From: a bacterium
GTDB taxonomy: Bacteria; UBA8248; JACPRG01; G963555815
DNA length: 64,000 bases
Assembly (NCBI GenBank): GCA_965261595.1
Contig: CBDHDG010000003.1
Location: 224,001-288,000, forward strand
Direction: 5' to 3'
Under the pieces are notes generated by a model. The model saw only the letters and a list, made by a program, of their open reading frames with translations. It was not told where the DNA came from and searched no databases. Shown piece by piece: positions 1 to 64,000 of the stretch; position 1 is the stretch's first letter; each line of letters starts with the position of its first letter. The position numbers and the translations under genes were made by a program.

Positions 1-1016
1 CCAAAGGGGTTCGCCGCGGAAAGGGCGTCTGCCTGGCCATCAAGGGCCTGCTTGCGCCTTCAGCCTCCGCCGCGATCCTGGAGATGACGAGCGACGGCAG
101 CCTGAATGTCCTTACGTCCACGGTGGAGATGGGGCAGGGGTCCGACACCGCCCTTTGCCAGATCGCCGCCGAGGAGATGGGCGTTCCCCTGGAGCACGTG
201 AAGATCGTGCGGCCCGACACGGACGTCACGCCCTACGACATGCTTACGGCGGGAAGCCGATCGACGTTCAACATGGGGCGGGCCGTCCAGATGGCCGCCG
301 CCGACCTGAAGCGGCAGCTTTTCGAAACGGCGTCCGAAGCCCTGGAGGTGGACGCGGGGGAGTTGGAGACCCGAGAGGGAGCGGTCCGGGTCCTAGGCGC
401 GCCCGAGCGGAAGCTTTCTTTGGAAGAGGTGTTTCACCGCAGGTTTCAGGGGGCGCGGGGAGGAACGCTGGTGGGACAGGGGTTGTTCCAGATCGCCATC
501 GTCCCCATGGACAAGGAGACGGGGCAGTCCGAGAACATGACGGCGCACTGGTTCAGCGGCGCTTCGGCCGCCGAGGTCGAGGTGGATTGCGAGACGGGGA
601 CGGTCAGGGTTTTGAAGTTCGCCGCGGCGGCCGACGTGGGGCGGGCCGTCCATCCCGCCCACTGTGAGCAGCAGATCAACGGCGCGGCCATCACGACGCT
701 GGGGCTGACGCTTTTCGAATCCATGCGGTTCGAGGAAGGCCGGCTCACGAATGCGTCTTTCCTCGAGTATCCGATTCCCTCCTTCGGCGACGTGCCGCCC
801 GAGATGGAGGCCATCCTGATCGAAGAGCCCCACCCGGACGGTCCCTACGGCGCCAAAGGGGTCGGCGAGACCGGGACGATGGCCACCGTCCCGGCGGTCG
901 CCGGCGCGATCTTCGACGCCGTCGGGGTGTGGGTGAGCGAGATCCCGATCACCCCGGAATCCCTTCTGCGGGCCATCCGGTCGGCAAGGGGCGATGCGTG
1001 CGGTTCGGATGATTGA
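1..1016 (+). CDS. Xanthine dehydrogenase family molybdopterin-binding subunit, C-terminal part (5' end outside window)
   Basis: Motifs EMGQG, TAGSRST, DVGRAVHP, GPYGAKGVGE; the frame is open back to the window edge. Confidence 0.9.
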   Translation, partial: KGVRRGKGVCLAIKGLLAPSASAAILEMTSDGSLNVLTSTVEMGQGSDTALCQIAAEEMGVPLEHVKIVRPDTDVTPYDMLTAGSRSTFNMGRAVQMAAADLKRQLFETASEALEVDAGELETREGAVRVLGAPERKLSLEEVFHRRFQGARGGTLVGQGLFQIAIVPMDKETGQSENMTAHWFSGASAAEVEVDCETGTVRVLKFAAAADVGRAVHPAHCEQQINGAAITTLGLTLFESMRFEEGRLTNASFLEYPIPSFGDVPPEMEAILIEEPHPDGPYGAKGVGETGTMATVPAVAGAIFDAVGVWVSEIPITPESLLRAIRSARGDACGSDD

Positions 1017-1247
1017 TTTCCTCTCGGTTTGAAGCCGAAGAGGGGCCGGGTCGCGGTGTGGGAGGGCCGCGTCCGGCGGTCCTGGCGGTGTGTTCGCGTA
1101 CGGATGTCCTTCCTATGTCCTTCCTATTGACACCCCCCCCCTTTTTTGAAATGATAATATTGGGCATGCTGCGCCTAGCCCTTGAACAGTGCGCTCCCTT
1201 CCATCCGACGGGGGATTTTCTCTCACCTTTACACCCTGGAGGCGTCC

Positions 1248-2405
1248 ATGCAGTTTTATTTTTTCCATTTGATGCCTTACCCGTACATGCCGGAGGATTA
1301 CCTCGAGACCTACGGGACCTCCTGGGCCACGATACCGAACCAGCTCTATGATCCCGAAAAGGGCCACATCCTTTACAACCAATACCTGGACGTGTTCGAG
1401 CGGGCGGATCAATTGGGCTACGACGGCATTTGCGTGAACGAGCATCACCAGACCTGTTACGGCCTGATGCCTTCGCCCAACCTCATGGCCGCCGCGTTGG
1501 CGCGCCGGACAAAGCGCGCGAAGATCGCCATCCTGGGAAACGCCATCTGCCTCCGGGACCATCCCCTGCGGGTGGCGGAAGAGGTGGCCATGCTGGACGT
1601 GATCACCAAAGGGCGGATCATCTCGGGGTTCGTCCGGGGGGTGGGGGACGAGTACACAGCCTTCAGCATGGACCCCACAACGTCGCGGGACCGGTTCCTG
1701 GAAGCCTACGACCTGATCATCCGGGCGTGGACCGAGCCGGGACCGTTTTCCTTCGAAGGCAAACATTACAACTTCCGGTATGTGAATCCCTGGCCGCGTC
1801 CCTATCAGAAGCCCCACCCCCCTGTGTGGATGCCCTCCCAGGGAAGCCAGGAGACGATTGAATTCGCCGCCAAGCGGAAGTATCCCTACATGCAGGTCTT
1901 CAGCCCATTTGAAGCGATGAAGAAGATCCTGGATCGATATAAAGAACAGGCCGAGGTTTACGGGTACACGGCGACGAGCGACCAGCTTGGCTGGGCCGTC
2001 CCGATCTATGTGGCCGACACCGACGAGCAGGCGTGGGCCGAGGCGGAAACCCACCTCTCCTTTCTCTTCAACAAGCTCTTGCGGCGTCCGGGGCACCAAT
2101 TCTTTCCGCCGGGCTACCTGACGGATAAGTCCATGGCCCGCATCCTGGAGGCCAAGGCGGATAAGATGGCCGGAGACCGAAGCCCCCGTGAGCTGGACGA
2201 AAAGGGGGTCATCATCGTGGGAAGCGCGGCCACGGTGCGCGAGCGGCTTAAGGAATACGAGAAGGAGGCGGGGTTCGGGTTTCTGGTCACGCTATTGCAT
2301 TTCGGAAGCCTGCCCCACGACCTCACCATGAAAAACGTCGAGATGTTCGCAAGCGAGGTCATGCCTCACTTTCAGGTCGAGGCCCCGGCGGGTGCGGCCA
2401 CCTAG
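1248..2405 (+). CDS. LLM-class (luciferase-like) flavin-dependent oxidoreductase
   Basis: GYDGICVNEHH, HPLRVAEEVAMLD, PYQKPHPPVW; GGAGG RBS before ATG 1248. Confidence 0.9.
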   Translation: MQFYFFHLMPYPYMPEDYLETYGTSWATIPNQLYDPEKGHILYNQYLDVFERADQLGYDGICVNEHHQTCYGLMPSPNLMAAALARRTKRAKIAILGNAICLRDHPLRVAEEVAMLDVITKGRIISGFVRGVGDEYTAFSMDPTTSRDRFLEAYDLIIRAWTEPGPFSFEGKHYNFRYVNPWPRPYQKPHPPVWMPSQGSQETIEFAAKRKYPYMQVFSPFEAMKKILDRYKEQAEVYGYTATSDQLGWAVPIYVADTDEQAWAEAETHLSFLFNKLLRRPGHQFFPPGYLTDKSMARILEAKADKMAGDRSPRELDEKGVIIVGSAATVRERLKEYEKEAGFGFLVTLLHFGSLPHDLTMKNVEMFASEVMPHFQVEAPAGAAT

Positions 2406-2578
2406 ATCGCACGGCGGGCTCTGACCGGCGCGTCCCCGTTTTCGGATGGGGGGGGGGGGACGCTCAGGCGTCCAGGAAATTTCAGGGATCGGGAGGAACG
2501 GGGGGGCCGGTCCGCAAGGGTGCGTTTCGGATCCCCTCAGCGCGGGGGCGGAACGCCCGGAAGGACCGGGAACTCGTA

Positions 2579-3457
2579 TTGAATCTGGAACTGAACGTTC
2601 TCCCCGAGCTTATGGCCGTTCTGGCCGCGTTCATGCTCAGCGTGGCCAATGTGTTTTCCAAGGGGGCGTTGAGGCACGCGCCCCCCTTCACCGGGGCGGT
2701 GATGTTCGCCCTGGTTCCGCTTGTCTTGTTGGGGCCGTGGCTCCCGGTCCTGGTTCCCTTGGAGGCGGGCACACGGGAGGGATTCCTTTGGTTTTTGCTG
2801 TCCGGTGTGGTCCACCCGGGACTGGCCATCACCTTCCTACTCCTCGGCAACCAGCGTGTGGGGATTTCGCGGGCCTCGACCATCGCTTCGGTGGCGCCGC
2901 TGATCAGCGTCCTCATCGGGGTCTCCTTTCTCGGGGAGCGTCCGGATTGGACGGTTTGGGTGGGGGGGCTGCTCATCGTGGGCGGCGTGGTGGCCATCTC
3001 CGGGGAAAAATCGGGGGGCCGATTCAAGCGGAAAGATTTCCTCTTTCCGGTCCTCGCCGGGCTTGCGATGGGCGTGACGCCGGCGTTGAGAAAACTGGGC
3101 CTCATGCATGTCCCTTTCCCGATTTACGGGGTGGTCGCGGCGGCGCTGGGCGGCGTGCTGGGGCTTTCCGCCATGGCCCGTTTTTTCCCCCGGGGAGAGC
3201 GGCTCCGACTCGCGCCCAAGGGCTTGTTGTTCTTCGGATGGGCGGCCTCCTTCGCCCTGGCGGGGCGGCTGTTGTTCTTTGACGCGTTGAACCGGGGGGA
3301 ATTTTCCCGGGTGGTCTTCCTCATCCACTCGATGCCCTTGTGGGTGCTGTTGCTGTCGTGGCTGCTTCTGAGGGAGAGTGAGCGCATCACCTCCAGGCTG
3401 GTCGCGGCGACGGTGGTCGTTGTCCTGGGGATCGGAGTCATTTCGATGGGCGTATAA
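2579..3457 (+). CDS. DMT/EamA family transporter
   Basis: About 10 hydrophobic segments in two repeats, FLGER and LLRE motifs. Confidence 0.85.
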   Translation: MNLELNVLPELMAVLAAFMLSVANVFSKGALRHAPPFTGAVMFALVPLVLLGPWLPVLVPLEAGTREGFLWFLLSGVVHPGLAITFLLLGNQRVGISRASTIASVAPLISVLIGVSFLGERPDWTVWVGGLLIVGGVVAISGEKSGGRFKRKDFLFPVLAGLAMGVTPALRKLGLMHVPFPIYGVVAAALGGVLGLSAMARFFPRGERLRLAPKGLLFFGWAASFALAGRLLFFDALNRGEFSRVVFLIHSMPLWVLLLSWLLLRESERITSRLVAATVVVVLGIGVISMGV

Positions 3458-3579
3458 AGACGGGTTCCGGGGAGGGGAGGGGGATCCCCGGGTTCGTTTG
3501 CGTTCGGGGGGGGGTGCGTTTTGATTCTTTTCGAAAACAGGCTTTTCTCTCAACTCTTTTGACCCTGGGAGTGTGACAC

Positions 3580-4365
3580 ATGACACAGGCAACGGATGTA
3601 CTCACGGAATTCGTCCAGGTTCGGGATGTGAAGGTGCGGCTTCTTCGCGGAGGGGAAGGTCCGCCCCTGCTCTATCTTCACGGAGCGGGGCGGTCGGGCG
3701 TCTGGCTGCCGGTGATGGAAGAGCTGGCCAAGGATTTCGATGTCCTCGCGCCCGACCACCCGGGTTTCGGCCAGTCCGATCGGCCCGATTGGCTCGACGG
3801 GATGGACGATATGGTCTACCACTACCTCGACTTTCTGGACCAGATGGGTCTGGATCAGGTCAACGTGGTCGGCATCTCCTTCGGCGGATGGCTGGCGGCC
3901 GAGTTTGCGGTGGCCCACCCTGAGCGGGTCTCAAAAGTGATTCTGTCGGCGGCCTCGGGGCTTCGCGTGGAGGGGACGCCCATCACGGACCTCTTCACCC
4001 TTTCCCCGGCCGAGACCGCGGAGTATCTGTTTTCGGATCCGGAAAAGGTGAAGGCGTTGGTGGAAAGCGAGCCGACTCCCGAGATTCAGCAGGAGCTCTA
4101 TCGGGGACGGGTCACGCTGGCCCACCTGGGGTGGAACCCGCTTTTGTTCAATCCGGCGCTGCGGCGGCGCCTCTACCGGGTCACATGTCCGACCCGGGTG
4201 TTCTGGGGAGAGCAGGATCGCCTCGTCCCCATCGCGCACGGCGAGGCGTACGCCTCGGAGATCGCAGGTGCGGAGCTGGTGACGTTCAAGGACTGCGCCC
4301 ACTCCATCCAGCAGGAAAAACCCGGGGAGTTCGCCGCCGAAGTGAAAAAATTCCTGAAGGCGTAG
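3580..4365 (+). CDS. Alpha/beta fold hydrolase
   Basis: LHGAG, DHPGFGQS, GISFGG nucleophile elbow, C-terminal CAH. Confidence 0.9.
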   Translation: MTQATDVLTEFVQVRDVKVRLLRGGEGPPLLYLHGAGRSGVWLPVMEELAKDFDVLAPDHPGFGQSDRPDWLDGMDDMVYHYLDFLDQMGLDQVNVVGISFGGWLAAEFAVAHPERVSKVILSAASGLRVEGTPITDLFTLSPAETAEYLFSDPEKVKALVESEPTPEIQQELYRGRVTLAHLGWNPLLFNPALRRRLYRVTCPTRVFWGEQDRLVPIAHGEAYASEIAGAELVTFKDCAHSIQQEKPGEFAAEVKKFLKA

Positions 4366-4412
4366 CCTCCGGAAAACGGGGAAGGAGAGGTGTGAGTTGA
4401 GGAAGCAAAGTC

Positions 4413-5240
4413 TTGGCTGCTGAGTGGACGTTTCCGAAGATGTTCCGGCTGGACGGCAAGGTGGCCCTGATAACCGGAGGCGCCAGGGGGCTGGGCCTGG
4501 CCATGGCCACGGGGCTCGCGGAGGCCGGGGCCGAGGTCGTCCTGGCCGATATCCTGCGGGACGAAGGCGAAGAGAAGGCCCGGGACCTGACCGCCCGCGG
4601 GCAAAAGGCCCATTACCGCACGATCGACGTATCTGATCGGGACGGTGTGTTCGCGGCGATGAATGAGGTCGCGGACGCCCTGGGAGGGATCGATGTCCTG
4701 ATCAACAACGCCGGCGTGGGGGGGAAAAGCCACGGGGGCCCGTTCGCCGCCCAGGAGATGACGCCCGAACATTGGCGGGCCTTGATGTCCATCAACCTGG
4801 ACGGTCCCTTTGCCTGTTGCCAGGCCGTCCATCCCATCATGAAGGCGCGGGGCGGCGGCGCCATCATCAACATCGCCTCTGTTTGGGGCCTCGGCGCCAG
4901 CTCGAGCATGCCCGTCGCCGCCTATGCGTCATCCAAGGGGGCGTTGGTCAACCTGACCCGGCAGTTGGCCGTTGAATGGGCCCGGGACGGGATCCGGGTG
5001 AATGCCATCGCCCCGGGATTTTTCGACACCCAGCTTGCCGCGGGCGGGGGAGGGGGCGGAGGCGGCCCGGAGGCGGATTGGAAGAAAAAGATGCGAGAGC
5101 AGATCGGCGAGCGAATGCCGATGGGGCGGCGTGGGGCGCCGGAGGAGATCAAGGGAGCGGCCATTTTCCTGGCGTCGGAGGCCTCCGGTCTGGTGACGGG
5201 TCACACCCTCCCGGTGGACGGGGGCTGGATGGCGTGGTGA
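4413..5240 (+). CDS. SDR family NAD(P)-dependent oxidoreductase
   Basis: TGGARGLG, NNAG, YASSK, VDGG; start could be ATG 4440. Confidence 0.9.
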   Translation: MAAEWTFPKMFRLDGKVALITGGARGLGLAMATGLAEAGAEVVLADILRDEGEEKARDLTARGQKAHYRTIDVSDRDGVFAAMNEVADALGGIDVLINNAGVGGKSHGGPFAAQEMTPEHWRALMSINLDGPFACCQAVHPIMKARGGGAIINIASVWGLGASSSMPVAAYASSKGALVNLTRQLAVEWARDGIRVNAIAPGFFDTQLAAGGGGGGGGPEADWKKKMREQIGERMPMGRRGAPEEIKGAAIFLASEASGLVTGHTLPVDGGWMAW

Positions 5241-5334
5241 GAGCGAACCGGCGACCCCGGGCCGGCCGTTTCCCCCGCAAACTCCGGGCTGATCCCATGA
5301 TGAGCGGTTTTCCACATTTGGTGACCGGGAGGGG

Positions 5335-6654
5335 ATGCCGTTGAGTATGATCGAGGACGAAAAACGCGTTTTGGCCTGGATCGATTCCAATCGCGGCGAC
5401 GCCATCGAGCTTCTTCAGGACCTTGTGCGGATTCCGAGCCTCACGGGCGAAGAAGGTCCCGGCCAGGAATTCATGGCGGGTTACCTGAAAGAGATGGGAC
5501 TCGAAGTCGAGCGTTGCGTCGCCGATATGGAGGCCCTCGAGGGCCATCCCGAGTTCATCCCGGTGGACCCGGAGGTGAACGTCGGGAACTATGAGGAAAG
5601 ACCCAACGTCATCGGGAGATATCGGGGAGCGGGCGGAGGGCGCTCGATCATGTTCTTCGCCCACATGGACACGGTTCCGCCGGGAGACGGCTGGACCCGG
5701 GACCCCTACGGCGCGGAGATCGTGGACGGCCGGATGTACGGCCTCGGAACGGCCGACATGAAGGCCGGGATGGCCGCGTCTTTTTACGCGCTGAAGGCGT
5801 GCATGGGGGCCGGCGTCCGCCTCAAGGGCGACGTCCTTTGCATGAGCAACATCGAGGAGGAGATCGGCGGCAGCGGCGGTATTTTGGCCTGCGTCGCCCA
5901 GGGCTACCGGGCGGACGCGGGCATCCACACCCACCCGGGCGAGGGGAAGCCCGAGATGGTCTGGATCGCCTCCTCCGGCGTCCTGACTTTCCGGGTGAAG
6001 GTCAAGGGCCGGACGACCCACGGGTTTCAGTCCCACTTGGGCGTGAACGCATTGGAGAAGGCGTGGCGGATCGTCGAGGCCCTTCGGGAGCTCGACCGTC
6101 ACTTGGGCGTGACGAGCCGGGAGCCCCTCACCGAGAGCACCTTTTACCTCAGCGGCCGGCCGGTCCGCGCCGTCAACCTGTACCTCAGCGCGATGCGCGG
6201 GGGCGGGTGGCTATACCAGGTCCCGCCGGACTGCGAGATGGACTGGGTGTACACCTTTCCGAACAACGAATCCCTGGAAGAGAACGTGTCCCTCATCGAG
6301 GAGACCGTTCGGACCGCCGCCGCCGCGGACCCGTGGCTGAAGGAGAACCCGCCCGAGGTCCAGTGGCTTCCGATCAAGTTCAGCCCCTGCCGGTGCGATC
6401 CCGACGACCCGTTTGTCCGGGTGACACGAGAGAGCATCGAGGCCGTCACGGGGGAGAAGACGAGTCTCGGGGCGACGCCGGTGGGGAGCGACATGCGGGT
6501 GCCCGCCCTGTACGCGGAGATGCCGACGGTCAACATCGGCCCCCTGGGCGGGGGCGGCCATTCGCCTGACGAGTGGGTGGACGTCGAATCCTACGTGGAT
6601 GCCGTCAAGATGTTCGCCGTCCTCCTGATCCGGTGGTGCGGCGCGGCGTCTTGA
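5335..6654 (+). CDS. ArgE/DapE family (M20) deacylase
   Basis: AHMDTVP, GLGTADMK, EEE, GHSPDEWV. Confidence 0.88.
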   Translation: MPLSMIEDEKRVLAWIDSNRGDAIELLQDLVRIPSLTGEEGPGQEFMAGYLKEMGLEVERCVADMEALEGHPEFIPVDPEVNVGNYEERPNVIGRYRGAGGGRSIMFFAHMDTVPPGDGWTRDPYGAEIVDGRMYGLGTADMKAGMAASFYALKACMGAGVRLKGDVLCMSNIEEEIGGSGGILACVAQGYRADAGIHTHPGEGKPEMVWIASSGVLTFRVKVKGRTTHGFQSHLGVNALEKAWRIVEALRELDRHLGVTSREPLTESTFYLSGRPVRAVNLYLSAMRGGGWLYQVPPDCEMDWVYTFPNNESLEENVSLIEETVRTAAAADPWLKENPPEVQWLPIKFSPCRCDPDDPFVRVTRESIEAVTGEKTSLGATPVGSDMRVPALYAEMPTVNIGPLGGGGHSPDEWVDVESYVDAVKMFAVLLIRWCGAAS

Positions 6655-6707
6655 GCCGGTAACCGCCGAGGGCGCGGCCCCGGTGATTCCGAAAGCGAGA
6701 ATGGGCA

Positions 6708-7466
6708 TTGCGGCTTAAGGATCGCGTTGTCATCGTCACCGGGGCGGCCCGGGGGATCGGGAGGGTCTACGCGAAGGCCGCGGCCGCGGAGGGGGCGAAG
6801 GTTGTCGTCTCGGACGTCCTGGACGGCGAAGAAGCGGTGGAGGAAATCCGCAAGGGCGGCGGGGAGGCGATGTACGTCCGCGCCGATGTGTCCGAGGAGC
6901 GGAGCGTGAGGGCCCTCGCCCGGTCGGCCCACGGCCGATACGGCCGCGTCGACGGTTTGGTGAACAACGCCGCGCGCGTGGCGGATATCCGCCTGGGCGG
7001 TTTCGATGAGGTCTCCGTCGAGGAGTGGGACGCGGTCATGGCCGTCAACGTCAAGGGCGCGTGGTTGGCCTCGAAGGCGGTCCACCCCTATATGAGAGAC
7101 CGGGGATCGGGGAAGATCATCACCATCGCCTCGGGCGTCCCGTTCAAGGGAACCCCGATTCCCGCCCACTATACGGTCTCCAAGGGCGTGGTCATCACAT
7201 TGACGCGGGTCCTGGCGCGGTCGATGGGGAAGGACGGGATTTGCGTCAACTGCGTCGCCCCGGGTCTGACGCGAAGCGAGAGCCTGGCCGAGGCGCGCGG
7301 CGAGGATTACGAGCGGGTGGAGACGCTCCAGATCGCGACGCGGGCAATCCCGCGCGGTGAGGTCCCGGAAGACCTCATCGGCGCCGTTTTGTTCTTCCTG
7401 TCGGACGGGGCCGACTTCATCACGGGCCAGACCCTGCTGGTGGACGGCGGCTCGTTCATGAATTGA
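6708..7466 (+). CDS. SDR family oxidoreductase
   Basis: TGAARGIG, NNAA, YTVSK, FITGQTLLVDGG. Confidence 0.9.
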   Translation: MRLKDRVVIVTGAARGIGRVYAKAAAAEGAKVVVSDVLDGEEAVEEIRKGGGEAMYVRADVSEERSVRALARSAHGRYGRVDGLVNNAARVADIRLGGFDEVSVEEWDAVMAVNVKGAWLASKAVHPYMRDRGSGKIITIASGVPFKGTPIPAHYTVSKGVVITLTRVLARSMGKDGICVNCVAPGLTRSESLAEARGEDYERVETLQIATRAIPRGEVPEDLIGAVLFFLSDGADFITGQTLLVDGGSFMN

Positions 7467-7511
7467 CCGACCACGCCGCCGACTTTTTGCCCTTGGAAGA
7501 GAGGAGTGTCA

Positions 7512-8453
7512 ATGAAGACCCATGAGTTGTTCGCCAACCCGGACACGGTTCACTGGGGGACTTTCGACCATCGCCTGGAGCCCGTCCTGACCCTCGCCTC
7601 GGGCGACCGGGTGATTGTCCACACCTTGTCGGGCCATCCCGACCTGCTGCCGGAAGACGAGAGCCGGATCCCCGAGGAGCTGAGGGCCATCCACGCGAAG
7701 GTCCCCAAGGGGCCGGGGCCGCACATCCTGTTGGGCCCGGTGGCCGTGGAAGGGGCGGCGCCGGGGGACGTCCTGGAAATCGTCATCGAGGAGATTTGGC
7801 CGAGGTTCGACTGGGCGTATAACCGCTTAGGACCCCTGTTGGGCGCGCTGCCCGATGATTTCACGGAAGTGAACGCCCGGATCATCGACCTGGACCTGAA
7901 CGCCGGCACGGCGGAGGTGGTGAAGGGGTGGAAGGTGCCCCTGCGCCCGTTCTTCGGCATCCTCGGCGTATGCCCGCCGGAGGGGATGGGCGCCATCCCG
8001 AGCAATCCGCCCTACCTCCACGGCGGCAATCTGGACAACAAGGAACTCGTGGCCGGCTCGACGATTTACCTTCCGGTTTGGAAGAAAGGCGCGGGTCTGT
8101 CCGTCGGCGACGGACACGGCGCGCAAGGCGACGGGGAGGTGGACGTAACGGCGGTCGAGACCTCGATGCGGGCGGTCCTCCGGCTCACGGCCCGCAAGGA
8201 CGTGAAACTCAGGAAATGGCCGCGAGCGGAGACGCCGACCCACTACATCACCATGGGGTTCGATCAGGACCTGGACGACGCGGTGAAGGAGGCCCTCCGG
8301 GAGATGATCGAGTTTCTGGGCGACCGCTTCGGTCTCGGCCGGGAGGACGCCTACGCCTTTTGCAGCACGGCGGTTGACCTGAGAGTCACGCAGGTGGTGA
8401 ACGGCTACAAGGGCGCTCACGCCATGCTGGCCAAAGACCTGACGCCTTCGTAG
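7512..8453 (+). CDS. Acetamidase/formamidase family protein
   Basis: GPHILLGP, HGGNLDNKEL, GDGHGAQGDGEV. Confidence 0.9.
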   Translation: MKTHELFANPDTVHWGTFDHRLEPVLTLASGDRVIVHTLSGHPDLLPEDESRIPEELRAIHAKVPKGPGPHILLGPVAVEGAAPGDVLEIVIEEIWPRFDWAYNRLGPLLGALPDDFTEVNARIIDLDLNAGTAEVVKGWKVPLRPFFGILGVCPPEGMGAIPSNPPYLHGGNLDNKELVAGSTIYLPVWKKGAGLSVGDGHGAQGDGEVDVTAVETSMRAVLRLTARKDVKLRKWPRAETPTHYITMGFDQDLDDAVKEALREMIEFLGDRFGLGREDAYAFCSTAVDLRVTQVVNGYKGAHAMLAKDLTPS

Positions 8454-8471
8454 GGACAGGGGTTTTCGCGC

Positions 8472-9356
8472 ATGCGGGCCGATCTGGAGATCCTGGAGGG
8501 GGCGTGCGACATCCACGTCCACACGAACCCCGACGTCTTCCCCCGGATGGTGGACGACGTGGAGGCCGCGCGCGGGGCGAAGGAATACGGGTTTCGCGCG
8601 ATCATCACAAAATCGCACCAGCTCGAAACGGCCTCCCGGGCGCATTTCGCCCGGCGGATCGTCGGCGGGATCGACATCTTCGGGAGCACCACGCTGGACT
8701 ACACCCACGGGGGGCTGAACCCGTTCAGTGTGGACGCCGTGATCAAGGTGGGCGGGAAGAAGGTCTTCATGCCCACGACCGACGCCGCCTACCACAAGGA
8801 GTTGTTCGGCGCCATCGGGGGCGTGGGGAGCTATGAGGCCGGCGGCGGAATCGGGGCGCTCTATGCCGAGCAGCCGCCCCTGCGGATCATCGACGGAAAG
8901 GGAAAGCTCCTGTCCGCCGTCCGCGACATCCTGAAGCTTGCGGCCGAAGCGGGGATCATCGTCAGCGCCGGCCACACCTCCTTGGAGGAGATCCGGGCGC
9001 TTCTGGCCGGGTGCAAGGACATGGGGCTTCGGAAGGTTGTCGTCGATCACCCGTTCTTCACGAAGATCCCCGTCGAGGCCCAGGAAGAGATCGCCCGCGC
9101 GGGCGCCTACATCAACTACGCCTACTGGGACATCTGCCCGAAGTTCTACTGCGTCTCCCTGCCCGAGCTCGCCGCCGCCATCCGCCGCGTCGGCCCGGCC
9201 CGGGCCGTCCTCTCCAGCGACGCCGGCCAGCTCTTCAACGCCCCCCCGGCCGAGTGCCTCCGGACGTACGTTCAGATGCTCCTGGAGGAGGGGTTTTCGT
9301 CCCAGGAAATCCGGCGGATGGTTTGTGATAATCCGGCGTTTTTGGTTTATGAGTAG
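8472..9356 (+). CDS. Metal-dependent TIM-barrel hydrolase (DUF6282-like)
   Basis: DIHVH, KSH, GGLNP, MPT, AGH, DHP, SSDAGQ. Confidence 0.75.
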   Translation: MRADLEILEGACDIHVHTNPDVFPRMVDDVEAARGAKEYGFRAIITKSHQLETASRAHFARRIVGGIDIFGSTTLDYTHGGLNPFSVDAVIKVGGKKVFMPTTDAAYHKELFGAIGGVGSYEAGGGIGALYAEQPPLRIIDGKGKLLSAVRDILKLAAEAGIIVSAGHTSLEEIRALLAGCKDMGLRKVVVDHPFFTKIPVEAQEEIARAGAYINYAYWDICPKFYCVSLPELAAAIRRVGPARAVLSSDAGQLFNAPPAECLRTYVQMLLEEGFSSQEIRRMVCDNPAFLVYE

Positions 9357-9680
9357 GCAATGACGTTAAGTATTTCTCCATCCTTCTTTCCCCACATATT
9401 TAACGAATATTTTGACCTCACAAGATGAATGAATGTGTGATTCGTCCGGCGGGATGTGCATCACCCAGGGAGGTTCTGAGCGAGCGGAAACCATTTTAAT
9501 CCACAAGGTGCGCATACGCTTGAACAGGCAAGGGAGGTTTATCCGAGGGGCCTGTGGATATCCTTCCGGCCGGCGGTTTTTTTGTGCGCCCGACTCGGTT
9601 AGGATTGTGGAAGGGGCGATTCACTGTGATCTCACACTCCGGTTCGCGCCGCATCCGAGGATGTGGCGGGAGGGCGCGTC

Positions 9681-11075
9681 ATGGACGGAATTCTCATCAA
9701 GAACGCCGAGTGGGTCGTCACGATGGACCCGGAAAGGCGGCTCATCCGGGACGGGGCGGTGGCCATTCGGGACGACCGGATCGTGAAGGTCGGCAAATCC
9801 GAAGACATCGAGCGGCGGTTCAAGGCGGAGAAGGTCATCGACGGCGCCGGCAAGCTCGTCCTGCCCGGATTGATTGACACGCACGTTCACAACGTCCAGC
9901 AGCTCGGCCGCGGTCTGGCGGACGGATGCGATATGCCCGTCCACCTCCTGGAGCGATTGTACGGTTATGAGAAGGAGTTGATGGAGGAGGACGCGTACTG
10001 GGCCGGTCTCGCCTGTCAGCTCGAGATGATCCGGGCGGGGACGACCTGCTTCATCGATCCCGGGAGCTATTTTCCCGACCAGACCGCCGCCTCGCTCGGC
10101 GAGAGCGGCATGCGGGGGATCGTCGCGCGGACGGCCTTCGACCTGTTCGAGACGCCCATCGGCCCCCTTCCCGCCGGGATGTTCCGGGAGGACACGGACG
10201 AGACGCTTCAAAAGGCCCAGGACGTGGTGAGCCGGCTGAACGGCGCCCACGGGGGCCGGCTCAAGGCTTGGTACGCCCTGCGCATCCTCTCCGGGTGCTC
10301 GGATGACCTGATCCGGGAGATCAAAAAGTTTTCCGAGCGCGACGATGTGGGCATCGTCCTCCACGCCTCCGAATCCCGCGACGAGGTGGTCGGCTCCCGG
10401 GTGAAGTACGGCATGGCCGACATCGAGCGGATGGACGCCCTCGGCGCCCTTGGGCCGAACATGGTTTTCATCCACATGGGCTGGACGAACCCCCGGGAGG
10501 TCAAGCTGGTTGTGGATTACGATCTCAAGGTCTCGTGCACCCCGACCGCGGGGATGAAGCTGGGGATGGGCAGCATGAATTTCGGCCACTTCCCCGAGAT
10601 GCTCGAGTTCGGAACCACCGTCGCCTTGAGCTCCGACTCGGCCATGTCGAGCAATTTCCTGGATATCGTCCGGGCGATGTACCTCGCCTCGGGCGGGATC
10701 AAGGCGGCCCGTCTGGACGCGACGATCATGGGGCCCGAGACCATGCTCGAGATGGCGACCCTCAACGGCGCGAAGGCGGCCCTGTGGGAGAACGAGATCG
10801 GATCGCTCGCCCCCGGGAAGAAGGCCGACATCGCCGTTTTCGATACAAAAAAGCCCGAGTGGCGTCCCATCCTCAACCCCATCGCCAACCTGGTTTATTC
10901 GTCCCGGGGGGGTGCGGACACTGTGATCATCGACGGAAAGATCGTGATGGAAGAGGGAACCGTTCTGACGATCGACGAAGAGAAAACGCTGGTGGAGGCC
11001 CAAACGCGGGGGGAAAAGCTGGCGGAGAAATCCGGGCTCTGGGACCTGGCGAAACCCAAGTGGCCCGTTCTTTGA
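9681..11075 (+). CDS. Amidohydrolase (MTA/SAH-, atrazine- or guanine-deaminase-like)
   Basis: PGLIDTHVH, HASE, IH, SSD, EIGSLAPGKKAD. Confidence 0.88.
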   Translation: MDGILIKNAEWVVTMDPERRLIRDGAVAIRDDRIVKVGKSEDIERRFKAEKVIDGAGKLVLPGLIDTHVHNVQQLGRGLADGCDMPVHLLERLYGYEKELMEEDAYWAGLACQLEMIRAGTTCFIDPGSYFPDQTAASLGESGMRGIVARTAFDLFETPIGPLPAGMFREDTDETLQKAQDVVSRLNGAHGGRLKAWYALRILSGCSDDLIREIKKFSERDDVGIVLHASESRDEVVGSRVKYGMADIERMDALGALGPNMVFIHMGWTNPREVKLVVDYDLKVSCTPTAGMKLGMGSMNFGHFPEMLEFGTTVALSSDSAMSSNFLDIVRAMYLASGGIKAARLDATIMGPETMLEMATLNGAKAALWENEIGSLAPGKKADIAVFDTKKPEWRPILNPIANLVYSSRGGADTVIIDGKIVMEEGTVLTIDEEKTLVEAQTRGEKLAEKSGLWDLAKPKWPVL

Positions 11076-11132
11076 GGGCGGCCGTTCGCCGCCGTTCGGA
11101 TCGACCCAACGGGTAAGGAGAGGTATTTCGGC

Positions 11133-12020
11133 ATGATCATCGATTGTCACGTTCACGCGGGGAAGATTGGAGAGCATTATCCCGAGTGGTGGGTGAAGGA
11201 GCTCTACCGGGTCTGGGGCGGCGTGGACCAGTGGACCGGCGGAAAGAAGGACCTGAGCGTGGGCGAGCGGCTGGTCGCCCAGATGGACGCGCACGGGATC
11301 GACAAGATGTGCATCATGACCTCCGACCACCGGCGGGTCTACGGCCGGGTGAAAGGTCCCTACACACCGAACGAATTCCTTCTGGAAGTCCGCAAGGCTG
11401 CGCCCGAGCGGTTCGCCCTGACGTGCTGCGTGGACCCGCTGCGGGACGTGTACGAGGCGACGCTCGAAGTCGAGCGGTGCATCCGGGATGAGGGCTACGA
11501 CGCCTGCAAGATTTACCCCTCCTACGACCACTTCGACCCGCGGGACGAGCGCCTGTTCCCCCTGTACGAGAAATTCATCGAACTCGACATCGCCGTGCAG
11601 ATCCACATGGGCTGGACGCCCTGCATGAACGCCCCCATGAAGTATCAGCACCCCCACCTCCTCGATGACGTGGCCCTGCGGTATCCCGAGATGAAGATGG
11701 TTGTGTGTCACCTGGGGTGGCCGTGGGTGGATGAGTGCATGGCGCTGATCGCCAAGTACGACAACATCCACGCCGACCTGGCCTACTGGGGCTGGTTCAC
11801 GCCCGAGGAGAACCTGAAGGTGATTGAGCGGTTCGGCCGGCTCTGCGGGTTCGATAAGCTCCTCTTCGGCTCCGAGAACTCCCACACCCACATGGCGGTG
11901 GAGCTCATGCTCGGGCTGAACGATGAAGCGGCGCGCTTGGGGATTGGGCCGATCTCTCCGGACGACCTGGACAAGGTCATGTGGAAGAACACGGCCCGCC
12001 TTTGGAAGATCGATGTCTGA
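11133..12020 (+). CDS. Amidohydrolase_2 family protein
   Basis: IIDCHVH, KIYP, IHMG, CHLGWPW, LLFGSE. Confidence 0.85.
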   Translation: MIIDCHVHAGKIGEHYPEWWVKELYRVWGGVDQWTGGKKDLSVGERLVAQMDAHGIDKMCIMTSDHRRVYGRVKGPYTPNEFLLEVRKAAPERFALTCCVDPLRDVYEATLEVERCIRDEGYDACKIYPSYDHFDPRDERLFPLYEKFIELDIAVQIHMGWTPCMNAPMKYQHPHLLDDVALRYPEMKMVVCHLGWPWVDECMALIAKYDNIHADLAYWGWFTPEENLKVIERFGRLCGFDKLLFGSENSHTHMAVELMLGLNDEAARLGIGPISPDDLDKVMWKNTARLWKIDV

Positions 12021-12091
12021 CCCCATCTGTTCACACCCGAAAATGGGCGCCCCGTTGGACGCGGGGGGGGGCCATGCGGAAAAAGGAAGGA

Positions 12092-12964
12092 ATGACCCGA
12101 GAGGCGCGGATAACGGGTCGGGACCCTTCAAGGTTGGTTCTCGTTTCCGATTTGGATGCCACCCTCCTTCACGAGGAGACCTACGATCCCGGCGAGGTCC
12201 GCCCCCTGTTGCGGTTTCTCGGGAAGCGGGGTGTTCCGCTGGTTCTGGCGTCGAGCAAGACCCGCAAGGAAATGGAAGCGGTCCAGGCGGAATTGGATGT
12301 TCACGGACCGTTCATCTGTGAGAACGGCGGCGCTGTCGTCATTCCGCCCGGGTTCTTCCCGGGGCCGGTTCCGGGCGCGGCCGTGATCGACGGCAAAGAA
12401 GTCCTCGTGCTGGGACGGCCGGTCCGTGTTCTCCAAGAGGCCGTGGGGAGAATGGCGGCGGAGGCCGCTCTGACGGTCCGGACGATCCTTGAGATGGACG
12501 TCGATGAGGTGGCCGCGCTGACCGGTCTTTCGAAGGAGAAGGCCGCGCTTGCCCGTGACCGGGAGTACATCCTGCCGTTTCAGCATGAAGGCCCGGACGC
12601 CGCCATGGAGGCGTTCCGGCGGAAGGCCGAGGGGGAGGGTCTCCGGGTGGTTCGAGGAGGGCGATTTCATCACCTCATGGGGGACGTGGACAAGGGGAAG
12701 GCCTTCTGGCGTCTCCGGGCGATTTTTGAATCCGACGGTGATCCGCGGTATGTCGTAGCGCTGGGAGACGCCGAGAACGACCTGGGTTTGTTGCGGGGAG
12801 CGAACCAGGCGGTTGTCATTCCCCGGCAACCGGGTTGGGATTGGAAACTGATGGAGGCGCCCGGCGTCCGCCCGGCGGCCAGGAGGGCCCCGGGCGGATG
12901 GGCCGATGAGGTGTGGGCCGTCCTGAATGAATTCGGCATAGGCGTTATGGATTCACCGGAATGA
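12092..12964 (+). CDS. HAD-IIB mannosyl-/glucosyl-3-phosphoglycerate phosphatase-like
   Basis: SDLDATLL, ASSKT, ICENG, GGRFHH, DKGKA, GDAEND; next to a GpgS-like gene. Confidence 0.85.
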   Translation: MTREARITGRDPSRLVLVSDLDATLLHEETYDPGEVRPLLRFLGKRGVPLVLASSKTRKEMEAVQAELDVHGPFICENGGAVVIPPGFFPGPVPGAAVIDGKEVLVLGRPVRVLQEAVGRMAAEAALTVRTILEMDVDEVAALTGLSKEKAALARDREYILPFQHEGPDAAMEAFRRKAEGEGLRVVRGGRFHHLMGDVDKGKAFWRLRAIFESDGDPRYVVALGDAENDLGLLRGANQAVVIPRQPGWDWKLMEAPGVRPAARRAPGGWADEVWAVLNEFGIGVMDSPE

Positions 12965-13528
12965 GGTTTTGCACGGCTCTTCGGTCGAATACGTATCACC
13001 ATCCCGATTTTTACCGGCAGGTCCCTGAATTCGCTGAAATAATCGAATGATCTAAACTTCGGACGCTTTGATTGGGAATTCATGCGGGACACCGCTCACA
13101 TGATGGTCTTTCGCTCCCATCGGGATGGTCGGTGAGCGGGAAAGGGGTGCTTTTTAATCTTTTCCCGAGAGTGATTTTTAGGTAGGATTTGTGATTGAGA
13201 TGGCCCACATATAAATACCAACGGGGTAAGAAATATGAAGGTTTCCTGTAAAGACGATTGATTCTGTCGACTTGGCACGGTCCGGGGCGGGGTTGTCGAT
13301 TCGGGATTCCCGGTTTTCACTTGCTGGGCCTTGAATTCATCATCGAGTTTTCCTCCAGCGACAAATTCAGGTCCACCCGGACACTCCGGACTCAGAAGTG
13401 ATTTGGTGGAGAAGTTCGATCATCCAGTGATCCCACCCGGTGTGTAACGTGTAATACGGCAAAGGCGCGATGACAAGCGTCCATTCCGGGGGAGAAGGGA
13501 TCCCCCAATCCATGAGGAGGGTTGACTC

Positions 13529-14746
13529 ATGGCCGATTTTTATCAGAACGGACCCATCGCCACGCTGAACCGCTTGTGCTCCGATGTCCTTCCCGAGCTG
13601 GAAGAGGAGCTGGTTCATTACGCCGAGGAGTCCCCGATCTCCCTTGTCCTTCCGGCACTGGCGAGGGAAATGGACGGGGAAGCCCTTCCCCGCATCGTTC
13701 GCGAGCTTTGCGGGGCCGATTACGTGAGCGAGATTGTCGTTGCCCTTGGAAGGGCCGATGGGGAGGATTATCAGCGGGCGTTGGACTTTTTCGCCCCCTT
13801 GCCCCGCAAGAAGATTCTGTGGCTCGATGGCCCGCCGTTCCAGGGTTTGGTGGAGACCTTGGTCGAGAACGAGTTGAATCCGGGCGGGGAGGGCAAGGGC
13901 CGCGCCGCCTGGCTCGCTTATGGGTACATCCTCTCGGAAGGCCGCTCGGAGATCATCGCTCTGCATGACTGCGATATCACGACATACGACCGGGAGCTCC
14001 TGGCCCGGTTGTGCTACCCATTGGTTCATCCGGCGTTCCCCTTCGAGTTCTGCAAGGGGTTTTACAGCCGGGTGACGGATCGTCTCCACGGCCGGGTGAC
14101 GCGCCTGCTGGTGACGCCGCTTATCCGGACCCTGCAAGGCCTGCTGGGCCATTTGCCCTTCCTGGATTACATGGACAACTTCCGGTATCCGCTGGCGGGG
14201 GAATTTTCCATGAAAATTGATTTGGCCCGCATCAACCGCGTCCCTTCCGATTGGGGGCTGGAGGTGGGGACGCTGGCGGAGGTGTACCGGAACTGCTCGG
14301 TCAAACGTGTGTGCCAGGCGGAGCTTTGCGAGAATTACGACCATAAGCACCAACCCCTTTCGGCCGACGACCCCACCCAGGGACTGCTCAAGATGAGCAT
14401 CGATATTTGCAAGGCCATCTTCCGGATGCTGGCTTCGGAGGGCGTGGTCCTTTCCCAAGGTCTTCTGAATAGTCTCCGGGTGGCCTATCTCCGGATGGCG
14501 CAGGACCATATTGTGCGCTACCACGCGGACGCCGCCATCAATCAGTTGTATTTCGACCGCCACGAGGAGGGCCTTGCGGTTGAGGCCTTCGTCAGCGCCA
14601 TCGAGACCGCGGGAAGCGATTTCTACCACGACCCCCTGGGCGAAAGGCCCATGCCCAACTGGAACCGGGTCATTTCGGGGATCCCCGACTTCTTCGACCG
14701 GATTCAGGCTGCCGTCGCGGAGAGCGAAAGGCTTGTTCAGGTGTAG
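13529..14746 (+). CDS. Glucosyl-3-phosphoglycerate synthase-like GT-A glycosyltransferase
   Basis: MADFYQNG, GKGR, HDCDI, CKGFYSR, GRVTRL, YPLAGEF, WGLEVG, YDHKH. Confidence 0.8.
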   Translation: MADFYQNGPIATLNRLCSDVLPELEEELVHYAEESPISLVLPALAREMDGEALPRIVRELCGADYVSEIVVALGRADGEDYQRALDFFAPLPRKKILWLDGPPFQGLVETLVENELNPGGEGKGRAAWLAYGYILSEGRSEIIALHDCDITTYDRELLARLCYPLVHPAFPFEFCKGFYSRVTDRLHGRVTRLLVTPLIRTLQGLLGHLPFLDYMDNFRYPLAGEFSMKIDLARINRVPSDWGLEVGTLAEVYRNCSVKRVCQAELCENYDHKHQPLSADDPTQGLLKMSIDICKAIFRMLASEGVVLSQGLLNSLRVAYLRMAQDHIVRYHADAAINQLYFDRHEEGLAVEAFVSAIETAGSDFYHDPLGERPMPNWNRVISGIPDFFDRIQAAVAESERLVQV

Positions 14747-15515
14747 GAGGAAGACCCCCCCGTCGGAGATCCCGAAAAGGGCGGTTTTGCGCCGCCCCCT
14801 CCTTTTCCATTGAAGACCTGTCAGGGTCTTGAGCGCCCCTCCCCCCCTCCTTCCCCGGAGGAGGCCGCGGGATGCAATCTCCCCTGAATTGATTATCAAA
14901 TCTTGTCTGGCGGCCGCCTTTCGCTTCCATAAAAAAGCGTACGCAAAGTCCTGGCCCCATCCTCTGGTGCGGTTTTTGCACTTGTCACTAATGTGGTTTA
15001 CGAAGGCGAGGGTCGCACAGTCTGGCCAAACGGCGCAAAATTTACGTGAATCATGGATTACGAAAGCAAAATCACCGAGCATTTGGATGTCATCGAGCGT
15101 TGCTCGATATTAACCAACGGGCGGCGGGCTTTGCTGGCGGGCCTTCCGGACGCCCGGTATCCCTACGTTTATCCCCGGGACGTTTGGGCCGCCGTCCGAT
15201 TGCTCAGTGAGGTGGCGCTCAGCGATTTGCTCTTATCGGACCGGGCTTTCACCTTGTTGCGTGAAGTCGTGGCCTTCATCGCGTACGTCCAACGCGAGGA
15301 TGGGCACTGGGGACAGCGCTATGAGGTCTCCGGCGAGGATAAGTCCATCTATCGTCAGGAGGACAACGTGGCCTACGCCGGCTCCGCGTTGGCGACCTAT
15401 CTGCTCACCGCAAACGCACTCGGCCGGGAAGTCCCCAACTGGGAGGACCTCCCCCGCTCTAGGGTTTTGTTGGACACTCGATTGATCCATGATTCATGGA
15501 GAAAGGGGTGTCGCG

Positions 15516-15902
15516 ATGAACGAACAAAAGCAAGAGGGGGCTTTGGCGGAGGGCGCCCGCAGGGCGAACGGAGCCAAGGCCCCAGGGCATCGCAGTGAGC
15601 GGGGTCGGTTCTCCTGCCAGCGCAAGCGGGAGGCGGTCCTGCGTCTTTTGCGGGGCGAGAGCCTGGAGACGCTCTGCCGCGAGTTGGGCACGACAGCGGC
15701 TCGGCTTTCCGCCTGGCGCGAGGCGTTCCTTCGCGGGGGCGAGGCGGCGCTCAAAGCCCGCCCGGCGGATGAGCGGGACGAGGAGAACGCCCGGCTCAAG
15801 GCCAAGGTGGGCGAACTCACGATGGAGGGCGAGGTCCTGCGGGAGAAGATCGACCGCCTGGAGGCCGGCCGCCCTTTAGCCGGCAGGAGGTGGAGGCGAT
15901 GA
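15516..15902 (+). CDS. IS3 transposase OrfA (HTH)
   Basis: RFSCQRKREAVLRLL...LCRELG plus a leucine-zipper-like tail; ATGA overlap with orfB. Confidence 0.85.
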   Translation: MNEQKQEGALAEGARRANGAKAPGHRSERGRFSCQRKREAVLRLLRGESLETLCRELGTTAARLSAWREAFLRGGEAALKARPADERDEENARLKAKVGELTMEGEVLREKIDRLEAGRPLAGRRWRR

Positions 15903-16807
15903 GTCAGGCCCGCTTCACCTCCACGGGCAGAGCCTACGGCCTGAAGCGGGTGTGCGCCCTTTGGGGCTTGGCGCGCTCCACGGTCTACGCGCAACGGCGG
16001 CGAGAGGCGGTCCCCGTTCATGAACGCCCCACGCCCAATAAGCGCGGCCCTGTGGGCCCGTGCACCGATGCGGAACTCCTCGGCCACATCCGGCAGGTCC
16101 TGGAGGACTCTCCCTTCCATGGCGAGGGCTACCGCAAGGTGTGGGCGAGGCTGCGCTTCGCGGGCATCCGCACCAGCAAGGAGCGGGTGCGTCGCCTGAT
16201 GCGGGAGGCGGGGCTTCAGGCCCCCCACCGGGTGGGCAAACCCCGAGGTCCCAAGGCCCACAACGGGACCATCCGCACCGAGCGGCCCGACCGAATGTGG
16301 GGCACGGACATGACGACGACGGTGACCACCGAGGAGGGGATGGCCTCGGTGTTCGTGGCGGTGGATCACTGCTCGGTGGACTGCGTGGGGATCCATGCGG
16401 CCAAGAGCGGCAACCGCTTCGAGGCCCTGGAGCCGATCCGGCAGGGGGTCGCCGAGCGCTTCGCCGGCTTGGAGGCGGATGTCGCCGAGGGGCTTAAAGT
16501 TCGTCACGACCACGGCCCCGCCTATCTGTCCGATGACTTTCAGCGGGAGATCGCCTACCTGGGCATGACCAGTTCGCCCAGCTTCGTGCGGGCGCCCGAG
16601 GGAAATGGCTACTGTGAGTGGTTTATCCGCATCTTGAAGGAGAATCTCCTGTGGGTGCGCTCTTTCGCCACCGTAGAGGAACTGCGGTGGGCGCTGCTTG
16701 AGTTCAAGAACCTGTATAACCATCATTGGATTCTCGAGGGCTACGGCTACCGAACGCCGGCCCAGGCAAGGCAGGAAAAACTCGCTCAAGTTGCGGAGGC
16801 CGCATGA
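15899..16807 (+). CDS. IS3 transposase OrfB (integrase core, DDE)
   Basis: GYRKVWARL, WGTDMT, RHDHG, PEGNGYCE. Confidence 0.9.
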   Translation: MSQARFTSTGRAYGLKRVCALWGLARSTVYAQRRREAVPVHERPTPNKRGPVGPCTDAELLGHIRQVLEDSPFHGEGYRKVWARLRFAGIRTSKERVRRLMREAGLQAPHRVGKPRGPKAHNGTIRTERPDRMWGTDMTTTVTTEEGMASVFVAVDHCSVDCVGIHAAKSGNRFEALEPIRQGVAERFAGLEADVAEGLKVRHDHGPAYLSDDFQREIAYLGMTSSPSFVRAPEGNGYCEWFIRILKENLLWVRSFATVEELRWALLEFKNLYNHHWILEGYGYRTPAQARQEKLAQVAEAA

Positions 16808-17620
16808 GGTCGAATACCCTCACCCGAGTGTCCAATAACCCAGGGGCGGTCCAGTTCCTTGAAAGCAGCTTGTGGTCGCCGGAATTCGGTTTGTTGCAGC
16901 GTTACCTTCCCTTTAACGAATACATGAGTATGCACGCCCACGCCGGCAACGGCCCCTGGTTTCAGTACACCGGCATCCTGGCCCAGTATTACTATTTCAT
17001 GGGCAACCGGGATCGGGGAGATGAAATCCTCAGCATCATGGACCAATACCGGTCTGAAGACGGCTATCTGCCCGAGCACGTCAGCTCCTGCGAGCGGTTT
17101 TGGGAGTTCATCCGGACGGAATGGGAGACCGGGAATGACGCCCGCAAGGAGTTCGATCCGGAAATCCTTTTGCCGAACCTGTCGTACGATCTCATCGTCG
17201 AGGAATTGGTCAACATGAAGAAATCGTACGATGGCATCCGCGGGTATTGCACCCTCCAGAGAGGCGGGTCGTCTTTCATCCGTTTCTCCACCCCGTTGAT
17301 GTGGTCGCACGCCGAATACGCCATGGCCCTCCTCGTCCGCCGCAAGGCGGGATACCCGGCGATGATTTCCGTCTCGTGAGCCGCTGAAGAGCGGGATCGG
17401 GTCCTCCAAGATCACAGCGAATGGGTGGGACTTTTTCCAACGTGCTCGTACAGGGCGGGAGGAGAGGTTTGTCCCCGTTCGGCGATTTTGGGATGGGTGG
17501 GACAGCGCCGGAAGTTTCGCCGGGCCTCTCCGGAAACGATTTCAGGCTCGGAAATGTCGATTGCGCGAAGACCCGTTTATCGGCCGCCGGGGGGGTGTGG
17601 TAAAGGACGCGACGCGCCGA

Positions 17621-19252
17621 TTACCCGGACCGCTCGATGAGATAGGCGATGAGGATCATCAGGAAAAAATACACGACGACCCACGCATAGACCCTGGGCC
17701 AGCGGATGGCTCCGTCCGTTTGGCTCCATTCCCGAATCGGGAGGACAAACCCGCTTTCCGTCACGCCTCGGATGGACAGGAGGGCGGCGACGAGGACCGG
17801 AACGATGAACCCGGTGAAATTCCACCAAAGCCACGAGACCTGCGTGAACCGCCACAGAAACAGGTTGACCGCGATTCCGGCCAGGACGCCGATCTTCACC
17901 GGACCCGGCTTGGCCCACCGGGTGGCCATGCCGAGGACAAAGGTCGCCAGGATCGGTCCGTAGAGCAGACTCCCCACGGTGTTGATCAGGATCAGGGTGG
18001 TTTGCCTCAGTGCCCCGCCGGAATGGGCGAGGCCGATCGCCGCCGCCACGCAAAACACGCCCCACAATCCCGTGCAGATTCTGGAGGCCGTCAAATAGTG
18101 CGCGTCGTCCGCGCCGGGGCGGATGCGTTTTTGATAGATGTCCCGGATGGTCACGGCGCTCAGGGAGTTCAGCGCCGAGTCGAGGCTTGACATCAGGGCG
18201 GCGAGGATGGCCACAAAGATCAAACCAATGACGCCGTGCGGCAGGTAGGAGAGGATGAAGAGCGGAACCAACCGGTCGGGGCTTTGTCGCAAGGTCTCCG
18301 CTACGGCGGCCGGATCGGACCCCGTCGCGGAAGCGATTGCGCTCAGCGCCCCGGGCTGAGAGACGGCCGCGCCGACGAGGACCCCCACCGCGCAATACAG
18401 GAGCACCACCGGATATCGGCCCAGGGCGTTCAACAAAAGTGATTTTCTCACCTCTTCCACCGACGGGACGGTGAGCTCCCGCTGCACCTGGCTCTGATCA
18501 CATCCGTAATAAGAGGCGTAGAGGAACATCCCCCCGATCAGCATGGGCCAGAAGCCGTATTGACCCCCGCCGGAAAGGCCGAGACTCCGGAAGTCGAGGA
18601 TTTGAAGGCGCCCGGGGTCCAAGGCGCTCCAGGCTTCCGACCACCCGACCATCGACCACGCGCTGCCCCCCACGATCACCAGGCCCAGGATCACGATCCC
18701 CATTTGCAGGACATCGCTCTGAATCACGATCCCGATGCCGCCGATGATGTCGTAAAGAATCGTGATCACCCCGATCAACAGGATGGCGGACGTGATGGAC
18801 ATCCCGGTCGCGCTCGAAGCGATGATGCCGCCCGCGAGAACGGCGACGGCGGTCGCGAGACCGCGCGCGAGCTGGAACAAGCCGCTGATCAGAATCCGGG
18901 TCTCCTCGTCGAACCGCTCTTCGAGGTATTCGTAGATGCTGATGTAGTTTCCCCGGTGAAGGGCGGGAATGATCAGCGCCATGACCGCGATCAGGCCCAG
19001 GGGAACGCCGAATTCGTAGGCCAGCCACTTGAGGCCACCGCCCTCTTTGAGCGCGACGAACGCGGGCGCCGAGACGAAGCTGATCGCGCTCAGCTGGGTC
19101 GCCATTGTGGATACGCCCGACTGCCACCAGCGGATCCGTCTGCCCGCCAGATAATAATCCTGGACATCGTTTTGGTTCCGGTTCATCGACAGGGCCATTC
19201 CCAGCAGGGCGGCCATGTAAATGGCGATGATGACCCAATCGAGGGAATTCAT
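17621..19252 (-). CDS. Sodium:solute symporter family transporter
   Basis: DYYLAGR, SAISFVSAP, SIYEYLEERF, DQSQVQR, AALMSSLDSALNSLS. Confidence 0.9.
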   Translation of the reverse strand: MNSLDWVIIAIYMAALLGMALSMNRNQNDVQDYYLAGRRIRWWQSGVSTMATQLSAISFVSAPAFVALKEGGGLKWLAYEFGVPLGLIAVMALIIPALHRGNYISIYEYLEERFDEETRILISGLFQLARGLATAVAVLAGGIIASSATGMSITSAILLIGVITILYDIIGGIGIVIQSDVLQMGIVILGLVIVGGSAWSMVGWSEAWSALDPGRLQILDFRSLGLSGGGQYGFWPMLIGGMFLYASYYGCDQSQVQRELTVPSVEEVRKSLLLNALGRYPVVLLYCAVGVLVGAAVSQPGALSAIASATGSDPAAVAETLRQSPDRLVPLFILSYLPHGVIGLIFVAILAALMSSLDSALNSLSAVTIRDIYQKRIRPGADDAHYLTASRICTGLWGVFCVAAAIGLAHSGGALRQTTLILINTVGSLLYGPILATFVLGMATRWAKPGPVKIGVLAGIAVNLFLWRFTQVSWLWWNFTGFIVPVLVAALLSIRGVTESGFVLPIREWSQTDGAIRWPRVYAWVVVYFFLMILIAYLIERSG

Positions 19253-19411
19253 CGGATTGATCCTCGGGCGTCGGAGTCGGGTCGGACCGGGGGCTCTTCG
19301 GGATGCGAGCGAACGGGACAAACCGTCAGGACGGATGGCTGTGCGGGCGGGGGCGGAAAGTCTGCAATCCTGACGGATATTTCCAACCCGGAAGTTGTTG
19401 CGTGTATTATA

Positions 19412-21079
19412 CCCGCATTTCCCATATGGATCATAAGTTTTGTCGGACCGAATGCCATTTTCTCGTGTAAGATCAAGGTGTTGGCCTCTCCCTGCCATCA
19501 TCTTGCGAGGGGACCCAATGGGTGAAGCGAAGAAGGGGGCTTTGAAGATCCGTTTTGACCGTCGGCTGAGGCTTGAGTTTCACGGAACCAGAATCACTTC
19601 GGATGCAGGATTGCTGGCCTGCCGGGAGCTGGATGATGCGCTGGGTTTGACGGTGAGAGCGCCAGTGCAATTGCAAGAGATCCGTCATGGCCGGAACATC
19701 CAGCATGAGTTGGCGCCGCTATTGCGCCAGTCGGTCTATAGCCGCTTGGCAGGGTATGAAGACACCAACGATGCCGAGCGGTTGGCCCAGGACCCCGCGA
19801 TGCAAGCCGTGGTCGGCCGCCGAGCGCTTGAGAAGCAGGCGGCGGGCGCCAACACCCTGAGCCGGTTCGAGACCGAGGTTCTCACCAAGGAGGAGAATCT
19901 CAAGGGGCCGGAGCGAGCTGAACCGGGAGTGGGTGGACCGGGCCATGGCACACTCACCCCATCAGCGAATCATCCTGGACATGGACAGCTCGGAAAGCCC
20001 CGTCCATGGGGAGCAGGAAGGTACGGCCTACAACGGCCACTTTCGTTGCACCTGTTATCACCCTCTTTTTTGCTTTAACCAGTTCGGGGACTGCGAAGGG
20101 GCGATGTTGCGCCCCGGCAACGTGCACAGCGCCGATGGCTGGCGCGAGTTGCTTTCGCCCATCGCGGCCCGGTATGAGCGGGCGGGTGTTCGCCGTTACT
20201 TCCGAGCCGATGCCGCCTTTGCGCGCCCGGAGGTCTATGAGTGCCTGGAAGCGCACAGCTTCCTTTACGCCATCCGCCTTCCCGCCAACGACGTGGTGCA
20301 GCGAGAGATCGACTTCCTCCTCACCCGCCCGGTCGGTCGCCCGCCCAAGAGACCCATCATCTTCTATTACGACTTCCGGTATCAGGCTGGAAGCTGGGAC
20401 CGTTCCCGGCGGGTCGTGGCGAAGGTGGAATGGCACTCAGGCGAACTCTTCCCTCGCGTCGGATTCATTGTCACGAACCTGACGGCTCGACCCGAGGGGG
20501 TCGTGCACTTCTACAACCAGCGAGGCACAGCCGAGCAATGGATCAAGGAAGGCAAGTACGCCATGAACTGGACACGCCTTTCCTGTCACCGGTTCGTGTG
20601 CAACCAGGTGCGGCTCCTTCTCTTCGTCCTGGCGTACAACCTGGGCAATTTCCTGCGCAGGCTAGCCTTGCCCAGGGGGCTCAAGCACTGGTCGCTGCGA
20701 AGCCTCCAGGTCAAGCTCATCAAAATGGGCGGGAGGATTGTGCGGCACGCCCGGCAGATCATCTTTCAATTGGCCGAAGTAGCGGTATCCAGGGAAGAGT
20801 TCGCCATCATCCTGGACCGAATCAACCGATTACGGCCGGTGCCGGTCTAACCTTGTGCAGAGGGTTCCCGGCAGCATGAGGTGATTGGTTAACGGGTTGA
20901 ACCGCGAATAAAGGGGACCGAAGGGCGAGGGTCCGCCTTTTGGGGCAGTCGATGGCCGTCAGCACCTTGTTGCGGAGGGTTGGAAGGCTCTTGACAAACC
21001 CATCGGAAGGGGATCAACTGGTTTTCATCGGGAAAGGGGACCGGAAACCACCCAAGCAAGTTGATATGGGAAATTCCGG
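19412..21079 (+). mobile_element. IS1380-family element A (1668 bp) with 5-bp target duplication TTATA
   Basis: IRL CCCGCATTTCCCATAT, IRR ATATGGGAAATTCCGG; TTATA at 19407-19411 and 21080-21084. Confidence 0.92.
19518..20850 (+). pseudogene. IS1380 transposase, +1 frameshift near 19910
   Basis: TSDAGLL, GYEDTND in frame 1; LDMDS, HGEQEG, RADAAF, YNQRGTAEQWIKEGK in the next frame. Confidence 0.88.
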
Positions 21080-21154
21080 TTATAACCAATCCAAATCAGC
21101 GTATCAGGGGTTTGACGAAACGGCATCCCCGGAATGAAGGAGTGATGAGGCCCG

Positions 21155-22249
21155 ATGAAAACGGAATACTCAGCGGTCATGGAGGGCAAGGAGCGGATGA
21201 GCCTCCGGGAGTTCCCGTTGCCCGAAATCGGCGAGGACGACGGCCTCATGCGGGTGGAGATGTCGGGGGTGTGCGGGTCGGATTACGCTTGGTTTCATGA
21301 AAAGGTGAAGCTCCCGGAGTACCCCGTCATCCTGGGCCATGAGATCCTGGGCCGCCTCGAGAAGCTCGGCAAAAAGGTGGCGGACCGTCTCGGGCTGGCC
21401 GAGGGGGACCGGGTCGTGGTCGAGTCCCGCATCGGCTGCGATGGGTGCAGATACTGCAAGGCGGGACACTATGTCTTTTGCGAAAAAGAGCTCGGCTACG
21501 GCACGACGGTCTCTTGCGCCCGGCCCCCGCACCTTTGGGGGGCTTACGGGGAGTGCCTGTACATTGCCCCGGGGACCCGGGTGCACAAGATTGCCGAGTC
21601 CGTTCCGGCCGAGGCCGCCGTCTTGACGTGCGGCGTCCTGGCCAACGGGATCCGGTGGGTCCATCAAAAGGGCGGCGTCGGGATTGGGGACGTGGTGATT
21701 GTCGAGGGCGTCGGCCAGCAGGGGCTGGCGGCGATCATCGCCTCCAAGGAGGCCGGCGCCCACCTGGTCATCGCGACGGGCGTCTCAGGGGACGAGAAAC
21801 GCTTTGCGCTGGCCCGCGAGTTCGGGGCGGACCACACCATCGACATCGAGGCGCCCGGCGCGGTCGAGCGCATTCTGGACTTGACCGAGGGTTTGGGCGC
21901 GGACGTCGTCGTCGACGCGACATCGAGCCCCGCCGCCTTGGAGACCGCCATCGACCTGGTGCGCAAGCGGGGAACCGTCATCAGCGCCGGCCTCAAGGGG
22001 ACGCTGGTCCGGACGCCCATCAACGTGGACAAGGTCGCCCTCAACGAGATTCGGATTCAAGGGGTGTTCACCCACGACGCGGAATCGGTGGTCCCGACCA
22101 TCAGACTGCTGGAGTCCGGGAAGTATCCGGTGGAGAAGATGGTGACCCACCGGTTCAAATTGTCCGAGGCCGAAAAGGCCGTTCAGTGCGTCGGGCGGCA
22201 GCTGGAAGGGGAGGACCCCATCAAGGTCGTCATCCTGCCGGAGGTGTAG
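21155..22249 (+). CDS. Zinc-binding (MDR) alcohol dehydrogenase family protein
   Basis: GVCGSD, GHE, CDGCRYC...C, EGVGQQG. Confidence 0.9.
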   Translation: MKTEYSAVMEGKERMSLREFPLPEIGEDDGLMRVEMSGVCGSDYAWFHEKVKLPEYPVILGHEILGRLEKLGKKVADRLGLAEGDRVVVESRIGCDGCRYCKAGHYVFCEKELGYGTTVSCARPPHLWGAYGECLYIAPGTRVHKIAESVPAEAAVLTCGVLANGIRWVHQKGGVGIGDVVIVEGVGQQGLAAIIASKEAGAHLVIATGVSGDEKRFALAREFGADHTIDIEAPGAVERILDLTEGLGADVVVDATSSPAALETAIDLVRKRGTVISAGLKGTLVRTPINVDKVALNEIRIQGVFTHDAESVVPTIRLLESGKYPVEKMVTHRFKLSEAEKAVQCVGRQLEGEDPIKVVILPEV

Positions 22250-22283
22250 CGGGAGGCGGGCAAGACGCCCGTTCTCACAAGGG

Positions 22284-22321
22284 GCGGCGCTGGCGGCTTC
22301 TCTGCCGGCGCCGCATTTTTA
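22284..22321 (+). terminator. Probable intrinsic terminator
   Basis: Hairpin GCGGCGCTGGCGG-CTTCT-CTGCCGGCGCCGC followed by ATTTTT, just after the dehydrogenase stop. Confidence 0.65.
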
Positions 22322-22496
22322 AAATGAAGCGCGCGTCCATTATTCCTGAGGCTGGTCCCCGTCCCGGCCCGTCACACGCCCATAGGGAACAGAATGCTGG
22401 AACTTGGTCAGCACCCGTGCGTTGGTAAATTATTGAACGCTAACCGGTTCAATCGACCTACACCGTTCGGTCGTTTAAGTTGCTGAGAAATGCGGC

Positions 22497-23846
22497 CTAG
22501 GGTCTCCCTGGTGCAAAATCCTCCAGTGTTCTCAGATCCGGAAGCGACAACGGCTCCTTATACAAATGTTGCTCTTGCCAGAGACCGCTCTCTCGGATCC
22601 TGGTTTTTGGCGAAAAGCTGCCCAACCAGCCTGGAGAGGGACAGCAAGAGCGACAGAGGGAAACAGTCGCAATGCCGCGCCGCTCGAATTCAAGGCAAAC
22701 CTCGCGATTTGGGACGGCGATGGTGCAAAACGAGAGATTCCGTGTGATATGTTCCGATACAGAATTTTCGACCTGCCCCTGTCTTTCCTTGTCGACAAAC
22801 GTCCCATAGCGCTCACGGTTTTTCCGTGAGGTGAGATCGAAGTCCCACGTTTTGAGGAATGGGTCGCCGTCCCTGTTGAGGAGCGCACGTACCAGGTTTT
22901 TGCGAAAGATACTACGATCCTTGTTCGGCGTTACGTGCTCCTTGAGACGTGCCCTCAGGTTGCCATCGCCAGTGTGACTGCCGATCCGCACGATACGCTC
23001 ACCAACATGGCCCGGTTCGGCGGCCTCAAACAGAAAATAGAGGCCATTGTCCGGAATCCCGTAATCAGGCGGTGAAAAACTGTGTTGTTTGAGCCGGTGC
23101 AAGATCTCGTGGAGGCGTGAGCATAACTCTTCTCTTTCAACCAATTGGCGCTGCGACGGATGGAGAAAGCTCCACGGGTTTTCAAACGCCCGCTCTAGCT
23201 CTTCCACGTTGCTCATCACGCGAAAGCGGCGCTTTGCATCGGGCTGATCAAACGGGTCGGTGTTTGCCGCTACCAGTGGCAGAACAGGTGGCGCCACACC
23301 GGTCGCCAGGTTCAACAGCGCCTCGGCGGCCTCGTCGGGCAGGTGAGCGGCCAGTTCCAGAATGGAGTCTTCGTTGGCCTTCCGCACATCTGCCAGCCAC
23401 TCGACAGGCAGCCCGCAGTCGAGCAGTTCATCATCCGACAGATGTTCATAGAGGGGTGGCTTGGGGAGATCGGGCTGTTCGACTTCCACGTACTTCGGGA
23501 CGGGGATTTCCTGGACCCGCTCGCGAATTTCCACCAACTGCGCCGCGCCGGTTTTCGGATGGGTTTCCAGCTTGCGCTGCTCAGCCCAGTCATAGGCCCG
23601 GTCGTGGTGATCCACATAGCACAGGAGTAGGCTCGTTTTGGTCTTGTGCACGATGATCCGCAGGTCGCGGCTGACTCGCACCGAACAGAAGTTTTTGTCC
23701 TTGGCCCTGTCGAGCTTGTGGAATTTCTTGCCCGGGGTGTCGCGCTTTATCTGAAGGTCGAAGGCTGTGGTCTTGACGGCTTTTTGCTCGTCGCCGGTCA
23801 ATCTCGTGAGGCTGTCAGTAAAGGTGTCGGCGATACGAAAGTCCAT
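22497..23846 (-). CDS. Chimeric protein: RelE-like/UvrD-helicase-family N-terminal region fused to a GIY-YIG-like nuclease domain
   Basis: MDFRIADTFTDSL...SVRVSRDLRIIVHK...YVDHHD...FLHPSQRQLVER, then no Walker A; then GLYFLFE...IVRIG...LRARLKEH...NKDRSIFRKN...LEFE. Confidence 0.65.
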   Translation of the reverse strand: MDFRIADTFTDSLTRLTGDEQKAVKTTAFDLQIKRDTPGKKFHKLDRAKDKNFCSVRVSRDLRIIVHKTKTSLLLCYVDHHDRAYDWAEQRKLETHPKTGAAQLVEIRERVQEIPVPKYVEVEQPDLPKPPLYEHLSDDELLDCGLPVEWLADVRKANEDSILELAAHLPDEAAEALLNLATGVAPPVLPLVAANTDPFDQPDAKRRFRVMSNVEELERAFENPWSFLHPSQRQLVEREELCSRLHEILHRLKQHSFSPPDYGIPDNGLYFLFEAAEPGHVGERIVRIGSHTGDGNLRARLKEHVTPNKDRSIFRKNLVRALLNRDGDPFLKTWDFDLTSRKNRERYGTFVDKERQGQVENSVSEHITRNLSFCTIAVPNREVCLEFERRGIATVSLCRSCCPSPGWLGSFSPKTRIRESGLWQEQHLYKEPLSLPDLRTLEDFAPGRP

Positions 23847-24460
23847 TACTTGTGGGGCCAAAAGTAATGCACCGGTGCCAGCCAATATTGCGATGGATCC
23901 CGTTCGCTCTCGTGGCGGATAGAGCTGAGATCATTCACCCACCTTTTTTCGAACCCCTCTCGTGCAGCGACCGCCGAGATGATGGCATCTCGCTCGTGTT
24001 CCTGTTTGTTCTTCATCTCTACCTTTACTGAGAACTGCTTGAAAAAAGTATCGCCTCTCTTCAATTTCAACGCGGCCATTACAGCTTTGGGATGAGTCTC
24101 CGTGACGCCGACATCCGGAAAGAGTCGTCGAATCCGGTCCACGAACATCATGCCTTGGACGAGTGCCGCGCCACGCAATGAGTTCACCGCTTACACCTGT
24201 CCACCGGAAAAACCGTACTCCCCTCTTAACCACTGATCCGCCATACGGGCGCTGGAACGCCCAGACGACCACCACAAAGGGGCATCCACTCCAATACCGG
24301 CAGGTTGCGCTTTCACGAGGTTCGTGACTTTATCGACGGCCTCATCCGCACAGTCCACACAACACGTCTGCGCCGACCCGTCCGATTTGAGAATAGCCAA
24401 TCCAAAACTCCCCTTGCCGCCCGGATCCGCACCGATCCAGATGTTGTTGCGCGACCTCAT
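23846..24460 (-). pseudogene. DUF429-like RNase H-fold predicted nuclease with in-frame TAA at 24191-24193
   Basis: IGADPGG, GVDAPLWW, RMAD, ETHPK, ERDA; the two ORF-track pieces are in the same frame (GGQV*AVNSLRG). Confidence 0.7.
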
Positions 24461-24483
24461 ACCTTGAACACCTCGAACCTCTG

Positions 24484-26551
24484 TCAAATCGATAGTTCAT
24501 CATTGAGAAAAGCCCTTGCGCAGGCGTAGTGCCAGTTTGTGTGCACGGGCTTGTAACGAACCGTTCGCCAGCCAGTTTGTACGGGCGCCTCAGATGACGC
24601 GTAGAAGACAATCTTTTCGGCAGGAAGCTGCTTGGTTAGTCGGTAAAACAACGGGAGATAGTCCTTTCCCCCGCTCTAGGGTTTTGTTGGACACTCGATT
24701 GATCCATGATTCATGGAGAAAGGGGTGTCGCGATGAACGAACAAAAGCAAGAGGGGGCTTTGGCGGAGGGCGCCCGCAGGGCGAACGGAGCCAAGGCCCC
24801 AGGGCATCGCAGTGAGCGGGGTCGGTTCTCCTGCCAGCGCAAGCGGGAGGCGGTCCTGCGTCTTTTGCGGGGCGAGAGCCTGGAGACGCTCTGCCGCGAG
24901 TTGGGCACGACAGCGGCTCGGCTTTCCGCCTGGCGCGAGGCGTTCCTTCGCGGGGGCGAGGCGGCGCTCAAAGCCCGCCCGGCGGATGAGCGGGACGAGG
25001 AGAACGCCCGGCTCAAGGCCAAGGTGGGCGAACTCACGATGGAGGGCGAGGTCCTGCGGGAGAAGATCGACCGCCTGGAGGCCGGCCGCCCTTTAGCCGG
25101 CAGGAGGTGGAGGCGATGAGTCAGGCCCGCTTCACCTCCACGGGCAGAGCCTACGGCCTGAAGCGGGTGTGCGCCCTTTGGGGCTTGGCGCGCTCCACGG
25201 TCTACGCGCAACGGCGGCGAGAGGCGGTCCCCGTTCATGAACGCCCCACGCCCAATAAGCGCGGCCCTGTGGGCCCGTGCACCGATGCGGAACTCCTCGG
25301 CCACATCCGGCAGGTCCTGGAGGACTCTCCCTTCCATGGCGAGGGCTACCGCAAGGTGTGGGCGAGGCTGCGCTTCGCGGGCATCCGCACCAGCAAGGAG
25401 CGGGTGCGTCGCCTGATGCGGGAGGCGGGGCTTCAGGCCCCCCACCGGGTGGGCAAACCCCGAGGTCCCAAGGCCCACAACGGGACCATCCGCACCGAGC
25501 GGCCCGACCGAATGTGGGGCACGGACATGACGACGACGGTGACCACCGAGGAGGGGATGGCCTCGGTGTTCGTGGCGGTGGATCACTGTTCGGTGGACTG
25601 CGTGGGGATCCATGCGGCCAAGAGCGGCAACCGCTTCGAGGCCCTGGAGCCGATCCGGCAGGGGGTCGCCGAGCGCTTCGCCGGCTTGGAGGCGGACGTC
25701 GCCGAGAGGCTTAAAGTTCGTCACGACCACGGCCCCGCCTATCTGTCCGATGACTTTCAGCGGGAGATCGCCTACCTGGGCATGACCAGTTCGCCCAGCT
25801 TCGTGCGGGCGCCCGAGGGAAATGGCTACTGTGAGTGGTTTATCCGCATCTTGAAGGAGAATCTCCTGTGGGTGCGCTCTTTCGCCACCGTAGAGGAACT
25901 GCGGTGGGCGCTGCTTGAGTTCAAGAACCTGTACAACCATCATTGGATTCTCGAGGGCTACGGCTACCGAACGCCGGCCCAGGCAAGGCAGGAAAAACTC
26001 GCTCAAGTTGCGGAGGCCGCATGAGGTCGAATACCCTCACCCGAGTGTCCAATAACCCAGGGGCGGTCCACCTTGCCACCAAAAAAGTAGATCGGCCCCT
26101 CATCATCAGGGCTCAAATGGCAGAAATCCTCATACGGATCGCCTTTCCCGCGGCGCTTATAGGCATCGGCATTACCAGAAAAGGTGATGTCATAGATGGG
26201 AAGGGGGTAGTTGGCACGTACGAGCCCCCAGCCTGCAGACAAAATGAGAACATTTTCAAGACCAAACTTGGAGACCAGTTCCCGATAGATCGGAGGTCTG
26301 TAGAGTCGGTAAGCTTCGAGCAGTTTGAAAGGGTTGTCGTGTCGGGTGTCATCATAATTATCGAGTTGCTCGCGCCACGACGTGCCCGGTCGGTCTGAAG
26401 GAGCATCGTCATCGGGGTGCGCCCATTCCCAGTCGCTACTTGCAGGGGTTTTTTCGGGGTGCGCGACAAACTTCACGCGCTTGCCAGCCTTCGTCTGGAA
26501 AAAGCCCGCTGAGGGCACCTTCGACCCAGCGCACTGAATCACAACTTTCAT
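24484..26551 (-). pseudogene. DUF6884/YaaA-like protein (219 aa when reconstructed) interrupted by IS3 copy 2
   Basis: Removing the IS and one CCTT gives a 660-nt open frame ...FFGGK|DYLPLFYRLT...TNWHYACA...; motifs VIQCAGSK, AYRLY, ILSAGWGLV, PIYDITF. Confidence 0.7.
24667..26070 (+). mobile_element. IS3-family insertion sequence, copy 2 (1404 bp), 4-bp target duplication CCTT
   Basis: CCTT at 24663-24666 and 26071-26074; orfA 24733-25119, orfB 25116-26024; only a few SNPs versus copy 1. Confidence 0.93.
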
Positions 26552-26685
26552 GATCGATTATCTCACAAATTCAGGGACAGAAGTTCTGCAACGGATTTAC
26601 CCGACAACTACTTTTTCGGTTAGTATACAAGGCGGGGAAATGGTGAGATCAAAAACTTCCTTGCAAACTCCGGCTTAAGACGCGG

Positions 26686-26746
26686 TGGGCCACTCTTGGT
26701 TTCTTGGACATTCGGGCGAGGGTAATCGACCTCATGCGGCCTCCGC
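26686..26746 (-). mobile_element. Solo diverged right end of a related IS3 element, inverted
   Basis: TGGGCCACTCTTGGTTTCTTGGACATTCGGGCGAGGGTAATCGACCTCATGCGGCCTCCGC resembles the reverse complement of the last ~60 bp of the IS3 copies. Confidence 0.8.
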
Positions 26747-26987
26747 GCTGCACAGGCTGACAAGCTGCCGGTGGCATCCATATTTAAAGACTCCCAGTTT
26801 AAAGAGGCGTCCAATATCCCCGAAGCTTTGTCAGCGAATGGATTCATCGGAACGGCGGTGCGCGTCCGCTCCAATGGATGTGTAACGGGGGGGATTGCGC
26901 TTGAGCAAGCCAGGGTTTAAAAAGGTGCGCTCGTTTCTCCCTTTCTGTTGACGTTCAATCAGGCTTGAATCACAAAAGGATTCGAAC

Positions 26988-28385
26988 ATGAAGGATTTGA
27001 GAACCTTCATCGAGGACATGGAAGAGCGCCACCCGGGTGAGATCCTGCGGGTCCAGCGCCCGGTGGACGCCCGGTTCGAGATCTCTTCCGTTATCAGACG
27101 CCTGCAGGAGGAGCGGAAATTCCCGGCGGTCTTCTTTGAAAGCGTCCGGGGAAGCGACCACGGGGTGATCACAAACGTTCACGCCACCCGGGAACGGATG
27201 GTGTACGGCATGGGCGTTTCGGATCGCAAGGCGATGCTCCGCGCCTGGAGCGAGCGGCTCGATAACCCCATCGCGCCGATCGACGTGGAGACCGGACCCG
27301 TCAAGGAGGTGATTCACTTGGGCGAGGCGTGCGACCTCCGGCGGCTCCCCATCGTGACCCACGCCGAGCAGGATTCGGGCGCTTTCATCACCGCCGGCGT
27401 CCTGATCATCCGGAATCCCGACACGGGCGAGCCGAACATCGGAATCTATCGCCACATGGTGAAGGGGCCGAACCGTCTGGGCTGCTTTATGAATGAGGGC
27501 ACGCACCTGTTCCATCTCCTGAAGAAGGCCGAGGCGAAGGGACAGGATCTGGAGTGCGTCATCTTCATCGGCCACCATCCCCTGGGCATCCTGGCCTCCC
27601 AGGTCCGGGGGGCGCTCCAGAACGAGCTGGCCACGATGGGCGGGGTCCTGGGAGAGGCGATCGAGATCGCCCCGGCCGAGACGGTGGACGTGCCCGTGCC
27701 GGCCCGGGCGGAGATCGCCATCGAGGGCAAGATCCTCGCGGGCGTCCGGGAGGAGGAGGGGCCCTTCGGCGAGTACACCTTCTTATATGGGGAAGCCCGG
27801 AATTCCCCGGTCATCGAGGTGTCGGCCATCACGCACCGCCGCGACGCCATCTTCTACGACGTGCACTCCCCGTATATCGACCATGTGAACTGCTCCGTCC
27901 TGGCGCAGGACGCTTATGTGTTCAATAAGATTCGGGCCTCGGTGCATAACATCCTGGACGTGTTTCACCCCTCGGAGGGCATCGTCCATACGGCGATGAT
28001 CCAGATCCGCAAAGAGACGGAAGGGCAGGGCAAGGCGGCGGGTCTGGCCGCGCTGGCCTCGGTGTACCTGCTCAAGATCGCCATCATTGTGGATGACGAC
28101 GTGGATCCGACCAATCTCGGGGAGGTCCTTTGGGCCATCACGGCCAGGACCCGGCCGGATCGGGACTTCGACTTCATCAAGGACGTGCATTGCGGCACGC
28201 TGGACGCCATGGGCGTTTCGGGAGAGGGTTGGCCGCAAAGGGGCGGCCTCAACACCAAGGTGATCATCGACGCGACGAAGCCCATCGATGTCCCGCTGCC
28301 CGACCGCTGCGACCCGCCCGAGGCGATGTGGCGCGCGATGGACCTCGCCGAGTATTTCCCGGACGGGAATTTCGGGTCGGGCTGA
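26988..28385 (+). CDS. UbiD family (prFMN-dependent) decarboxylase
   Basis: LPIVTH, NIGIYR, AEIAIEG, EEGPFGE, VDDDVD, KVIIDATKP. Confidence 0.9.
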   Translation: MKDLRTFIEDMEERHPGEILRVQRPVDARFEISSVIRRLQEERKFPAVFFESVRGSDHGVITNVHATRERMVYGMGVSDRKAMLRAWSERLDNPIAPIDVETGPVKEVIHLGEACDLRRLPIVTHAEQDSGAFITAGVLIIRNPDTGEPNIGIYRHMVKGPNRLGCFMNEGTHLFHLLKKAEAKGQDLECVIFIGHHPLGILASQVRGALQNELATMGGVLGEAIEIAPAETVDVPVPARAEIAIEGKILAGVREEEGPFGEYTFLYGEARNSPVIEVSAITHRRDAIFYDVHSPYIDHVNCSVLAQDAYVFNKIRASVHNILDVFHPSEGIVHTAMIQIRKETEGQGKAAGLAALASVYLLKIAIIVDDDVDPTNLGEVLWAITARTRPDRDFDFIKDVHCGTLDAMGVSGEGWPQRGGLNTKVIIDATKPIDVPLPDRCDPPEAMWRAMDLAEYFPDGNFGSG

Positions 28386-28415
28386 GGCGTTTCGCTCAGG
28401 CGAGAAAGGAACAAC

Positions 28416-29705
28416 ATGCAGCGCGAAGCCATCCATTGTCCGAAGGTCCCCCGGCCCGTCATGGGGTCCCACGCCGTCAAGGCCGGGGACTTTGTCTTCC
28501 TGGGCGGGCAGATCCCGTCCGATTACAAAAACGGGCTCGCCCCCGAGGTGAAAAATAACAGCCGCGGTGTCTCCAACCCGGTGGACCTGTCGAAGATTCA
28601 GTCGGATTACATCCTCAAAAACGCGCGGGCCATCCTGAAATCCGCCGGGTCGTCTTTCAAGAACGGCGTCCGGATCGATCAGTTCGTGACACGGCCCGAG
28701 GCCGCCTCTCCGTATCTGGACACCCGCAAACGGTTTGTGCCGCCCTCCATCCGGCCGGCCAGCACCCACGTCGCGATCGAGGCCCTGGCTGTGCCCGACG
28801 CGTTGGTGGGGCTCGAGCTGATTGCCGTCACGGACGCCGGAGCGGCCCGGAAGCGGATCATCGACATGGAGGGCGTCCCCAAGTCTCCGGGCGGACCTTT
28901 CGCGGGGGGGCCGCAGGCGGTTGCGGCGGGGGACTTCATCTTCTTGACCGGCCAGATCGCGAGCGATTTCAAAACCGGCATCGTCCCCGAGGCCCGGAAG
29001 GATCCCGGTTTCTGGTACGGCTCGGCCATCGGGCTTCAGACCGAATACGTCCTGAAGCGTCTTCAGATGGTTCTCGAAGAGGCGGAGAGCTCGCTCGATC
29101 ACGTCGTCAAAGCCGATGTGTGGCTCATGGACATGGAGGACGTCCGTGAGTTCGATGAGGTCTGGAAGGAGTATTTCCCGAAAAATCCGCCCGCGCGGAG
29201 CCTCCTGCCGGTCAGCCGGATCGCCGATGCCGAATGCCTGATCGAGATCAACCTGATTGCCGTCCGGGAAGGGGGGAAGGCGAAAAAAAAGAGCGTTATG
29301 GCCAGGGGCGTCCCCGCGCCGGGGGGCCACCAGCCCCACGCGGTTCGCGCCGGGGATTTCCTGTTCCTGTCTGGGATTTTTGCGGCCGACGACGGCCGGG
29401 AGATCGCTCCGCAGGCGCGGATTCACCCGGACATGCCTTGGTTCGGCGCCGCCGGCCGCCGGCAGACCGAGCATATCCTGAGCCAAATGGAGAAAATCTG
29501 CCAGGCGGGCGGGAGCCGCCTCGCGGACGTTGTCTGGACGCAGAACTTCTACACGGACTTCAGTGAGTTCGACGCCTCTCGCGAAGTCTGGGAGCGGGTT
29601 TTTCCGAAAGCGCCCCCGGCGGCGCTGGTTTGCGGGGTGAGGCCCCCCCAATGGGTTCGGGGCTGCACGATCCAGATGGATGCCGTGGCCATCGTCGCAC
29701 GTTAG
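28416..29705 (+). CDS. RidA (YjgF/YER057c/UK114) family protein with three tandem domains
   Basis: Three repeats: HAVKAGDFVFLGGQI, QAVAAGDFIFLTGQI, HAVRAGDFLFLSGIF. Confidence 0.85.
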   Translation: MQREAIHCPKVPRPVMGSHAVKAGDFVFLGGQIPSDYKNGLAPEVKNNSRGVSNPVDLSKIQSDYILKNARAILKSAGSSFKNGVRIDQFVTRPEAASPYLDTRKRFVPPSIRPASTHVAIEALAVPDALVGLELIAVTDAGAARKRIIDMEGVPKSPGGPFAGGPQAVAAGDFIFLTGQIASDFKTGIVPEARKDPGFWYGSAIGLQTEYVLKRLQMVLEEAESSLDHVVKADVWLMDMEDVREFDEVWKEYFPKNPPARSLLPVSRIADAECLIEINLIAVREGGKAKKKSVMARGVPAPGGHQPHAVRAGDFLFLSGIFAADDGREIAPQARIHPDMPWFGAAGRRQTEHILSQMEKICQAGGSRLADVVWTQNFYTDFSEFDASREVWERVFPKAPPAALVCGVRPPQWVRGCTIQMDAVAIVAR

Positions 29706-29790
29706 AATACGCTTCACGAGGTCACGCAGCCTCCGCGCTACACGCATCTTCTTCCAGAAAAAGGTCTCCCGGCGAAAGGAGCGGAACACC

Positions 29791-31428
29791 GTGTACGTCA
29801 ATCCCGACAGCATCCGAACCGCCTATCCCGCGGCTTGGCCGCAATATCCCTTCGATGAAGCCCCGAAGACGCCGGAGGCCTCCGTGCCCCGGTATTCGAT
29901 CTATCCGGAGGAAGGCATCCGTATCCCGATGCGCGACGGCGTCAAGCTGGCGGCGGACATCTTCCGGCCCTACGCCCCCGGGGAAAAGTTTCCCGCCCTG
30001 GTGGCGTGGTCGTGTTATTCGCGCCAGCTCCAGCACACGCCGGTCCCGCTCGGCCAGAACGAGGCGGGCATCACCCAGTTCTGGACGCCGCGAGGCTACG
30101 TCCACGTTGTGGTGGACGCCCGGGGCTCCAACGACTCCGACGGTGTGTGGGATTTCTGCGGGCCCGTCGAGCAGCACGACCTGTTCGAGACCATCGAATG
30201 GGCGGCTTCGCAGCCCTGGTGCAACGGCAACGTCGGGATGGTGGGCTGCTCCTATTTCGCGAGGAGCCAGATCATGGTGGCGGGCAGCCACCAACCCCCC
30301 AGCCTGAAAGCCATCTTCCCCTACGACGCCGCCACGGACATGTACCGCGACTCCTGTTTCCACGGCGGCATCCCGTCGGACGGTTTCCTGCGGGGCTGGT
30401 TCGCCAACATGTCCTATTTGAACTTCTGGGGCGGCCGGCTGAAGGATCCGTCCGGATTCCATCACCATTTCCAGACGGCCCTCGGTCTCAAGTTTCCCCT
30501 GGATTGCGAGTACTATCAGGAACGCTCCGCCTGGCCGAGGCTGGACCGCATCAACGTCCCCACGTACTTCGGCTGCGACTGGCAGTTCTATCAACTGCAC
30601 CTCCGGGGCGCTTTCAGCGGCTGGGAGGGCGTGAACGGCGTCCCCAAGCGGATGCTGATCGGTCCGGTTCCGCAGCCCCGCAGGCCCTTCGCGAATTATC
30701 ACCAGGAGGCCCTTCGGTGGTACGACCAATGGCTGAAGGGCATGGACACCCGGGTCATGGAGGGGCCGCCCATCCAGCTTTATATCCAGGGGGAGGACGT
30801 CTGGCGATCGGAGGACGAGTGGCCCCTGGCCCGCACCGTATGGACGGACTTCCACCTGGGCGGTCCGCGGGACGGCCTGGTGGGGACGCTCTCGGACTCC
30901 CCGGGAAGCGGCGGGGAGCGGACCTACGAATACGATCCCCTGAGCGAGGAGAGCCGGTACGGGAATCCGCGGTTAGTTTACCGGACCGAGCCCATGGCCG
31001 AGCCCATGGAGGTGACCGGCCCCATTGTCCTGAATCTGGCGGCGAAATCCTCGGCGGAGGATACGGACTGGTTCGTCGTTTTGATGGATGAAGGCCCGGA
31101 CGGCGAGTCGAGGACCCTGACGAAGGGCTGGCTCCGGTCGTCCCACCGGGAGGTGGACGCGGAGAGAAGCAAGCCCTGGCAGCCTTGGCATACGCACGCC
31201 AGCGAAATCCCGCTGACGCCGAACCAGCCCGAGACATTCGCCATCGAAATCATGCCGACCTGCAACGTTTTCCAGCCGGGCCACCGGGTGCGGTTGGAGA
31301 TCGCGAGCTGCGATTCGGTCGCCGACAACTTCTTCTGGTATCACGCCGCGAAAGCCCTCAAGGCCCGGAATACGGTCCTGGAAGGATCGGGCGGCTCGCG
31401 CCTGGTGTTGCCCGTGATTCCGCGATAG
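29791..31428 (+). CDS. CocE/NonD family hydrolase (peptidase S15)
   Basis: IPMRDGVKLAADIFRP, DARGS, WCNGNVGMVGCSY, C-terminal PepX_C-like GHRVRLEI; GTG start after an AAGGAG RBS. Confidence 0.9.
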   Translation: MYVNPDSIRTAYPAAWPQYPFDEAPKTPEASVPRYSIYPEEGIRIPMRDGVKLAADIFRPYAPGEKFPALVAWSCYSRQLQHTPVPLGQNEAGITQFWTPRGYVHVVVDARGSNDSDGVWDFCGPVEQHDLFETIEWAASQPWCNGNVGMVGCSYFARSQIMVAGSHQPPSLKAIFPYDAATDMYRDSCFHGGIPSDGFLRGWFANMSYLNFWGGRLKDPSGFHHHFQTALGLKFPLDCEYYQERSAWPRLDRINVPTYFGCDWQFYQLHLRGAFSGWEGVNGVPKRMLIGPVPQPRRPFANYHQEALRWYDQWLKGMDTRVMEGPPIQLYIQGEDVWRSEDEWPLARTVWTDFHLGGPRDGLVGTLSDSPGSGGERTYEYDPLSEESRYGNPRLVYRTEPMAEPMEVTGPIVLNLAAKSSAEDTDWFVVLMDEGPDGESRTLTKGWLRSSHREVDAERSKPWQPWHTHASEIPLTPNQPETFAIEIMPTCNVFQPGHRVRLEIASCDSVADNFFWYHAAKALKARNTVLEGSGGSRLVLPVIPR

Positions 31429-31457
31429 CGCGCGCCAGAAATGGATGAGATTTTGCG

Positions 31458-31958
31458 ATGATCATTGAAGGAAAACTCGATATCGCGGCCCCCATCCAGG
31501 AGGTCTGGGATTTTGTGATGGACATGGAGGCGTTCGCGTCCTGCGTGCCGGGCCTGGACGAGATCGCTCCATTGGACGACCGGACCTTCGATGGGGTGAT
31601 CGGCGCCAAGGTCGGCCCCATGTCCGGGAAGTTCCGGTTCCGGGCGTCCATCACCGAGATCGTCCCGCCCACGGACATGAAGGTTCGCGTGGAGGGGATG
31701 GATGACATGACCCGGAGCGCCATCAACGCGTGGGTCACGCTGAACCTGACCCCATCCGATCCGGCCGGGACGAAAATGACCCATCATTTCGACGCCGAGA
31801 TCAAAGGCCGAATCGCAATCGTCGGCGACATGATCCTCCGGGGCGTGGCCGGTGTGATGCTCAAGGAGTTTTCGAGACGGCTCCGCCGGCGCCTGGAGCG
31901 GGCCGAGGCGGGGCGGGACGACGCTGAGGAGAAACAGGGTGATGGCCGAGCCATATGA
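31458..31958 (+). CDS. CoxG/SRPBCC family protein
   Basis: APIQEVWDFV, ASCVPG, KVGPM. Confidence 0.85.
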   Translation: MIIEGKLDIAAPIQEVWDFVMDMEAFASCVPGLDEIAPLDDRTFDGVIGAKVGPMSGKFRFRASITEIVPPTDMKVRVEGMDDMTRSAINAWVTLNLTPSDPAGTKMTHHFDAEIKGRIAIVGDMILRGVAGVMLKEFSRRLRRRLERAEAGRDDAEEKQGDGRAI

Positions 31959-33447
31959 CGTGATCATCATCGGGGGCGGATCGGCGGGATGTGTAGCCGC
32001 CTCCCGGCTTTCCGAGGACCCCGGACGAAGCGTCCTTCTGCTCGATCGCTCGCCCGACCCGCAGCCGCTTCCGGACCTGGTCGCCGAATCCGCCAAGGTC
32101 GGACGGCTCCTTCTGGAGTCTCCCTACATTGAAATGTTTCCCTCGGACCGGTCCATTGACGGGAGCGTGTACTACTCCCTCGCCGGCCGGGTCCTGGGCG
32201 GCGGCTCCTCGGTCAATATGATGACGGTCATCCGGGCGATTCCGGCCGACTTCGAGGCTTGGGCCTCGTCCGGCAACCCCGAATGGGCTTGGGACAAGGT
32301 GCTTCCCGTCTTCAAGCGGATCGAGGCGGACCAGGATTATCCGGATCACCCCTTCCACGGCAGCGACGGCCCCCTGTATACCAAGCGGCGGGCGACCTCC
32401 TTCGACCAGATCACCAGTCCGCTGGAGCGCGCCCAAATGGACGGGGCCGTCGAGCTGGGGCTTCCGCTCATTGAGGACCAGAACCTTCCGAACCCCTGGG
32501 GGATCTCCATCACCGCGTACAACGTGAAGGACGGGATGCGGCAGTCCTCCGTGGTCGCTTTTCTGTCGGACGCCCGTTCCCGGCCCAATCTGACCATCAT
32601 CGACGAGGCCCTGGTCCATTCGTTGGACATCGAGGGGGACCGGGTCACGGCGGTCCGGTATGAGCGTAAGGGGCAGGTTCAGACGGTTTCGGGCGGTGAG
32701 GTCGTTTTGAGCGCGGGGACCTATCACTCTCCGCAAATCCTGATGCTCTCGGGGATCGGCCCGCCCGCGGAGCTTGAGCGCCTCGGCGTCCCGGTCGTTC
32801 ATGCGCTGAAGGGCATCGGCGAGAACCACCAGGACCACGCGGTCGTCTTTCTGCAATTCGAGGGCGCGAAAGAGCACATTGAGGACTGGATCACGCCCTG
32901 CACCATGATGAACCTGAAGAGCGACCCGAGTCTCGAATACTCGGATTTCCAGGCCATCATCCGTCAGCCCGCCGAGCTGGAAGGGTTGGGGCAGGTGAAC
33001 ACAATCTCCGTTCACCTCATCGAGCAGCGCTCGCGGGGCCGGATCCATCTGAAAAACACCGACCCAACCGCGTTGCCCGGCATCGACCCGCGGATGCTGG
33101 AAGACCCTGCGGACATCGAGGCCATGGTCACCGTCATGCGGTTCATCGATACGCTGGCGAAGACCAAGGCCATGAGCGAGTTTTACGGGCCGCTTTTCCT
33201 GCCGGGTCCGGATGAAGATTGGGCGGAATACGCGCGAAAGACGTATGACAGCTTCCACCACGGCGTCGGCACATGCAAGATGGGCCCGGCGTCCGATGAC
33301 CTCGCCGTTGTGGATGAGCGGCTTCGCGTCCATGGAATGTCCAATCTGTGGGTGGCCGACGCCTCGATCATGCCCGTCATCCCGCACGCCCACACCAATA
33401 ACACTTCGCTGATGATCGGCCAGCGGTTGGCGGATTTCATGAAATAA
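31942..33447 (+). CDS. GMC family oxidoreductase
   Basis: GGGSAGC, GRVLGGGSSVN, SPQILMLSGIG, HGVGTCKMG, DASIMP. Confidence 0.92.
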   Translation: MAEPYDVIIIGGGSAGCVAASRLSEDPGRSVLLLDRSPDPQPLPDLVAESAKVGRLLLESPYIEMFPSDRSIDGSVYYSLAGRVLGGGSSVNMMTVIRAIPADFEAWASSGNPEWAWDKVLPVFKRIEADQDYPDHPFHGSDGPLYTKRRATSFDQITSPLERAQMDGAVELGLPLIEDQNLPNPWGISITAYNVKDGMRQSSVVAFLSDARSRPNLTIIDEALVHSLDIEGDRVTAVRYERKGQVQTVSGGEVVLSAGTYHSPQILMLSGIGPPAELERLGVPVVHALKGIGENHQDHAVVFLQFEGAKEHIEDWITPCTMMNLKSDPSLEYSDFQAIIRQPAELEGLGQVNTISVHLIEQRSRGRIHLKNTDPTALPGIDPRMLEDPADIEAMVTVMRFIDTLAKTKAMSEFYGPLFLPGPDEDWAEYARKTYDSFHHGVGTCKMGPASDDLAVVDERLRVHGMSNLWVADASIMPVIPHAHTNNTSLMIGQRLADFMK

Positions 33448-33708
33448 GAGGGATGTCCGGATTCGCGATGCCCTGCCGAAGGCTGCCACACGGAGCGTCG
33501 CCCGCCGAGGGAATGGAAGAGGCCCCTCAAAGGCTTTTGGCCGATCCGATTGATTCGTGTAAAAACTACGATAGCGAATTAATCACATCAGCGGCAATCG
33601 CCCGGGCTCTTTGCGTGGGGAGAAGCAGGCGTTCTTTCACCATCTTAACATCACCGCCGCCGCCCCTTGATTAATTGGAGGGTGCGTAAATGGCAAAATG
33701 GGATATAT

Positions 33709-35403
33709 CCCGCATTTCCCATATGGATGATAATTTTTAACGCCCCGAAGGCCGTTTTCTCGTGTAAAATCAAGGTGTTGGCCTCTCCCTGCCATCATCT
33801 TGCGAGGGGACCCGATGGGTGAAGCGAAAAAGAGGCCGTTGAGGCTCCAATTCGACGGTCGGCTCAGGCTGGAGTTTCACGGAGCAAAGGTTACGAGTGA
33901 CGCCGGTTTGCTTGCCTATCGTGAACTGGATGAGGTGTTGGGGCTGACGAAGGCGGCCGAGGGGTTTCTGTCCGATTCACGGACGGGCGGGAACACCCGG
34001 CACAGCCTCACCGCTTTGGTGCGCCAGTCGGTCTACAGCCGCCTGGCAGGATATAAAGACACCAATGATGCCGAGCGGCTCTGTGTCGATCCCGCCATGC
34101 GTCAGGTGGTTGGGGGGCGAGCGAAGTATCACACCGCTGCCTCCACCAGCCAGATGAGCCGATTCGAGACGCAGACCCTCACCCGGCCCCTTAACCCCTC
34201 AAGGCGCTGAGCGGTCTGCCCGGTGTGTTGGTGGATCGTGTCCGCAAACGCAAGCCGATTCGCAAGCTGATCCTGGACATGGACAGTTCGGTCAGCCCGA
34301 CCCACGGTGAGCAGGAAGGCTCTTCCTACAACGGCCACTTCGGCTGCACCTGCTATCACCCACTGTTTTGCTTCAACCAGTTTGGCGATCTGGAGCGGGC
34401 GCTGTTGCGCAACGGCAAGGTCCACAGCGCTGATGACTGGTGGTCTGTATTGGAGCCGGTGGTAGCTCGCTACCGGGATGCGAAGGTCTGTCGGTTTTTT
34501 CGAGGCGACGCGGCATTTGCCAAGCCGGAGGTGTACCGATACCTTGAGGCGGAGGGCTACTCCTATGCGATTCGGCTTCCGGCCAACGCCATCTTGTACA
34601 GGGACATCGAATACCTTCTGACCCGGCCGGTTGGCCGACCGCCCAAAAGGCCCATTATCTTCTACCACAGCGTCTCCTATCAGGCGGCTAGTTGGGAGAA
34701 GCCTCGCCGGGTGGTGGTGGCGGTCGAGTGGCACCAGGGCGAGTTGTTTCCAAGAGTCAGCTTCATCGTGACCAACCTGCACTGGCGGGAAGAGAACGTC
34801 GTGAGGTTCTACAACCAGCGTGGGACGGCGGAGCAGTGGATCAAGGAGGGCAAGTACGCCCTGAACTGGACGCGCCTGTCCTGCCACGGCTTTGAAGAGA
34901 ACCAGGTTCGCTTGCAACTATTTGCCTTGGCGTACAACCTGGCAAACTTCCTGCGGCGGCTGGCGTTGCCCAGAGCGGTGAAGCACTGGTCGCTGACGAC
35001 GTTACGCGAGAAGCTGATTAAGATTGGGGCCAAGGTGGTCACCCACGCCCGGCACACCACCTTCCAGATGGCCGAGGTGGCCGTGCCGCGTCAACTGTTC
35101 AGGGCAATCCTTGAACGAATTCGACGGTTGTGGTTACCGCCTCCCGTACCAGATACCGGATGACGGAGCAGATGGCCCGGAAGCTTAGTGACGTGGTGGA
35201 GACGGGGGATCAGTCTGTGCCGAACTCCCCTGAGTGTGCCGGTAGAGCTGGGTTTTCAAGGGATTGCGGCTTTAGGACGGCCGTTGCCCCTCGATTGAGC
35301 AGAGGGTTCTGCAAAGAGACCCTGAATCTGTAGTAAAATGGGGTACTTTGATGACACAGGAGGACCGCAGGATGGCTAAGAGTGGTCATCTGGGAAATCC
35401 CGG
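33709..35403 (+). mobile_element. IS1380-family element B; transposase 33815-35163 frameshifted near 34195
   Basis: IRL identical to A at the tip (CCCGCATTTCCCATATGGAT), IRR CATCTGGGAAATCCCGG; two extra C at AAC-CC-CTC; flanks TATAT and TTTAA do not match. Confidence 0.9.
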
Positions 35404-36012
35404 TTTAAATCAAGACAACTCTTGTATTGACCACCCGTTGCTCTTTAACTCAATTAGAGCCCTCTTTACCGGGGCTGTCAACACCATTTCGGGCGCCTGA
35501 AACCCTGATCGGAGCGGTATCCGCCATTGGAAAACCATGTCAGCGCCGGCGTGTAAACGGGCTTGACCACCAGGTTTGGAGTCTTCGTCATTTTGCCCTT
35601 GTGTGGACTCCGCTTAGGGTCGCTAGACAGGCACCGGGCATCATCGCTTGATTCTCTCCAAGATAAGGGCAAATGTCTTCCTGGATACACCGACCTCGGC
35701 CAACTGGAAGGTGATGTGGCGGGCGTACCGCACGAGCCGGCCGCCCATTTTGAGGAGCTTAAGCTGAAGGCCGCGTAACGACCAGTGCTTGATCCCTCTC
35801 GGCAGGCCAGCAATCCCGCATCCGAAGTCATTCTGGTTCCGTGAAACTCAAGCCTCAGCCGACGCTCAAAACGGACCTTCAACGCCCACTTTTTCGCTTC
35901 ACCCATTGGATTACCCCGCGAGAGGATGGCTCGGGGAGGCTCATGCATTGATTTTACTCCAGAAAATGTCCTCCGGTCCGACAAAAGTTATGATCCATAT
36001 GGGATATCTGGG
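35404..36012 (-). mobile_element. Internally deleted IS1380 derivative C
   Basis: IRL CCCAGATATCCCATATG at 36012; MGEAKK...[11 protein letters not shown] joined to the C-terminal IKHWSLRGLQLKLLKMGG...; the right tip is missing where element B abuts. Confidence 0.85.
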
Positions 36013-36295
36013 TCAATCCCGTTTCTGCGAAATATTGTCGAAATGACGACCGGCGATACCGACCCGAATTACTTAACCTCACGGCCATGTTGCATTGGAA
36101 GGAGGGGTCAGACGCGATCACGGTAGGTCAGTTGGACGATATAAATAACTCAATCTGCAATACAGATGGGGCTTCAGCAGACCCAACAAAGTTGATTTGC
36201 CAGCTACTGGTGGAAGAAGCCGAAGTATGTTTGGGCGCACAAGCGGGTATGAACCTTGAGAATAAGATCGTACTCGCTATTGCCATACGAATGGG

Positions 36296-37738
36296 GAGGG
36301 TGTCCCGAATTCAGTTGAAGGTTTGAGGCGGCGGTCCGTGTGTGGTTCACCTTATGCGACCTCCTCTCGGGTGTCAAAGCGGGGCTCGTCCAGAACGGCC
36401 TTCAGGATCCACAGGTCCCGGTAGCCGTCCAGGCGACGGAAGTTCTTCTCGGTGGCGAGGAAGGCGGAAGCGGCCCACCTTTTCACCATCGCCCCGTCCC
36501 GCCAGCGGCCGACGCGCCGGGTGCGCATCCGCACCCCCGAACAGGGACTCTCGATCAGGTTCGTGCTCACCAGGCAGCGCCGAAGGCCGGGCGGAAGAGC
36601 CAAGCGGTTGACGGTGAAGATCTCCTCCAGACCCTCCAAAAGGCTGGCGGCCGCGTCCGGATGCTCGATCTGAAGCCACCGGGCCTGCTTGCGCAGACGG
36701 GCAATCCCCTCCTTCGGCGCCAGCCGCCAGGCCGCCTTCATCGTCGCCTTCACCGGATCCTTCAACTCCTCGGGCAGGTGGTCCATCACGTTCTTCACCT
36801 TGTGGTTGCGGCACCGCTGCACCGGATTGTCGTCCCCGTACACCCGGTCAATCGCCGCACGAAGCGCCCTCGAGCCGTCGATGACAAAAAGCCGACGCCG
36901 CCCGGGCCGCACGCCGCGCTCCACCAACTCCTCAAGAAGCGCCGTCACGACCGTGGCGTTCTCGGTGGCGCCCGACCTCAGGCCCAGAACGTGCTTTTGG
37001 CCCCGTGTGTCCACCCCAACGGCCACGATGACGTGATGCGCGCCGAAGCGCAGACCGTCCAGGTAGAGGATGAGGAGGTCGATGTCGTCAAAACGCCGCT
37101 CACAAAGACGCCGCAGCTTCGCCTCGGCCGCCTCGATGCTCTCCCGGCTCACGGCCGACTTCGACACCCCCACCGTCTCGGCCAGCTCGGGAAGAACGGC
37201 CGCGTAGTTCCGCGTCGAGACCCCTCGCATCAGCAAATCCAGCATCCGCTCCCCCAGCCCGGGGTCGGCCTGCATGGCCGCATACGCCGGCACCTCCACC
37301 TCCCCGCCCCGACCCTGGCCCCGGCGGCGAAGCCGCGGCTTTCTCACCTTCAGCTTGCGCCCCTTCAGGGTCACCCGGCCCCCCTGGCTGCCGTGCCGGC
37401 GGACCTCGCCACCCCGCTTGCCTGGATGCGGCGCGCCCGTCAAGCCCTTGGCCGACAGCAAAAGCACGGCCTCCAGGCCCGCCCGGCCCATGACGTCCAT
37501 CAGGTCCTCCACCGCCAGTTGGGACTGCTCCACCAGCGACACCAGAGGAAAAAACGCCTGCCCGTGCTCCGCCACAAAGGCGGCCAACCTTTGGGTCTCT
37601 TTCTTCTCGATGATCTGGTAAGCTTCACTCATGGCGGTTCCTCCTCTTTGAATGTTTGCCAACCCGATTCTAACCGAGTCGGCAGGAGTGAACCGCCACC
37701 TCTTTTTCTCAACCTTCAACTATGAATGGGACAGGCTC
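36296..37738 (-). mobile_element. IS256-family element (1443 bp), 8-bp target duplication CGAATGGG
   Basis: CGAATGGG at 36288-36295 and 37739-37746; imperfect IRs GAGGGTGTCCC...GTTGAAGGTT and AACCTTCAAC...GGGACAGGCTC. Confidence 0.92.
36352..37632 (-). CDS. IS256 family transposase (apparently intact)
   Basis: GVSTR, LYLDG, VIDGS, QRCRNHK, STNLIES. Confidence 0.92.
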   Translation of the reverse strand: MSEAYQIIEKKETQRLAAFVAEHGQAFFPLVSLVEQSQLAVEDLMDVMGRAGLEAVLLLSAKGLTGAPHPGKRGGEVRRHGSQGGRVTLKGRKLKVRKPRLRRRGQGRGGEVEVPAYAAMQADPGLGERMLDLLMRGVSTRNYAAVLPELAETVGVSKSAVSRESIEAAEAKLRRLCERRFDDIDLLILYLDGLRFGAHHVIVAVGVDTRGQKHVLGLRSGATENATVVTALLEELVERGVRPGRRRLFVIDGSRALRAAIDRVYGDDNPVQRCRNHKVKNVMDHLPEELKDPVKATMKAAWRLAPKEGIARLRKQARWLQIEHPDAAASLLEGLEEIFTVNRLALPPGLRRCLVSTNLIESPCSGVRMRTRRVGRWRDGAMVKRWAASAFLATEKNFRRLDGYRDLWILKAVLDEPRFDTREEVA

Positions 37739-37999
37739 CGAATGGGAGCGGAACGATTCATGATCGATCGCATTGCCGATCCCGCATTTGTGGCGGAGAT
37801 TACCGCCCACCAAACGCAGATCTTAATCGAGAAATTCGAGAAACTTTTCTGCGACGATCAAGAGACCATAACAACACTGTATCAGGTTGCGCTGATGACG
37901 CCGGAGAATATCCATGTGAACTCTTTTATGTATGAGCCCATTGTTGATATGTCGGATGATCACCTACGCAAGCTGTACCGCAAAATAAAGGCGTTGCAT

Positions 38000-38316
38000 G
38001 GACTATCTCCTTATCTCGTTTTTCTTGGTCAGGTTTTCTCTTTCGGAACATAACTCGACGCTCGGGTGGGCGTGGTGTCAATACCGCGTCCACCATTTCA
38101 TCGAACTTACCGTAAAGAGGATTTGTTAGTTTCGTCTCGGTGTCTGACTTGGAAGATTTTTCTTCCGCCATATCACCTGGTCAGGTTGGAGTAGGTCAGC
38201 CTTCGACCGAACATGCCAGAGACAATTCGCTCCAAGCAAGCTATCGTGTCACCCTTCATGTCATAGCGTCCCGAGAATTCTGTCAAGTCCAATATTAACC
38301 CAAATATATAAGTCCC
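38000..38316 (-). mobile_element. IS1595-family-like remnant (transposase C-terminal tail plus small downstream ORF)
   Basis: EFSGRYD...DTI...IVSGMFGRRLTYSNL resembles the IS1595 GKRLTY tail; GGGACTTATATAT end-like sequence at 38316; left limit uncertain. Confidence 0.55.
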
Positions 38317-38327
38317 AAAAATATCCC

Positions 38328-38540
38328 CCCGCCAGGTCGGCAAGCCCGCATCCGAAGTGATTCGGCTTTCATGGAGCTCAAGCCTCAGCCGCTGGTCAAA
38401 CCGGACCCGCAAAGCCCCCTTCTTGACTTCACCCATGAGGCTCCTGTGTCGAAATGTGACCCGGGGAGGCTAACGGCTTGTTTTACACCAGATACAAGAA
38501 CCACCTTGGTGAAAACCTACGATCCTCCAGGCAATCCGGG
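38328..38540 (-). mobile_element. IS1380 left-end remnant D
   Basis: [32 protein letters not shown] from 38436; degenerate IR CCCGGATTGCC at 38540. Confidence 0.75.
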
Positions 38541-38595
38541 TATAATCACGCCAATCGGCAATTCACGGCGATCAGTTCCATCTTCAGGGGACAAA

Positions 38596-40047
38596 ATGGG
38601 AAATTCAGGCCTGGAGGACGTTTTCCCCCTGGACGCCACGGCCCAGGCGGACTTGGTGCGGAAAGGGGAGGTCGCTTCCATCGAGCTTGTGGAAGCGGCC
38701 ATCGCCCGCATCGAGCGGCTGAATCCCGCGCTCAACGCGATCGTGACGCCGATGTACGACCTCGCGCGCGAAGCGGCCTCCGGCCCGGTTCCGGAGGGTC
38801 CGTTCGCCGGTGTGCCATTTCTCCTCAAGGACTTCCTCGCGGAGTGCGCCGGGGTCCGCTTCACGGAAGGCTCCGCGTTCCTTAAGGATTTTGTCCCCGA
38901 TGAAGACAGCGAGCTGGTCAAGCGCTTCAAGCGCGCCGGGTTGATCATCGTCGGGAAGACGAACACGCCCGAGTTCGCGATCGGCGCGTCCACGGAGCCG
39001 CGCCTCTTCGGGCCGACCCGAAACCCCTGGAACACGGACCGGACGGCGGGGGGCTCGAGCGGGGGCTCGGCCGCCGCCGTGGCCTCGGGCATGGTCCCCA
39101 TGGCCCACGGAAACGACGCCGGGGGCTCGATCCGCATCCCCGCCTCCTGCTGCGGGGTCTTCGGCCTCAAGCCGACGCGGGCGCGGAACCCGCTGGGGCC
39201 GCGCTACGGCGAGCTTTTCAGCGGGCTGATCGTCGAGCACGCCCTCACGCGGTCCGTCCGGGACAGCGCCGCCCTTCTCGACGCCACGCGTGGCCCGGAT
39301 TTGGGCGACCCGAATGTCGCGCCCCCCCCGGCCCGGCCGTTTCTTCAAGAGGTCGGGGCCGAGCCGGGGCGGCTTCGCGTGGCTTTCACGGCCAAGACCC
39401 CCCTCGGCACAGCGCTTCACCCAGATTGCGAGGCCGCCGTGCGCGACGCCGCGGCCCTTTGCGCGGGGCTTGGTCACGAGGTCGAGGAGGCCGCGCCCTC
39501 CTACGACGCCGAGACGCTCTGGAAGGGTGTGACGACCGTCCTGTCCGCCGGGACGGCCTGGGCGCTGGAGGACTGGAGTCGGAGGACCGGCCGGAAACTT
39601 GCCGCCGAGGACTTCGAGGCCTTCATCTGGGCCTTCGCGGAGAAGGGGAGGGAAGTCAGCGCGCCGGAATACCTTCTGGTCGTTCAGGACCTACAACGGA
39701 TCACGCGCGACATCGCACGGTTCTTCGAGGGGTATGACGTATTTCTCACGCCGACCCTCGGCCGGCCGCCGGTTCCTTTGGGGACGTTCGTCATGCCGGA
39801 AGGCGCTTCGGCGGACGAGGCCGTCGAAGTCCGCCGCCGGACAGCGACGTTCTCGCCCTTCACGTATATCTTCAACGCCACCGGCCAGCCGGCGATGAGC
39901 GTCCCGCTTTATTGGAACGATGAAGGTTTACCCGTGGGGACCCACTTCATCGCGCGTTTCGGCGACGAGGCGTCGCTGTTTAGACTGGCCGCCCAGCTGG
40001 AGGCCGCCCGGCCGTGGACCGACCGGCTCCCGCCGGCATCGGCGTGA
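38596..40047 (+). CDS. Amidase (amidase signature family)
   Basis: [37 protein letters not shown]. Confidence 0.93.
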
Positions 40048-40063
40048 TGCCTTCGTTGGGGGA

Positions 40064-40473
40064 ATCCGCAGATTACACAGATGGAAAAATCAAGACAATG
40101 CTTTTGAAACTTTTTCTATCAGGTTCCGGAATAACGAGCTTGTTCAGGACCGTTGGAGCGATTCGTATGCTCATCCCATCGTGATGACGATTGTTGTAGG
40201 GGAGGGCCGAGGGTTGGTTGACCCTGCGCCCGCCCGAATTTTGCGAGGGGAGGATATACACCCATGGATTGTTTGACCCTTCCATCAATGGCTCATTGAG
40301 CCTCACGGGAGCCCGCAAGGGGCTCCCCTACATCCTGAAAGCGGGGTGTTCTGGAAATCCGTTGTGGCGGCCCCCAGGTTAGGCATTTTTCCTCAACCGT
40401 CTATATCTTTCCATCTGTGTAATCGGTGCAATCGGTGGATAAAACAGTCTTTCCATCCGCGAAATCTGCGGAT
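40064..40473. repeat. Nested REP-like inverted repeats
   Basis: Perfect 17-bp IR GATTACACAGATGGAAA (40071-40087) and its reverse complement (40408-40424), enclosing an inverted pair of GTAGGGGAG... elements (40196 and 40306-40331). Confidence 0.7.
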
Positions 40474-40717
40474 CAAAAAGAGATTCAGGGAGAGGTTGCG
40501 GTAAAGGCACAACGAAAGTCTGGGGACTTTCTCACACCCAGTGGTCCATACTTCGGGGAGCACAGTGCTTTGGCTCCGGGCTTCGGCCACGGCGCAGTCT
40601 CCCTTTATGCCTGCTGAGACGCTTTTCTACGCCTTTGGTTAGTAGGCATAAAACGACCGAACGGTCGGCGTCCCTATTCCCCCGGGCTCTTGACGGCTAC
40701 GGCGAGGCCTCGTGGCG

Positions 40718-42040
40718 TCAGAGCTCGTAGCCCCGTTCGCCGTGGGTCGCGAGATCCAGACCCTGGACCTCGTGTTCCTCGTCGACGCGCAGGCCCACGA
40801 GAGCGTTGACTATCTTGAGAATGATGAAGGTCAGCACCACAGCCCAGACGCCCGTGGCTACCACGCCCACAATTTGAACCCCAAGACCCTTGCCGATTGT
40901 CATGCCTTTGGCCAAGCCAAGGCCACCTAGGTTTTCGGCAGCCAAGAACGCGACCAGAATGATACCCAACGAACCCCCTACCCCATGCACGGCGAGAACG
41001 TCGAGGGAGTCGTCTACCTTGCACTTCTCCCGGATTATATTAACCGCGTAGGAGCAGACGATACCAGCAGCGAAGCCTATGATGATGGCACCGACCGGAC
41101 CCACGAAGCCGGATGCCGGCGTGATTGTCGCTAGGCCCGCGATGGCGCCGGTGACAATACCGACGAGGGTGGGTTTTCCCTGTTTGATCCAATCGACGAA
41201 CATCCAAGTCAGCGAGGCCGTGGCGGCCGCGATGTGGGTCACTGTCATCGCCATGCCCGCGCTGCCGTTGGCGGCCAGGGCGCTGCCAGCGTTGAACCCG
41301 AACCAGCCGACCCAGAGCATGCACGCGCCGGCCATCGTCATGCCCGGGTTGTGCGGTCGTTTGATGTCCGTCGGAAAGCCCTTGCGGTGGCCAAGTTGGA
41401 GCGCGACAACGATCGCCGCCATGCCGGCGCTCACGTGCACGACGAGGCCGCCGGCGAAGTCCCTGACCCCAAGCTTGGCGAGCCAGCCGCCGCTGCTCCA
41501 CACCCAGTGGCAGATCGGCGCGTAAACGATGAGGATCCACAGGGCGGTGAAAAGGAACATGGCGGAGAACTTCATCCTCTCCGGATAGGTGCCGACGATG
41601 AGCGCCGGCGTGATGATCGCGAAGGTCATCTGGAACATGAAGAAGACGGTCTCGGGGATGTTGCCGCTCATGGTGTTGAGACTTACGCCGATGAGAAACG
41701 CCTTGTCGAAACCGCCGATCCACGCGTTGGCGGCGCCTCCGTCGCCGAAGGCGAGGCTGTAACCGACGACGAGCCACAGGACCGAAGCCAGGCAGCAGAT
41801 GGTGAAACAGTGCATCAGGACCGACAGCACATTCTGGGCACGAACGAGGCCGCCATAAAACAGCGCCAGGCCGGGAAGGGTCATGAACAGGACCAGCGCC
41901 GTCGAGGTGAGCAGCCACGCGGTGTTGCCTTCGCTGAGCGTCGACGCACCCTGGGCCACGGCCTGAGACGGCAACAACAGAACGCCAAGCGTCGCGGCGA
42001 TCAGCCCCCAGAAGACGAATTTCAGTTGTGTTTTCGGCAT
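40718..42040 (-). CDS. amtB: Ammonium transporter
   Basis: LALFYGGLVR, FQMTFAIIT, DFAGGLVVH, GWFGFNAGS, DDSLDVLAVHG, HGERGY. Confidence 0.95.
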   Translation of the reverse strand: MPKTQLKFVFWGLIAATLGVLLLPSQAVAQGASTLSEGNTAWLLTSTALVLFMTLPGLALFYGGLVRAQNVLSVLMHCFTICCLASVLWLVVGYSLAFGDGGAANAWIGGFDKAFLIGVSLNTMSGNIPETVFFMFQMTFAIITPALIVGTYPERMKFSAMFLFTALWILIVYAPICHWVWSSGGWLAKLGVRDFAGGLVVHVSAGMAAIVVALQLGHRKGFPTDIKRPHNPGMTMAGACMLWVGWFGFNAGSALAANGSAGMAMTVTHIAAATASLTWMFVDWIKQGKPTLVGIVTGAIAGLATITPASGFVGPVGAIIIGFAAGIVCSYAVNIIREKCKVDDSLDVLAVHGVGGSLGIILVAFLAAENLGGLGLAKGMTIGKGLGVQIVGVVATGVWAVVLTFIILKIVNALVGLRVDEEHEVQGLDLATHGERGYEL

Positions 42041-42122
42041 GTTATTCCCCCCCGCTTCCGCTTGACGGCTCAACGCTCTTACTCCGTACACACAATAAAG
42101 GACGTGAACAATCATCACGTCC

Positions 42123-43060
42123 TCAGCTCTTCGGAGAAATCCTTGAAGCTTCTTTCATCCAACAATGACGAAAGCCCTCCCTATACATTTTCGGGGGAGA
42201 GGTTTTCGTTGATCCCATCTTTGGCCCTTCCTTCAAAAAGGTCCACGCAAAAAGAACGTTTGTGCCGTAATCGGATGCCGCGTCGTTTAATCCGACCTCG
42301 AGCGTCACCTCGGCATAGAACTGCTTTATGAGTTGATACCCGAATCCCGCGTCCACGGAATGGGTGTCCGCGATGTTTCGAGTCGATAGAGCGTTGAAAT
42401 ACTCCACGAACCCACTCAGATTTTCGACGATGGGAAACGCCAAGGTCACGACTGTTGAATATTGGAAGTAACGATTGGAATCCGCTCTTCCGTTGGTTGG
42501 GCCGGCCAAACCGAGATTCAGATAGAGGGTGGTTTCCTTGGGCAAGGGAAGCGCTTCCACGCTCTTCCCAACCCCCCAAGCGGCGATGAAGGTGAAAGAG
42601 GGGTCGAATCCATCACTGGAAACGTTCCCCCCGCCTGTCGGGAAGCTCAAGCCGACCCTGCCCGCGGTGTTTGGAATCCATCCGTTCTCTGAAGTGATCC
42701 CGAACTTACCGAACATGGAAAAGTCACTTCCATCTTCCGTGCTGCTTCCCGGATCGGAATCAATCACGATCAAAGCGTCCCCGGAGAGCTTGATTTCTAG
42801 ATTGGAGATAACTCCCGTAATGAAGGTGGGAGCGGGAAAAGAATGGGTGCTGGTATCCGGGGATGTATCTACCTCCTCTTAGATAAGTGTATCCAACCTC
42901 GAGCTGATAGTTTCCCGGCGCGACGAGCTCAGGACTCACGAATTGCGATGCGAGACGCAGGTCCAGCCATCCAAACGGCCGATGTTAGAAAAACAATCAG
43001 CGCTATCATTGTTCGACTGTAGAACGAGGACCTACCTCCCTGACGCGGACCTTCTTTCAT
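42123..43060 (-). pseudogene. Degenerate outer-membrane beta-barrel 'transporter' (Phenol_MetA_deg/CoxB-like)
   Basis: Signal-peptide-like start; APGNYQLEVGYTY, LSFPTG, VDAGFGY, ...FAWTF; frameshifts near 42940 and 42880; the terminal Phe is followed by a read-through tail. Confidence 0.6.
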
Positions 43061-43107
43061 CAACTTTCCCTCCCCACATGAAGTTCGGATCAGCCTGCAA
43101 TCTTGAA

Positions 43108-43294
43108 CCGGAATTTTCCATTTCAAATCCGGACGGCCCTGTCTGGACCGCTTTTTACCATCCTGATCCAATTAGACCTCTCTTTACTTGGGCTGTCAAC
43201 CCCATTCGGGTGTCTGAAACCCTGATTGGAGCGGTATCCGCCATTGGAAAACCATGCCACACCGGTGAGTAAACGAGCTTGACCTCCAGGTGAT
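43108..43294 (-). mobile_element. Solo IS1380 right end carrying an outward promoter
   Basis: About 130 bp similar to 35451-35580; ends in IRR-like AAATGGAAAATTCCGG at 43108. Confidence 0.8.
43171..43199 (-). promoter_or_regulatory. Sigma70-type promoter TTGACA-N17-TCTAAT pointing to the porin-amtB genes
   Basis: Perfect -35, 17-bp spacer, 5/6 -10; the same architecture is conserved at 35453-35481. Confidence 0.65.
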
Positions 43295-43330
43295 TGGAAT
43301 TGACCCGGTTTTGTGGACACCTGTTGATTT
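43295..43330 (+). mobile_element. IS3-family terminal-repeat-like remnant
   Basis: TGGAATTGACCCGGTTTTGTGGACACC resembles the IS3 IRs in this window and lies where the IS1380 end breaks off. Confidence 0.5.
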
Positions 43331-43380
43331 GCGAGAGGCAACAACGGTGAAAGCCGGAGGGATTGGGACAGGTCGTCTTA

Positions 43381-43608
43381 TCACACCGGCCGCGCGTCCG
43401 GCAGGTACTTTTCCAGGCCGATGCGGATAGCGTCCACCGGACAAATGTCCTCACAATTCAGGCAGACGATGCAGGGGGCCTCTTCCAGGACCAGGAGCCG
43501 TTTTTCCTTCTGGGCGAATCCCAGACAGTCCACCGGGCAAGCCAGCACGCACAGGGCGCAATCCACGCAGGTCGGAAGGACGCTGATCCGGACGGATTTA
43601 ATCGGCAT
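43381..43608 (-). CDS. 4Fe-4S dicluster ferredoxin
   Basis: CVDCALCVLACP and CIVCLNCEDICP. Confidence 0.9.
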   Translation of the reverse strand: MPIKSVRISVLPTCVDCALCVLACPVDCLGFAQKEKRLLVLEEAPCIVCLNCEDICPVDAIRIGLEKYLPDARPV

Positions 43609-44450
43609 GGGCGCTCCGGATCGGCACGGGAAGGGAGACCCGGGTGACATCCACCTCTCTTTTGATGGGCTCTTGACCCCGGAGGATGACGTCGTGGCAG
43701 ATCCAGTTTTCCTGATCGGTATTCGGATAATCCGTTCGAAAATGGCATCCCCGGCTCTCCGTCCGAAAACAGGCCGAGCGGACGACCAACTCGCCCACTT
43801 CAACCAGGGTCTCGGTCTCCAACGCGGCCTTGACCTCGAACGGCGTCCGGGCGTGTAAATTCGGGAGGCGGTCGCGCTTGATCGCTTCCAAATCCTCCAG
43901 GGAAGTCTCCAGGCGTTCTCCGGACCGGAGCGGCCCGGCGTTCTCCCACATGGTCCTCTGTAGTTCCGTGCGGATCGTGGCGGGATCGCCCTCTTCGCTT
44001 GGCGGCCGGTCCCATGCCCGGATATCCGCCAGACGCTCTTGCACGGCTTCCCGATCCCAGTCCGCATCGGACACGAGGCGGGGGTTATCGCGGGCGCGTT
44101 CGGCGGCGGCCCTTCCCGCCCGCGCTCCGAAGACCAGGCAGTCCGAAAAGGCGTTTCCCCCCCTGCGGCGGGCGCCGTGGACGGGCGCGGCCGATTCACC
44201 GGCGGCGTAGAGTCCCGGCAGATTGGTCTCGCATCACGGTTTGATCCCAATCCCCCCCAGGTGGGTGATGGCCCCGGGAGAGATCCGGAGCGTATGGTTC
44301 TTCCAGTCGAATCCCCTCAACAGGCAGCGCAGGTCGTATCTGCCTGGAAGGTCGGATTCCCAAAGCTCTTCAGGAACATCCCGAAGATCGAGCCAGATGG
44401 AGTCCCCGTCGCCCCTCCCTTCAAAGATTTCGATGGCAATGGCCCGGGAG
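43598..44450 (-). pseudogene. SdhA/FrdA/NadB-family flavoprotein, C-terminal fragment with in-frame TGA at 44234-44236
   Basis: SRAIAIEIFEGRG, THLGGI, TNLPGLYAAGE, HGARRRGGNA, RTESRGCHFRTDYP. Confidence 0.85.
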
Positions 44451-44682
44451 CTCCATCACGAGCCCAGGGTCCTGGTGGCGGCGCAGCCCACCCGGGGCCT
44501 CGACGTGGGCGCCACGGAGTACGTCCGCAACAAGCTCCTGGGTCAGCGGTCCCGCGGCGCGTCCATCCTGCTGATCTCGACGGAGCTGGAGGAGATCCTC
44601 TCCCTCAGCGACCGCGTCCTGGTGCTGTACGAGGGGGCCATCATGGGCGAGTTCAGCGGCGACGACGTGGACCTGGAGCGGC
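44439..44682 (+). pseudogene. Fragment of a sugar/nucleoside ABC transporter ATPase (second NBD tail)
   Basis: ARE...LVAAQPTRGLDVGA...LLISTELEEILSLSDRVLV. Confidence 0.85.
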
Positions 44683-44797
44683 CGAGGGGAAGTAACGGGG
44701 CCGCGCAGCCGGATCGGACCCGCAAAAGTGCTACACTCGGATCCAAGCAAAGCAAGAAATTCAGCGGGTTCCCTCATTGGAAGCAGGGAGAACAACT

Positions 44798-46407
44798 ATG
44801 CCCGACGGCGAATTCGACGGCATCATCATCGGAAGCGGCTACAACGGACTGACCCTCGGCGGGTACATGGCCAAGCAGGGGCTGAAGATCCTGGTTCTCG
44901 AGCGGCGGATGCACTACGGCGGCGCGACCATCACCGAGGAAGTCACCGTGCCCGGCGTTTATCACAACCTGCACGCCAACTTCACATGCGTCCTACGGCC
45001 CCCCCCCACCAGGACTTCGATCTCCACAAGTACGGCCTGAAGCTCATGTACGGGGAAGTGGAGCGCTGCTACCTCTTCGAGGACGGAACCACCCTGACCA
45101 CCTACACCGACGACCCCCACAGGACCTACAAGCAGTTCAAGAACGTCATCGGCAAGGCAGACACCGACACGCTGGAAGAGATTTTCTACCGCTACCTGGT
45201 CAAGGTGGAGGAGGAGTTCTACGCCTCGCCCAAACCCAATGAGGAGCGCGGGGGCGGCCTGTCCGACAGCGTCCGCCGGGAATACCAGCGCCACTGCGCC
45301 ATGAGCGGACGCGATCTGTTGAACGATCTCTACCAGTCCGACAAGCTCAAGACGTTCATCGCGGTCAACGCCTGCGTCCGGGGCAATACCGACTTCTATC
45401 CGGGCGTCGGGGATTTCTTCCTCCGCTATTCGGCCTCGCCGGGGCTCAGCATCATCCGGGGGGGGACCTCCCAGCTCGCCCACTCCCTCGCCGCCTTTTT
45501 CCACGCCAACGGCGGAATCATCCTCAACGCCTGCCACGTGGAGAAGATCAACGTGGAAGGCGGCCGGGCCACCGGCGTGGAGCTCTCCGACGGGCGAAAA
45601 TTCACGGCGACCAAGTTCGTGGCCTCCGAGGTGGATCCCCCCGCCACGTTCCTCAGGATGGTGGGGGAGGAGCACCTGCCCGACATCATCGTCGAGCGCT
45701 GCGAGAACTGGGTGGTCAAGTAGCACAACGCCCTGTTCGGCTTCCACGCGGCCGTCTCGGTCCAGCCCGACTACTCGAAGAAATACAACGAAGAGGCGAA
45801 CCGGGCCCTTTGCATCTTCCTCGGGATCGACTCCATGGCCGAGCTGGACAGCCACTGGAAGCAGATCGACCAGGGGAAGCTCCCCGACAGGCCGGGCGGG
45901 GACGGTTGCTGCCACACAGTGATCGATCCCTCCTACGGGGCGCCGGGGAAGAACCCCCTCCTCTTCTGGCAAGCGGGCCCCGCCACGGACAAGCTGGCGG
46001 ACGGGAAGACCTACGACGACATCAAGTGGGACTACTTCGAGACCATCGCGTCGCGGTGGCGCGAGTACGCCCCCAACCTGACGGAGGACGTGTACCTCGG
46101 AAAATACTGCTACACGCCGTCTGACATCGCGAACCGAATCATCAACATGGTGGGCGGCGGGTGCCGGCAGGGCTCCTACGGAAACGGGCAGTGGCACGAA
46201 GGGCGCCCCTTCCCCGAGTGCAACAGCTACGCGACGCCCATCGAGGGTCTGTACCTGTGCGGTTCATGCTGCCACCCGGGGGGCTCCCTGCACTTCGGGC
46301 CGGGTTACAACTGCGCCAACAAGATCGTCGAAGACCTCCACATCGAGAAGTGGTGGCCGCCCTACAAGATCATCGGAAAGCCCGTCGTCTCCAGCAAGCC
46401 GATGTGA
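44798..46407 (+). pseudogene. Phytoene-desaturase-family NAD(P)/FAD oxidoreductase; frameshift near 44995-45007 and TAG at 45721
   Basis: IIGSGYNGL...LERR..YGG, GGTSQL, TPIEGLYLCGSCCHPGG, GYNCA. Confidence 0.85.
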
Positions 46408-46435
46408 CGAGCCCTCGCCGGGGGAGATTCGGAAT

Positions 46436-46888
46436 TTGGCCTACCGTTTCACGCTGAATGGAAAACCCGTGGAAGCCGACGTGCCGGGTGACCGGACGCT
46501 ACTGGACCACCTGCGCGAGGACCTGGATCTGACGGGCGCCAAGGAGGGGTGCGCGGAGGGGGAGTGCGGGGCCTGCACCATCCTGCTGGACGGCCAAGCG
46601 GTGGACGCCTGTCTGGTGATGGTGGGACAGCTCGAAGGCGCCGAGGTGCTCACCATCGAGGGCCTAGCCGCGGACGGCCGCCTCGACCCGATCCAGGAGG
46701 CCTTCGTCCGGGATGGGGCCGTCCAGTGCGGCGCCTGCATCCCCGGGATGATCTTCTCCGCCAAGGCCCTGCTGACCGAGAATCCCCGCCCGGACCGGAA
46801 GGAAATCCGCCAGGCCGTGGCCGGAAACCTGTGCCGCTGCACCGGGTACCAGAAGATCGTGGACGCCATCGAGAGGGCCCTGTCGTGA
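46436..46888 (+). CDS. (2Fe-2S)-binding subunit, CoxS/XdhC-like
   Basis: GCAEGECGACT, QCGACIPG, NLCRCTGY. Confidence 0.93.
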   Translation: MAYRFTLNGKPVEADVPGDRTLLDHLREDLDLTGAKEGCAEGECGACTILLDGQAVDACLVMVGQLEGAEVLTIEGLAADGRLDPIQEAFVRDGAVQCGACIPGMIFSAKALLTENPRPDRKEIRQAVAGNLCRCTGYQKIVDAIERALS

Positions 46889-47748
46889 CGGGGTTCATCA
46901 GCCCGAGGAGCGTGGAGGAGGCCTTAGCCGCCCTGGCCGAGGACGGGGAGGATCTACGCCTGGTGTCCGGCGCCACGGACGTGGTGGTCTGGGTGCGGGA
47001 CGGCCGGATGAAGGGTGGGCGCTACCTGAACCTCTCCTACCTCGGCGATGAACTGCGGTATATTCGGGAGGAAGACGGGTTCATCGTCATGGGCACCCTG
47101 ACGACCGTGACCGACCTCCTCCGCTCGGACCTGATCCGGCAACACGGCCAGGCCCTTCAGGACGCGGCCCGCCTGTTCGGGTCGGTCCAGATCCGGAACC
47201 GGGCCACGGTGGCGGGGAACCTGGGGACGGCCTCCCCTGCGGGGGACACCCTCCCTCCCCTCGTGGCGCTGGGGGCGGACGTGGTCCTGGAGAGCCAGAG
47301 CGGCCTCCGGGACGTCTCGCTCGACAAGTTCATGTTCGGTCCCGGGCAGATGGCCCGGAGCCCGGACGAGTTGATCACGTCCGTCCGGTTCCCGGTGATG
47401 CGGGAGGGGGAGACCAGTTTCTACCGCCGCCTCGACCTGCGGGACGCCCTCGCCATCTCGATCGCGGGCGTGGCCGGGAAGGTGAGACGCCGGGGAGGGC
47501 TCCCGGCTGCCATCTCCAACGCCCGGGTGGCCCTCGGGGCTGTGGCGCCGACCGTCTGCCGCGCGCCCGAGGCCGAAGACGCACTGAACGCGGGCCCGGT
47601 CCGGCTGGAGGACCTGATGGAGATCGGCGAGCTCGCCACCCGGTCGGCCCGGGCCATCAATGACGTCCGGGCATCGGTCGAGTACCGCCGGGCCCTGATA
47701 CCCGGCCTGTTCTACCAGGGCATGTACGATGCCCTAATGGAGGCGTGA
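46885..47748 (+). CDS. FAD-binding subunit, CoxM/XdhB-like
   Basis: SGATD, QIRNRATVAGN, SPAGD, GAVAPT, DVRASVEYR; GTGA overlap with the upstream gene. Confidence 0.9.
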   Translation: MTGFISPRSVEEALAALAEDGEDLRLVSGATDVVVWVRDGRMKGGRYLNLSYLGDELRYIREEDGFIVMGTLTTVTDLLRSDLIRQHGQALQDAARLFGSVQIRNRATVAGNLGTASPAGDTLPPLVALGADVVLESQSGLRDVSLDKFMFGPGQMARSPDELITSVRFPVMREGETSFYRRLDLRDALAISIAGVAGKVRRRGGLPAAISNARVALGAVAPTVCRAPEAEDALNAGPVRLEDLMEIGELATRSARAINDVRASVEYRRALIPGLFYQGMYDALMEA

Positions 47749-47752
47749 CAGC

Positions 47753-50065
47753 ATGACGACCAACGGCGGGAACGGCCACGTGGGGCGCTCGGTCCTCCGC
47801 ATCGACGGGGCCGGCAAGACCACGGGCGAGACGCGCTTCTTCTCCGACCTCTATCCCGAGGACGTCCTGTGGGTGCAAACCAAGCGGTCCGAGCCGGGTC
47901 CGTCCGGCGCCGTGCACGCTCGCATCCGGTCCATCGACACTTCCCGGGCCGAGCGGGCCCCGGGCGTGATCCGAGTCATTACGGCCAAGGACATACCCGG
48001 CGAGAACCGGTTCGGGGTGTTCGTCTCGGACCAGCCCGTCCTTTGCGATGAGAAGGTCCGCTTCCACGGGGACGCCATCGCCCTGGTCGTCGCCGAGACC
48101 AAGGAGGAGGCGGCGGCGGCCGTGGATCTGATCGACGTCGCCTATGACCCGCTCCCCGCGGTGACGGACCCGGACGAAGCCATGAAGGACGGGGCGGTCC
48201 CCATCGCCGATGAGGGGAACATCTTCAAGGAGTTCCACCTCAGGCACGGCGACGTGGAGGGGGGGTTCGCCGACGCGGACGTGGTCATCGAGAATACCTT
48301 CGACACACCCCGCCAGACCGCGGCCTTCATCGAGCCCGAGTCCGGCGTGGCCCGCATGGACGGGGACGTGCTGGTCATCCAGACCGGGGCGCAGAACCCC
48401 TTCCGCGACCGCAGGGATCTCGCCCGTTCGCTGGACCTTCCCCTGGAGTGCATCCGCATCCAGGCCTCCCCCTTGGGAGGCGGCTTCGGAGCCAAGGACG
48501 GCATCACCGTGCAGATCCATCTCGGACTGGCCGCCATGCTGACCGGAAGGCCGGTCCGGCTGTTCTGGGAGCGCGAGGAGTCCACCCTGGCCGGGTGGAA
48601 GCGGCACCCCTTCCGCATCACGCTGAAAACCGGCGCCAAGCGGGACGGGACCCTGGTGGCGCACGCGGCCCGCGTGGTGGGGGACACCGGGGCCTACATC
48701 GGCTACGGCCCGGCCGTGGTGTGCGTGGCGGTGGAATCGGTGAGCGGCCCGTACCGGATCCCCAACGTCCGGGTGGACGGCTACTGCGTCCTCACCAACA
48801 ACACGCCGGCCGGTGCGATCCGCGGGTTCGGGGCGGTGCAAGCCTGTCTGGCCATGGAGTGCCAGATGGACGCCCTGGCGGAGGCCCTGTCGATGGACCC
48901 GCTGGCGCTTCGCAAGCGCAACGCCATCCGGGCGGGGGAAACCGCTCCCCTGGGCAACGTCCTGCAATGTTCCGTCCACTACGAGGAGACCCTTGCCGCC
49001 ATCGAGTCGTCCGGGGCCTGGCGGACCCAGGAGAACTGGAAGCGGGACGCCCCGCGCCCCTGGATCAAGCGGGGCGTCGGGATTGCGTCCGGGGTGAAGG
49101 GCGTAGGCATGGGGCAGTTCCCGGACGAGGGGTCCGTGCGGATGGAGATCACCGCCGAAGGAAAATTCGTTCTGGGCGTGGGGTTGAGCGAGATGGGAGA
49201 GGGGATCACGACGGCCTTCGTTCAGATGGCGGCCGAGGCCATGCACTGCACCCCCGACGACATCGAGCTCCTGTCGGTGGACACGGACCATGTCCCTGAA
49301 AGCGGCGGAACGGATGCTTCACGCTCCACGATGATCGGAGGGAACGCCATCCTGCGGGCCGCTCCGCTGATGGAGGCCCTGTTGAAGAAAGAGGCGGCGG
49401 GCAAACTCGAAGTGGACGAAGAGGACCTGGAGCTGCGCGACGGCGCCGTCCGGTCCCGCTCGGCGCCGGGTCGCTCGGTGGGCTACGCCGAGATCGGCAG
49501 GTCGATCCGGGACCGGGGCGAACCCGGCCGGGTGGAGGCGCGCTACGAATGGCCTCGGGATCAGGACCCCATCCCGGGCGCCGATGAGCTCCCCCATCTC
49601 TTTTACGCCTTCGCGACCCACCTGGCCCGGGTCGAGGTGGACACCCTCACCGGCCGCGTGCGCCTTCTGGGCCTGGTGACCGCCCAGGACGTGGGGCGGG
49701 TGATCAACCCCCAGGGGCTGGAGGGGCAGAGCGAGGGGGGGTCCCTGTACAGCGCCGGCATGGGAATGTGGGAGGACACCCTCCTCACCGAGGCAGGGGT
49801 CATGCTGACGCCCAACTTCACCACCTACCTGATCGGCACCGCCGCCGACGCCCCAGAGATCGAAACGCTTCCCATCGACGGCTACGAGCCCCTCGGCCCA
49901 TTCGGCGCGAAGGGGGCCGGGGAGATCGTGACCCTGCCCGCGGCGGCGGCCGTGGTCAACGCCATCCGCGACGCCACCGGCGTCCGAATCCATCGCACCC
50001 CCGCCACGCCCGAGCGGGTGTTCCGGGCCCTTCGGGAGAAAGCGGAGAAGGCCGGAGCCCCATGA
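47753..50065 (+). CDS. Xanthine dehydrogenase family molybdopterin-binding subunit
   Basis: GGGFGAK, AIRGFG, EMGEG, DASRST, GAKGAGE. Confidence 0.93.
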   Translation: MTTNGGNGHVGRSVLRIDGAGKTTGETRFFSDLYPEDVLWVQTKRSEPGPSGAVHARIRSIDTSRAERAPGVIRVITAKDIPGENRFGVFVSDQPVLCDEKVRFHGDAIALVVAETKEEAAAAVDLIDVAYDPLPAVTDPDEAMKDGAVPIADEGNIFKEFHLRHGDVEGGFADADVVIENTFDTPRQTAAFIEPESGVARMDGDVLVIQTGAQNPFRDRRDLARSLDLPLECIRIQASPLGGGFGAKDGITVQIHLGLAAMLTGRPVRLFWEREESTLAGWKRHPFRITLKTGAKRDGTLVAHAARVVGDTGAYIGYGPAVVCVAVESVSGPYRIPNVRVDGYCVLTNNTPAGAIRGFGAVQACLAMECQMDALAEALSMDPLALRKRNAIRAGETAPLGNVLQCSVHYEETLAAIESSGAWRTQENWKRDAPRPWIKRGVGIASGVKGVGMGQFPDEGSVRMEITAEGKFVLGVGLSEMGEGITTAFVQMAAEAMHCTPDDIELLSVDTDHVPESGGTDASRSTMIGGNAILRAAPLMEALLKKEAAGKLEVDEEDLELRDGAVRSRSAPGRSVGYAEIGRSIRDRGEPGRVEARYEWPRDQDPIPGADELPHLFYAFATHLARVEVDTLTGRVRLLGLVTAQDVGRVINPQGLEGQSEGGSLYSAGMGMWEDTLLTEAGVMLTPNFTTYLIGTAADAPEIETLPIDGYEPLGPFGAKGAGEIVTLPAAAAVVNAIRDATGVRIHRTPATPERVFRALREKAEKAGAP

Positions 50066-50238
50066 CCCGCACACCCATCCGGAACGCCACTGCGATGGTT
50101 GACCTCGACCGGGAGCGGGGCTGGTTCCCGGGCGGTTATCTCGTCGTCGAGGACGGGGTCCGGCTGACCTGCGACCCCTCGGAGGTCCTTCCGAGACACC
50201 GCAAGCGGGCCCAAGAGCCGCAGGGCGTCGATTTCTGA
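50062..50238 (+). pseudogene. Collapsed amidohydrolase remnant (N-terminus joined to C-terminus)
   Basis: IRNATAMVDLDRERGWFPGGYLVVEDG resembles deaminase N-termini (compare 9681); VVEDGVRLTCD..EV resembles their C-termini; ATGA-coupled to the Mo subunit. Confidence 0.5.
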
Positions 50239-50265
50239 GGAAATCGCGACGAAGAAGGAGGCGAG

Positions 50266-51143
50266 GTGACACGGGAATTCCAGGACCGATTCGTAACCGT
50301 CAACGGTCTGGCGCTTCACTATCTGGACTGGGGCGCCGGACCGGAGACGTCCGACCGGCGGCCCATGGTCCTCGTCCACGGCGTGACGGACAACTGCCGG
50401 CTCTGGGATCACATCGCCCGATCCTTCCGCCGGGAGTATCACGTCCTCGCCCTCGATCAGCGCGGACACGGCGACAGCGAATGGTCCCCGGAGAAGGCCT
50501 ACACGAGCCTCGACCTGGCTTCGGACCTGTCGGCCTTCTTTACGGAGCTGGGCCTTCGCGACGCCGTTCTCATCGGGCTGTCGTGGGGCGGGCTTGTGGC
50601 GCTGATCCACACGGCCGAACACCCGGAGACGGTTCACAAACTGGTCCTGGTGGACATCGGCTGCGAGTTCGACGAATCCGAGACCGCCGTCCCCGACCGC
50701 CCCCTGGAGTTTCCGAACGATAAGGCGCTGGAGGGCTACGAGCGCTCGGCCAGTCCGTTCCCCGCGCTCTGGACCCTGCGGCCCCGGATGCGCGCCAGCG
50801 TCCGGGAGCAGGACGGCTCCCCGCGCTCTGGACCCTGCGGCCCCGGATGCGCGCCAGCGTCCGGGAGCAGGACGGCGGCCTCGTCCGAAAACACGATCCC
50901 TTCTTCGCGAGGCGCTGGCCTTTCCGGGCGATGAGTTACTGGGATTACGCCCGGCGCGTCGCCTGCCCCGGCCTCTTGTTGCGGGGGACCGAGAGCTTCG
51001 TCCTGTCGGCCGGGCTGGCGAAGAGGACATCCGAGGCCCTGCCGGACGGCCGGTGGGTCGAGATCCCCGACGCCGCCCACTTGATTCCCCTGGACAATCC
51101 GCCGGCCTTCGAGGCCGCCGTCCGGACATTCCTTGCGGATTAA
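50266..51143 (+). pseudogene. Alpha/beta hydrolase frameshifted by a 59-bp tandem duplication
   Basis: VHG, DQRGHGDS, GLSWGG; the C-terminus (DAAHLIPLDNP) is in another frame after the repeat. Confidence 0.85.
50759..50876 (+). repeat. Perfect 2 x 59-bp tandem duplication
   Basis: TCCCCGCGCTCTGGACCCTGCGG...GAGCAGGACGGC at 50759-50817 and 50818-50876. Confidence 0.95.
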
Positions 51144-51184
51144 AAATCGCCCCGGCTGCGCGGCGGAAAGGAGTGGGAAGGAAA

Positions 51185-51931
51185 ATGCGGTTGGAAGGAA
51201 AGGTCGTCATCGTAACGGGCGCGGCTCGAAACATCGGGAAGGTCTACGTCCTCGGCCTCGCCCGCGAAGGGGCCCGGGTCGTGGCGGCCGACGTCCTCGA
51301 CTGTTCCGACACGGCGGCGGAGATCGAGGCGGGCGGCGCGGAGGTCTTGGCCGTCCGGACGGACGTATCCGACGAGGCCGCCACCCGCCGTTTGGCCGAA
51401 TCGGCCCACGAGCGATTCGGGCGCATCGACGGTCTCGTCAACAACGCCGCCATCTTCCACGACATCGTCCTGAAGCCCTTCCATGAGATCACGGGAGAGG
51501 AATGGGACCGCCTGATGGCCGTCAACCTCAAAAGGATTTTTCATTGCAGCAAGGCGGTCTTCCCCTACATGAAGGACCGCGGGTGCGGACGCATCGTCAA
51601 CAATGCGTCCAACACCATATACAAGGGCACCGAAGGATTCCTCCACTACGTCACCTCGAAGGCCGGCGTCCTGGGTTTCACGCGCGCCCTCGCCCGGGAG
51701 TGCGGCTGGCACGGGATCAACGTCAACGCCGTCGCCCCCGACTACATCCCCCACGAGCGGGACGACCGCGAGCGGCCCGACCATGACCTCATGATCCGGA
51801 ATCAGCGGATCCTCCAGCGTCGGGAAGTCCCCGAGGACATCCTGGGGACCCTTGTCTTCCTGCTCTCGGCGGACGCCGATTTCATCACCGGACAGACGAT
51901 CCTCGTGAACGGCGGGATCGTCATGCAGTGA
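51185..51931 (+). CDS. SDR family oxidoreductase
   Basis: TGAARNIG, NNAA, YVTSK, FITGQTILVNGG; paralogous to 6708-7466. Confidence 0.9.
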   Translation: MRLEGKVVIVTGAARNIGKVYVLGLAREGARVVAADVLDCSDTAAEIEAGGAEVLAVRTDVSDEAATRRLAESAHERFGRIDGLVNNAAIFHDIVLKPFHEITGEEWDRLMAVNLKRIFHCSKAVFPYMKDRGCGRIVNNASNTIYKGTEGFLHYVTSKAGVLGFTRALARECGWHGINVNAVAPDYIPHERDDRERPDHDLMIRNQRILQRREVPEDILGTLVFLLSADADFITGQTILVNGGIVMQ

Positions 51932-51947
51932 CCCGGAGCCCGGCCCT

Positions 51948-52622
51948 TCAGGGAACCGAAAAACCGGCCCCCCTCAGAAATTCACGGATCTTCGCAGCCG
52001 GGATGAAAGACGCCCTCTTCCCGTTCGAGGAAAGGATGCCGAGGAGGGTCCGATCCCCCGGATCCAGGACCGCCCAAGCGCTGGAAACGGGACAGCCTTC
52101 GCAGGGGATCAGCTCCTGAAGGCCGGAAATCCGTCCCCCCGCGTGAAGCGGCCGGAGGTCCGGGACACTATGGTCGGGGGCGATCATGTGCTTCATCACC
52201 TTCGGCGGAGAGCCCGCCAAAACGACCGCCGCTCCGTTCCGGGGAAGTCTCCCGCCCAGGCGATAGACCGGCCCGGGAAAGGGCGCCGTCAGGGCCACCA
52301 GCCCCGTTTCCGGGTCCCGTCGGATGACCTTCGCGTCCCACTGGGAGACGCTGAGCGGGTCCACGACCACCAGGCTGATCGGCTCAGCCGGCAGGTTCCG
52401 CAGGGCGTCCTCGGTGGTGATAAAGACCCCCTTCGGGTCCACGCGCAAGACGGGCGTGTAGTGGAGCTCGACGTAGACGCGCCGGACGACCGGAAACAGG
52501 AGGCTCACCAGGGGGGTGGGCGTTCCCGGATAGCGCGGGATTCCAGCCCGGACGGGGACAGCCTGCGGCCAGGACCAGAAAAGAGACAGACCCACGAGAA
52601 CAAGAGAGACCCTCCGCCGCAT
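51948..52622 (-). CDS. Hypothetical exported protein, degenerate trypsin-like fold possible
   Basis: Signal-peptide-like start; VDPKGVFIT, AKVIRRDPETGLVAL, LLGI...FIPAAKI resemble S1 proteases but no catalytic H, D or S is evident. Confidence 0.45.
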   Translation of the reverse strand: MRRRVSLVLVGLSLFWSWPQAVPVRAGIPRYPGTPTPLVSLLFPVVRRVYVELHYTPVLRVDPKGVFITTEDALRNLPAEPISLVVVDPLSVSQWDAKVIRRDPETGLVALTAPFPGPVYRLGGRLPRNGAAVVLAGSPPKVMKHMIAPDHSVPDLRPLHAGGRISGLQELIPCEGCPVSSAWAVLDPGDRTLLGILSSNGKRASFIPAAKIREFLRGAGFSVP

Positions 52623-53003
52623 CTCGACCAACGGAATTTCCCCTCCGAGTCGTCCGGAAGAAACGTCATACGGGCCGGCCCCGTCGTTTCGGAGCCACCC
52701 TCTTATCTTACAATGGCGGCCGAGGGTCTTTGCCACGGCCCGGGCGTCGGCCTCCGCGTATTCCAAGTGCGGGATTTTTGAAGAGCGGCAGCGGTCGATT
52801 CCCACCACCCGCCTCTCGCTAACCGACCCCCGCCTTCGCCGGCATTTCCTGAAGCATCCGCACCGAGGCGAGGGCGTGCCTGTGTAGTCATTGGTGAAAT
52901 AAGCTATATAACATCCGGCTTGCGCTGAAGCGGGCCCTGAAAGACCGGTGCCCGGCGAAGCAGGTCTTCCGTGCGGTCCATCACGAGCCGGTCCACGTTT
53001 CGG

Positions 53004-53228
53004 TCACTCCAAGATCACAATCTCCTCTATCTCCACAAGGGCGTCAGGGTCCGCCAGGCGAGACACCCCGACCGTGGTGCTGGGGATGGGCTCCGAGACG
53101 AAGTATTCCTGCCTGACCTCCCCGACGGCGGCCAACTGGTTATCGATGTCCGTCAGGTAGACGTTGATCTTCACCACGTTGTCGAAGCCGGCCCCGACCG
53201 CCTCAAGACACTCCTTGATGTTGTCAAA
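53004..53228 (-). pseudogene. RidA family C-terminal fragment (5' truncated)
   Basis: NIKECLEAVGAGFDNVVKINVYLTD...PSTTVGVSRLADPDALVEIE. Confidence 0.8.
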
Positions 53229-53427
53229 TCCTGACGGGTCTGAGCCAGGATATCTCCCGTCCCAACGAGGTTCCCCTGGGCGTCCCGGCCGGCCACGCCC
53301 GGTCGAGGGTCCTGGACTCGGTGCGAAGGGATATCCGCGCGGCTGTGGCGAAGGTGATCGATGGGGAACAGGGGTGGGGGGAGGGGGGCTGAATGGCTGC
53401 CGTTGAGGGCGACGAGGGCCACCGGGA

Positions 53428-53622
53428 ATGACCAACCTTCCCCCCGGCCTTCTTGACGAGCTCGCGGGTGTTCTTGCGGACGCCCTCATTGCCGATCTGG
53501 AGGAGCATCCGGCCCTTGAAGAAAATTCACCGCTCTCCGGGCAGGATGAATTACAATCGGACGAGGGGCCGGAAAGCGGAAGGCTGCAATTGGTCTCGAA
53601 CCAGGACGGAGGGAACGTATGA
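53428..53622 (+). CDS. Small hypothetical protein coupled to the recombinase
   Basis: ATGA overlap with the recombinase start; acidic helical LAGVLADALIADLE. Confidence 0.45.
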   Translation: MTNLPPGLLDELAGVLADALIADLEEHPALEENSPLSGQDELQSDEGPESGRLQLVSNQDGGNV

Positions 53623-55349
53623 AGGTCGCGATTTACGCCCGCAAATCGACGGAACAAACCGGGGCAGGAGAGGAACAAAAATCCGTTGCCCGGCAGATTC
53701 AGCACTCCCGAGAATATGCGGCGGGCAAGGGATGGACAGTCCTTGATGAGTGCGTCTTTTCGGACGATGGAATCAGCGGGGCCGAATTCCAGAAGCGGCC
53801 CGGTTTCCTCCGTCTGATGAACAGCTTGAAGCCACGGCCCCCGTTCCAAGTTCTCGTAATGTCGGAGGAATCGAGGTTGGGGCGCGAGGCCATCGAGACC
53901 GGGTACGTATTGAAGCAAATCCTTGACGCGGGAGTGCGCGTTTTTCACTACCTGGAGAACCGGGAACGCACGCTCGATTCGGCCATGGATAAGGTGATGC
54001 TCAGTCTTGTGAATTTCGCCTCCGAGATGGAAAGAGAACGGGCCAAGACCCGGACCCATGACGCGCTCCTTGACAGGGCGAAAAGGGGATACGTCACCGG
54101 GGGGACGGTGTACGGATACTCGAATCGGGAAATCCTCACGACTGAGACGGCGACGGACGGAAGCAGGGAAAGAAGCCATGTTTTGCGGGAGATTCATTCC
54201 GAACAGGCAGACACCGTGCGCCGGATATTTGGACTTTACGTTGACGGTCTGGGGTTCAAGCGAATCGCAAAACGCCTCAACGACGACGGAATCCAACCCC
54301 CCGGAAAGCGGTCCACCACATGGGCACCCTCCGCAATCCGGGAAATCCTTTTGCGCCCCCCTATACCGGGGTGAAATCGTCTGGAACAAGACGCAGAGAA
54401 TCGACCGTGCGGGGACCAAGGCGCAAAGAACCCGGCCCGAAAGCGAGTGGGTGAGGTTCACCAGGGCGGAACTTCGAATCCTACCCGATGCCCTTTGGGA
54501 ACGCGCCCAGGAGGTTCTTGAGCAGGCCCGCAAGACCCATTACGGAAAAGAAACGTCGCCAGGCGGAAGGGCTTTCCGGGCTTCCCGCCATCACCACGGG
54601 TCGCCCTACCTGTTGACGGGATTCGCCAAATGCACGGAATGCGGAAGCTCGATCATCTCCGTCTCCCGGAGCCACGGCAAGCAACGCGCCCACTTTTACG
54701 GGTGCAGTTATTACCATACCCGAGGGACACCAGCTTGCACGAACGCCGTTCAAATGCGCCAGGAGATCGTAAACCCCGCCATCATCGAGGCCATAAGCGC
54801 ACCGCTCAGCCCGGAGATCATTGAGGTATCCATTCAACGGGCGATAGAGAAAATCCGGGATAGTCAATCAGGCCAGAACGTAGACGCAAAGGCCCTGGAA
54901 AAGCGAATCGCAGAAAGCGAGGCCCGGGAAAGGAATCTCATCGAAGCCGTGAAGCAAGGCGAGGCCCCCCAGGCCCTTTTGCGGCCCTCAGAGACGAAGA
55001 GGCCACAAGGGGAAGCCTACAAGCCGAACTGGACCGGCTGGCAAGCCTTCGCCAGTCCTCATCCCTTGACCTGAAGCGTATCGAAAAGATCATCAGAAGG
55101 CGGGTCGAGGATGTCCAAGGAGTGCTCGGACGGCATATCCCCGAATCCAGGCGTATCATGAAAACCCTACTCGTCGGACGAATGGAATTCACGCCTATCA
55201 TTGAAGCGTATACAAGGGGTTACGCATTCAAAGGCAGGGCTTCGCTTGGCGGCTTGTTGGCGGGAACCGCCCATACCAAAGAGGTTGGTAGCCCCAACGG
55301 GAATCGAACCCGTGTTTCTGCCTTGAGAGGGCAGCGTCCTAACCGCTAG
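53619..55349 (+). pseudogene. Large serine recombinase (resolvase, recombinase and Zn-ribbon domains) with two frameshifts; 3' end overlaps tRNA-Glu
   Basis: YARKST, DDGISGA, SRLGR, LLTGFAKCTECG, YGC...C; +1 shift in poly-C near 54356-54361 and -1 shift near 54980. Confidence 0.88.
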
Positions 55350-55360
55350 ACGATGGGGCC
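55286..55360 (-). tRNA. tRNA-Glu (CTC)
   Basis: GGCCCCATCGTCTAGCGGTTAGGAC...CTCTCAA loop...GGTTCGATTCCC...CCA. Confidence 0.96.
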
Positions 55361-55384
55361 GCGGCGGAGGGGTAGGATTAATTC

Positions 55385-55458
55385 TGGCTGGGGAGCAAGG
55401 ATTCGAACCTTGGTTTTCTGATCCAGAGTCAGACGTCTTGCCGCTGGACCACTCCCCA
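55385..55458 (-). tRNA. tRNA-Gln (CTG)
   Basis: TGGGGAGTGGTCCAGCGG...CTCTGGA loop...GGTTCGAATCCT...CCA. Confidence 0.96.
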
Positions 55459-55539
55459 GCCGAAAATGCCCATTAAATGTAACGTTCCCGGCCGGGCCGG
55501 TCAACAATTCTTTCGGAAAAAGAGGCCAGTTTCCTCTTG

Positions 55540-56961
55540 TCAATCTTCCGCTTGGAGGGCGTGCGCGACGGCGCGATCCAGGCGGGCGAGGGTTTCGTCT
55601 TTCCCCAGGATCGCCAGCACTTCCGTGATGGGGGGGCTGACGATCACGCCCGTCGCGGCGACGCGGGCGGGTTGGGCGACGGCGACGAGCTTGACCCCCT
55701 CCGCCTCGACGATCCCTTGAAGCACGCCGTGGATGGCCGCCTCTTCGAAGTCAGGCAGCTCGGCGAGGAGGGAACGAAGTCTCCCGAGCCGCTCCCCGCT
55801 TTCGGCCGTCAGAAACTTGCGCGCGGCCTTTTCGTCGTACTCGAAATCGGATCGGTAGAAATACCGCGCCGATCGGGCCAGCTCCTTCAATGTCCGAGAG
55901 CGTTCCTGAAGGCTGCGGATGATTTGATGAAGGCGGGCGTCACCCTCCGGGTCCCGGGGGAACGCGACGCCCACCTCTTCAAGATAGGGCGCCAGGAGGG
56001 GGGCCAGTCCGGCCGGGTCCATTTGGTTAATGTGCCGGGAGTTCACCCAGAGGAGCTTGTCCAGATCGAAGATGGCCGAGGAAGTCCCGATGGGCCCCAG
56101 ATCGAAGAGCCGGATGATCTCCTCGCGGGAGAAGATCTCCTGGTCGCCGTGGGACCATCCCAGGCGGACGAGGTAGTTGATCAGGGCTTCCGGGAGAAAT
56201 CCGTCGCGCGGGTACTCCTGGACCGACGTCGCCCCGTGGCGCTTGCTGAGGCGCTTTTTGTCCGGCCCCAGGATCAGCGGGACGTGGGCGAACTCGGGCA
56301 GCGCAAGGCCGAGCCCATTGTAGATCATGGCCTGCCGGGGGGTGTTGGCCAGGTGGTCGTCCCCCCGGATGACGTGGGAGATCCGCATGTCCACGTCATC
56401 GACGACGACGACGAAGTTGTACGTCGGCGTCCCGTCGCTGCGGACGATGATCATGTCGTCGAGCTGGGCGTTCTCAAACGTCACGTCTCCGCGCAAGAGG
56501 TCGCGGATGACGGTCTGCCCTTCCTCGGGAGCGGCGAAGCGAAGGACATGGGGAAGGTCCGGTTCGTCCGTCCGGCGGCGGCACCGGCGGTCGTAGCGCG
56601 GGGGTTTCTTCTCGGCCCGGGCCCGCTCTCGCATCTCCTCCAGCTCTTCGGGGGTGCAGTAGCACCGGTAGGCCTTGCCCTCGGCCAGGAGCCGCTCGGC
56701 GTTTTCCGTATAGATGGCCTGGCGCTCAGATTGGCGGTGCGGCCCTTCGTCCCAGTCCACGCCGAGCCAGCCGAGGCCGTCCAGGATCTGGCCGATCGAC
56801 GCCTCGGTGGACCGCTCCCGGTCGGTGTCCTCGATGCGCAGGATGAACGTTCCGCCGTGACGCCGGGCGAAAAACCAATTGAACAACGCCGTGCGGACCC
56901 CGCCGATGTGGAGGAACCCCGTCGGGCTGGGGGCGAAGCGGACGCGGATCTCAGTGCTCAC
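55540..56961 (-). CDS. gltX: Glutamate--tRNA ligase
   Basis: RFAPSPTGFLHIGG, LRIEDTD, HVIRGDDH, RLSKRHG. Confidence 0.97.
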   Translation of the reverse strand: MSTEIRVRFAPSPTGFLHIGGVRTALFNWFFARRHGGTFILRIEDTDRERSTEASIGQILDGLGWLGVDWDEGPHRQSERQAIYTENAERLLAEGKAYRCYCTPEELEEMRERARAEKKPPRYDRRCRRRTDEPDLPHVLRFAAPEEGQTVIRDLLRGDVTFENAQLDDMIIVRSDGTPTYNFVVVVDDVDMRISHVIRGDDHLANTPRQAMIYNGLGLALPEFAHVPLILGPDKKRLSKRHGATSVQEYPRDGFLPEALINYLVRLGWSHGDQEIFSREEIIRLFDLGPIGTSSAIFDLDKLLWVNSRHINQMDPAGLAPLLAPYLEEVGVAFPRDPEGDARLHQIIRSLQERSRTLKELARSARYFYRSDFEYDEKAARKFLTAESGERLGRLRSLLAELPDFEEAAIHGVLQGIVEAEGVKLVAVAQPARVAATGVIVSPPITEVLAILGKDETLARLDRAVAHALQAED

Positions 56962-57090
56962 TGGGGACTCGTCTCCTTACAGGGAAATTTCATTTTTGCT
57001 CCGCGGGAAATGGCCGTTCTTTTTTCGGCGAAAGATTTCTCGCGCCGCATGTTTCCTTCGCCGGCGCGAGATCCCCCTCAATGTGTCGCC

Positions 57091-57975
57091 CTACAACAAG
57101 AACGTCAAGACGGCCGGCGTCGTCACCAGACTGAAGAGCGTCGAGATCCACACCGTCGACGCCACGAGCTCGGGGTTTCTGTCGAATTTCTGGGCGAAAA
57201 TGAAGTTGATGACGGCGGAGGGCATGCTGAAGGCCAGAATGAGGGCGCCCCGGGGCACGCCCTCGATCCCCAACAGGGCCGTGGCGGCCCATGCGAGAGA
57301 GAAGCCGCCCGCGATGCGGAGAAACGCCGCCGCCGAGGCGAGCCGGTAGGCGGTGAGCTCAACATGGACCAGCCGGTATCCGAGGGAGAAGAGCATAAAG
57401 CCGATGCCGGCGTTGCCCATGATCTCGATCGGACGAAAAATGTACACGGGGACCTCCCAACCCATCATCGAGACGACGATCCCGGCGATGGCGGTATAGG
57501 TCATCGGGAGCTTGAGGGCCTCGCGCGAGTTCTCCGACCCCCGGCTGATGATGGCGATGCCCAGGGTGTAGTGGGTCAACGCGTTGACCGAGAAGATGAT
57601 GACGGCGAGCGCCAGGCCCTCCTGTCCGAAGGCGAACAGGCACAGGGGCATGGACATGTTGCCCGCGTTGGGAAACATGATGGGCAGATACAGCCCCTTG
57701 ACGTCATCGCGAAAAAACCGCAGGAAAACCGCCGCCAGAACCCACATGCCCAGGATGATGACGAACCCCGCGAGGAAGATCAGGCCGAAGGTCTTCGGCG
57801 GGAGAACGCTTTTGGAGAGCGCCGCAAAGGCCAAGCATGGCGATCCGACGTAAACGACCACATCGGTCAGCGTGGTCAGGTCGATCTTCTTGAACCGGCC
57901 GAACAGCCACCCCAGGCCGAGGAGGAAAAACACCGGGAAGACGGTCGAGAACACTTTTGCGGCCAAGATGGACAT
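57091..57975 (-). CDS. AEC (auxin efflux carrier) family transporter
   Basis: FPNAGNMSMPL, MPSAV, STLFSLVT; multi-TM. Confidence 0.85.
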   Translation of the reverse strand: MSILAAKVFSTVFPVFFLLGLGWLFGRFKKIDLTTLTDVVVYVGSPCLAFAALSKSVLPPKTFGLIFLAGFVIILGMWVLAAVFLRFFRDDVKGLYLPIMFPNAGNMSMPLCLFAFGQEGLALAVIIFSVNALTHYTLGIAIISRGSENSREALKLPMTYTAIAGIVVSMMGWEVPVYIFRPIEIMGNAGIGFMLFSLGYRLVHVELTAYRLASAAAFLRIAGGFSLAWAATALLGIEGVPRGALILAFSMPSAVINFIFAQKFDRNPELVASTVWISTLFSLVTTPAVLTFLL

Positions 57976-58271
57976 TCAGCGGCATCCCGCGCTTCGGGGT
58001 CGGTGGGAAATGGTGTAGATTGCCGGAGTCGATGGATTCGGCAAAGGACCGCGAAATCTTACCGCAGGAATTCCGCTCTGGCAAAAGCGGGGCGGATGTC
58101 GGTCCGGGTGTCGAGGAGCAAGCCTTCGGCGATTCGGGGGTAGGGGGAGGGGGGGAGAGACCCGGTGGGCGAGTTTATGGGGAAGGCCGTCGGCGGTGCG
58201 CGCGCCGAGACAGGGCGCGGCCGGTTCGTTTGTCACCCCGTTCAGGCCTCAATCCTCCCGAGGCTCTTCCC

Positions 58272-59519
58272 ATGAATCGGCGCGCCGTTTCGGCCTGGGC
58301 CTTTTACGACTTTGCCAACTCCGCCTATCCCACCGTCATCGTAACGGTCGCCTACAGCATCTATTTCAAGACCGTCGTCGCCGGCGGCGGGAGCGGCGGG
58401 GGCGCGGGGGATTTCTACTGGGGGCTCGCGATATCCCTCTCCATGCTTTTCGTCGCCGCGACCGCCCCGTTCCTCGGCGCCCTGGCCGACGTCTCCGGGG
58501 CCAAGAAGACATTCCTCGGGTTCTTCGGCGGGCTTTGCGTCGTTTTCACCGGTCTCCTCTTTTTCGTCGAGAAGGGGGACGTCCTGACCGGCGTCCTGTT
58601 CTTTGTCATCGCCAACATCGGGTTCGAGGCCAGCCTGGTTTTCTACAACGCCTTTGTTCCCGAGATCGCCGATCCGGCGGACTATGGAAAAGTTTCCGGG
58701 TGTGGCTGGGGGTTCGGGTACGTCGGGGGGCTTCTCTGTCTTCTCTGGGTCCTGCCCCTGATCCAAGGGGGATTCGCGCCGGAAAACCTCCCCAATTTCA
58801 GGATGGCGTTCTTGCGCGTCGCGATTTTCTATGCCGTGTTCTCCATCCCGACAATGCTCTGGCTGCGTGAACGAAAGACCGGGGGGGCTCCGGCTGCGTG
58901 GCCCGAGCGGATCCGGAAGGGGTGGATTCAGCTCCGCGATACGTTTCAGCATATCCGCCGCCTCAAGGGCCTTTTTCGGTTTCTGATCGCGTTTCTCCTC
59001 TATAACGATGGCATCGCGACGGTCATCGCGTTCAGCGCCATTTTCGCCGTCGGGACGCTTGGCTTCTCCGTTGCGGATGTGACGGTCCTGTTTATCGCGG
59101 TGCAGGCTTCGGCCTGCGTGGGGGCGTTCGCCTTCGGATTCGTCGCTGATCGGCTGGGCGCGAAGAAGACGATCCTCTATCTCCTCGCGCTTTGGTGCGG
59201 GGTGGTCCTCGCCGCCTTTTTCACCCGGACGCAGGCCCAGTACTTCGCGGTGGCGATGGTGGCGGGGGTGGGACTGGGCTCCGTGCAGTCGGCCAGCCGC
59301 AGCTTGATGGCGCTGTTCATTCCGGAGGGCAAAGCCGGGGAGTTTTACGGTTTCTACGGTGTGTGCGGGAAGCTGTCCGCGATATTCGGACCGATCACCT
59401 TCGGCGCCGTCTCGGCATGGACCGGAAGTCAGCGGGTGGCCGTTCTATCCGTGATGGTTTTCTTTTTGGCGGGGATGGCCGTGCTCTGGGGGGTCCGGGT
59501 GGAGAAGATGGACGTATAG
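58272..59519 (+). CDS. MFS transporter (UMF1/ATG22-like)
   Basis: WAFYDFANSAY, FYNAF, GWGFGYVGG, YNDG, QSASRS. Confidence 0.9.
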   Translation: MNRRAVSAWAFYDFANSAYPTVIVTVAYSIYFKTVVAGGGSGGGAGDFYWGLAISLSMLFVAATAPFLGALADVSGAKKTFLGFFGGLCVVFTGLLFFVEKGDVLTGVLFFVIANIGFEASLVFYNAFVPEIADPADYGKVSGCGWGFGYVGGLLCLLWVLPLIQGGFAPENLPNFRMAFLRVAIFYAVFSIPTMLWLRERKTGGAPAAWPERIRKGWIQLRDTFQHIRRLKGLFRFLIAFLLYNDGIATVIAFSAIFAVGTLGFSVADVTVLFIAVQASACVGAFAFGFVADRLGAKKTILYLLALWCGVVLAAFFTRTQAQYFAVAMVAGVGLGSVQSASRSLMALFIPEGKAGEFYGFYGVCGKLSAIFGPITFGAVSAWTGSQRVAVLSVMVFFLAGMAVLWGVRVEKMDV

Positions 59520-59553
59520 TTTGAGACGCCCGGCGGCGGAGCCTCGTCCCTCT

Positions 59554-61035
59554 TCAGGCCCTATTCTCCTGGATCATTTCCCGCAGGGTGCTCAACAACT
59601 CCTCGGTTCCGTACGGTTTTGAAACGACCCCTTTGAACCCGTAATCCTGATACGCGGACATGATGGGATCGGTCGAGTACCCGCTGGAGACAATGGCCTT
59701 GACCTCCGGGTCAAAGGCCAACAACTGTTCGATGGCTTCCCGGCCGTCCATCCCGTCCCGGACCGTGAGATCCAAGATGACGCCAACGAACGGGTTGGCG
59801 GAAAGGCTTGCCTTTTTGTAGGCATCAACGGCTTCGGCCCCAGTCGAAGCGACCACCACATCGTATCCAAACCGGCCCAGCAGGGTCTTGAGCAAGTTGC
59901 GAATCATCTCTTCATCGTCCATGACGAGCACCCGGCCGTTGGGGGGGGCTTCCGGGTCCGGGGCTTTTCCCTGCTCCGAAACGGGGTTTTCCGAAATGGG
60001 CAGGTAAATGTTGAAAGTGGAGCCGACCTTCTCTTTGGATTCCACGCGGATGCACCCCTCATGTTTTGCGACGATGGAATGGGCGATGGTCAGACCGAGT
60101 CCGCTTCCATCGGATTTGGTCGTGAAATACGGATCGAAGATGTTGGGGAGGTGGTTTTTCGGTATGCCGACTCCGGCGTCGGATACAGCGATCTTGACGT
60201 ATTTTCCATGTGGAAGAGGCAGGTCATCCCTCGGGCCGAGTGTGCGGGTCTCTCCGCGGACCCTGACCTTTCCGCCCTGGGGCATCGCGTGATGGGCGTT
60301 GAGGATCAGTTGGTGCAGGGCCTGAGTCATCTGTCCATGGTCAATGTTGATCCGCTCGAGCGAAGAGGCGAGAGAAATGTCGCACGGCAGCTTGGAGTTT
60401 CGCGCGGAAAACTCGGCGGCTTCCCGGATGAACCGGTTCGCCTCGATGGTCTTTTTGATGGGGGCGCCTCCCCTCGAGAACGTCAGCAGCTGCTGGGTCA
60501 TGCCCTTTGCGGAAAGGATCGCTTTCTCCGCCGCTGTAATTCGCTCTTTGGCTTCTTTTTCAAGGCCCGAGGATAATTTCACCAGGGCGAGATTCCCCAA
60601 AACCATCGTGAGTATGTTATTGAGATCATGGGCGATCCCGCCGGCAAGCCGACTGACGGCTTCAAGCTTTTTTGCGCGGAGAACCTCCTCCGCAATCTTG
60701 GCCTGGTAAAAGTCATGGGTTTCTTTCAACTCATCCCGCTGTTGGGAAAGCCACCCCTTCGCCGCCCCGATGTAAAAACCCAGGGCCCCGAGAATCAAGG
60801 CGCCCGCAATGGTCATGTCGAGATAGAACGAGGAGTGAGTCCGAAGCTCATAGAAGAACAAGTCGACCGGGGCCTGGGTTCCCCGGAATACAACGAAAAG
60901 TCGGAGCAGGTAGGTTCCAATGGGGACAAAAAGGCCCAGAACCATCCCGGCGAGCCCGAACAGGATCCTGCGTAAAGTCAGCTTGGGAAACCGAAAACGC
61001 CCCCGTTGGGGGTCATCCCGAGTTAGGGCTTTCAT
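59554..61035 (-). CDS. Hybrid sensor histidine kinase/response regulator
   Basis: Two TM segments; GIAHDLNN, NA, DAGVG, FTTK, GSGLGL; REC domain MDDE...D...SSG...KP. Confidence 0.92.
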   Translation of the reverse strand: MKALTRDDPQRGRFRFPKLTLRRILFGLAGMVLGLFVPIGTYLLRLFVVFRGTQAPVDLFFYELRTHSSFYLDMTIAGALILGALGFYIGAAKGWLSQQRDELKETHDFYQAKIAEEVLRAKKLEAVSRLAGGIAHDLNNILTMVLGNLALVKLSSGLEKEAKERITAAEKAILSAKGMTQQLLTFSRGGAPIKKTIEANRFIREAAEFSARNSKLPCDISLASSLERINIDHGQMTQALHQLILNAHHAMPQGGKVRVRGETRTLGPRDDLPLPHGKYVKIAVSDAGVGIPKNHLPNIFDPYFTTKSDGSGLGLTIAHSIVAKHEGCIRVESKEKVGSTFNIYLPISENPVSEQGKAPDPEAPPNGRVLVMDDEEMIRNLLKTLLGRFGYDVVVASTGAEAVDAYKKASLSANPFVGVILDLTVRDGMDGREAIEQLLAFDPEVKAIVSSGYSTDPIMSAYQDYGFKGVVSKPYGTEELLSTLREMIQENRA

Positions 61036-61519
61036 ACGAGCGGATCCAAACACAATGTAAGCAGGGAAAATTTGACCCAACACGCCATGATGAAGCCAAC
61101 ATTTCCAGAATATATTGTATCCAAGATGCACAGCAATAGACGTGAGACCGGGGCGCCCTGTCAATAAAAACGTTTCTAATTAGTAACAGAAGGACTCACC
61201 CTTTCCTTTCATCCGATTTTATTGGATTTTTACTGAAACAGGGCGGCCTCCGGACGGTCCATGTCGGTTTCCATTTTCAAAAATGCTCCCTCATTGTCGC
61301 TGATAATCCAAGCCAAGTGGATTTTTCCGCGGAAATCAAACCGCCGGGCGAGCCCGCGGCGGGGTCATGGTTATGGAGACGTTGGGAGAGTCGGCCCGAA
61401 ATCAGGATGGTCCTTCCATTTCCATCACCACCGTCATTGAGCCGCGGGACCGATTAGTGATAACGTCAACAGGTGCATCGCGCGTTCGTGAGGGGGGGGA
61501 AAGGAGGAGGGGTAATAAT

Positions 61520-62767
61520 TTGCTTTCTGTCGATGACGCCGGACGGCAGGCGATTGAAAAGGCCCCCTTTTTGGGATCGGAAAAGGTCGAGGTTCTCGCG
61601 GCATTGGGGCGCCCGAGCGCCGAAGACGTCGTTGCGGCCTTCAATCATCCCCGGTGGGAAAAGTCCGCCATGGACGGATTCGGTTTCCGGGCGGCCGACA
61701 CCGCGGGGGCCGCGCCCGGGAGTCCCATCGGGCTGAAGATCACCGAGACCCTCACCGCCGGGGGCGAGGCCGGCGGGGCGCTCGGCCCGCACGAAGCCGT
61801 TCGCATCATGACGGGCGCGGTCATGCCCTCGGGGGCGGACGCCGTCGTCCCGCTGGAAGAGGCCCGGGCGGAGGAAGGCGTTCTCCAATTTCAGGTCCCG
61901 GTCCCCGCCGGCCAGTACGTCCGAAATCCAGGCGACGAGATCCGCGCGGGCGCGAGACTGCTGGATCGCGGAGAGGAGGTTCGGCCCGGCCACATTGAAT
62001 CCGTCACGACGATGGGCAGGACCCATCTCGAGGTGGGCCGCAAACCGTCGGTCGCGGTTTTCTCGACGGGCGATGAAGTGATCGAGCCCGAGGACCACCG
62101 AACTGTGGAAGGCGGCTTGGGGCACGGACAGTTTTACTGTTCGATCAATTACTACATGGCCGCCCTGGTCGAACAGGCGGGGGGATCTCCCCTCCGGATG
62201 GGGATCGCCGCCGACACCCGGGAGGCCATCGCGGAGCGGCTCCGCCGGTGCGCCTACGCCGACGCGGTCATCATCACCGGCGGGACAGGCAAAGGGGACA
62301 AAGACCTGGTCGAGCCGGGAATGCGCGAGGCCGGCGCGGCGATGGTCTTCAAGAATGTAGCGATGTGGCCCGGCACGTATTCCGCCTTCGGCCTTCTGGG
62401 CCGCGGCCTGGTGTTCAACGTCCCGGGAAATCCGTCGGCGGCGCACATCTGCTTTGAATTTTTTGTTCGGCCCGCCCTGCGCCGAATGGCCGGATTCCGC
62501 CGACCCTTTCGGGAATTGAGACAGGTCCGCCTCGGCGCTGAAGTCCGCGTCAAGCCTCGGGAGGGCCTGCCGAATTACGTTCGCGGCAGGGTGAAGCACG
62601 ACCCTTCGGACGGATCTTTGGTGGCGATGCCCTGGAAGTCCGAGCCTCTCGCTCCATCGAAGATGAACGCCTTCCTGGTGATCCCCGCCGGGGTGGGGGG
62701 CGTCGAGAAAGGCGGGCGCGCCGCGGCGGCCCTTTTTTCGCCGCCGGACGATGAGGCGGACGGCTGA
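61520..62767 (+). CDS. moeA: Molybdopterin molybdenumtransferase
   Basis: SAMDGF, RIMTGA, STGDE, TGG, PGNP; TTG start after AAGGAGG. Confidence 0.9.
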   Translation: MLSVDDAGRQAIEKAPFLGSEKVEVLAALGRPSAEDVVAAFNHPRWEKSAMDGFGFRAADTAGAAPGSPIGLKITETLTAGGEAGGALGPHEAVRIMTGAVMPSGADAVVPLEEARAEEGVLQFQVPVPAGQYVRNPGDEIRAGARLLDRGEEVRPGHIESVTTMGRTHLEVGRKPSVAVFSTGDEVIEPEDHRTVEGGLGHGQFYCSINYYMAALVEQAGGSPLRMGIAADTREAIAERLRRCAYADAVIITGGTGKGDKDLVEPGMREAGAAMVFKNVAMWPGTYSAFGLLGRGLVFNVPGNPSAAHICFEFFVRPALRRMAGFRRPFRELRQVRLGAEVRVKPREGLPNYVRGRVKHDPSDGSLVAMPWKSEPLAPSKMNAFLVIPAGVGGVEKGGRAAAALFSPPDDEADG

Positions 62768-62829
62768 ATTGTGGAAATGAATTCCCGCCTGTTCTATCTT
62801 CATGAGGCGGGGGAACCGGAGAAGGGCCT

Positions 62830-63303
62830 GTGTCCGATCAAGTCGATGTGGAATCGCGCCTGAGAGAGCTCGGGATCGAGCTTCCGGAGCCTCCCGCGCC
62901 GGTGGGCGCTTACGTGGCGGTCAGGAGGTCGGGGCGGCTGCTGTTCGTCTCCGGGCAGCTCCCCCTGGCGGATGGAAAGCCGCGCTTCCTGGGAAAGGTC
63001 GGGGTGGAGTTGAGCGTCGATGAAGGAAAGGCGGCCGCCCGTCTGTGCGCGATCAATGCGCTGGCTCAAATCCGAAAGGCCCTGGGAGGCTGGGCGGGAT
63101 TTGGCGGCCTCGTGAGGCTCAGCGGTTACGTTGCCGGCGCGGAGGATTTTACCGGCCAGGCGCGGGTGATGGACGGCGCGTCCGACCTCTTTGCCGAAGT
63201 CCTGGGCGGAAGGGGGGCGCATGCGCGGCTCGCCATGGGCGGGAGCGCGTTGCCGCTGGGCGTCCCGGTCGAGATTGAGGTGATTGCCGAGGCGGCCGGC
63301 TGA
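62830..63303 (+). CDS. RidA family protein (Rid1-like)
   Basis: LPEPPAPVGAY, SGQLP, DGASDL, HAR, LPLGVPVEIE. Confidence 0.9.
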   Translation: MSDQVDVESRLRELGIELPEPPAPVGAYVAVRRSGRLLFVSGQLPLADGKPRFLGKVGVELSVDEGKAAARLCAINALAQIRKALGGWAGFGGLVRLSGYVAGAEDFTGQARVMDGASDLFAEVLGGRGAHARLAMGGSALPLGVPVEIEVIAEAAG

Positions 63304-63363
63304 AGGCCCGCCGGCCGGCGCCCCTGTGTTGAAACATCCCGGAACCTTCCGGGGGAAACTCCT

Positions 63364-63939
63364 TTGGCCTCTCGAAAGCGACAGCGCAGGGAATTCGAGG
63401 AATCGGCCCTCGTTCACCTGGACACCATCTACCGGGCCGCGCTGCGGTTGGCCCGGGATCCGGCCGACGCCCGGGACCTATCCCAGGAAGTGTTCCTGCG
63501 CGCCTACCGCTCCTTCCACCAATACGAGCGTGGAACAAACTGCCGGGCCTGGCTGTTCAAGATCCTGAAGAACGCGTTCATCAATCGGGAGCGCTCGATG
63601 ACCCACAGCCGGGCCAATGTCTCGATTGATGACCCGGAGACGGGCGGAGAATCCTGGTTGGAGGAAGCTTCCAAGGAGGCGGGGGGAGGCCCGGAGGACC
63701 GCCTGCTCAGCAAGGTGACGGGAGAGCGGATCAAGGAGGCGGTGGAAAGGCTTCCGGCGAGCTTCCGGCGTATCTTTATCCTGTCCGAAGTGGAGGGGTT
63801 CACGTATAAGGAGATCGCGCGGATTGAGGACTGTCCGCTGGGGACGGTCATGTCCCGCCTGTTCCGCGCCAGACGGGTCTTGCAAGACGCTTTACGGGAG
63901 TATGCGGAAGAACGGGATGTCCAGGTCGAGGAATCCTGA
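63364..63939 (+). CDS. ECF sigma-70 factor
   Basis: DARDLSQE, RAWLFKI, YKEIA...PLGTVMSRLFRAR. Confidence 0.92.
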   Translation: MASRKRQRREFEESALVHLDTIYRAALRLARDPADARDLSQEVFLRAYRSFHQYERGTNCRAWLFKILKNAFINRERSMTHSRANVSIDDPETGGESWLEEASKEAGGGPEDRLLSKVTGERIKEAVERLPASFRRIFILSEVEGFTYKEIARIEDCPLGTVMSRLFRARRVLQDALREYAEERDVQVEES

Positions 63940-64000
63940 GGGGGGGGGGAGGCCGACGGCGTTGCCGCGACGTTCGGCGCAGCCCATCGGGTGTGAAAAC

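Follow-up and report, generated by a model that had tools for sequence, protein, structure and literature searches.

The locus lies in a 64,000-nucleotide window (the whole stretch of DNA that was analysed) and comprises three genes on the minus strand, the first of which is interrupted by an insertion sequence. The features are as follows, in window coordinates.

22497-23846, minus strand: gene 3, 449 aa, an intact ORF with its ATG at 23846-23844
23130-23846, minus strand: gene 3 residues 1-239, RelE/HigB-fold domain with linker; in a ~690-aa UvrD-type helicase family this is the N-terminal accessory region
22497-23129, minus strand: gene 3 residues 240-449, GIY_YIG_3 / PDC-M57B nuclease-type domain (PADLOC, Pfam)
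23846-24460, minus strand: gene 2, DUF429 (Pfam), predicted RNase H/RuvC-like nuclease, 204 codons, a pseudogene with an internal TAA
24484-24666, minus strand: gene 1, 3' part, last 59 codons and stop (TGA, 24486-24484)
24667-26070, plus strand: IS3-family element of 1404 bp interrupting gene 1 (Pfam, inverted repeats, direct repeat)
24706-25119, plus strand: IS3 orfA (Pfam HTH_Tnp_1)
25107-26024, plus strand: IS3 orfB (Pfam HTH_21/rve)
26071-26551, minus strand: gene 1, 5' part, 159 codons plus the CCTT/AAGG target copy, from a divergent DUF6884-superfamily protein
26684-26746, no strand assigned: solo IS3 end, remnant of another copy, between gene 1 and the UbiD gene

The IS3 element in gene 1 has imperfect terminal inverted repeats at its termini and is flanked by a 4-bp direct repeat, CCTT (24663-24666 and 26071-26074). 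The initial annotation had claimed that removal of the element restores a 219-aa ORF and this was borne out. Scripted excision of the element and one CCTT copy gave a gene of 660 nt (219 codons plus stop) with no internal stops, and an uninterrupted 219-aa protein, P0241, was 100% identical to the 159-aa 5' part and identical to the 3' part at 57 of 58 residues (P0241 residues 162-219). The insertion is plausibly recent, since a second IS3 copy with 99.7% identity lies 8 kb away at 15450-16853. The solo IS3 end is 63 nt long, inverted and 86% complementary to the end at 26010-26072 (85.7% by blastn). Besides two IS3 copies and the solo end, a 22-kb span contains two IS1380-like elements and one of IS256 type. 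Metabolic genes and IS elements surround the locus in the window, in line with the IS-rich setting described initially. The foreign, AT-richer composition that had been proposed was also evident, with a GC content of 0.54-0.59 at the locus as compared to 0.60 and 0.64 in the adjoining 500-bp windows and 0.625 in the whole window, and a GC3 of 0.57-0.72 in the locus genes as compared to 0.82-0.87 in neighbouring host genes. RM, BREX and DISARM genes, named initially as neighbours to look for, were absent within ~15 kb of the locus in the window; no dpd genes were found near the locus in the window.

Reconstructed gene 1 had 712 homologues at E<=1e-3 and is a complete, well-conserved family member. 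It had been described as DUF6884/YaaA-like, and the CxxxK (C7 to K11) and LSAxxG (LSAGWG, residues 104-109) motifs were present. The best PDB match of its predicted structure was YaaA (5caj, E=1.5e-2, probability 0.82), and in hhalign its family aligned with DUF6884 domains taken from PDC-M57A-B fusions (probability 94.5%, E=8e-8). Matches to DpdC models were weak (E=1.3e-4) and gene 1 scored 17.3 bits against Pfam DUF6884, under the cut-off of 30. The PDC-M57A model gave nothing at E<=1 for gene 1 itself in a PADLOC profile search; a Roseomonas homologue of gene 1 matched this model at 2.9e-5.

Gene 2 scored 26.6 bits against Pfam DUF429 (cut-off 23), consistent with its initial assignment, and its 204-codon frame was interrupted by the single in-frame TAA already noted, located at 24193-24191. 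It had 744 homologues at E<=1e-3, mostly of ~204 aa. The TAA site is occupied by Gln in 20 of 21 aligned homologues and by Leu in the other, and Q90 is listed as nearly invariant. The spacing is tight, with a gap of 23 nt from the gene 1 stop (24484) to the gene 2 ATG (24460) and an overlap of the gene 2 stop TAA (23848-23846) with the ATG of gene 3.

Gene 3 was recovered as the 449-aa ORF ending at 22497, and its reading as RelE-fold plus GIY-YIG also held; HigB-like_toxin scored below its Pfam cut-off (20.3 bits, cut-off 27). Homologues numbered at least 8000 at E<=1e-3, and 119 of the best 120 matches covered just 53% of the query. Its N-terminus was identical at 206 of 243 residues (85%) to that of the 690-aa helicase P0002 with similarity ending at FLHPSQRQLVERE, where the helicase core begins, and it matched phrog_1967 'DNA helicase' (E=3e-18). 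The helicase core itself is absent from gene 3. Residues 240-443 matched PADLOC PDLC04713 (PDC-M57B, E=2.7e-72) over profile positions 3-207 of 211, and P0001, 99% identical to gene 3, matched PF26468 (GIY_YIG_3, Pfam 38.1). The GIY-YIG domain was modelled with a pLDDT of 94.5 and the ten best PDB matches of the C-terminal model were all GIY-YIG endonucleases, at E values of 1.1 or worse and TM of 0.22-0.29 on the query. The domain contains Gly-Leu-Tyr and Arg-Ile-Gly motifs, along with one invariant Arg and one conserved Glu. Its size is double that of the minimal GIY-YIG core, and its C-terminal part is conserved and rich in Cys and Trp. By these comparisons gene 3 is a chimera of a helicase-family N-terminus and a PDC-M57B-type domain. 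The features of the locus are not a product of chance; each of the three genes has hundreds of homologues.

The locus might instead encode a RelE-type toxin-antitoxin module, with the gene 3 N-terminus as an mRNA interferase toxin and an upstream gene as its antitoxin. In favour of this, 14 of 15 N-terminal regions gave a HigB-like_toxin match and helicase homologues bear JGI names such as 'mRNA-degrading endonuclease RelE', but every one of these matches scored under the Pfam cut-off (14.8-22.3 bits against 27) and the domain also matches a phage helicase family. Elsewhere the domain adjoins DUF429 and forms the N-terminus of a ~690-aa helicase, except for the 263-aa form at locus L010, and a small antitoxin-like gene was not recognised beside it in other genomes. 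We consider a toxin-antitoxin module highly improbable.

The relatives of gene 2 were placed in context by a neighbourhood census of 53 DUF429 loci from other species. A ~900-1100-aa methylase was encoded upstream on the same strand in 20 of the 53 and directly abutted DUF429 in most of those 20; at L006, L010 and L016 the methylase is further off with other genes in between, and at L007 it is reduced to a C-terminal remnant. A RelE-N/helicase gene followed directly downstream of DUF429 in 18 of the 53 loci, all of which also had the methylase. The operon methylase (~930 aa) matched Pfam N6_N4_Mtase and PADLOC MTase_III (PDLC03632, 1422 bits), the helicase core matched GajB models (up to E=2.6e-26) and no REase_III match was seen in the operon, a layout that looks restriction-modification-like. 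We found no description of this operon in the literature, and none of the 4 papers in which DUF429 was named was on defence. A tree of 48 rows placed gene 2 within a set of 14 (support 99/97), nine of which had methylase and helicase and one methylase only. Gene 2 and gene 3 residues 1-239 were 60-85% identical to the middle part of the operon, with the same order and the same stop/start overlap. On this similarity and gene order, gene 2 and the N-terminal 239 residues of gene 3 derive from a widespread, horizontally mobile methylase-DUF429-RelE-fold/UvrD helicase operon. The TAATG coupling pointed out initially is therefore real but is inherited from this operon, and does not argue for a new one. 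Remnants of the methylase or of the helicase core were not found in the window.

Gene 1 and the last 210 residues of gene 3 would correspond, at the superfamily level, to PDC-M57 A and B. Among 33 proteins related to the GIY-YIG domain that were scanned (picked mainly for length above ~290 aa, from 150 listed), 25 had DUF6884/PDC-M57A in the same polypeptide, and as sampled here DUF6884 and GIY_YIG_3 are usually one fused polypeptide in other organisms. The pairing of gene 1 with the GIY-YIG domain is a superfamily-level argument, because gene 1 has no PDC-M57A match and falls below the DUF6884 cut-off. On Roseomonas plasmids, the sole context seen for the gene 1 family, no GIY_YIG_3 gene is annotated nearby. 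The PADLOC check proposed initially identified part of the locus as a named candidate, PDC-M57B, and left gene 1 without a match to PDC-M57A. PDC-M57 is an untested candidate among the PDC systems of PADLOC-DB. A preprint (10.1101/2024.01.29.577857) describes 145 untested 'guilt-by-embedding' candidates; its main text does not name PDC-M57.

The initial annotation had proposed an undescribed three-gene system and co-occurrence of its genes elsewhere. Neither gene 1 nor the GIY-YIG domain was detected in any of the 53 DUF429 loci of other species, even at E<=10, and none of 150 GIY_YIG_3 representatives showed similarity to RelE-N, gene 1 or gene 2. All occurrences of the trio that were seen fall within one clade of at least 96% identity. 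Judging from these searches, the trio is not a conserved system. Three separate lesions were present in this clade: the nonsense change in gene 2, the IS3 insertion in gene 1 and a truncation of gene 1 in a second lineage, and the claim that two genes were inactivated independently holds for the gene 2 TAA and the gene 1 IS3. The CAA-to-TAA change is common to sister genomes, and the two gene 2 fragments were present as exact copies in 9 contigs (113 aa) and 10 contigs (89 aa). Intact gene 1 (P0524) was present in 7 contigs and its IS-truncated version of 182 aa in a single one; the IS insertion was seen in the window's own record only. In the second lineage gene 2 is intact (P0121, P0531) and gene 1 is found only as 74-aa ORFs, so that by cluster records gene 2 is split in lineage A and gene 1 is truncated in lineage B. 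Four substitutions are private to gene 3 of the window, and one of them affects a Gly conserved at >=90%. Intact copies are known singly (gene 1 P0524, gene 2 P0121, gene 3 P0517) and no all-intact trio was identified in the cluster records seen. The arrangement persists in two lineages with each gene intact in at least one genome, which speaks against a mosaic and would fit a selected coherent system too. At L010, DUF429 is followed first by a free-standing 263-aa RelE-N protein and next by an ORF of 211 aa carrying a GVY...YIG-like motif, which hints that a RelE-N and GIY-YIG-like pairing may recur; the GIY-YIG comparison of this ORF was not significant (probability 6.6%).

These data bear on two further readings. 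The genes could make up a single defence or nucleic-acid-processing system, coherent and under selection, that was repeatedly knocked out as costly, with an effector swap moving DUF429 and its RelE-fold adaptor from a helicase to a GIY-YIG nuclease under a DUF6884 sensor. The tight spacing, three products all predicted to act on nucleic acids, retention of the arrangement in two lineages of 96% identity, the three different lesions, the L010 gene order and the functional link between DUF6884 and GIY_YIG_3 through their fusions are consistent with this. However, the architecture is absent from the DUF429 loci and GIY_YIG_3 representatives surveyed, an all-intact copy was not identified in the cluster records, the gene 2/3 overlap comes from the parental operon, the L010 motif match is not significant and no defence island surrounds the locus in the window; a coherent system is therefore quite unlikely. 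It is also unlikely that the chimera and gene order arose by accident, through deletions and IS-mediated rearrangement, and were never functional. The IS-rich setting, the loss of the methylase and helicase core, the fixed gene 2 pseudogene in the window's lineage and similar wrecks at other loci (DUF429 cut after 23 aa at L053, helicases truncated at L004 and L007) would fit such debris, but the gene 3 junction preserves the reading frame and lies precisely where one complete domain gives way to another, with nearly the whole PDC-M57B profile kept, the 449-aa ORF is full-length in 4 of 7 members of its own cluster, and gene 1 is complete, well conserved and adjoins the usual partner domain of its superfamily.

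The sequence comparisons demonstrate the mosaic ancestry of the pieces, and on balance we think it probable that the locus is a mosaic of two defence-type gene sets, restricted to one narrow lineage and non-functional in this genome. In such a mosaic, the GIY-YIG domain would have taken the place of the helicase motor through a junction in gene 3, in frame at about residue 239/240, and the locus would have lost the methylase and motor of the parental operon. The intact ancestor may have been a DNA-targeting nuclease system without a methylase, in which the DUF6884 protein would bind DNA and inspect or alter a flipped base, the GIY-YIG domain would be the cutter and the RelE-fold region would keep the DUF429 nuclease attached as in the parental operon. 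The flipped-base role is suggested by analogy to roles shown or proposed for DpdC, YaaA and YfjM; DpdC is described as converting preQ0 in DNA to ADG (PMC10164549), and YaaA and YfjM are linked to DUF6884 relatives (PMC11701544). Such an ancestor would probably have been costly because it lacked self-protection, which fits the repeated inactivation. The odd nuclease fusion of gene 3 illustrates part-swapping among anti-phage-type systems.

Among known systems, the locus resembles PDC-M57 in that the gene 3 domain matches PDC-M57B over almost the full profile and gene 1 and PDC-M57A are members of one superfamily. It differs in that the PDC-M57A model does not recognise gene 1, which has ~60 aa inserted after CxxxK and an extended C-terminus, that A and B are separated by a DUF429 gene, and that B is fused to a foreign RelE-fold/helicase N-terminus, a fusion found in 0/150 representatives. 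Unlike the methylase-DUF429-helicase operon, the window has a GIY-YIG domain where the motor should be. That parental operon pairs a nuclease with a UvrD-type helicase as in Gabija (GajA nuclease, GajB UvrD-type helicase) and has a Type-III-like Mod methylase as in Type III restriction-modification (Mod and Res), but its nuclease is DUF429 (RNase H-like) and not OLD/Toprim or PD-(D/E)XK, and the helicase part is wholly gone from the window. Gene 1 shares the CxxxK and LSAxxG motifs with DUF6884, YaaA, YfjM and DpdC, although it is under the Pfam gathering score for DUF6884 and is without dpd genes nearby. The gene 3 domain had GIY-YIG endonucleases (UvrC N-domain, R.Eco29kI, T4 EndoII) as its top fold matches; these matches were weak and the domain is double the minimal core size of these enzymes.

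The three-gene arrangement that the initial annotation had proposed was reproduced at the DNA level. Removal of the IS3 element and one CCTT copy by script rebuilt gene 1, the DUF6884-like gene, as 660 nt, corresponding to 219 codons and a stop. Gene 2, the DUF429 gene, starts 23 nt past this stop (24460..23846, minus strand) and carries a lone in-frame TAA at 24193-24191, and its terminal TAA overlaps the ATG of gene 3 (23846..22497, 449 aa) by 1 nt. The AT-rich composition was also found as described, with a GC of 0.54-0.59 and a GC3 of 0.57-0.72 as compared to a GC3 of 0.82-0.87 in neighbouring host genes. The element inside gene 1 has the marks of the IS3 family (an orfA HTH, an orfB rve integrase, inverted repeats and a 4-bp target duplication) and is bordered by CCTT direct repeats at 24663-24666 and 26071-26074. 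Target duplications in this family are typically 3-4 bp.

Mobile elements and other features of the window
15450-16853: second complete IS3 copy, 99.7% identical to the gene 1 element (4 mismatches in 1404 bp)
19440-20850: IS1380-like (DDE_Tnp_1_4) transposase, two ORFs (212 and 305 aa)
24667-26070: IS3-family element inside gene 1, orfA HTH_Tnp_1, orfB HTH_21/rve, imperfect terminal inverted repeats
26684-26746: terminal remnant of a solo IS3 end (63 nt, 86% match), in the opposite orientation to the IS end within gene 1
28416-29705: 429-aa protein with three tandem RidA/L-PSP (Ribonuc_L-PSP) domains, adjoining UbiD-type decarboxylase and S15 peptidase genes
33800-35160: IS1380-like (DDE_Tnp_1_4) transposase, two ORFs (136 and 312 aa)
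36352-37716, minus strand: IS256-type (Transposase_mut) gene
55289-55360 and 55388-55458, minus strand: two tRNA genes (Rfam)

The near identity of the second IS3 copy indicates recent transposition. The solo IS3 end is located between the UbiD gene and gene 1, whose N-terminal part is thus flanked by two like IS ends. The two-ORF split of both IS1380-like transposase genes could be due to frameshift or decay. In the window the locus is surrounded by metabolic genes and IS elements, not by a defence island. A search of the window with Rfam returned nothing besides the two tRNAs, which are far from the locus, and a promoter and terminator consensus scan found no more sites than in shuffled sequence and none on the minus strand.

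Gene 1 occurs uninterrupted in nature, in the form of an intact 219-aa protein, P0241, that agreed with the whole of the 159-residue N piece (100% identity) and with 57/58 residues of the C piece. The family consists of proteins of about 218 aa, with 712 matches at E<=1e-3 out of 743 candidates, and C7, K11, L104, S105, A106, G107 and G109 (the LSAGWG block) were invariant across 36 members. The Pfam team's paper gives CxxxK and LSAxxG as the hallmarks of DUF6884 (PMC11701544). Both motifs are present in gene 1. Scores fell below the Pfam gathering score of 30 for DUF6884 (PF21818), at 17.3 bits for intact P0241 and 12.7 bits for the window N piece; many gene 1 homologues carry a precomputed PF21818.4 annotation. 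Alignment of the gene 1 family with bona fide DUF6884 domains by hhalign gave 94.5% probability (E=8e-8). The top PDB match of the gene 1 structural model (pLDDT 92.5) was E. coli YaaA (5caj; E=1.5e-2, probability 0.82, TM 0.42), with none at E<=1e-3. No match to the PADLOC PDC-M57A model (PDLC04712) was found with either piece of gene 1 (E<=1) or with intact P0241 (E<=1e-3).

Gene 2 scored 26.6 bits as DUF429 (PF04250) against the Pfam cut-off of 23 and has 744 homologues, mostly of about 204 aa. Over 22 DUF429 sequences D12, D59 (near-invariant), E121, H123, H155 and D158 were conserved, the acidic and histidine residues of an RNase H-like site. DUF429 is described in PMC3985635 as a predicted nuclease of the RNase H-like superfamily, clade D, on the RuvC side. 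The frame in the window is not intact. Its TAA falls on the near-invariant Gln90, which is Gln in 20/21 aligned homologues, and would have arisen by a single-base change from CAA. A literature search with DUF429 as a whole word found no mention in a defence context.

The N-terminal region of gene 3 (RelE-N, residues 1-239) shares 206/243 residues (85% identity) with the N-terminus of P0002, a 690-aa helicase, and the likeness ends where the helicase core starts. Of the best 120 matches to gene 3, 119 covered 53% of the query and were mostly UvrD-type helicases of about 690 aa. The region resembles a HigB-like toxin (PF05015), with a score of 20.3 bits that does not reach the cut-off of 27, and 14 of 15 helicase-family N-terminal regions tested gave the same sub-threshold HigB/RelE-like match over their first ~85 residues (14.8-22.3 bits). 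We found no small antitoxin-like ORF beside the RelE-fold region in the window, and at other loci this region is flanked by DUF429 and the remainder of the helicase, not by an antitoxin. A classical RelE toxin-antitoxin pair, for which the HigB-like resemblance would speak, was rejected on the sub-threshold toxin score and the lack of a paired small antitoxin gene, and we regard it as highly improbable.

To place gene 2 among its relatives we fetched 53 loci with DUF429 homologues from one-genome-per-species contigs. An N6/N4 DNA methylase of about 900-1100 aa lay upstream of DUF429 on the same strand at 20/53 loci, and a RelE-N/helicase gene directly followed DUF429 at 18/53, all 18 also with the methylase (L001, L002, L004-L010, L012-L017, L019, L027 and L028, e.g. 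L008:4227-9678). The methylase scored 1422 bits on the PADLOC MTase_III model PDLC03632 and abuts DUF429 in most of the 20, with genes between them in L006, L010 and L016 and only a C-terminal remnant in L007. DUF429 is immediately followed by RelE-N in the window and in 17/18 helicase loci, L016 having an inserted gene. The operon occurs across many phyla at 55-75% identity with a helicase of about 690 aa, and stops and starts overlap where its genes abut. In a maximum-likelihood tree of 48 DUF429 rows, excluding the partial or broken L035, L044, L046, L047, L049, L050 and L053, gene 2 fell within a 14-row set (support 99/97) in which phyla were freely mixed; nine of these rows had methylase and helicase and one the methylase only. 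The 18/53 loci and the tree placement together indicate that gene 2 and the N-terminal part of gene 3 derive from this mobile methylase-DUF429-helicase operon, of which they are the middle. The TAATG coupling that had been taken as a sign of a new operon therefore loses that meaning, as the overlapping stop and start belong to the methylase-DUF429-helicase operon. A tblastn search of the window with the L008 methylase gave a best match of E=0.033, elsewhere in the window, and the helicase core was absent, as only helicase residues 1-243 matched by tblastn with likeness ending at residue 239. At L053:4185-7987 we observed a further decayed copy in which the methylase is intact, only the first 23 residues of DUF429 remain and the gene directly next encodes a short-chain dehydrogenase. 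No paper describing a methylase-DUF429-RelE-fold/UvrD operon was found in our literature search. The parental operon is a more interesting by-product than the locus itself, and would offer orphan DUF429 a role that can be tested, namely that of nuclease in a restriction-modification (RM)-like system.

The remainder of gene 3 has a different source. Residues 240-443 matched the PADLOC models PDC-M57B PDLC04713 (E=2.7e-72, profile 3-207 of 211) and PDLC04714 (E=2.6e-18). The GIY_YIG_3 family PF26468 (named so in Pfam 38.1) was assigned through precomputed annotation and Atlas clusters, its model being absent from the Pfam copy searched directly; PF26468.1 is annotated on P0001, which is 99% identical to gene 3, and the nearest Atlas clusters were 100% PF26468 GIY_YIG_3 (score 0.97). 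For the structural model of the domain (pLDDT 94.5) the ten best PDB matches were all GIY-YIG endonucleases, all weak at E 1.1 or worse. G29, R45, V47, G50, R61 and E121 were invariant or >=90% conserved, the Tyr of GIY was common without being invariant and the second Tyr was replaced. When the gene 1, DUF429 and GIY-YIG profiles and the RelE-N region were searched against PDB sequences, only chance-level matches came up (E 0.11 or worse), and NCBIfam gave nothing useful.

Searching the GIY-YIG domain against 1.84 billion representatives gave 1149 matches at E<=1e-3. Among the 150 matches listed, the length was <=260 aa in 83 and above 330 aa in 50, and we scanned 33 of the 150, picked mainly by length. 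DUF6884/PDC-M57A was found in the same polypeptide as GIY_YIG_3 in 25/33, often with a DUF7662 tail, and some of the scanned relatives also had PIF1/RecD helicase, TPR or LRR parts. The 25/33 fusions argue that DUF6884 and GIY_YIG_3, both little-known families, are functionally tied. PADLOC PDC-M57 is the two-gene form of this fusion, and gene 1 with the gene 3 tail look like a divergent PDC-M57 pair. PADLOC PDC systems come from 145 'guilt-by-embedding' defence candidates, according to 10.1101/2024.01.29.577857, in whose main text PDC-M57 was not found by name; literature searches found no mention of 'PDC-M57' or 'GIY_YIG_3'. The fusions give this candidate a concrete hypothesis, in which a base-inspecting DUF6884 part would be joined to a GIY-YIG cutter.

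Phage and plasmid records were also searched. In PHROGs the whole RelE-N region matched a phage 'DNA helicase' family, whereas gene 1, gene 2 and the GIY-YIG domain had no match, and tblastn of gene 1 and of the GIY-YIG domain against phage records found no match. Plasmid records gave five Roseomonas matches to gene 1, located after a RecB-like nuclease/helicase, five Haloarcula matches to the GIY-YIG domain, adjoining a DUF955 gene, and only distant DUF429 matches, which are too few to set the usual neighbourhood of any of the three. At L054:1572-6672, on the Roseomonas mucosa plasmid NZ_CP034922.1, the gene 1 homologue (276 aa, weak PDC-M57A match of 2.9e-5) is preceded by a 1115-aa TM0106 RecB-like nuclease/helicase (MkoA-like, E=2.5e-40) and a 319-aa hypothetical gene, and an HNH endonuclease gene lies opposite.

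Taken as a whole, the data favour with somewhat better than even confidence a locus that is a mosaic of these two gene sets, now decayed. The initial annotation had proposed an undescribed three-gene system, which was not supported, as neither piece of gene 1 nor the GIY-YIG domain was found at any of the 53 DUF429 loci at E<=1e-5, with nothing credible at E<=10. Among the 150 GIY_YIG_3 representatives listed, none had the RelE-N fusion or similarity to gene 1 or gene 2. Several points weigh against mosaic and decay, as the link between gene 1 and the GIY-YIG domain is at the superfamily level only, a single neighbourhood type (the Roseomonas plasmids) was seen for the gene 1 family, and two lineages retain the arrangement. 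With this last point in its favour and the result from the 53 loci against it, a coherent, selected three-gene system is quite unlikely.

The state of the genes in related genomes was followed by exact-sequence look-up in a 15-billion-protein collection, which gives states by sequence record and not contig by contig. The two gene 2 fragments of the window (113 aa and 89 aa) were present in 9 and 10 contigs, indicating that the nonsense change is common to sister genomes. Intact gene 1 (P0524) was found in 7 contigs and the IS-truncated 182-aa form in just a single contig. Of the records of the 449-aa chimera, four were full-length and three were truncated or frameshifted (329, 258 and 433 aa). 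In a second lineage gene 2 is intact (P0121 and P0531, 96% identical) and gene 1 was seen only as 74-aa ORFs, all with the same start residue. With gene 2 split in one lineage and gene 1 cut to 74 aa in the other, at least one broken gene was seen per lineage, by records. For genes 1 and 2, the pieces in the window are identical to those of its sisters. Gene 3 of the window has four private substitutions as compared to P0517, the commonest sister chimera, two of them within the conserved DHPDAQRRF block and a third a Gly to Val change in RKNxGR (Gly >=90% conserved). These records give a dated decay series in one population, in which a shared nonsense change was followed by an IS insertion, found in the record of the window alone, while gene 1 was truncated independently in the sister lineage. 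That the locus is wreckage and was never functional we consider unlikely.

A variant island at L010:2575-10148 encodes, in order, the methylase, an AriA/OLD-like ABC ATPase, DUF429, a 263-aa RelE-N-only protein, a 211-aa ORF (P0534) and a Lamassu LmuA homologue (E=2.3e-120). The free-standing RelE-N protein was 50% identical. P0534 has a GVY...VIYIG motif and gave an hhalign probability of 6.6% to GIY-YIG, with no match to a family model, PHROGs included, and PDB sequence matches at chance level (E 0.11 or worse). With the 6.6% profile match and the lack of a family match, P0534 as a GIY-YIG protein is a motif-level lead only. L010 also stands against mosaic and decay, since RelE-N would there be paired with a GIY-YIG-like protein for a second time and independently, though with a profile match of 6.6%.

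Under mosaic and decay, we infer that the intact ancestor would have been a DNA-targeting nuclease system without a methylase of its own. The DUF6884 protein may have engaged DNA and a flipped base; among its relatives, DpdC converts a DNA base chemically (PMC10164549) and YaaA and YfjM are DNA binders (PMC11701544). The GIY-YIG domain would be the cutter, and the retained RelE-fold N region probably kept DUF429 docked as in the parental operon. Loss of the methylase with two nucleases kept suggests that the ancestral system was costly, and the repeated knock-outs would fit a costly system. A bolder version, which we regard as improbable, would make DUF429 plus RelE-N a portable cassette, wired to a UvrD motor in the common operon, to a GIY-YIG nuclease in the window, and free-standing next to a GIY-YIG-like ORF in L010. 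A motor-to-nuclease swap would then have brought together an RM-like module and a DUF6884-guided PDC-M57-type nuclease, giving a methylase-less, self-toxic two-nuclease defence system that was functional in the ancestor and silenced three separate times.

Although the 'hidden operon' exists as DNA, it is a patchwork that is inactive and should be left out of any count of new defence systems. As for known systems, Dpd was rejected, since the DpdC similarity is weak and the other dpd genes are absent. Compared to PDC-M57, the gene 3 tail matches the B model, whereas gene 1 does not match the A model and has superfamily-level similarity only; A and B are adjacent or fused in PDC-M57, while in the window they are separated by a DUF429 gene and by 239 residues of foreign N-terminus. 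With the A model unmatched and the genes not adjacent, the locus is not PDC-M57 as PADLOC defines it. With the methylase-DUF429-helicase operon the window shares the juxtaposition of DUF429 and RelE-N but is without the methylase and the helicase motor, and for this reason is not a member. The RelE-N/GIY_YIG_3 fusion was not seen elsewhere and the locus otherwise consists of known kinds of parts, a putative hybrid of a PDC-M57-type pair and the methylase-DUF429-helicase operon.
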